DNA from: Centroscyllium fabricii
Taxonomy: Eukaryota
DNA: 64,000 nucleotides
Direction: 5' to 3'
Assembly: GCA_051313645.2 (NCBI GenBank)
Contig: JBNRSN020000016.1
Coordinates: 92,814,001 to 92,878,000 of the forward strand
The notes below the pieces were generated by a model. That model saw only the letters and a list, made by a program, of their open reading frames with translations. It did no database searches and was not told where the DNA came from. The position numbers and the translations under genes were made by a program. Shown in pieces: positions 1-64,000 of this stretch (the first letter of the stretch is position 1; every line of letters begins with the position of its first letter).

Positions 1-36
1 TTGTCCACCCCAGTCCAACACCGGCACCTCCACATT
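1..36 (+). mobile_element. 3' tail of a shark Penelope-like retroelement, cut by the window edge
   Basis: CACCCCAGTCCAACACCGGCACCTCCACAT resembles a common shark retroelement tail (from recall). Confidence 0.45.
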
Positions 37-109
37 ATCTTACAAAGTTGTGAGAGGTTTTCATAAAGTAAATCACGAAAAGCTGTATCGGTGCATCAGT
101 AACTAGGGG

Positions 110-442
110 ACTCACCCTCCTTATCTCTATAACCTTTTCCAGCTTTACAACCCGCCAAGATCTCTGTGCTCCTCCAATTCTGGCCTCCTGCGTATCTCTG
201 GTTTTCTTCGTTCCACCATTAGCAGTCGTGCCTTCAACTGCTTTGGCCCTAAGCTCTGGAATTCTCTCCATCTCTCTCTCCTCCTTTAAAACATTCCTTG
301 AAACCTACCCCTTTGACCAAGTTTTTGGTCACTTGCCCTAATATTTCCTTATGTGGCTCGGTGTCAAGCTTTGTTTGATAATGCCCCTGTGAAGTGCCTT
401 GGGGCGTTTTACTGCATTACAGACGTGCATGTTGTTGTTGTA
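110..442 (+). mobile_element. L2-type LINE 3' end fragment
   Basis: GCCCTAAGCTCTGGAATTCTCTCC...AAAACCTAC...GACCAAG...CCTGTGAAGTGCCTTGGG...GTTGTTGTTG, a typical L2 C-terminus and tail. Confidence 0.7.
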
Positions 443-469
443 GAGAGCATAAATTTAAGAACATCACTG

Positions 470-722
470 GCAGAATAAAGGAAGAGATTGAGAGAATATT
501 TTACTTGGCAGAAGGTTCTTAGAGAACATGGAATACCCTACCAGAAAAAGTGATGGAAGCAGGACCCATAATAGCTTTTGGAAGGGAAATGCATAAATAT
601 TTGAAAAAGAAAAATTTAAGAGTTTATGGGAGAAAGGGCAGGGGAATGAAATTTCTGAGAGCTGGCTCAGGTAGGATGGGCTGAAATGGCTTCCTTCTGT
701 GCTGTAAAACTCTATCATTTTA
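470..722 (+). mobile_element. Old, degenerate CR1 3' end
   Basis: Decayed NFFTQRV..W.LP-like coding stretch followed by the GATGGGCTGAAATGGCTTCCTTCTGTGCTGTA tail. Confidence 0.6.
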
Positions 723-2508
723 TAAAAACGCAAATGTTCAAGAGCGCTGAGTCATAAATAGAGTTGTCTGAATTGAAGTAGGTTTTGATGCATTTATGCT
801 GAGCTTCTGGCCAGGAAAAACCACTAACGCTGGGGAGTAAGTGTGTCTTCCTCCTTAAAGAAAGACCTGGTGACTCTCAAATAAGCAGACGTGGGTTGAA
901 TTTAAAAGGTATCTTTTTTATTCTGCCAAAATTTGCAGTTTTGAAAATTAAAATGAGGCTAAAGAGGACAATGCTTCTGCCACTGTAATGAGCTGCCATC
1001 TATATCTACATCCCACAGAAATGAGCTTGTAGCACTCAAATGTTTTAAAGAAAACACAAGGATCATTTTAAGTAGGTGGTAATATTAAAACTGTCTGCTG
1101 GGTAGAGTCATTTTTCAGTGTTCAATCCAGCCCCAGGTAAATCAGCAAGGAATAGCCTTTGTCTCATCCATGATTATTTCCAGTGTTTGCTATTGCGATT
1201 GACTGCTGAATTCTGTAAAAGTGAATTACTGGCTTTTTACAATTTGCATTCAGTGACAAGTGCACAGGAAGAGTTGTGTTGAGAAGCAATCTGTGTTTGT
1301 GGCTCTGACTCCAACTCCCAAATGTCCTTAACCACTGGTGAAGTTAAGCCACTTGTCCACATGGGGGTAGTGGGGGAGGGGAGGGAAGACAACTGACAAT
1401 TGGTCCAGTCCTTTACACCGACTGGTAGTGAATCAGAGTGTACTGTCGGCAACGGTCTAAGAGAGTACCTGCTTACTGGGGATTGGTGCACAACGAAGAG
1501 AGGGAGAAAACTTATTTTTTTATTTTTTTAAGAGTGTTTAAAATGTCAAATCAAAATGATTTCAATCAATATCAATTACTCATGTACACCTTGGCACAGT
1601 TGCTTTATATGTGTTGGTTAGGATGCCATTCAGTATAACATTCTGTTTTAGACCAATAATTTCAAATTCAAGCCAATTTACTTTAAAAAAAACATAATGC
1701 CCGTGACGTACAAGATTTCTTCTGGCAGGTCCAGAAATATTTTCTTTATATTTGCTGTCTTGTTGCTTGGTGCAGTGTCACAAACAACATAAGAAAGGCA
1801 CGCGTGTCAGGAACGTGCAGTGCAGTCAATTACAATTTGAAAAAGAAAATAATGAATTTAATGAATTCTCTACAGTTGGGTGGTTAAATTAACTGTTTTC
1901 AGACAGACGTGTGAAGGTTGACATTCCAAGCAATTCATTGTATTCACATGGAAGAGGACCGATGCATTCCACACCTGATTATGTACACATGCCACCTCCT
2001 GATGCAGCCTGGCAATGGAATGCAATAAAGGGGGAACATGTCTTTTGAAGAATTTTTTTTTTGCCATCATTCATGTGCTTGAAAAATGTTTTTCATTTTT
2101 ATTTTCTAATTTATGAAAAAAAAATCCGGAAACTCCTCTGGACAGCAGTTACTCTCAGGAATTTCACGCCAAGCAACAGAGCTTGAAAGATAAGTCTGAT
2201 ATCATCTGCAGACTGAGGAGCCCTCTTAAACCTGATTCGGAAGTCCTCAAAGGAAGGTGATACCAATCTGCATTGCAGATACTTATAGACCTTCTGTCCA
2301 TTTCCAGCATTTTCTTTTCACTTCAGATTTACAGCATTCACATTTTTATCTTTTTATAGCCCCAAAACATTCTTTGCTGGTTTAAATAAGTTGTGTGTGA
2401 ATTCTTACAATTGGCCGATATATAGGGCCAAGCAGCCCCCGTTTTACAGGCGCTAACCAGCCTACTAAGCCCTCAATAAGACGGGCAGGAAGCATGCGCA
2501 CATTTCAG

Positions 2509-3300
2509 AGAAACATAGAAGATAGGAGCAGGAGTAGGCCATTCGGCCCTTCAAGATCATTTAATGAGATCATGGCTGATCATCCAAATTCAGTACCTTG
2601 TCCCTGCTTTCTCCCCATATTCCTCGATCCCTTTAGCCTTAAGAAATTTATCTAACTCCTTCTTGAATATATTTAATGAATTGGCCTCAACTGCCTTCTG
2701 TGGTAGAGAATTCCACAGGTTCACCACTCTCTGGGTGAAGAAATTCCTCATCATCTCAGTCCTAAATGGCTTACCCCTTATTCTTAGACTGTGACCCCTG
2801 GTTCTGGACTCCCTGGCCATTGCGAACATTCTTTCTGCATCTAGTCTGTCCAGTCCTGTTAGAATTTTGTAAGTTTCAATGAGATCCCCTCTCATTCTTC
2901 TAAACTCCAGCAAGTATAAGCCTAATTGACCCAATCTCTCTTCATACATCATTCCTGCCATCCCAGGTATCAGTCTGGTGAATCTTCACTGCACTCCTTC
3001 CATGGCAAGAGCATCCTTCCTCAGATAAGACGACCAAAACTGCACACAATACTCAAGGTGTGGTCTCACCAAGGCCCTGTACAACTGCAGCAAGACATCC
3101 TTGTTCCTGTACTCGAATCCTCTCGCGATAAAGACCAACATACCATTTTCCGTTTTAAACGCCTGCTGCACCTGTATGCTTACCTTCAGCGACTGGTGCA
3201 CAATGACACCCAGGTCTCGTTGCACTTCCCCTTCTCCCAATCTATTGCCGTTCAGATAATAATCTGCCTTCCTGTTTTTGACACCAAAGTGGATAACCTC
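2509..3300 (-). mobile_element. CR1 LINE 5'-truncated copy (RT C-terminus and tail) inside the Harbinger
   Basis: ORFs RDLGVIV...LVRPHLEYCVQFW and RRMRGDLIETYKI...NFFTQRVVNLWNSLP, with a (TTCTATGT)-type tail. Confidence 0.93.
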
Positions 3301-4047
3301 CGGCTAATTTCCGGCTGGAAGTGCGCAGCCCGCTATATTGGAAAAAGAAAAAAAATGATGTGTAGTGCCCACGCTGGAAGTAGGCATTAGACCCGGTGCA
3401 TATGCCACAACCACTACAAGAATGGTTGGCTCTGAAGCACTTCAGTAAAACCATACCTTGGAATCGTCTGCTACCAAAAAGGGAAGTTTTTGAAATTTAC
3501 GTACCTGAAGGTAGAGCTGGAAGGAGCAGGAGCTGCATCCCCCTTCCTCCTGATCACCACTATCTGCACCCCCCCCAATGCCCACCCCCCACCCACCCCG
3601 CGCCGATCACTCCTGCTCCACCCGACCCAGCCTCCAATTCCTCTCACCGGCCTCCTATCTCCCAACCCCTGCTTACCTGAGGGCCGCTGCGATGCCCGAT
3701 CTTAGTATACTCTTAACTGGCTTACTGTGCTCCATGATGGCTTCAACTCAGATGTTGATGCCCCTGAGAAACCATCTAACAACAGAGGAAGGTTATGGGC
3801 TGCAAGCCTGTTCCATATCTGCCATCTGTACCCGCAAGGAGAGTGTCCGATACAGCTTTAGCACAATGAAAGAGTATGTGCAAAAGAGCAATGGTTGTGT
3901 ACAGTACTTGAAATGATACATCCCAGAGGGTGTGCGAGTGCCTACTGTAAGTTTGCGTCAGAGCTTTGTGAACTTTACAAGAAACATGAATAAAAGTATG
4001 GAGCAAACGTCTTCCTCATTTGCAACAGGTGCAAGGGGCATGGGTGA

Positions 4048-4089
4048 TAGAAACATAGAAACTAGGAGCAGGAGTAGGCCAGTAGGCCA
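4048..4089 (-). mobile_element. Very short CR1/HE1 tail fragment
   Basis: TAGAAACATAGAAACTAGGAGCAGGAGTAGGCCA matches the tails at 24602 and 22430. Confidence 0.7.
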
Positions 4090-5365
4090 GAGATGGCAGT
4101 GATTTAATTGGCACCCTTCCTCCAAGCAGCCTACAGCTGTGATTTAACTGGAGGGTGGTCTTCAGCTCCAAGTAAGGTCACTCTCATTTGGGGCACCACT
4201 TTGCAGTCGAATCTCCTTCTGATGCAGGCAACAAGCCAACTTCGTGCTGCCTGCTCATTAGCATGTTTGCAGCATGCAGCCAGTGCTAAGCACACTGTTG
4301 AGTGGCTGCATGCCTCAGTAGGGGAGCCCACAATTGTGAGATGCTAGCACCACTTCGCCTGCACTACTCAAAGCCAGTCTGCACCTTTTAAAAGCAGTGC
4401 ATTGTGGCTGAAGTAGGTGGTGGAAGCTGTTGTGGAACTCATTCTGATGTGAAAAAGGACGGAATAACGGCACAACATGGGAGAGCGTGGACTCCAAGAT
4501 TTTCTGATGCTGCACTGGAGACCTTGGCGGAGGAGGTGGAGAGGAGGAGAGATGTGCTCTATCCACAGGAGGCCAGGAGGCCCTTCAGACAAATGCTCAG
4601 AAGGCAGTGGGACCAGATAGACGTGGCAGTCAATGCCAGGAGTCAAGCCCTGGATGCAGTGCCACAAGAAGTTCAATGACCTCACATGAGTGGTCAAGAT
4701 CAGTAAATGTATCTTCAAATGCTATATCCCACAAACTGCACCACCTCAGCCATTGCTCAATGCACACAACCCCATCACTCACCTACCAACAATCTCTATT
4801 AAACAAGACTCATACTTAACATCTATAGTTGCACCTCACCCTCACACACTTTGCACTGCTGCAAGCCTCAAACTCACATCTCTCAGCTTGCACACACTGC
4901 CAGCTATTCAACTGTGACAGCCACACCATACAAACAGATTGCACTACACTCACTGACGCACTTCCCTCTCTGTTGCAGGACAAGGTGGCACACAACCGGA
5001 GACAGCAGTCACTGGGGTAAGTGTTACGCAGATGCCAGCTTGCCAGAGGGTGAGGTCGCACATGAGTTCTACGGCAGAGGACTCAGATGAGCACTTTAAT
5101 GGGGTGGGCTGAAGAAGGCGGCCTGACAGAAAGTCTGCGTGCAATGTCAAGGAGCATGGATGAGTCCGGTGCCAACTTTGCACAGGGCTTTGTGCAGAGC
5201 CCATCCTTTCCAGTATGGAAGTGGTGGCCAACTCCATTAGCACACTTGTGGACTCAACCATGATGCAGAGTCTGATGGCTATTGTCTCGGTTTCCACTGC
5301 AGCACAAGCAGAAGCCACCCAACGTCTGAGTGCTGCAGTGGAAGTTTAGATTTCTGTGATGCAAG

Positions 5366-5682
5366 TGTGGGGAACTGAAGGTTTCCCACTTTTAAATATC
5401 AAAGAATTAGAGGTAAACAGCGGAGTAAACTGGACATGTTTTTATTCATTAACAGCTACAACGAACTACAGCTGGTGGCGCCAAACGGCAGGAAACCATG
5501 TGACCCGTGAGTGACAGCGCTATGGGCCTATTAGGTTCCGTGCCCGTTGATTCGATGGGCCAATTTGGCAACGGGGGCGGGACCAACCTACCAAAGGGGC
5601 TTCTGTCTTAAAGGGAGGTCGGCTGTCCCAGGCTACTGCCTTAAAGGGAGACAGGCGTGCCTCCCTGGGTAGTTACACTACA
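5366..5682 (-). repeat. Gypsy 3' LTR (317 bp)
   Basis: Direct repeat of 9500-10092. Preceded on the minus strand by the purine tract GAGGATTCTGGGGGGGCGTG. Confidence 0.95.
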
Positions 5683-8600
5683 CACGCCCCCCCAGAATCC
5701 TCAAACACGTGGTATGTTAACCGCTGAGGAGGGACGACACAGCGACCGGAGCGGGTGTGGTAAGGCGCACGTGCGGAGGGCAAGACAAGAGGGTTGTCGA
5801 CTGGACCCGGCGACCACGGTGCTGCAGGGGCCGGGGGAGGCGAGGCAGGTGGATCGCCCGTGGGACTGAAAGGCGATAGCGCCGTAGGTGCCCGAGGAAG
5901 CAAGGTTGGAGGCGAGGCGAGCAGAGGAGCCGCACCCGGGGGCGTGACAACTAAGGTGTCAACCGGGGGCTCGCTAAAGAAAAAGACGGGCTCCTGATTA
6001 GGAGCGGGAAAATGATGCTCCTGTGAGGTGGGGTCCAAATGAGCCGGTTTGAGGTGGTCAATGGACACACGGTCCTGCCGGTCCCCGACCTCAAGGAGAA
6101 AAGACTTGTCCCCAGCCTGCAAAACTCGAAAAGGGCCCATGTACGGTGCCTGTAAAGACGATCTGTGGGTGTCACGATGCACAAAGACAAATTGAGCCCG
6201 GTGGAGCTCGTTGGGGACATGAGACGGTTGCGCGCCATGCCGAGAGGTAGGCACTGGGAGGAAACGAAGCACCGCGTCATTATGCCGGGCAAGTTGCTCC
6301 CTGGCGGACCAGTGTTCCGTGGTGGAGCGGAGAAATTCCCCAGGGATGCGTAGGGGCTGTCCAAAAACAAGTTCGGCAGACGAAGTGCCGAGGCCGTCTT
6401 TGGGGGCCGAGCGCAGACCAAGCAAGACCCAAGGGAGCCTGTCTAGCCAATTCGCGTCCACCAGGCTAGCCCTGAGCGAGGCCTTGAGGGCGCGGTGAAA
6501 GCATTCACAAATGCCGTTGGCCTGCGGGTGATATGCAGTGGTGCGGTGCACCTGTGTACCCAAGTTGGCGGCCATGGCATTCCAGAGCTGGGAAGTGAAT
6601 TGCGGGCCCCTGTCGGAAGTAATGTCTGACGGTACGCCGAACCGGGCTACCCAAGAAAAAATGAAGGCACGTGCCAAGTCAGCTGCCGTGGTGGAGGCTA
6701 AGGGGACAACCTCTGCCCACCTCGTGGTGCGGTCGACGACCGTAATAAGATGGGTGAAACCCTGTGACGGGTGCAATGGGCCGACCAGGTCCACGTGGAC
6801 ATGGTCGAAGCGCCGTTCAGGTACAGAAAAATCGTGCAAAGGGGCCTTAGTGTGTTTATGAATCTTCGCGCGCTGACAGGCTTGACAGGTGTTGGTCCAG
6901 TCACGCACATCCTTGTGTAACCCGGGCCAAACAAATTTGGTTGACATGAGCTTCTGTGAAGCTCACATACCAGGGTGCGAGAGAACGTGGACCAAGTCAA
7001 AAATGCGTCTACGCCAGGAGGCGGGTACTAAGGGCCTAGGTGTGGGCACGGACACGTCACACAAAAGTGTGGTGCCCGCAGTGTGAAAATGGACATCAGC
7101 CAACTGGAGGCTGGTGGATGCGGAACGGAGAGCTTGCAGATCTGTGGCCTGCCACTGAGCATGTGCCATTTCGGCATAGTCGACGCCCACGTGCACTGCC
7201 TGTAGGGAAGGATGAGAGAGGCAGTCTGCCACGACATTGTCCTTGCCAGACACGTGGCGGATATCAGTGGTGAATTCTGACACGAAGTTTAAATGACGCT
7301 GTTGCCGTCCGGACCAAGGCTCTGCAACCTTGGACATCGCGAAAGCGAGGGGCTTATGGTCTACATAGGCTGTAAAAGGACGACCCTCTAAAAGAAAGCG
7401 GAAATGGCGCACAGCGAGAAAAAGAGCTAACCGTTCCCTGTCAAAGGTATTGTATGAGAGTTCATTTTTCCTCAACTGCCGGCTAAAAAAGGCTAGGGGC
7501 TGCCAACAACCGTCCACCCACTGCTGCTGAACGGCGCCAATTGCGTAATCGGAGGCATCCGTTGTCAGCGACAGTGGGGCATCTGGAACGGGGTGAACCA
7601 GTAAGCTGGCCTCCGACAGGGCCGCCTTAGCCAGGCAGAAAGCCTGAACCATGTCGGCGGACCACTGGAGAGGATCCTTTCTGGTCTTACCCCTAGTAGC
7701 CTCATAAAGGGGGCGCATGATGAAGGCTGCCCGGGGAATAAACCTGTGGTAGAAATTAACCATCCCCAGGAATTCCTGGAGGGACTAAACCACCTTAGGT
7801 TGGGGGAAATCCGCAACCGCCTGTACCTTGGAGCGCAAGGGAATAGCTCCCACCGGGGAGATATAGTGTCCCAGGAAATCGATTGTAGGGAGGCCGAATT
7901 GGCACTTGGTAGGGTTGACAATCATGGCCCATGCTGGGCCAATTGTTGAAGAGAGAGCGCAGGTGTAGCACATGTTGAGACTCGCTCGCGCTTACAAGTA
8001 AAATATCGTCCAGGTATACAAACAAAAAATCTAAGTCTCTCAAAACAGTGTCCATCAGTCGCTGAAAAGCTTGCGCTGCGTTCTTCAGTCCAAAAGGCAT
8101 GCGTAGAAACTCGTACAGTCCAAATGGTGTAATGACAGCAGTTTTTTGGATGTCATCAGAGTGGACGGGGACCTGGTGGTACCCATGCACGAGGTCAACC
8201 TTGGAAAAAATGGTGGTGCCAGCCAAACGGGCCAAGAAATCCTGGATGTGGGGTACTGGGTACCTGTCCGGTGTGGTAGCCTCATTGAGGCATCGATAGT
8301 CCCCGCACGGTCGCCAACCTCCTCCGGGTTTGGGGACAATATGGAGCGGGGATGACCACGGGCTGTTGGAAGGCCTAACGATGCCGAACTTCTGCATTGC
8401 TGAAAATTCCTGTTTGGCTACGGCCAACTTGGTAGGGTCGAGGCGTCTGGCTTGTGCGAAGACTGGCGGACCGGTGGTCAAAATATGGTGCAAAACGCCG
8501 TGCTTAGTAGCTCCTTCCGAGAAAGTCGGTTGTGTGATGACGGGGAATTCGGCCAGGAGGCTTGTGTACTTATCGCTGGGCGGCGGGGAGCAAGAGCTCA

Positions 8601-9499
8601 CGAGTGGGCCATCGCTACTCTGACGGGAGCGATGTGAAAATGGATGCATCCATCAGGCGCTTGCCGCGGACGTCGACCAATAGGCCGTGTGCACAGAGGA
8701 AGTCTGCCCCCAATAATGAGTGTGCAACATTTGCAATAACGAAGTCCCATGTGAAGCGTTGTTCGCCTTTCATAATTTCTGCCCGCCTCTTGCCAAACGG
8801 GGTGATGGACGCGCCATTGACTGCAACGAGGGGTGGGCCCGTGTGGCCAGACCGTCGTTCGGTACGCGTGGCCGGTAAAATGCTAAGTTGGGCCCCAGTG
8901 TCGCAGAGAAATTTGCGGTTTGATAAAACGTCGGTGAGGTAGAGTAGGCGGCCTACTGTGCCTATGGCATTAGCAGCAGCTGGATCCTGGCGACGTTGCG
9001 GTTTAGGAGAGCATGGTTTACGTCGGCTCTCCTTGTTGTCAAAGGCACAGGGTGTTCGACAGCGGTTGGCCTTCGCACTGAAGCGCGCATGATAGAAGCA
9101 GAGCTCTGGTTGCGGGCGGGGCGTTGGCTACTGTGCAGGAGTTGGGGGCTTTGCGGTGGCACACTTGGAGGGTGCGCATTGACATACCCGATCCGCTGCG
9201 CCTGCCAGTTCTGCGTAGTCATCGTTGTGAACGTTTGCCAACGCAGATTGCACGGGTTGGGGCAGTAAGCTGACGAAGAGTGCCCGGAATAAAGGGCAGT
9301 TTCTGTGGTCGCCCAGCAGGGCAAGCATGGTCGAAGAATCGCCTAACATCGGGAGTTCCAGTAGTTGTCGGGCCCGAACGGCCTCAGGTAGGTCGTGGGC
9401 CTGCAGCAAACATTTGTTAAGGGTGGCGTACCTGTCAACTGTTGGCGGGTCGCGAAGCAGGTCGATGATGTCGGCAGCCACATGACTCGGTCGGGCCGC
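5673..9499 (-). pseudogene. Gypsy gag-pol with several frameshifts and a deleted gag N-terminus
   Basis: ORF segments 9128-9499 (gag), ~8620-9110 (CHCC box and protease), 7795-8649 (RT), 6963-7763 (RNase H) and 5673-6947 (integrase, with its stop inside the LTR). Confidence 0.9.
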
Positions 9500-9893
9500 A
9501 ACTGAATGTTTCCCACTTTTAAATATCAAAGAATTAGAGGTAAACAGTGGAGTAAACTGGAACACGTCTTTATTCATTAACAACTACAATGAACTACTGC
9601 TGGTGGTGCCAAACGGCAGGATACCATGAGTGACAGGGCCACTGGCAAGGCTTGGAAGCTAAGCAGAGCCAGGCCTGGTTAGTACTTGGAGGGGCGACCA
9701 CCAGGGAATACCAGGTGCAGAAGGTCACGAAAGGAGCCCCGGGGAGGGGCGGTTGGCTGAAGATTGTCGGAATGATGGAAAGATGGAATGGCGGCGCGCA
9801 CAGACGCAGCGGCTTTGCTGGACTCTTGGGAGCTTGCAAGATCACATTTCGTTGTTCATGTACTTGTACATTGTATAATGACAATAAAGTTGA

Positions 9894-9925
<32 letters not shown>

Positions 9926-10092
9926 GGGCCTATTAAGGTCTGTGCCCGTTGATTCTATGGGCCAATGTGGCCAATGTGGCAATGGGGGCGGGACCAACCT
10001 ACCAAAGGGATTCTGTCTTAAAGGGAGGTCGGCTGTCCCAGGCTACTGCCTTAAAGGGAGACAGGCATGCCTCCCTGGGTAGTTACGCTACA
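9500..10092 (-). repeat. Gypsy 5' LTR, lacking its inner 7 bp and interrupted by a SINE
   Basis: Aligns to 5373-5682 apart from an insert at ~9633-9925 and small indels. Confidence 0.93.
9633..9925 (+). mobile_element. 5S rRNA-derived SINE (SINE3 type), copy 1, 5'-truncated
   Basis: GGAAGCTAAGCAGAGCCAGGCCTGGTTAGTACTTGGAGGGGCGACCACCAGGGAATACCAGGTGC corresponds to the 5S box A/IE/box C region. Then a unique body and the tail ...TGTATAATGACAATAAAGTTGA(ATT)n. Confidence 0.9.
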
Positions 10093-10386
10093 CAAGGTCC
10101 GCTTGCTGTCATCATGGCTGCGGATACCAGTGTTGAAAGGGGCTTCCAGGGTGACACAGCAGTCCAGCAATCTGCCCTCCAACAGATTACTAGGATTGCT
10201 GAGGCACCATCCTGGGAGAGTAGGAATGGCAGTAGCTCCGTGGAGCATGAACCTGTTGTCCTCTCTCAGGGTGACAGCATTTGTCCTCCCAGCCCTGCCA
10301 ATCTGCCAGTGCCCTTGCTGTTGCCTGTCAGCCACCCAGCCCAGACTGCTGCCGCCCATGCTGAGATGGTGCAGTCCGAAGCTGGG

Positions 10387-10446
10387 CCTTCTAGACCTAG
10401 AGCTGCTCGAGATCGGCCTTCTAGACCTAGAGCTGCTCGAGATCAT
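10387..10446 (+). repeat. 30-bp tandem duplication
   Basis: GCCTTCTAGACCTAGAGCTGCTCGAGATC occurs twice. Confidence 0.85.
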
Positions 10447-10767
10447 CCTTCAAGCCCATCTGCAGTCTCCCTTGCTGAATGTCAGCAGTCTTCCACCAGC
10501 CATGCTGCAGCCACTGGGGTAGCACTGCATAGAAACTCAGGCAAAGGCACACAGAAGACAGGCACTAAGGGAATTTACAAGGGTAATTGGGTGATTAATT
10601 GATATTTGTATGCAATATGGCATGCTTTGATTTAAGAACTTGATTTGGAATGTTTATTTTCTGTTGGCTTTTATTTTTGCATTGTGGCCAAGCGGATGCT
10701 GTGATGGTCAGTAACAAAGGGAAGGTAATGTGTGGGACTGTAGGTGAATGGAGAATTGGGGTTGCAT

Positions 10768-11907
10768 TTACTGGCATCGCAATGGGATGAGTTGTTCATG
10801 GACAGCTTGTCCAGAAAATGGCAGTCTAGGTTGCCTCCTCCCTTCCTCTTCCTCCACCTCCTCCTCCTGCTCCTCAGCTGCTCGCTGTATAGCTGGTGGC
10901 AAGGGCTATGCCCTCATGATGGCAAGGTTGTGCAGCATGCAGCAGACCACCACAAATCTTGACACCAGCTCTGCTGAGTACTGCACGGCTCCTCCAGAGT
11001 TGTCCAGGCAGTGGAAGCGTTGTTTCAGCTTGCCAATTGTATGCTCTATGGCATTTTGTGTGGCAGCATGGCTTTTGTGGTATGAATGCTGCCCATGTGT
11101 GTGTGGGTTGCTCACCGGAGTCATGAGCCATGTCGTCAAGGGATAGCCAACCTCTGGTTTGTCATCGTGGCTCAAATGCAGATGGCGCAGTGGACTGCCA
11201 CAATATGAAGGCATCATGACTGCTGCCAGGATACCGGGCATTGACCTGCATGATTCGCTGACTATGGTCACACACCAGCTGGACGTTGAGGGAGTGGAAT
11301 CCCTTTCAGCTGCGGTACATGGCAGAGTTGAAATGCGGTGCCCACAAAGCGACATATGTTCAGTCAATGGCACCCTGCACCATGGGGAAGCCTGCAATCA
11401 TCGCGAAGCCGTGTGCTCTCTCCACCTGCTGCTCTCTGGCAAGAGAGAATGAAATGTCTTCAGCTCTCTTTGAATACAGAGCCTCAGTGACCTCTCTAAC
11501 TCAACAGTGGATGGCAATCTGTGAAATGTTGAAAATATCTCCAGCTCCAGCCTGGAAGGAGCCCAACGCATAAAAGTTCATGGCCACGGTCACCTTCACA
11601 GCCACTGGCAATGTGGTCCTCGCCCTGCTCTGAGGCTGTGGCTGCAGCAGGTGGCAAATTTCAGTGAGGACATCCTTACTGAAGAACAGACATCTGACAA
11701 AATGTTCCTCGCTGAGGTTCAGGTAGGAGAATTGCTCCCTTAACACCCTGGGCGGATATGGCCTCCTGCTGAGAGCTCATTCCCCCCCTCGTCCCACCCC
11801 CACCCCCCCCTCCTCCCTCGTCCAGCAGATTGCCCTGCTTTGTGTCACCTCTGTTCATTCTCAAAGTTATGCTGTATTCCAAGGGGAATTCTTACTAGTG
11901 CACCCAT
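10768..11907 (-). pseudogene. Harbinger (HARBI1-like DDE) transposase remnant
   Basis: Motifs [62 protein letters not shown] and CCMLHNL spread over several frames, with an in-frame stop next to the first catalytic Asp. Confidence 0.9.
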
Positions 11908-12380
11908 GTCTGGGAGCAAAGGGTTTGTGCAGAAGCCTTGAAGTCAGGACAAAGTACTTCAGCACCTGCCACACCACTCCCTGTAGACTTTAGCAACTTT
12001 AAAGAACTCTAGAAAGCACCAAACACTTGTGCAATCATAGCAACAGCCAGTAGAAATCAATTGGCAACTAACCTGATGCCTTTAAATAGCGCTGGCGGGG
12101 GGTCCTTCCTGCTGCAGAATGCGTGTTCATCTGTGCGAGCTTAAGAGAGGATGTTAGCTGGAGCCTTGCATTCCAAAATGGCGGCGCTGGCATCAAATCA
12201 GCGTTACACACTGACTGATGTCATGATCTGCCTACTCTGCAGACTTCCGGCGGATGCTTACCGTGCGCTAACGCTTTCATGAATGCAGTGCACCAGAAGA
12301 GTGCACGTGTGCCACTGATGCCATTTTGAACCTCTAAGTGCACTTGTAATGGGCGCTACGGATCCAAATTTTACACCATT

Positions 12381-13119
12381 GGGCGCGAAATTGGCATGCT
12401 AGCACCGGCCCGTATGGGCGCTAATTGGGCGCTACAGAATTAGCACTAGCGATCGCGCCCAGCGCGAAATTCCACTGAGCGCTAAGTTGGGGGCTAACTG
12501 ATAGCGCCTCAATGAATTTAGCGCACAGCTGGACATCGGGAATGACATCATCAGCCCACGCAGCGCCTGGGAGGCGCCCATGACTGAAATTGGGCAGCGC
12601 CTGCCGATTTATCGCTGGGTGCTGCCCGTGCCAGCTTTTTGGGGCTGTAACAGCAGCGGGGGAGCGCTGCTTAAAGGGGAGTGTGGCGGTCGGCCATTTT
12701 AATTGCTGGCCGACTACCAGCACCTTTCCCCACAGCCTGCCCCGCTGCTCCCCCGGCGGGGTCAGGCCTCCGGCAACTGAACCCGGCACTTCCCTCCAGT
12801 GCCGGGCTCCTTCTGGCGATTCTGCTCCCACAGCAGCCCCGCGGGGCTCCGGACGCAGCTGCGCTAGGCCCCTCCCCTTTAATCAGGGAGGAAGGCCTGC
12901 AGTACCACGGGCCGCCGCTGTGCGCTCCTTGGTGCAGTGCTGCGCCCGCATCCCGATATTCGGCAGCCTCACACCAAGAGCGAGGCGGACCGCCTGCTTT
13001 AGCGCCCGCCCTCCCATAATGGGCGATGCAGGCGAATTTTGGCCCTAATACACTGGCGCTAAAAATAGCGCATCGCCCGGGTCAGCGCCACAAAACGTGG
13101 GCTGACCAATTTAGCCCCC
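12381..13119. mobile_element. GC-rich non-autonomous Harbinger-like element (family A)
   Basis: TIRs GGGCGCGAAATTGG / CCAATTTAGCCCCC with ATT TSD. The internal CCCCTCCCCTTTAATCAGGG..GGCCTGCAGTACC block is shared, inverted, with 62200-62808. Confidence 0.8.
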
Positions 13120-13122
13120 ATT

Positions 13123-13682
13123 GAATTTACAGCACAGTAACAGGCCATTCTGCCCAGCTGGTCTATGCCAGTGTTTATGCTCACACGAGCCTCCTCCCAC
13201 CCTACCCATCTAACCCTAGTGACATATCCTTCTATTCCTTTCTCTCTTTTGTGCTTATCGAGCTTCCCCTTAAATGTATCCCTGCTATTCACCTCAACTA
13301 CTCCTTGTGGTGGCGAGTTCTACATTCTAACCAGTCGCTGGGTAAAGAAGTTTCTTCTGAATTCCTTATTGGATCTATTAGTGACTCTTGTATTCATGGC
13401 CCCTAGTTTTGGACTACCCCACAAGTGAAAACAACTTCTCTTCATCTATCTTATCAAACCCCTTCATAATTTTATCGACCTATATTAGGCCACCCTCTCA
13501 GCCTTCCCTTTTCTAGCGAAAAGAGACCCAGCCTGTTCAGTCTTTCCTAATAGTTATAACTTCTCAGTTCTGGTTTCATCCTTGTGAAAGTGTTATGTAC
13601 CTTCTCCAGTGCCTCTATATGCTTTTTGTAATATGTAGACCAGAACTGTGCACAGTACTCAAAGTGTGATCTAACCAAGTTC
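13123..13682 (-). mobile_element. CR1 LINE 3' fragment
   Basis: Minus strand reads DTFKGKLDKH..GIEGY and a PHFEYCAQFW-like motif. The tail resembles 23000-23260. Confidence 0.85.
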
Positions 13683-14597
13683 TTTGGCTTAGCTTTTCCT
13701 TTGCCTGCAGCCTATTCAAATTAGGGGGAGAGACCCCAGTGGAAAATATGACTGGGCCAGCCCTCTGTGCTGCAGGCATAGGTGAGCTTGTGCTTTCTAC
13801 CAATGTCCACGTCGTTGTTTCAATTATTGGAAAATCAGGGATCGTAAGTGCTGTTTTACGCTTGGAATCCCTGTTGCTGTTAAGTAGGGTTAAGTTAAGC
13901 CATTTATTAATGCAGTACATTAACAAATTTGTAGTATTTTAATAAAAGCTGTACTTATTCTGGAAAATACGGCAATGCATAAAAGTCGTAACAATGATTT
14001 ATCACTGACAATTTTACGTTGAAAGAAAAACAGTAGTAGCATTGTGAAAGGTTTTTTTTTTGACTCCATATTATAAACCAAGGCTTTTGGAAAATGCACT
14101 GCTGGTGGCAAGAGTAGTAAGGTCTGCTTACTTTCTCCCTAATTGCTTGAGAAGGAGATACTGTCAGTTTATGCATACACTGGGTTTTGATCCAGAAGGT
14201 CTTTTGATGTGATGATAGCTGCAATTTTAAAAAACAGTTACCATATTTTCCTTGGTACTTGATATTCTTTGATGCACTAAATATAAATAGCCTAAAAATA
14301 GCTGTTTTAATGCCTTAATATACTACTGGAGGATCTGTCTTTAATTGCCATCATATGTAACAAATATTGTGGATATGACGTGGGTAATAACTATGCCTAA
14401 AATAGATTAAACTAAATTCAATGTGGCTACTATTAGAGTTTCCAAACAGACAGAGGAAGATAATTGTCTCATAAGATCAGGAAATGCAGTTAGCACTGGA
14501 GATTCATGGCCATTATGATGAAGGTTATGTGTAAGAATGTAGCTTATTCCAACTTTGTCCTTTATGAGCCTTTTAACAGCAGGACTATTGACTGTAT

Positions 14598-15569
14598 GAT
14601 GGGAATTTTAACCCCCAAAACATGTGGATTTGGGTCGGGTGGGATGTAAATATTTTTTAAATCTCAAACCCGAACCCAACCTGCCCCGAACCCACCACTT
14701 CCAGTTTTAATGGAGTAAGGATTAGGGGAGTGGGGGCGTGGACAATCAAATATTTTAATGTTTCTGCGTGCCTCAGATTTTAGCTACATTTTAAATTCAA
14801 CCCTGGCCAGCTGGGTTTCCCGGGCCTTGGGAAACCCGACAGCTAAGGGGAGGCGAGGACTGCTGCGAGAAAGAGGTAAATGGCTTTCCAGCACTGCTTG
14901 TGGGCCAGGAAGAGCAGGAGTGCTTCCTCCCAGCCCCGACAAGCCAACCTGCTTCCCTCCCTGCGATCTGACCCCCCTGCGATGGAACACCACCCTCCCA
15001 CCCCCGCCAACCCCCGCGCAATCGGACTACCGCCCTCCCCCAGAATCGGATCCCTCTATGATATCACCGACTCTCCCCCACACTATCATCGGCTACCCCA
15101 TGATCGGAACACCCCCCCCCCCGCGCAATCACCGACCACCCCCCGCAATTGGACCCCCCATGATCGGAACCCCCCACTATATCAACGACCCCTCCGCCCC
15201 CACAATATTACAAATTCCCCCCTCCTTACTATATCACTGATCCTACCCGCCCCAGGATCGAACCCCCCCCCCCCCGTAATCACCTACCCCTCCGACCCCA
15301 CCCCACCGCGATCACACCCCAACCCTACAGCCACTTTGTACCCACCCCCATCGCAATCTCTAATGCAGTAGCTCAAACTTATGCGCTCCTGGGCTGCAGC
15401 CTCTGCTGCAGTGTTCCCCGCCTGACAGGGAGCCAAGCCTATCAATCAGGTTGGCTTCTGGGCAGTGATCCTGTTTTTAAAAAAATCCACGCACACTGTG
15501 GAGTCAAAACTCCTCGGCGCTCAGTCCCAACCAGAGCTTGCCCCACCCCCCACTTGGAAATCCCGCCCC
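14598..15569. mobile_element. Non-autonomous Harbinger-like element (family B) with C-rich GATC subrepeats
   Basis: GGGAATTTTAAC...GAAATCCCGCCC ends. The block TTGTGGGCCAGGAAGAGCAGGAGTGCTTCCTCC recurs inverted at ~59966-60003. Confidence 0.65.
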
Positions 15570-18500
15570 TGTACATATGGGGGCCTATGTCTCTTTAATA
15601 TTAGAGTGACAACATTGAACTTGAATAACTTTCCTTACTTTAGAATTAGAAACAAGAGCTTTCAATGGCTTTTTCCCCCATTTTAAAATCATAGAATCAT
15701 TTGTTGCCAAAGTTTAATTTTGCCCCTTGCCCTCAATCTCTTGCTCCTCTTTCTAACTAAAGCTGTAAGATTGAGACTTTAGGTTGAAGAATCCAGGTAC
15801 ATTTGATATGAATTCAAAACATGCAGACATTCGCATTCATTGCTGTAAAACTGTCTAAAGTACAATTTGATGCCATTTCTGGTGAAAAAAACTTAGTGGT
15901 GACAAATCTCGTGCTGACTTGACAAGATTCTCATTTCACGTGACTTTTCCCCCCCTTTGTCTTTCAATCATTACAAAGAAATGTCAGTTTGAACTGTTAA
16001 AAGCAGGCAGCAAATGAAGAAAGCATTGCACAGCACCACTGTAGAATGATTGTTGTGCACAGAGGTAGTGTACAAATGCCTCATACAGTTGCAACATTAT
16101 TTTCCACAATCCTGCTCTGAGCCTACAGCTGGCCAGAATGACCTCCAACGCGCTTCCTAAACTTTAACATATCAAGTAGAGGAGAAAATATGTCTCCTTA
16201 GTTCACATGGTGAGGCGAGATTCTGTACTACAATGATAAATAATGTGCAAAGATGAGAAAGTACAGACCTGTTGATTCTTTGCCTTCTGCTTGTCAGATA
16301 TGTGGCACGGAGAGTTTAGTATTCATCCTGCTAAATTTGTAGAACTGAAAAATATGTTGGCATGGCAGGAACTTATGGCAGCAGACCTGATAATTTTGCC
16401 AAACATATTGCATGCCTGGCAGTCATCTGCAATCTTAGCTCACTGGGGCCTGTTCATAGGAAAGATGACATGTACTAACACGTAGCTTACATGAACCCAT
16501 TTCTGGGTGTCACTCAGCCGCTGTTGTTTTTCACTTCCTTCCCATATAACCTTCAAAGGCTGTCTTTTAACGTACATTTATTAAAACTTTTTATCATTGG
16601 TCAATTGACTGCTAGAGTGACTCCTCAAAACCGTCATGAAATGATTGCCTACTTGCCGAAAAAATATTGAGGCTGCGAGAGAAGCTTTGCTTTGTCAGGA
16701 GGAAGAAAATAAAGAGAAATCGGCTGAGCTTCAAAGGGCACATTTCCATAATTGCCCTGTAACTTTGGAAAAATAAATCTGAAGGGCTGAGAAAAGCACA
16801 GTCTCTCAGATGAGTGCACTACAAAAGCCAAAGAGGTCCCCAGTCCCACTTGTTACTATTCCAATTCAGTGAGAGAATCCCGCTCCCTACCCTCCGCAAC
16901 AAAAGCCACAAAATCACTGTCCTGTTCTCTTAAAGGAGCTCGGCCTGAAGAATAGAATCTTATCCATCCTTTGTCTCAGTCTCGGCACCAACTACTCCTG
17001 AAAAGTTGTACTGCAGGTCTTCTGTGCTCAGAATTGCTGGATATCCCGTCTTTTGACACTGACATTTTTGTTCACAACAAGACGAGCTTTTGTGGTGATA
17101 TTCAGAAAGAACAATCAAGAGAGCCTAATAAACGGATTAGTGGGGCAGACAAAGAGCTGCGGTGGCTTCAAAGCTAGACCAACGACACAATAGAGATGAC
17201 ATTTGTTCATCTTGGGGCTCAGGCGAGCACTGGGTGAATGTGCTGTCCGTGATGATGCCAGTAAACAATGGGTGAAGTTGGAAAGAGGGTGAAAAACACC
17301 AGACATCAGTCTTTGTTTCTCGGAGCATGGATAAGGCATTTGCAGCTAAGTATTGGAAATGCACTGTTTTATTTACTTTTGAATTTTCTCTTATTTGAAT
17401 TATTGCTGATGGCTTCTTCTTCTTTTAAGCCTTGTGAGAAGATAAACATACAGTTCATCACACAATATGAAGAATATATCTTTCAACTTAGTTGTGCTAT
17501 CATTGCTTCTCTCTATAAGAAAACAGACGGATGCTGTTTAACATTATTTTCCACTTCGGCGTGCCTTGCAGAACTATAGCAAAAAGCAATAAAAGCGCAA
17601 AGTGGATTGAGTGACAATGGAACCTGAGCTGTAGCTTTTGGATTGAGGCTTTGCTTCATTGCTTCTCAATCTTATTCTCCAGTGTCTCAGCACAGGGATT
17701 GCATCACAGTATTTAACATTGCTAGGAGCAAAGGAATAAAGTCAAGCCAGTGTTGATTATTGCTCATTAGCCACAAGGACATACGTTTGTGTGTGAATAA
17801 ATGAATGACACCGTGTCCTGATGGAAATAGTCCTAGTGTAGCTCTAAGCAAAATGTCAGCTAACGTTTCCATTTGCTTATTATTAGAGAATCCTGTTGGA
17901 TGCAAATGGGAATATAAGCATCCACGATTATTTTATTCCTTGTAGACAATGTTTAACAAACCTGCTTAATTTCTTCTGTGATGCTATAACAAAGACATTT
18001 AGTGAACATTTTTATTAAAATTGATGTTGGCTGGATTTAGCATTTTTGAAATCTTGACATTATATCCTATGAAATAGGGTTGAAGTAAATCGGGTTCTGT
18101 GCTTTTTCCATCTATTAATGGTTGAAGTGCAAAGATGATCCCAACTGTAGCTGCAATTTTTGTCTTGTTTATATGCCATGGCAATTATAGATGTTTAAAT
18201 AAAATGGAGATGATTCTTGTTTTTAAAAGCCTATGTAAAGCCTATTCATGAGCATATCTAAAACATGCCTTAGTTGAAACATGCTATCTGAAAGTGTCCA
18301 CGACTGAGAATCTGAATAGAAAATGTGACAGTCAGCCGATAGTAACTCCGATGTCTGTACAAAAAGCAATATAAAACCTTTTAGTGGAGCCAGCATTGTC
18401 TGGATCCAGCCAGCAACACCTGTACCTGTATTGATACCTAATAAGACACATTATCAGACTTATACCTATAAGCCATTCCTATACCTAGAACCAAAACCAA

Positions 18501-18679
18501 ATTTACATTCATACCCAAACTGTAGCCATAACAACCAAGTACTTAGTTTTCCCATTCATACATATCTCCATTTTATTCAAACATCTATAATTGCAATGGC
18601 ATATATTAGATTTAAATATATGTAAATTTAATTTAAACAAATTCTTGATACTTTAATGTATGAGATATAGTTCTTAGAG

Positions 18680-18821
18680 TTGGGGGTGTTGCGGGATATG
18701 GGGAGGGGGTAGGAGGGGGTGCTGGGTTTGGATGATCAGCCATGATCTCATCAAAAATGGCGGAGCAGGCTTGAAGGGCTGAATGGCCTACTTCTGCTCC
18801 TATCTTCTGTGTTTCTGTGTT
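18680..18821 (+). mobile_element. HE1/CR1 3' tail fragment
   Basis: GGATGATCAGCCATGATCTC...GAATGGCCTACTTCTGCTCCTATCTTCTGTG. Confidence 0.8.
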
Positions 18822-19524
18822 AAAACTAGCCCATAATGTGTATTATATCGCTTATCAAACATTACTATATTTCCTGAAAATAATGCATTGCTGTTTTAAA
18901 CATTCAGAAATCAAAATGCATGTTATTACTTTCCTAAATATATGCACTTCAGAAATGACACACTGATTCCACTTTTGTACCTGAAACGTCACTTTATAGG
19001 CTACCTAGTCACCTGTCCAATCAACTCACCCTGTTTAGCAAAACGAAATGAGTGGAAAAACTTCCTGCGTATGCTATTCAAAAAACCTGAAAGAACACTG
19101 GCTGAGAGTTCAAGAACAAAATCACATGGAGTCCCCAACAATTATGTATGAGTAGTAAATGTACATTTACATGGCCTATCCCTAGCTACAGACCACATTT
19201 ACTTGTGAAAAAGGTGTTTGGAAAAACAACACTAGTCTCCCACTATTATATCACATCATACACAATGCAGACCAAATGGTCATGCTTTATATAGGTCAAT
19301 GACTACTATGTACTGTGAACAAAATTGAGTAAAATGAAGCATTAATTACTAACTATTTGCCTTCATGGAGCTTCCTCAGATTTATTTTTGATGGAAGCAG
19401 ATATTTGAATGGACCAGTTTAGTGAACAAGAACAAGTATTTTGTTGTCGTTTTCCTATAAACTGAGAAATTACTGTCTACTGTTTTACAAGCCAGTTGTA
19501 TGCATTTGATGGTTAACTGCCGCA

Positions 19525-19650
19525 GCATATTTGCAGTGCTGTGACCATTTTCAATTGCAAAAATAACAACGAATTCATTCATTGGCTGTAAAGCGCTTTG
19601 GGGTATCCTGAGGATGTGCAAGGTACCATATAAATGGAAGCTCGTTCTTC
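19525..19650 (+). mobile_element. Deu-SINE / L2-type tail fragment
   Basis: TCATTGGCTGTAAAGCGCTTTGGGGTATCCTGAGG...ATATAAATG is the reverse complement of the tail at 21420-21490. Confidence 0.65.
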
Positions 19651-20924
19651 TCTTTAACAGCAGTGAACCTCTCATAAACAGCTCACAGAGTTAAAGATGC
19701 AGTATGCCTTAGGCAGGATTTGTTGGTGGTCGCATCGCGAATAATAATTTGCCAAAGTAAAGAATATTTCTAAAATCTGACTCACTTTTTAAAGGAAATG
19801 ATTAAAGGCTGTGAGAAACTCCACCGGACCCATTATTGTTAATGTGAACGGCTGAGGTAAGTGCAGCTACCTGCAGTCCACAATGCAATGGCACACGGAC
19901 AGTTACATGGAGGCAGGCTGGAGCAGCTGAGACTAGGCCGTGTTGTTCTAAACATTTTCAATCTTGGTTGTTACATTAAAAAAATTCAAACGACACCCTC
20001 AAAGGATGAAGCAAAGGAACTCTACATCTTAAAAATAAAAGTTGAAAACTGGAACAGCGCCATTCCTTCGAAGCTCTTTCAAAATTTGAAATGTGATCTG
20101 CGTGGACCACCAAGGATGAGAAATGTCTCTTTAATTATTATTTATACTACATTTATAACTTTTATACCCCAGGACTAAGGTTATGAAAACACTGTTATAG
20201 TAATACTCCTTAAAATTAGCTCTAGATTTTTACCTTCATTTCTCAACTTGTTTTGAATTACTCAAATCAGAAACCACTTTATACATATATTATTTCTAGT
20301 TCTTTCACGATTAGTTCTTATAGATGTTCAAATCACTGGAATGCAGAGACATTTGATGTCACAAAAGTACCTTAGCACTGCTGTCATTTTTTTATATTAA
20401 TTGTCAAGTAAAGGCAGTAACAAGAGCATAAAGTGAATGTTTATCCCTTGAAAAGGATTTCTCCCTGATGTTACAGACCTGATCTAGTTTGCCAGCAGAG
20501 TTATCCAGCCTGACAAAAATCAACACCTCCACTAATTAACTGCCAACAAGGCTCCAATGTTAGGAAAGCAAAAGACATTGCACAGAATAAATTACAGCTG
20601 GCTGAAACTTTTTTTTCATCAAAATTGCTGCACAGCAATTTTGTTTTTTAAAGTACAGTTTTCTTGGCCAAATTCCCTCTTGGCTGTTCAGCTCTGATGT
20701 TGCGCTGTGTTGAGTGATCTATAAAATGGCTGACACCACCAACTGATGCCATGTGCGGCAATGCCTCCATACGTGGAAAACCTTTCACTTAGGCACGCTA
20801 CAGCCCTCTGGACTAAACATAGATCAACAATTTTAGATCATAACCTCGGCCCCTACCACACTTTTATATATATATTTTCTCTCTTTTTTCAATCCACACT
20901 TTTGTCTGGGCTTTTTTCTTTTTT

Positions 20925-21222
20925 TCCTTTTTTTTCTTTACTCTGCCAGAGCCGTTCACACCTATACAGAGCCATCCTGTGTTCCTTCTATTTCTCTGAA
21001 TATCTCTTACCTTCCCCGCTTCCTAGCCTATTGCTAATCTTTCCTTTGTTCTTTCAGCTCCCCCCTCCCCCTTTCCCCAGCCTCCACAAGCTTTAAATCT
21101 ACCCCCCCTCCCGGCTTCTCCAGTTCTGAAGAAAGGTCATCGACCTGAAACGTCAACTATGTTTCTCTCTCCACCAATGCTGCCTGGCCTGCTGAGTTTC
21201 TCCAGCGTTTTCTGTTGTTATT
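20925..21222 (+). mobile_element. Penelope-like element terminal-repeat remnant
   Basis: Pyrimidine-rich body, then TTCTGAAGAAAGGTCATCGACCTGAAACGT...GCTGCCTGGCCTGCTGAGTTTCTCCAGC, a typical shark PLE end. Confidence 0.75.
21122..21158 (+). ncRNA. Minimal type I hammerhead ribozyme motif
   Basis: AGTT-CTGAAGA-A-AGGTC-ATC-GACCT-GAAA-C-GTC-AACT. Both core boxes, a 5-bp stem II, stem I AGTT/AACT, palindromic ACGT stem III and a GUC cleavage triplet. Confidence 0.7.
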
Positions 21223-21421
21223 ATGGAAAATTGTCTGATTAGCATCCAAAAAAGAATTTCAGAGTAACTGACAGGCAAATTGGTTGTTGTTTATGCAAAT
21301 AGATAATCACAGCAAAGAGGTTAAAACTGTTAATCTATTGTACTTTTACCACAACCTTGCATATATTTTCAAAGTCTGCGCCCTGGTTTAGAAATAGAAA
21401 AGAAGAAAAAAATGACTTGTA

Positions 21422-21867
21422 CCCCTGTATTTATATAGCGCCTGTCACAACTTCAGGATGTCCCAAAGTGCTTTACATCCAATGAAATACTTTTTGAAAT
21501 GTAGTCACTGTTGTAATGCAGGAAACGCAGCAGCCAATTTGCGCACAGCAAGGTCTCACAAACAGCAATGAAATAAATGCTAATCATCTGATTTAAGGTT
21601 TGGATGAGGGATAAATGTTGGCCAGGACACCAGCAAAACTCCCCTGCTCTTCTCTGAAGTGGGATCTTTTATGTTCACCTGAGAGGGAAGACAGTGCCTC
21701 AGTTTGACATCTCATTCGAAAGACAGCACCTCCGACAGTGCAGCACTCCCTCAGTACTGCACTGGAGTGTTAGCCTAGGTTATGTGCTGAAATCTCTGGA
21801 ATGGGACTTGTACCCACAACCTTCTGACTCAGGGGGGAGAGTGCTACCACTGAGCCACAGCTGACAC
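21422..21867 (-). mobile_element. tRNA-derived Deu-domain SINE (SacSINE1-like), near full length
   Basis: Minus-strand head GTGTCAGCTGTGGCTCAGTGGTAGCACTC...TCAGAAGGTTGTGGGTACAAGTCCC, the core CAGTACTGAGGGAGTGCTGCACTGTCGGAGGTGCTGTCTTTCG, and an L2-like tail. Confidence 0.85.
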
Positions 21868-21974
21868 GAAAGGTCAGTTATCATATCTCACTCGCACACA
21901 AATCTCATTCAGCACCTCGCTGTCCAGCAGACAGTTTTGAATGCTTCTATGGTGTACATTTTATGCATATTGTT

Positions 21975-23262
21975 GATGTAGTGGTGTTCCACAAGGATCA
22001 GCGCTGGAACCACTGCTGTTCACAATTTACATTAACAATTTAGACTTTGGAATCAAAAACACAATTTCTAAATTTGTGGATGACACCAAATTGGGGATTG
22101 GGATAGTTAATAATGAGGAGGACTGCAACAAATTACAGGAGGACCTTAATAAACTTGCAGAATGGGCAAATAATTGGAAAATTAAGTTCAACACAGGTGA
22201 ATGTGAGGTATTACATTTTGGTAGAAAGAATAGGGAGGTCAATTATTACTTGGAGGGTGTGAGTCTAGGTCGGTTAGAGGAACAAAGGGATCTCGGAGTA
22301 CAAATACACAAATCACAAAGTTGTGACATAGGTTAGCAAGGCCATTAAAAAAGCAAACCAAGCACTAGGGTTTATTTCTAGAATTGAAAAGTAGGGAAGT
22401 TGTGCTAAACCTGTATCGAACCTTGGTTAGAAACATAGAAACATAGAAGATAGGAGCAGGAGTAGGCCATTCGGCCCTTCGAGCCTGCTCCGCCATTCAA
22501 TGAGATCATGGCTGATCATCCAAACACAGTACCCCGCCCCTGCCCTCTCCCCATATCCCTCGATTCCTATAGAGCCTACACCGACACATATCCCACCCTA
22601 TTCCCGTAACCCCACATATTCTATCCTCCTAACACTAAGGGTCAATTTATCATGGCCAATCAACCTAACCCGCACATCTTTGGACCACACTTACACCACA
22701 CTTTGAGTTCTGCATACAGTTCTGGTTGCCATATTATAAAAAGTATATAGAGGCACTGGAGAGGGTGCAGAGAAGATTTACAAGGATGACACCAGAAATG
22801 TGAGGTTATACATATCAGGAAAGGATGTGGGTTTCTTTTCTCTTGAAGAAAAAAGAAGGCTGAGGGGTGACCTAATAGAGGTCTTTAAAATTATGAAAGG
22901 TTTTGATAGAGCGGATACAGAGAGAATGTTTCTACTTGTGGGGAAGAGCATAACTAGAGGCAATCAATATAAGATAGTCACCAAAAAATCCAATAGGGAA
23001 TTCAGAAGAAATTTATTTACCCAAAGAGTGGTGAGAATGTGGAACTCGCTACCACAGGGAGTGGTTGAAGCGAAAAGTATAGATACATTTAAGGGGAGGC
23101 TGGACAAACATATGCGGGAGAGGGGAATAGAGGGTTATGCTAATAGATTTAGATGAGGAAAGACGGGAGGAGGCTGGAGTGGAGCATAAACGCCAGCATG
23201 GACTGGTTGGGCCGAATGGCCTGTTTCTGTGTCGTACATCCTATGTAATCTAAATCCTATGT
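21975..23262 (+). mobile_element. CR1 LINE 3' portion, interrupted by a V-SINE
   Basis: GVPQGSALEPLLF, KFVDDTKLG, RDLGV, RRLRGDLIEVFKI, LFTQRVVRMWNSLP and the tail. Confidence 0.92.
22429..22684 (-). mobile_element. HE1-like V-SINE, 5'-truncated, inside CR1
   Basis: Near-identical to 24602-24857. Splits the CR1 at TTAG|ACCACAC. Confidence 0.88.
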
Positions 23263-24392
23263 AATATAACTTTTCACACTTGTAGAGTTTCACTCCCCAA
23301 ACCAAAATAAAACACAGATAACACAACATCAAGAGATTATAGCAATAATCACTTTGGCTCCTGGTGTCAGATCTTACCACAGGCCTCCAACCTCTTTAAC
23401 ATACATCAAAGAAATGTCATTTCGAACCATAATTTCACAATATATCTTACAACACGATCATACTTAATAAGCCACAAGTGATGAGTCATGAGTGAGTATA
23501 TCTGCTGTAATAAATGGGAGATTATTGTAAACCACTGCCCTTTAATTTATGATACTTTTACCAGAACCTCATACACACTTTATTTATTATAGGTAAACTG
23601 CAGCATCATTTTTTTAAATGGTGACAATTTTCTCACGGGATCTGTTTTTTCATAAAATAAACCCTGTTCTGGCATCACTGGGAGAATTTAGTCAAAAATT
23701 TGAACTCCTAAAATTCTGAAATCATATATTTGTTTCTTAACTCTTACTTTACAGAATGAACAGGAACAACAGGTTCGAGCTCAACATTACCTAATCACTG
23801 CTTCCTAATTGACCTTACTTTCTCTCCTACTCCTTTAATCCTTGGTTATGTCCTACTTTATAAGCCTTGGTCCTTCACCAAAGTTTCTCAATTAAAAATA
23901 AGTCAAATGGCATTTTAAAGATTAAAAGCAGGTAGAGTTTTCTACCCACAAGACTCTGCTGTTATCAGGATTGCAAACGGAGGTAAATTTCTTTTAAGTG
24001 ACTTGCTGGTAAATGGACTAATCTGTAAGATATAGTGCAACAGTTCTTTAAAACCAAAGCAAACATTACGTGATAACTGACAGCTAAATGCTTGTTGGGA
24101 AATCTGGCCTACAGAAGCAAACAGACACATTGGCTTATTCTCAGCTTTTAAAACTAAGACTATTAAACAGACTGTGGCTTTTTTGTATCACTATAAGTCA
24201 TTAATATGGTGATTACTAGACAGGCTAAAGGACAAAGTGTACAAGGTCATGAAAGGCACTTTTACACTATAGCTGGGATCCAAGGAGATCATTCTCAAAA
24301 GGAGACCTGTAAATTGCCGTGCACATAGTGCCACCACACCTAATCAAGACCTGTTGGAAGCCATTTTTTGTTCATATGGATCCATGTTTTCC

Positions 24393-24418
24393 ATATATAT
24401 ATATATATATATATATAT
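24393..24418. repeat. (TA)n microsatellite
   Basis: About 13 AT units. Confidence 0.9.
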
Positions 24419-24601
24419 GTGTAAATTACACAGCTACACATACACAAATGTGGGCTGGAAGGGGATTCCGTGAATGATCCTTGCTGAGGAAGATAGGACC
24501 CAGTGAGAAAGATTTCAATGGAGAAGAATCGTCTTTTTGGTATTTCTGTAGATAATACATGCAGGAAAGAGTCAGGTTTTTGTGGCAGGACAGTGCTGGT
24601 T

Positions 24602-25001
24602 AGAAACATAGAAACATAGAAACTAGGAGCAGGAGTAGGCCATTCGGCCCTTCGAGCCTGCTCTGCCATTCAATGAGATCATGGCTGATCATCCAAACCC
24701 AGTACCCGCCCCTGCCCTCGCCCCATATCCCTCGATCCATATCGAGCCTGCACCGACACATATCCCACCCTATTCCCGTAACCCCACACATTCAATCCCC
24801 CTAACACTAAGGGTCAATCTATCATGGCCAATCAACCTAACCCACACATCTTTGGACTGTGGGAGGAAACCGGAGCACCCGGAGGAAACCCACGCAGACA
24901 TGGGGAGAATGTGCAAACTCCACACAGATAGTACCCGAGGCTGGATTTGAACCCGGGTCTCCAGAGCTGTGAGGCAACAGTGCTAACCACTGTGCCACCG
25001 T
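24602..25001 (-). mobile_element. HE1-like V-SINE, full length
   Basis: tRNA-like head (CACGGTGGCACAGTGGTTAGCACTG...GGGTTCAAATCC), V domain (GTGGGTTTCCTCCGGGTGCTCCGGTTTCCTCCCACAGTCCAAAGA) and CR1 tail. Confidence 0.93.
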
Positions 25002-25329
25002 GGTTCTCTGCATCTGCATGTTTCCATCATGATGCAAGTCCATGGAACCGGTTTTGTACCTTTAGCGGGCCAGAGCAGGAAGCACCTAATCTATGGTTTA
25101 AAAAAAATGTAGATTTGAATTTTCATTCACATGACTTTGCATCCTTTATATTAAAAAGAATAGTCTATGACTACTATTGCTGTCAGTCTCTCAAGGTAAA
25201 CGTACATTTAGATCACTGGGACTCAGTGGTGTTGTTGAAACCGCCTTTCGGTGTTTTTGCACTCTTTTTTCCAGCCAACTTTCTCCCCCTCTCCTCCTCT
25301 TCGGAGTTGTGTACTCCTCACTGGGAGAT

Positions 25330-25660
25330 GGTTCTGCAGGCACTGGTTGCTCTCTGGTACCTGACCCAGGTAGCCATCATTTATATATCAGTCTTAACAA
25401 TGACAGTGATGGGACCATGGCAAAATCGTAGCCTGGCCCAATCTTGTCCTCACGCATCATTCACATGCATTCAATTCCAGCAGATGTCACTGGATACCAA
25501 TCAAGAGCAAGAACTTTGGCCAATTTTTCCCCACCCAAATCAAAAAACACTTTTTAGGGCAACTACTGCTGCGGAGCTAACTATTTAACCGAGGATCAAA
25601 CTTGGGACTTTCTTGGTCTTTGTGGTTAATTTAATCACTGGATAAACTTGTTGAGTCATC
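25330..25660 (-). mobile_element. Old tRNA-derived SINE, same family as 52655-53460
   Basis: Inverted, degenerate match to ACAGACCAG..GGTCCCAGGTT.GATCC...GTTAGCT...GAGGACAGGATCGGGC...GGCCACTTGGG.GAGGTAC. Confidence 0.6.
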
Positions 25661-27584
25661 AATGGTGCTCAGAATCGTTTGTTTTTAAGCACAACACCTG
25701 GCACTTAATAATTTTGAACAACAGAAATAAATAGTGGGAAATTTGTACTAGTAGAAATCTTTCTATTTAATGGAATATAGTAAATTAAATGGAATAGCCG
25801 GTGCAATTTCTTATATCTTTGAACAACTTCTGAGATAATAAATGATGCAATTCAATCTTGATTGTCTTGAAAGGAAATATCAGGTCTTATTGCTGTCCCA
25901 TTGTATTTCGAGCACATGCCTTTGCCTGCGGGTGTGGTGTAGTTTATATATTCCACAGAGGTTACAATGAGAGTATTGAATTTATGGTGAGAGTAAGCAA
26001 TAATATGATACTTCTAATTATTCAGAACGCGCTGGATGGGCCAAATTGCCACCACTTGTTCCTTGTTGTCTTATGTTCTTAACTGACAAGCGATGAAGTT
26101 TCCAGCGAATTATTCAGGGAAAGCTTATAAACAAGATAAACTCCTTAACCTACTGCTGCGCTACTTTCTGGCCTATTTAACTTGTACTGTAAATACATTT
26201 TTGATACTTCTTGTGTGTGGAAAGTGTTCGAGTCATTGCCATGATATCAGATGATGTGTCTCTGTTTGTTTTTTAAAGAACTCACTAGCTGGGTTGCTAG
26301 GTACAGGATGTGTGGGATGTCTTTATACAAATAAAAGAACACTGTAACAGCAAACAAGCATTGTAATGTCAAAAAAGGTAGAAACTTCACTCCGCTGTAG
26401 GTATCAGTGATATGAAAATCTGAATAGCAGATCTGGCTGACACGGCCTTCACACACATGAAATGTATACTGTCATCTTGCACCTCATGCTTGGGAAGGCC
26501 TGGATGGGATGCATTGTCTGTGAAGCAACTTCTAACTGTTTTCTATTGCGATGCGACAATCCAAACAAAAACATGTTTGAATGCCAATGTGATTAAATAA
26601 ACCTTACATTTGTGGCTGGTGAGCAGCCAGTGTGAAGCTGCCAGAACAAAAAAGCAGACATGGATATAATCAGAAGAATAACTAAAACGTTTTTAACAGT
26701 GTACTAATTTTGGAGCAGTATAAGGCTCCCTTTTTAATGTGGATCACAAAATTAATTCTGTCATCGGCAGTCCTGTTAAGTTTATTAAAGAAATACCCTT
26801 AAATTATATTGGTATGAATGTGTAGATATTAGCATTATGTATCAAGGAGCAGCTACGATGAAAAGATACAATTTCAGAAACATTTTATCAATGGAACTCA
26901 ACCTGACAGACCAGGGTTTGTGTATTAGCTGCAGAGCATTCTGCATAATGCGTACTCACCGAGAATGTTTTATTTAAAATTTTCTTTATAAACCAACATG
27001 TCACTCTTGACCAATCACTCCATTCAATTGCTAAATGGATGACACTCTATTCCTGCACAAGCATCCTGAGCTCTACTTGTGCCAGTTCCTGCTTGCTAAG
27101 GACATAGCCTCTGGGCCACAAGCAAACTCTCACCAGCATTTGGTGGATCTGGGAAGTATCCTCATTCCATTAGATAAAGCACAAATGAAGAGCAAAATCC
27201 CAGTTTATATTAACATATAAAACAACTATGCCAATCAGAAAGCCTATTCAATATTCCATTTACTGACAAATACTCCACTGAGAGTTCAGAGGACCATCAA
27301 TTCTCAATCTCATGGGTCAGAACTTCCAGGCATGCGACAATGCCCAGTGGAGTCCCACTGCTAACCAATCAAGCACCAAGGTTTGATCACATGCCCTGAA
27401 ACCAATGGAAAATATTAATTCTTGAATGAGTGACTCCTTCTGATTGAACATGTTGAAACTAACGTTATGGGGAGATTTACACTGGTGCACTCAAGAAGAT
27501 ATTTATGATGACCTGTTGTTTCCAATCCCAATTTTTTGCTACATCTTTCAGGAAAATAAAAGATAAGTACAGGCAAGTGACTTA

Positions 27585-27640
27585 CAAGAACCACTTGCCT
27601 TTCTGGGTAACCCAAGAACCACTTGCCTTTCTGGGTAACC
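27585..27640 (+). repeat. Perfect 28-bp tandem duplication
   Basis: CAAGAACCACTTGCCTTTCTGGGTAACC occurs twice. Confidence 0.95.
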
Positions 27641-27721
27641 CTATTTACAAAGAACTGTGCTGAATGTTTTCACTGCTATAATGTGTGTGCATTAGGGCCA
27701 CCTGTTGGTTTGGACAGAAAG

Positions 27722-28135
27722 AAACAACTTGCAACTATACAGCAACTTTCACAACCTCAGTACATCCCAAAGCACTTCACAGCCAATTAAGTACTTAAAA
27801 AAAAATGTAGTTACTGCTGTAATTGGGAAACATAGCAGCCAATATACGCACAGTAAGATCTCACAAACAGCAATTAAATAGATAACCAGACTATCTATTT
27901 TAGGTGCTGGTTGAGACAACCCTGAGCTCTTTGAATAGTGCCACGGGATCTTTTGCGTCCACTTGAGAAGGCAGATGGGCCTTGGTTTAACGTGTCATCT
28001 GACAGTGTAGCGCTCCCTCAGTGATACATTGAAATGTCAAGCTTAGATCATGTGCTCACGTCTCTGGAGTGGAGCTTGAACCCATGACCTTCTGATTCGG
28101 AGGTAGGAGTGCTACCACTCTGCCAAGGTTGACAC
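27722..28135 (-). mobile_element. Deu-domain SINE, second more diverged copy
   Basis: Colinear with 21422-21867. Confidence 0.8.
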
Positions 28136-31100
28136 TTACCAGATAGTCTAATATTTGAGCAGCCTATCCAGAAATTTCTAAACTGTAAGTCAATAAAACA
28201 AGGTTTTCATTTTTCCATTTATTTCTGTGCCGCATACTGTTGATTATTAAGGTTCTCAACAGTAGCAAAGCCAACCTCATAATTCAGGCCAATCATACCA
28301 TCCTACCGTGCCCTCATCTTGTCCTTTGTCTGGCTTTGGACTTGGCGGAAGGTAGAAACTGTAATACACGTGTTAGCATAGAAAAAAGCTCATAAGTGCT
28401 TTAAGTATGAAAACAAGCAGATTTCTGCGTAGTGATGTTAGTACCTGCAGGGCCCAGATCACAAAAGGTAAGATGGCGCTTTGAAATGTCAGAAACCTAT
28501 ATTACACAAATCCCAACCAATGACCCTGGCAACTGCCTGCATTAGAATTTGCACAAGGAAACTTAATATAGCTAGTCAGAGAATGGGCTCAGTATTTACT
28601 TTCACTTCATAGACCATCCTCTACTTTTCCCCTTTGCTTTTAGTGATTTTGAATGACCTATTTCCACTATTTTAACTCCAAGTAATATCATTGGATCAAC
28701 ATAATGGGTGTCTAAAAATACATTGTTATGCTTCAAAAAGCAGTTCGAATTTGAGTCACTGCAATTCCTAAACGTTATATGTAAAGATTATTGATTATAA
28801 GAATATCGTTTCGTTAAGGGTTCAAGTGATGCCACAAGCAACTGAGAACTAAGTCCGGGAATTTTATTTTCACTGCAATCATTCCCACTTGCCCATTATG
28901 ATTTAGAAACTACAACGCAATGTTATCTTGAACAAGTATACATGTTATTTATTTATGGTATCATCACCGAAGTCTCAAGTACTTTGGTGTCACCACTCCA
29001 AGCTCACAGGAATTTGAATCTACAGTCTGCTCTGTAAAATCAGAATTGGACCACGGCCGTTTCTTGCTCCTTTGGATCACCAAAAATAGACGATTTAGAA
29101 TAAACTTATTCGGAAACTCGTGCAACTTTGCATCTCTGCTTTTTAAAAAAAAATCATTAACTCACTTCCAACCAATCAGAGAACCCAATTGATGCAGAGG
29201 CGGGTTATTGCGTTCCTGTGAACCCCATGCTGGGACCAGTGCACCCGAATACCTACATTTGATTTCCTTGCAGGGAGTGGCGGCAAAATCTTACGTTACC
29301 GGGTATTCTAAATAAACAAAGACATCACATTTTAAAAATATATACTTTTTAAGAGAAAAAAAACGTTGTTGACAACCCGAAGCTTTTACAGGGCGAGATT
29401 CTCCAGACGATGGGATATCACAGGGGTAAACTTCCCCCCAAACAACACAAAGAACATACAATGATCGAATAAATCTCTTTAAGCTCTGTATATGTATAAA
29501 ACGATGGGTTAGATACCTCGCAGTCCTCTGTTACTAGGGAGTACACACCGCACAAAGTATCCCAACAAAGCCATGAACCTAGCAGCAAACTGAAAGCAAC
29601 CAGATTTTTAAATTATTTCCATCAGCAACTTGACTCCCGCCTGCTGTACCCGAGCGATTCATACAAGATGCCGTGCACCATGCGCCAAATTAAAGGGATC
29701 AGTGCTAAAGTCTGGAATGTGTTTAGCATTGTGGAAATATGAAAACAAATGGGCCGACAGCTCCTTCTTCGCCCGAACATATTTGGCCCTGGAATGCTCC
29801 AGAATAACGGGTTACTGGGAAATGCGGCTGTCACGGGCGGGGCTGGCGATGCCGAGAAGCTCTTGTCCGTTTACCTGGGGGATGTGCACACCTGTCTGTC
29901 CGGGGCAGCGGCGTCCTACTCAGGCGCGACCTCCCCCCCCCCCCCCCCCGAAATACAAACACCTCCGCTGCTGTTAACACAGGAGAATGTATCTGGTGGA
30001 GGATTTCACATTTCGAAAAATATAAATTCATGTCATGATCGTGATATCCCCGCCCCGGGTAAAACTTCCACTCCCGCGCGCCCAAGACCTACTTGTAAAT
30101 ATCGGGTGAGTTTCAACATCCAAAGATCTGGATATTTGGGGCTCTTTTCAAAGACGGCCTGTCAGATAATCGAATTCAACGATTAATTAAAGTAAAAATG
30201 ACTGGCATGAAATCATTTCAAAAACTTAAAAGAGGAAAGCCCGGGCTGTTTCATCAACAACACGAACTCGTGATGAGCTCAAGGCGCGGAATAATCCAAC
30301 TGTGGTGAGATACAACATATTGAAATAATATGCCGACTGGACCTAGCCAGGTTTATGTTTTTTTGTTTTGCAAAACACAAGCTGCAAAAGTTGTAACTAT
30401 TTTTAACTCCTAAACAAGCCATGTTTTCAAACAAGTTCAATTGGTGTCCAGTGTTAAAGTTAGCAGCACTTAAGTCGGTCAGATCCCGCCCTGCTCTTGA
30501 AAATGCCCGAGTCAGTGTGTGTGTGTGTGTTTCAAACAAAATCCTTCATCAAGCAAACTAGTGAAAAACTGAGTAAAAGAGAAAAAAAAAGATGATTGCA
30601 TCAATCAGTGTCAGGCCAACCAGAGATGATTTATGAATATGCATAATGAGTTCTCACTTTTGAACAGGAATAGTGGGCAGGTAATTGATTAGACAGGAAG
30701 GGGGCTGAGAGAGAGCGCGAGAAAGAAAGAAAGAAAGGAATGGAGGGAGGGAAGGGGGAACAGAGGGTGAGGAGTGAGTGAGAGAGAAAGATGTGTATTA
30801 GAGAGAGTTGCCATATACATTAACTGAGTTGCGCAGACAGGGCGAACTGCCTGGGTTCAGTCCAGTTTAGGCCTGTGGTCGGGTCTGTACATAACTACTG
30901 CCTTGAGTTTCACACAATTCCCCAATATAATCTGCAATTTCGAAACCTTTAATGAAAAATAAAACAAAGATCATGTTAATTGTGATGTTGCTGACATATG
31001 ATGCTTCACTCCCTAAGTGGAAGTGAGTGCTGTCGAAAGTGAGCTTGCAGCAGTTGCTTAAATTAGCAGGAACAGCAAACACAACATTCCAAGCATCAAA

Positions 31101-33836
31101 AGAAAGCGGAAAAGTCCAAGTAAAACCCCAACTTGGGACACGGGACTGTGAAACTTTCTACCGTGCACAGAGGTGTGTACCAGGGGACCAAGCCGAGGAA
31201 GGTGTCAGCCCCCCAGCCTCACATTACTGAGTCCTGGCGAAAGTTTCGACACTCCCCCGTAAGACGTGAACAGAGGCGCTCGCACGGTGAACTGCCAAAA
31301 CTCGCCAAGTGCTTTTAATTTAATTGTATTATTTTAACTGCTTCTAAAGTAGGACTCGTGAAGTAAAACAGAACTGCCAGCTGCGATTGTGCTGACCAAG
31401 AGAGGCGCCTGTATATTGCACCAAGTGTTTGGTGAGACAGATTCGGCATTACATATTGTACTGTCTACTGAGCCATACATTCACAGAACCATAGTGAAAG
31501 AGGGTGGGGGTCTTTGCTAAACAACGAAACCATAATATTCAAACACTTTCATTAAAACAACCTTGCAAAATACTTTGAGAGAATTCTTACCCCCCAAAAT
31601 ACTTGCGCGTTCCATTCCCTTGAATAAATGTCGCAATCGCAACTATGTGCACCAGCCCTGAATTTCAACCAGAAAACTAAAATAGGAACCGCAAATTGCA
31701 GAAAGGTGGAGATTTAAAAAAAACGTGTAAAATAGAAATCGCTCTCGAATAAGTTAGTTGGCTCTGATTGGCAAATCTATAACCCAAATCACAGGATTTC
31801 CTTGTCACGCCGGCGTAAAGAGCGTATTTTATCCCACTTTTATTCAAAGATATCTTTACATATTAAGAAGAAACAGATTGCAAAGCTGCTACACGATCCG
31901 ACCAAGGAATCTCAGTCTTTAAATTACTTTATTTTAATAGTTCTCTATTTTGCCTTCAGTTACCCTGAGCCTAAACGCAGGAATTGATTGCAGGTCAAAC
32001 GGCTGTACTATGTTATAAATTAATGCGATGCGGAAACCTTAATTTAACAAGGGCTAACCGCGCAATACTCAGTGAAAGGTCCGCCGGAGTGAAGAGTTTA
32101 GTAAAATGATGTGGCAACTATCACCTCCACCACCACCCTAACCAAAAAACCCCTGAAGGTTAAGGTTCGGGGTACCCCTTGTTGGTGATTAATGTAACAC
32201 TTACTCTTGATTCCAGCGCCCACTCGCTCATTATTTTAACAGAAAATACTTAAGGAAATTCATTAGTTTGATTACAGTGGGAATCATTTGCAAACACAAC
32301 GAAACACACCAAATATGTCAAAGGGTCTGGCCACAACATTGAATAAATGTGTAAAAAGAGCTGTTAGCCTCGTTTATTATTAATAGAGTTTCTAAAGGAA
32401 ACGGCTAGTTTTGTTTTGGAAATGTGGATAAAACTTGGACCCAGCATTTTGACGCCGTAATTCAATCGGGAGCCGATTCCTTTTTGTTAAAATGAATAAT
32501 CAACACACCGAGTGGCCGTTTGTAATAATAGTCCCCCCCCCCCACCCACCCCACAATTACTAATATGTCAGCAGAAACAACTGGCAGGGGGCTGTTGAAA
32601 CGATATTGGTGAAAATGTTTCCGTTCCTGTGAATGACAATTCACAGGAGGGCAAGAAACTGGCTTATTATTGTTGTTATACTCCCGGCAACTTCTGTGTA
32701 CAAAGTTGGGGAGCCGATTAAAGCCTGACTTGTGACCGCGACCATTTCATAATTCACAGCTAGGTGTGTTTTTTTTGGGTGGGTGGGGGGCAAAACAACG
32801 AGGGGGGAAAAATCGCAGTTTCACCGAATGGCACAGTTCTGAAAACAACCTGGCGCAGTGAATAAAAGTTAAGATCGTTTTTTTGCACAGACCATCACAT
32901 TTTGCAAAATGAACGGTTTGAAGGTTAGCAGGAGGAATAGGCAGCTGCCGCTTTCTGCCTCTTGTCCCTGTGATGTAGCATTAATTGATGTCGGTTCTCT
33001 GGTTCTTACTGTGGCGTTTCAGAGTGTCTATCTGTAGGAGGCGCTGTTAGCCCGACTGTCCCCCCCCTCCACCCACCCCCCCTCTCTCTCTCAGTCCAAA
33101 ACCCAACACATCAATGCCTGCCCCTCGGGGCTCTGGTATTATACAAGTCATTTAGTCATTATACTGCATAAGTGTCTCAAGCATCTACAATCATCTCACA
33201 TTAAAATATTGCCGTGGTGTTTAACCACAATCCTATATTTGGACGATAAATTTAAATCATCATTTCTTACCGCCAGTTAAAGATCTTTACTGAAACCTAC
33301 AACACGCCGATTCTCAAATCATCGCTTTACAAATATCGTCCCTCAACAAACGCCGAAGCACTACAGTACTTGAAAGCAGTATTCTGGTCTGCTCAATAAT
33401 ATTGCAAACAAAGTGTAGCAATTTAATCTCAGCCTTGTTTCGGCACTTGGGAATAGTTTAACAATTAGCTGCTATAAGCGATTCCTGGTAACTGAATGTT
33501 CACGCTAAAAAAAACGACACCAGTATTTAAAAAGAAAGCAGATGGAACGGTACGTGTATACAAATTGATCCAGACTATATTAAAGGTTATTTTTAAAATA
33601 TTTTAAATGGTATATAAAAGTTTTCAGTTAAACCGCTTACAATCTTCCTTTGCTGGGATTTTAAAATGGCACAAATTCAGACATGGGGAAATTTTCAATA
33701 CGGAGTTTTTGTTGTCTGAAATGTCAATTGATAATCATGTGTAAGGTAAACAAAACCTTGATAGGTTCCTGGGGACTAGCTACTACCATTGACAGCTTTG
33801 AAAATACAGACACAAAGGTAAAGTCGTAACTGTTCA

Positions 33837-33842
33837 TTTATT
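33837..33842 (-). terminator. Probable irx3 polyadenylation signal AATAAA
   Basis: TTTATT on the plus strand about 310 nt past the stop codon, after an AU-rich 3' UTR with TGTA motifs. Confidence 0.65.
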
Positions 33843-34153
33843 AGCCAAAAATATATACTTTCTTGTACAATTTCGTTCACACGTATGTACATGTTTGTTT
33901 GCGGTATATACAAAACATCTCGGACACCAGGTGATAACTAATCCTCACTCGACTTACAAAAAAAACTGGGTTCCACTTAGATCACAAACTCAACTAAGTG
34001 ATACGCGCCTTGGCGGCCAGTATTACATTACCAATTTTATTTTAATACACATACATGCTTACAGGTTAAACTATACAGGGGAAAAAAACATTTTTACATT
34101 CCATTTAACAAGAAAATGGTTACAAAATAAAGTTAAAAAATAGCCAAAATGGA

Positions 34154-34208
34154 CTATGCGGAGGAGAGCGCCGACAATACCATGGCTGCATCGAGTTGGT
34201 TCTGGGGT
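34154..34208 (-). CDS. irx3: Iroquois homeobox 3, terminal coding exon
   Basis: TTTCAG acceptor, then PQNQLDAAMVLSALSSA-TAG, the diagnostic Irx3 C-terminus. Total CDS is 1353 nt (450 aa). Confidence 0.93.
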
Positions 34209-34423
34209 CTGAAACGAATAAAATTATTGCGGATCAGTGTTTACAATTTTTTGTAATAAAGTGTTGACATCCATATTTTGCATAAAATGTTGTAATTTAA
34301 GTTTCCAATGCAGATCAACTGCGGCGGGAAGGACGCAAAAAGCTGCACGCCTGTTACTGCAGAGATCTGGAGTCTGGTGCAAAATCGTGGCAATGTACAG
34401 AGAGGAATGAATGTGTTTCTTAC

Positions 34424-34490
34424 CGTCTCTGAACCGGCTGAAAAGCTGTCTTTACTAATTTTTTCTCTATTTCCAAGGTACTGCTTCGAT
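34424..34490 (-). CDS. irx3: Iroquois homeobox 3, exon 3 (67 nt)
   Basis: TTACAG acceptor and CG|GTAAG donor, in frame with exon 2. Translates DRSSTLEIEKKLVKTAFQPVQRR, matching the Irx3 C-terminal motif. Not in the ORF track. Confidence 0.93.
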
Positions 34491-35169
34491 CTGTAAATAA
34501 TAACGAGTTCTTATAATTGGTATTGTTCGCCATTACCGAGCCCATTCTTACTCAGAGACACACGCTGAAATTCAACTTTGTTATGGAATCGTTACCAATT
34601 ATACGACTTAAAGGATACAGTGACCCGCGTATAATATATGGTAAGTGTTATCTTATTACACAGGTCTTCTTTTGCCATCTAATAGTTATTGGAAAAAGTT
34701 ATTGTAATCAAATTATAAATTATCTTTTAAACTGGTGCTGAAGATCAGTTTAGAATAAATGCAATTTTGACCATCAAAAAATCATTATCCCAGGACTTTG
34801 ATTGCGCTTTGTAGGAGTTATATCTTGTATTTAGTTACAGTCGAGCAATAGTACTTTTTGTGAGCAGGATGTACAAATCTCTAGGTATCGATTTAAAAAG
34901 ATGGAGAAATGGCTTTTGTGTAGATATTACCAGCAAATAAAATTAATTCGGAAGAGTATGGGTCCCTTTGGAGATCGTCAGTGAGTTAATCTTTCCTTTT
35001 AAATTTGAAGTTTTAAAAAAAGGCCCAACTGTTAAGGCTGCTAATACAATATTATTCACAGATTATTTATTTTGTGCATTAAGTTGCTCCTTCTCTTTGG
35101 AAATGGTGCAGGGTGTTCTCACAGTCTGGCTGGAGCGTGTTTTTGTGATTGCAGTGAAGAGCTCTGTAC

Positions 35170-36187
35170 CTGTTACCGTGGGTTCTGCTGTCTGAGCCCG
35201 CTCCTCGCCTCCTCTCACTGTACAAAATGCGGGGACACCGGCAGCCGGGGCTGCCTGGCCAGCGCTGAGTCCGAGGAAGTGGTTGGAATTGATTAAAGCC
35301 AGCGGGTGGTGGGAAAAGGTTCGGTTTGTCCAGTTCTGAAATTTGCCCATGGGGCAGGCGAAGAGTCTGTGCTGGCTCAGAAGGGACGAGGCGGTAGGCC
35401 CGGCAGGAGGACTGCTCATCTGCGGGGATTTGCGGGGATTGTCCGGTGTGGTGGCGGTTTCCGCCAGAGACCAGATCTTCGGCTTCTGGCTGATCGGGAG
35501 GCTGCTCTCGGGCGCGGGGGAGACGGGGCTTTTCCGCTCGGCGTTGCTTTTGGTGTGATCACCACTGGCCTGTGCTGAAATCTCGGGCGGAAGGTCGCCC
35601 CGTTTGTCTTCAATCACTCGGCTCTCTTTGACCACCGATTTCAGAAAACCGTCCTCGGAACCGTTCAAGTCATCAAAAGTGTCGGAGATTTCCGAATCAC
35701 TTCTGCCGTCGAGTTTGCAGTCCAAGTTTAAGTCCGGGTCGTGGTCGTCTTCGTCCTCTTTGCTCTCGATATTCTCCGTATCGATATTTTCTAAATCGAT
35801 CTCCTCGTCGTCGTCCTTTTTCTCGCCTTCCATGTCCGGGTCGCTTCCATACGAATTGCCCTCTTCGTCGGTGCGGTTCCTGGGAGTCCAGGTCATCTTG
35901 TTCTCCTTTTTAAGCCTTCTCCGGGCGTTGGCGAACCAGGTCGACACCTGGGTCAGGGTCATTTTGGTGATAATGGCCAGCATGATCTTCTCGCCTTTGG
36001 TGGGGTACGGGTTTTTCCGGTGCTCGTTGAGCCAGGCTTTCAAGGTGCTGGTACTTTCCCGGGTGGCGTTCTTCGGCCTGGACGGGTCCCCGAACTGGTA
36101 TTGGCCATAAGGGTAATAGGCGGCGTGGTGGTGGGGGAAGGCAGGGTGCTGCACGCCGGGGCTGTCCTTCAGCTCGTACTGGGCACC
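35170..36187 (-). CDS. irx3: Iroquois homeobox 3, exon 2 (TALE homeodomain, acidic region, IRO box)
   Basis: TGCAG acceptor then [11 protein letters not shown]. Homeodomain [59 protein letters not shown] and IRO box [12 protein letters not shown]. Donor AG|GTACAG, phase 1. Confidence 0.97.
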
Positions 36188-36786
36188 CTGCACAAGAGCA
36201 GAAAACCAAGGGCGAAAGTGGTCACTTAACAACAAAAAATAGTCAAAATGAAGTGCAATTATTATTTGAATTGTGTTCTGCACAGCTACATGATCCGTTC
36301 ACTTTCAAACTACAAAAACACACGAATGCTGTGAGGGAGGGGGAGGGGGGGTTGCTAACCAAATTTTTTTTGGATTTTTTTTTTGAGGGGGGGGGGGGGG
36401 GGGTGGGGGTGGGGGAGAGAAAGTTTTAAGAGTTTCAAACTGGCCAGAAACAAAACAAAAAATGAAACTGCCACCAAAAAAAAATCTGCAAGTGAAATTG
36501 ACCAGGAAGCTGGAGCGAAACTGACACACGCGACCCAGAAACAGTCTGAAAACTTTTTTCGGGAGAAAAGTCGACAGGACAAAATAAAAGCGGCATTTAC
36601 TGCAGCGGCCAACATCTCTTCCTCCTCAACTCCGCGTCTTGTTCTGATAATCGCAACAAACTTCACCCCCCACCCCCCCCGCAACACACAAACCTCCCCC
36701 CCCCCCCCCCCAACCACCACCACCTTTTTAATGATTTACCGGATGAAAGGGACCAGGAGAGAGCGAATTGACGTAAATGTTCTTAC

Positions 36787-36999
36787 CAGCTGAGGAAACA
36801 TGGGCAGGTCGGCGGCGTAAGGCAAAAAGGCGCCGTATCCTTGAGCGGCATAAGGGGATCCATACATGGTCAGTACAGTGGAGGCAGCGCCCGGCGCCGT
36901 CAGATCGCTCGCAGTCCTGGCAGACGATATACCCTGGCGATCCGGGTAAAGTGGCCTAGTCGCAGCAATGTACTGATATCCCAGTTGTGGGAAAGACAT
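36787..36999 (-). CDS. irx3: Iroquois homeobox 3, coding exon 1 (71 codons)
   Basis: ATG in ACCATG context. Translates MSFPQLGYQY...YGAFLPY...FPQL, the typical Irx1/3 N-terminus. Ends at a GTAAGA donor, phase 0. Confidence 0.95.
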
Positions 37000-37096
37000 G
37001 GTCAGTGACTAACTGCGAGAGAAATCGCTGTGCAGAAAGAGCCCGAGTATCCACCTTTAATGCTGCAGACTCAGTTGAAAGTATACGTTTCCACAT
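36956..37096 (-). other. uORF2, out of frame and overlapping the irx3 start codon (46 aa)
   Basis: ATG 97 nt upstream of the main ATG in weak context (TGCATGT). No stop until the TAG at 36958-36956 inside exon 1. Confidence 0.45.
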
Positions 37097-37161
37097 GCAG
37101 ACGCACTGTAACCGATCCGATCGCTCTCTCGCAACTTGCTATTGATCTGAGGGTGCCCAGG

Positions 37162-37215
37162 TCAGGTCCTAACAGATTCGTAGAGATTATTCGGAGTTGA
37201 TGGCCTGATTGACAT
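37162..37215 (-). other. uORF1 in the irx3 5' leader (17 aa, MSIRPSTPNNLYESVRT)
   Basis: ATG with G at -3 and a TGA stop, lying between the predicted promoter and the main ATG. Confidence 0.55.
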
Positions 37216-37299
37216 TTCTGCTAAGCCCCTCCTATTTCTTTCGGGTCCGCCGCAGCTTTTTTTCCCCTCAATCTCTGCCTTTGTCACAGAGCGTGTCTT

Positions 37300-37410
37300 T
37301 TCCAAATCTATTTACTGACGTCGCGATCTTTTATTTCTGTTGCTTTCAAGTCGCAGTTTGCGATCGCCAATCAGTACCAGCTCTCCGGCAAAAAACACGC
37401 CCGCCCCAAA
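37300..37410 (-). promoter_or_regulatory. Putative irx3 core promoter
   Basis: GC-box-like GGGCGGGCGTG (37396-37406), CCAAT box (37367-37371), TATA-like AAATAAAA (~37329-37337) and CRE-like TGACGTC (37316-37322), in a plausible order upstream of the ATG. Confidence 0.5.
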
Positions 37411-62808: not shown

Positions 62809-64000
62809 TATTGATTTCCAATTTCTTGAGTTCCACCAAGCATTTCTAAATTAAAACATTTTTGGTACATTGTAAATTGTAAAACAAATCAGGTGCATTT
62901 TTTGGTTACTTTAGTACACTGAGATGTAACACCTGCTTTCCCTTTAAATTTCAGCGCTTTATTGAGATGCTCTGCCATGGGGATGATTGATTGCTTGGAG
63001 AGTGATCAGTATTCCGCTTTGTGGAAAAACAAATTTCTGTACAGTGACCACTATTCTTATTAGATTAATTTCCCCAAATACCACGGTAGCTAGGAATATA
63101 ATTTCCCTGTTTTAGACATGTTTAATGTGATATCATTAAAATATACCCCTTGTTACTAATTAAAATATACCCCTTGTTGCAGTTCTCATTAAGATAAGTA
63201 AGACACATGCTGGCACAAAGCATTGGCGCTCCAATATTGATGTGCCACAGTTATATGTCACTCGATGGTCCCATGTCTGTGATTCACTGCATAGAATGTC
63301 CTTGGCTGTGCCACTAGGGGAGGGGCAGATGTTAGGTTTTCTTCACAGGGAGTACAGGAAGTATTAGTGGACCTGTTGCGTTAGGTTACTCTTGTGCATC
63401 TCTTTCGTGGCCAGTTAGATATGGCACTGGCAGAGGCCTTGCATCAGCTGCTTATTTGTCTTTTCAGGAACGGAATGGTATGTGACAGGAGGGAGACTTA
63501 AAAAAGGGAGTGATGAGAAATAAAAAGCAAGAAAAAATTAAATTGTGTTTCCAATGACTGATTTGCAAATATGTTAGCATACACTCCATTTAATCTAGTA
63601 GACAGATGCACTTCAGGTGAAAGTTGTATTAAAAAGGCTGTGTAAAATGTGGCCTTGTGGTCACATTACTGGAGTGTAGGACCACAAGAAGGACAGCTGA
63701 GTTAAAATATCATTATCAATTGATAGTCACTCATCATACATTCCCTAGAGGCCGGTTGCAAGTCTCAGCTGTATGATCTAGGGAAGGGAGTTAAAACTTT
63801 GCAGGAGGGGGGATTCATTCCCACACCACTCAAAGGCATTTGCCGGCCGCACTTCCTGATGGGTCATCAAAGGAGTTTCCATGGAAGGCACCTGTGGAGA
63901 TATCTGTGGGGTGGACCATCGTGTTTTCCCAATCCAGGAGGATAGTATGGAATGTGGGTGTGGGAATAGGCACATACTACATGTAATTGATTACTTTTTA

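Follow-up and report, generated by a model that had tools for sequence, protein, structure and literature searches.

A 64,000-nucleotide stretch of DNA, referred to here as the window, contains three closely similar short repeats with a 5S-like head and a LINE-like tail, and the question raised by the locus is from which parts this element was assembled and by which machinery it is copied. The three copies were recovered at the positions given in the earlier note (Table 1), with pairwise identities of 91.5–93.7% and E values of ~1e-110 or lower. Their sequences bear out the common tail in all three, and the extension of this tail as (ATT)n is present in copies 1 and 2, as had been claimed. Full-length copies start with AGCCCTG (copy 2 at 53037 on the minus strand and copy 3 at 56072), and divergence from the family majority is 1.1% for copy 1, 2.9% for copy 2, and 2.2% for copy 3.

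Table 1. Positions of the SINE copies, their parts, and one empty insertion site in the window
Feature	Position	Strand	Remarks
SINE copy 1	9633..9925	+	5′-truncated by ~23 nt; box C region full-length; (ATT)n tail; within Gypsy-type LTR
SINE copy 2	52750..53037	-	full length; 10-nt box C deletion; possible 3–4-nt duplication; within old repeat
SINE copy 3	56072..56355	+	full length; 10-nt box C deletion; expanded A-run; antisense within CR1-type RT region
Sister LTR with empty insertion site of copy 1	5441..5560	+	
Non-5S 5′ hairpin, copy 3	56073..56100	+	12-bp predicted stem; defined 5′ end of full-length copies
5S-derived part (5S nt 44–117), copy 1	9651..9724	+	alignment to the genome's own 5S genes (L061–L072)
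Box A, copy 1	9657–9671	+	
Intermediate element, copy 1	9674–9679	+	
Box C, copy 1	9687–9704	+	4 changes relative to own 5S gene
Middle segment, copy 1	9725..9786	+	no convincing match to LINE or ORF-less elements
LINE 5′-end piece, copy 1	9787..9818	+	matches extreme 5′ end/first ORF codons of APE-RT-ALKBH8_N LINEs and ORF-less two-ended elements
LINE-derived 3′ tail, copy 1	9814..9896	+	predicted stem-loop before ACAATAAA; first bases TTTGC overlap end of 5′ piece
(ATT)n terminal repeat, copy 1	9897..9925	+	last TAT common with target

The earlier note placed each copy in a different older element, and this holds in outline. The host of copy 1 is a Gypsy-type element with LTRs that are 87% alike; the copy occupies one of them, and the other, its sister LTR, retains the empty site. 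Copy 3 sits in the RT region of an element that we take, from an RT motif, to be CR1-type; 20 alignments cross its empty site, with 69–80% identity in the 8 inspected. The host of copy 2 is an old repeat with five matches (four at 63–65% and one short match at 83%), and its description as a tRNA SINE comes from degenerate A and B boxes only, ARAGORN having found 0 tRNA genes in it. Since the copies interrupt older elements, as seen from the empty sites and host repeats, each insertion is later than its host. Comparison with the sister LTR confirms the junction microhomologies of copy 1 (ACAG at the 5′ side and TAT at the 3′ side), with the loss of 3 target bases, and the microhomology of copy 3 is a 5-nt ATTAT overlap with the target at the tail. 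The statement that no copy has a clear target-site duplication needs the qualification that copy 2 may carry one of 3–4 nt, copy 1 instead showing the loss of target bases just described. The window also holds three features of separate interest: the Gypsy-type element itself (5373–10094), whose minus-strand frames for RT, RNase H, and integrase are broken; a 184-nt MITE-like inverted-repeat element (53085–53267) that adjoins copy 2 and has relatives in L123/L124; and a TALE-type homeobox open frame (35063–36298, minus strand; Homeobox_KN, E 2.5e-18).

The SINE3-like family is real and young. Exact matches in the genome (7.2 Gb) number 11,585 for a 29-mer of the body and 16,037 for a 23-mer of the tail, and cross-recovery of the two motifs (13/30 and 9/30) gives ~37,000–39,000 copies, an approximate figure, since each sample was drawn from the first 30 places on a single contig. 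A set of 40 evenly spaced 10-kb stretches contained a single copy, where ~2 were expected, and the window is therefore unusually dense in copies. Copies differ from the majority by a median of 2.9% (range 0.4–6.1, n = 47), in a sample of 44 copies longer than 200 nt plus the three window copies that is biased toward young copies by the requirement for an exact match. The element is ~289 nt long, non-coding, and dispersed, its composite structure is uniform across the sampled copies, and 38 of the 50 unique copies examined begin inside the first 8 nt of one defined 5′ end. Insertion occurs with short duplications or none: duplications of at least 4 nt flank 14 of 81 copies, versus 4.0 expected from shuffled pairings (maximum of 10 in 200), and 51 of the 81 have no target duplication at all. 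At least half of the sampled SINE words were present in 19 of the 24 runs listed (six organisms and a fish gut metagenome), and contigs with body or tail were abundant in two of four runs examined (278 and 705 records versus 3 and 4).

Some copies are themselves interrupted. Independent-looking insertions that begin with TGTGGTA break the head of the SINE at an identical position in L248, L251, L260, L262, and L267 (similar in L253 and L256), and the SINE resumes with a 5-nt duplication in three of them, a pattern suggestive of target preference by an LTR-like element. In L107, a SINE copy is broken by an insert of ~23 nt with complementary ends and a 4-nt duplication; the end of this insert resembles LTR-like ends that abut truncated SINE copies in L150 and L162.

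The element has a four-part anatomy consisting of a head, a middle segment, a LINE 5′-end piece, and a LINE-derived tail. The 5S internal control region reported in the earlier note is present in the head, in that 5S nt 44–117 align to the genome's own 5S genes; the assignment rests on this alignment because Rfam, run on the whole window at E ≤ 0.01, gave no family. At the box positions that we assume from knowledge of 5S genes, the majority sequence agrees with the genome's own 5S at 14/15 bases of box A, 6/6 of the intermediate element, and 16/18 of box C, the set of promoter elements expected in the head of a SINE3. The control region is not intact throughout, as copies 2 and 3 lack the same 10 nt of box C, a deletion found in 7 of 39 measurable copies; among 50 copies, 25 keep the 5S spacing in this region, 7 have the deletion, 7 have other lengths, and 11 are not measurable.

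In SINE3 elements the 5S sequence lies at the very 5′ end, whereas here the first ~40 nt consist of non-5S sequence, and 5S nt 1–43 are replaced by a hairpin segment (z = −2.8 for the fold of the equivalent segment of copy 2; 4/200 shuffles as good). The internal promoter of 5S genes sets the start site by distance. The 5′ end of the SINE lies 46 nt (copy 3) and 48 nt (copy 2) upstream of box A, compared with 49 nt in the 5S gene, a spacing consistent with a start measured from the internal promoter; were the start so determined, the hairpin would represent captured non-5S sequence at the normal start distance. The SINE3 reading of the earlier note stands, with the amendment that it had missed both this replaced 5′ head and the LINE 5′ piece in the body. 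No parent of the hairpin was found in the genome: the 25 matches with a different continuation all read as SINE variants or interrupted copies, and the SINE resumes within 1.5 kb in 16 of them. Two candidate likenesses of the head were not accepted, one to the ORF-less family described below (9/200 shuffles reach the score) and one to the antisense strand of another repeat (78% over 36 nt, E 0.1). The majority sequence is free of any run of four T. Before the stem-loop of the tail, 19 of the 47 copies (copies 2 and 3 among them) have a four-T run, which could act as a premature Pol III stop; 26 have TTTC there.

The body had been described as unique, and this does not hold for its 3′ part, which is LINE 5′-end sequence. 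SINE nt 155–184 of copy 1 are identical at 28/30 positions to the start of L175, a full-length LINE copy with two nested insertions, and the piece matches positions 4–35 of five elements, with 0/200 dinucleotide shuffles reaching the score for 5/5 targets. Against each of the five targets, none of the 200 shuffles scores as well as the LINE 5′ piece or as the tail, and both match at the extreme ends of these elements; the head and the middle segment do not stand out from the shuffles in this way. For the middle segment, no convincing match to the five LINE and ORF-less elements was obtained (5–165 of 200 shuffles reach the score), and a search of 1.29 Mb gave no non-SINE match below E 0.6; a likeness between the segment after the 5S part and the 3′ end of another repeat (14/15, E 7.9) was not accepted. 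The LINE 5′ piece adjoins the tail directly, and TTTGC is common to both pieces, an overlap that suggests a microhomology-guided deletion as judged from the sequence. With a LINE 5′ part in its body and a LINE 3′ part in its tail, the element has the construction of a bipartite-LINE SINE.

That the 5′ motif is a genuine LINE terminus was verified in the genome. The version found in the main LINE family has 33 exact matches, of which 30 were fetched; 27 of these loci lead into endonuclease sequence, with flanks that diverge after ~4 nt, and the other three are internally deleted LINE copies with tails at +138, +454, and +650. A broader form of the motif has 4,123 matches. Of the first 30 inspected, 27 are elements that lack an ORF, have a repetitive, GC-rich interior, and reach a Rex-type tail between +377 and +1034. 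The remaining three are one L225 start and two SINE copies; of 18 further motif loci (besides L225), 16 have the tail and 2 have none. Terminal repeats vary even within the ORF-less family. By the 27/30 sample this family (e.g. L144:4968-5808, L195–L224, and L226–L244) accounts for most of the 4,123 matches; its interiors are minisatellites, and it includes at least two subfamilies with different terminal repeats. In ORF-less elements (L195–L224) and in the main LINE family (L175), TCTCCC just 3′ of the 5′ motif complements GGGAG of the tail, and the SINE has lost the 5′ partner of this pair. These complementary ends may reflect pairing between the two ends of the RNA during Rex1 mobilisation. 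Median divergences of the LINE and ORF-less elements are 3.1–6.6%, overlapping the value for the SINE.

The Rex1/Babar-like character of the tail, also proposed in the earlier note, is sustained. The last 83 nt of the SINE align at 72–76% identity to the 3′ ends of LINEs that encode an RT and ALKBH8_N, with 0/200 shuffles reaching the score; as in SINE3 elements, the 3′ tail is common with a LINE. All 191 tail matches in 1.41 Mb, DNA that is enriched for these sequences, are SINE copies or Rex-type ends. The SINE tail is closest to that of the ORF-less family (52–53/69) and to one unclassified end (52/69); it agrees with the main LINE family at 43–45/69 positions and with L225 at 44/76 (69–76 columns compared). 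The local alignment of the L225 tail covers 25 nt only, with a score of 40 versus 55–63 for the others, and the terminal repeat of the main LINE family is (TTGAA)n, unlike the (ATT)n of the SINE. A 10-pair stem-loop can be predicted across eight tails, with two-sided changes in 1/10 pairs only and a fold that is no better than that of shuffles (z = −0.87). On whether the tail is preceded elsewhere by an RT ORF, similar tails do occur on the ALKBH8_N-bearing RT LINEs; no LINE with an identical tail was found, as 30/30 tail-motif loci are SINE copies, and two targeted genome patterns for an autonomous LINE with the exact tail gave one match each, both truncated SINEs.

The donor LINEs were characterized through PF09004 (ALKBH8_N), which we presumed, as a lead, to be linked to Rex1; the genome search for this domain returned 78,250 first-look candidates, of which 150 were scored. 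Of the seven LINE copies fetched, L302 is the only one with an unbroken frame, a 966-aa ORF from the first ATG with a short internal deletion in the RT; the other six are broken. Its RVT_1 (E 1e-21) and ALKBH8_N domains score over the cut-off, and Exo_endo_phos (E 2e-4) falls below it. Rex1/Babar elements encode an AP endonuclease and an RT and have a 3′ UTR followed by short tandem oligonucleotide repeats, according to excerpts of PMC4635592 and PMC6274825. L302 has this organization, with an AP endonuclease, an RT, and 5-nt terminal repeats after the 3′ UTR. L225 represents a second lineage with the same 5′ start and 51–61% amino acid identity to the first; it is broken, ends in (ATT)n, and has a TGTACTTGTACA stretch in common with the SINE tail. 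Separately, the RT of L225 (G000:C1:36683500-36690500) is 69–73% identical to teleost proteins (medaka, platyfish, and tilapia), a likeness that offers a possible lead to horizontal transfer if the host is a cartilaginous fish.

The earlier note had called for placement of the RT on a tree. In a tree of 22 rows, none of them dropped, both LINE lineages and nine teleost RT + PF09004 proteins form a 100/99 clade apart from the CR1-type rows and from two rows that we take to be RTE-type from a motif; the tree has no named Rex1, L2, or Vingi row and comes with a long-branch warning for its deep joins. An L2 row is missing because no L2-type RT frame of at least 150 aa was found in the DNA examined. 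None of the 120 listed homologues is named Rex1, and a PDB search returned only distant R2 and L1 proteins. The peptides of the Rex1 primers RTX1-F1/R3 occur in the LINEs at 7/7 and 6/7 positions (forward) and 4/7 (reverse), with a spacing of 572–578 nt, close to the Rex1 amplicon of ~550 bp given in an excerpt of PMC4635592; control RTs score 3–4/7 on these peptides, the reverse score of 4/7 also arises by chance, and the match of the primers at the DNA level is no better than background. The donor clade is likely Rex1/Babar, a label that is likely rather than proven because the comparison holds no named Rex1 or L2 sequence.

We estimate a probability of about 0.8 that the SINE is a non-autonomous element in which a 5S promoter fragment was joined to ~30 bases from the very start and ~83 from the very end of a likely Rex1/Babar LINE, and which is likely transcribed by Pol III and likely copied in trans. 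In the proposed scheme, TFIIIA and TFIIIC would act on box A, the intermediate element, and box C and would set the start 46–48 nt before box A, and Pol III would probably transcribe the element from the 5S fragment. The Rex-type LINE protein would then recognise the 3′ stem-loop and prime at a nick via the (ATT)n end, the SINE RNA probably undergoing target-primed reverse transcription in trans by the endonuclease and RT of the LINE. Recognition of a 3′ stem-loop has been demonstrated for stringent LINEs such as UnaL2 and ZfL2 (PMC5135761, in excerpt). The origin can be rationalized with the Kojima model, in which a Rex-type element would have been internally deleted across the common TTTGC and a 5S head added; the ORF-less lineage would be the most likely source of this deletion derivative because its tail is the closest to that of the SINE.

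The identity of the partner admits a variant with the same anatomy, in which the mobilising partner is not the abundant (TTGAA)n family but an L225-like Rex lineage with an (ATT)n end, either extinct or present in few copies. This is possible, though less likely than not: L225 combines the same start motif with an (ATT)n end and the stretch common to the SINE, and the tail of the abundant family is a rather distant match, but the local alignment to the L225 tail is short and low-scoring, the single L225-type copy seen is broken, and terminal repeats differ even inside the ORF-less family. Mobilisation by CR1 or L2 LINEs, as for the zebrafish SINE3, is very unlikely. CR1-type RTs are plentiful in the DNA of this genome that was examined, and vertebrate SINE3 families use the CR1 clade (PMC7245038, in excerpt); yet despite these plentiful elements, every one of the 191 tail matches in that DNA is a SINE or a Rex-type end.

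Two further explanations concern the other parts of the element. If the 5S part were a passenger, the SINE would be a non-autonomous LINE with two ends whose transcription begins at the LINE 5′ motif or depends on nearby polymerase II promoters. Such a view would accommodate the many copies in which box C has changes (2 in the majority sequence) or has lost part of its length, as well as the spread of ORF-less two-ended elements that have no small-RNA head. We regard this as unlikely, as the 38 of 50 copies with the defined end start ~175 nt upstream of the LINE motif, at a distance from box A that resembles that in 5S, copies without a head that start at the motif are rare (1/30), and box A and the intermediate element are retained. 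Hardly any weight can be given to the notion that the body match is a chance or convergent GC-rich motif in an ordinary SINE3 that borrowed only its tail; the match is indeed short (30 nt) and GC-rich, but its near identity, its fixed place at the start of five elements, its position adjoining the tail, and the shuffling results largely refute such a coincidence.

The preferred reading, a 5S fragment joined to both ends of a likely Rex1/Babar LINE, can be set against known systems. We take the LINE RSg-1 to be a Rex1/Babar element, and with that assignment a 5S head with a Rex-type tail is already known from OS-SINE1. The suggestion in the earlier note of an undescribed 5S/Rex partnership was consequently overstated: OS-SINE1 of salmon and trout pairs a 5S head with a tail in common with RSg-1 (PMC3747384 and PMC5135761, in excerpt). 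It is set apart from the present family by description, in that these excerpts list it as a DeuSINE, report no LINE 5′ piece, and place it in another host group. The other comparisons of this paragraph likewise draw on excerpts. The zebrafish SINE3 and AmnSINE1 have a 5S type-1 promoter head as here (PMC3747384), but with a CR1-4_DR-type tail and a Deu body instead of a Rex-type tail and a ~60-nt middle part. The chondrichthyan HE1, SacSINE1, and CmiSINEs are also non-autonomous SINEs with LINE-derived tails in fish but are all tRNA-headed, with HER1, CR1, or L2 tails (PMC3747384 and PMC5499810), and one tRNA SINE with a Rex1 partner is listed for a sea anemone (PMC3747384).

The closest architectural parallels are CoeSINE5 (coelacanth), SINE-1_Pmo (python), HaSE3 (moth), and Ped-1 (springhare), which combine a 5S head with 5′ and 3′ parts of one LINE clade (PMC5786205; for the 5S head of Ped-1, PMC3747384). 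Their donor is RTE, whereas here it is an APE-RT-ALKBH8_N LINE, likely Rex1/Babar; moreover, the 5′ piece here is the extreme terminus with the first ORF codons, and the first 43 nt of the 5S are replaced by a hairpin. RIME, NARTc, Bov-A, RTESINE1/2, and the Vingi derivatives consist of LINE ends without the coding middle (PMC5786205), like the ORF-less family and the last 110 nt of the SINE, the ORF-less family differing in its GC-rich minisatellite interiors and Rex-type ends. According to Kojima 2018 (PMC5786205), LINE 5′ ends in SINE bodies come from RTE and Vingi only, 5S-headed bipartite SINEs are reported for RTE only, and ORF-less bipartite LINEs come from RTE, Ingi, Vingi, and R2 only, with sampling bias left open. 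The donor here lies apart from the two RTE-type rows of the tree and so does not group with RTE, and "Rex" has 0 matches in the supplement of that paper. Neither this family nor any bipartite SINE or SINE body built from Rex1 turned up in the literature searched, which does not extend to most subscription papers or to the repeat databases. We read the family as a variation on a known design, with a likely new donor clade and a replaced 5′ end.

On balance, we lean slightly toward the broader view that two-ended ORF-less parasites also arise from Rex1/Babar, an origin so far unreported, and that this clade is the third among LINEs to give rise to a SINE body; in this genome the outcome would be thousands of headless, minisatellite-filled elements and one tiny deletion derivative with a captured, truncated 5S promoter and a new hairpin front. 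The proposed series, from a frame-open LINE through fresh internal deletions and an ORF-less family to a 5S-headed SINE, would lie within one young genome, which would make the model of SINE-body origin, and the recognition of Rex1 ends, directly testable. The replaced 5′ end would in turn provide a natural test of whether the 5S internal promoter fixes the start site by distance.
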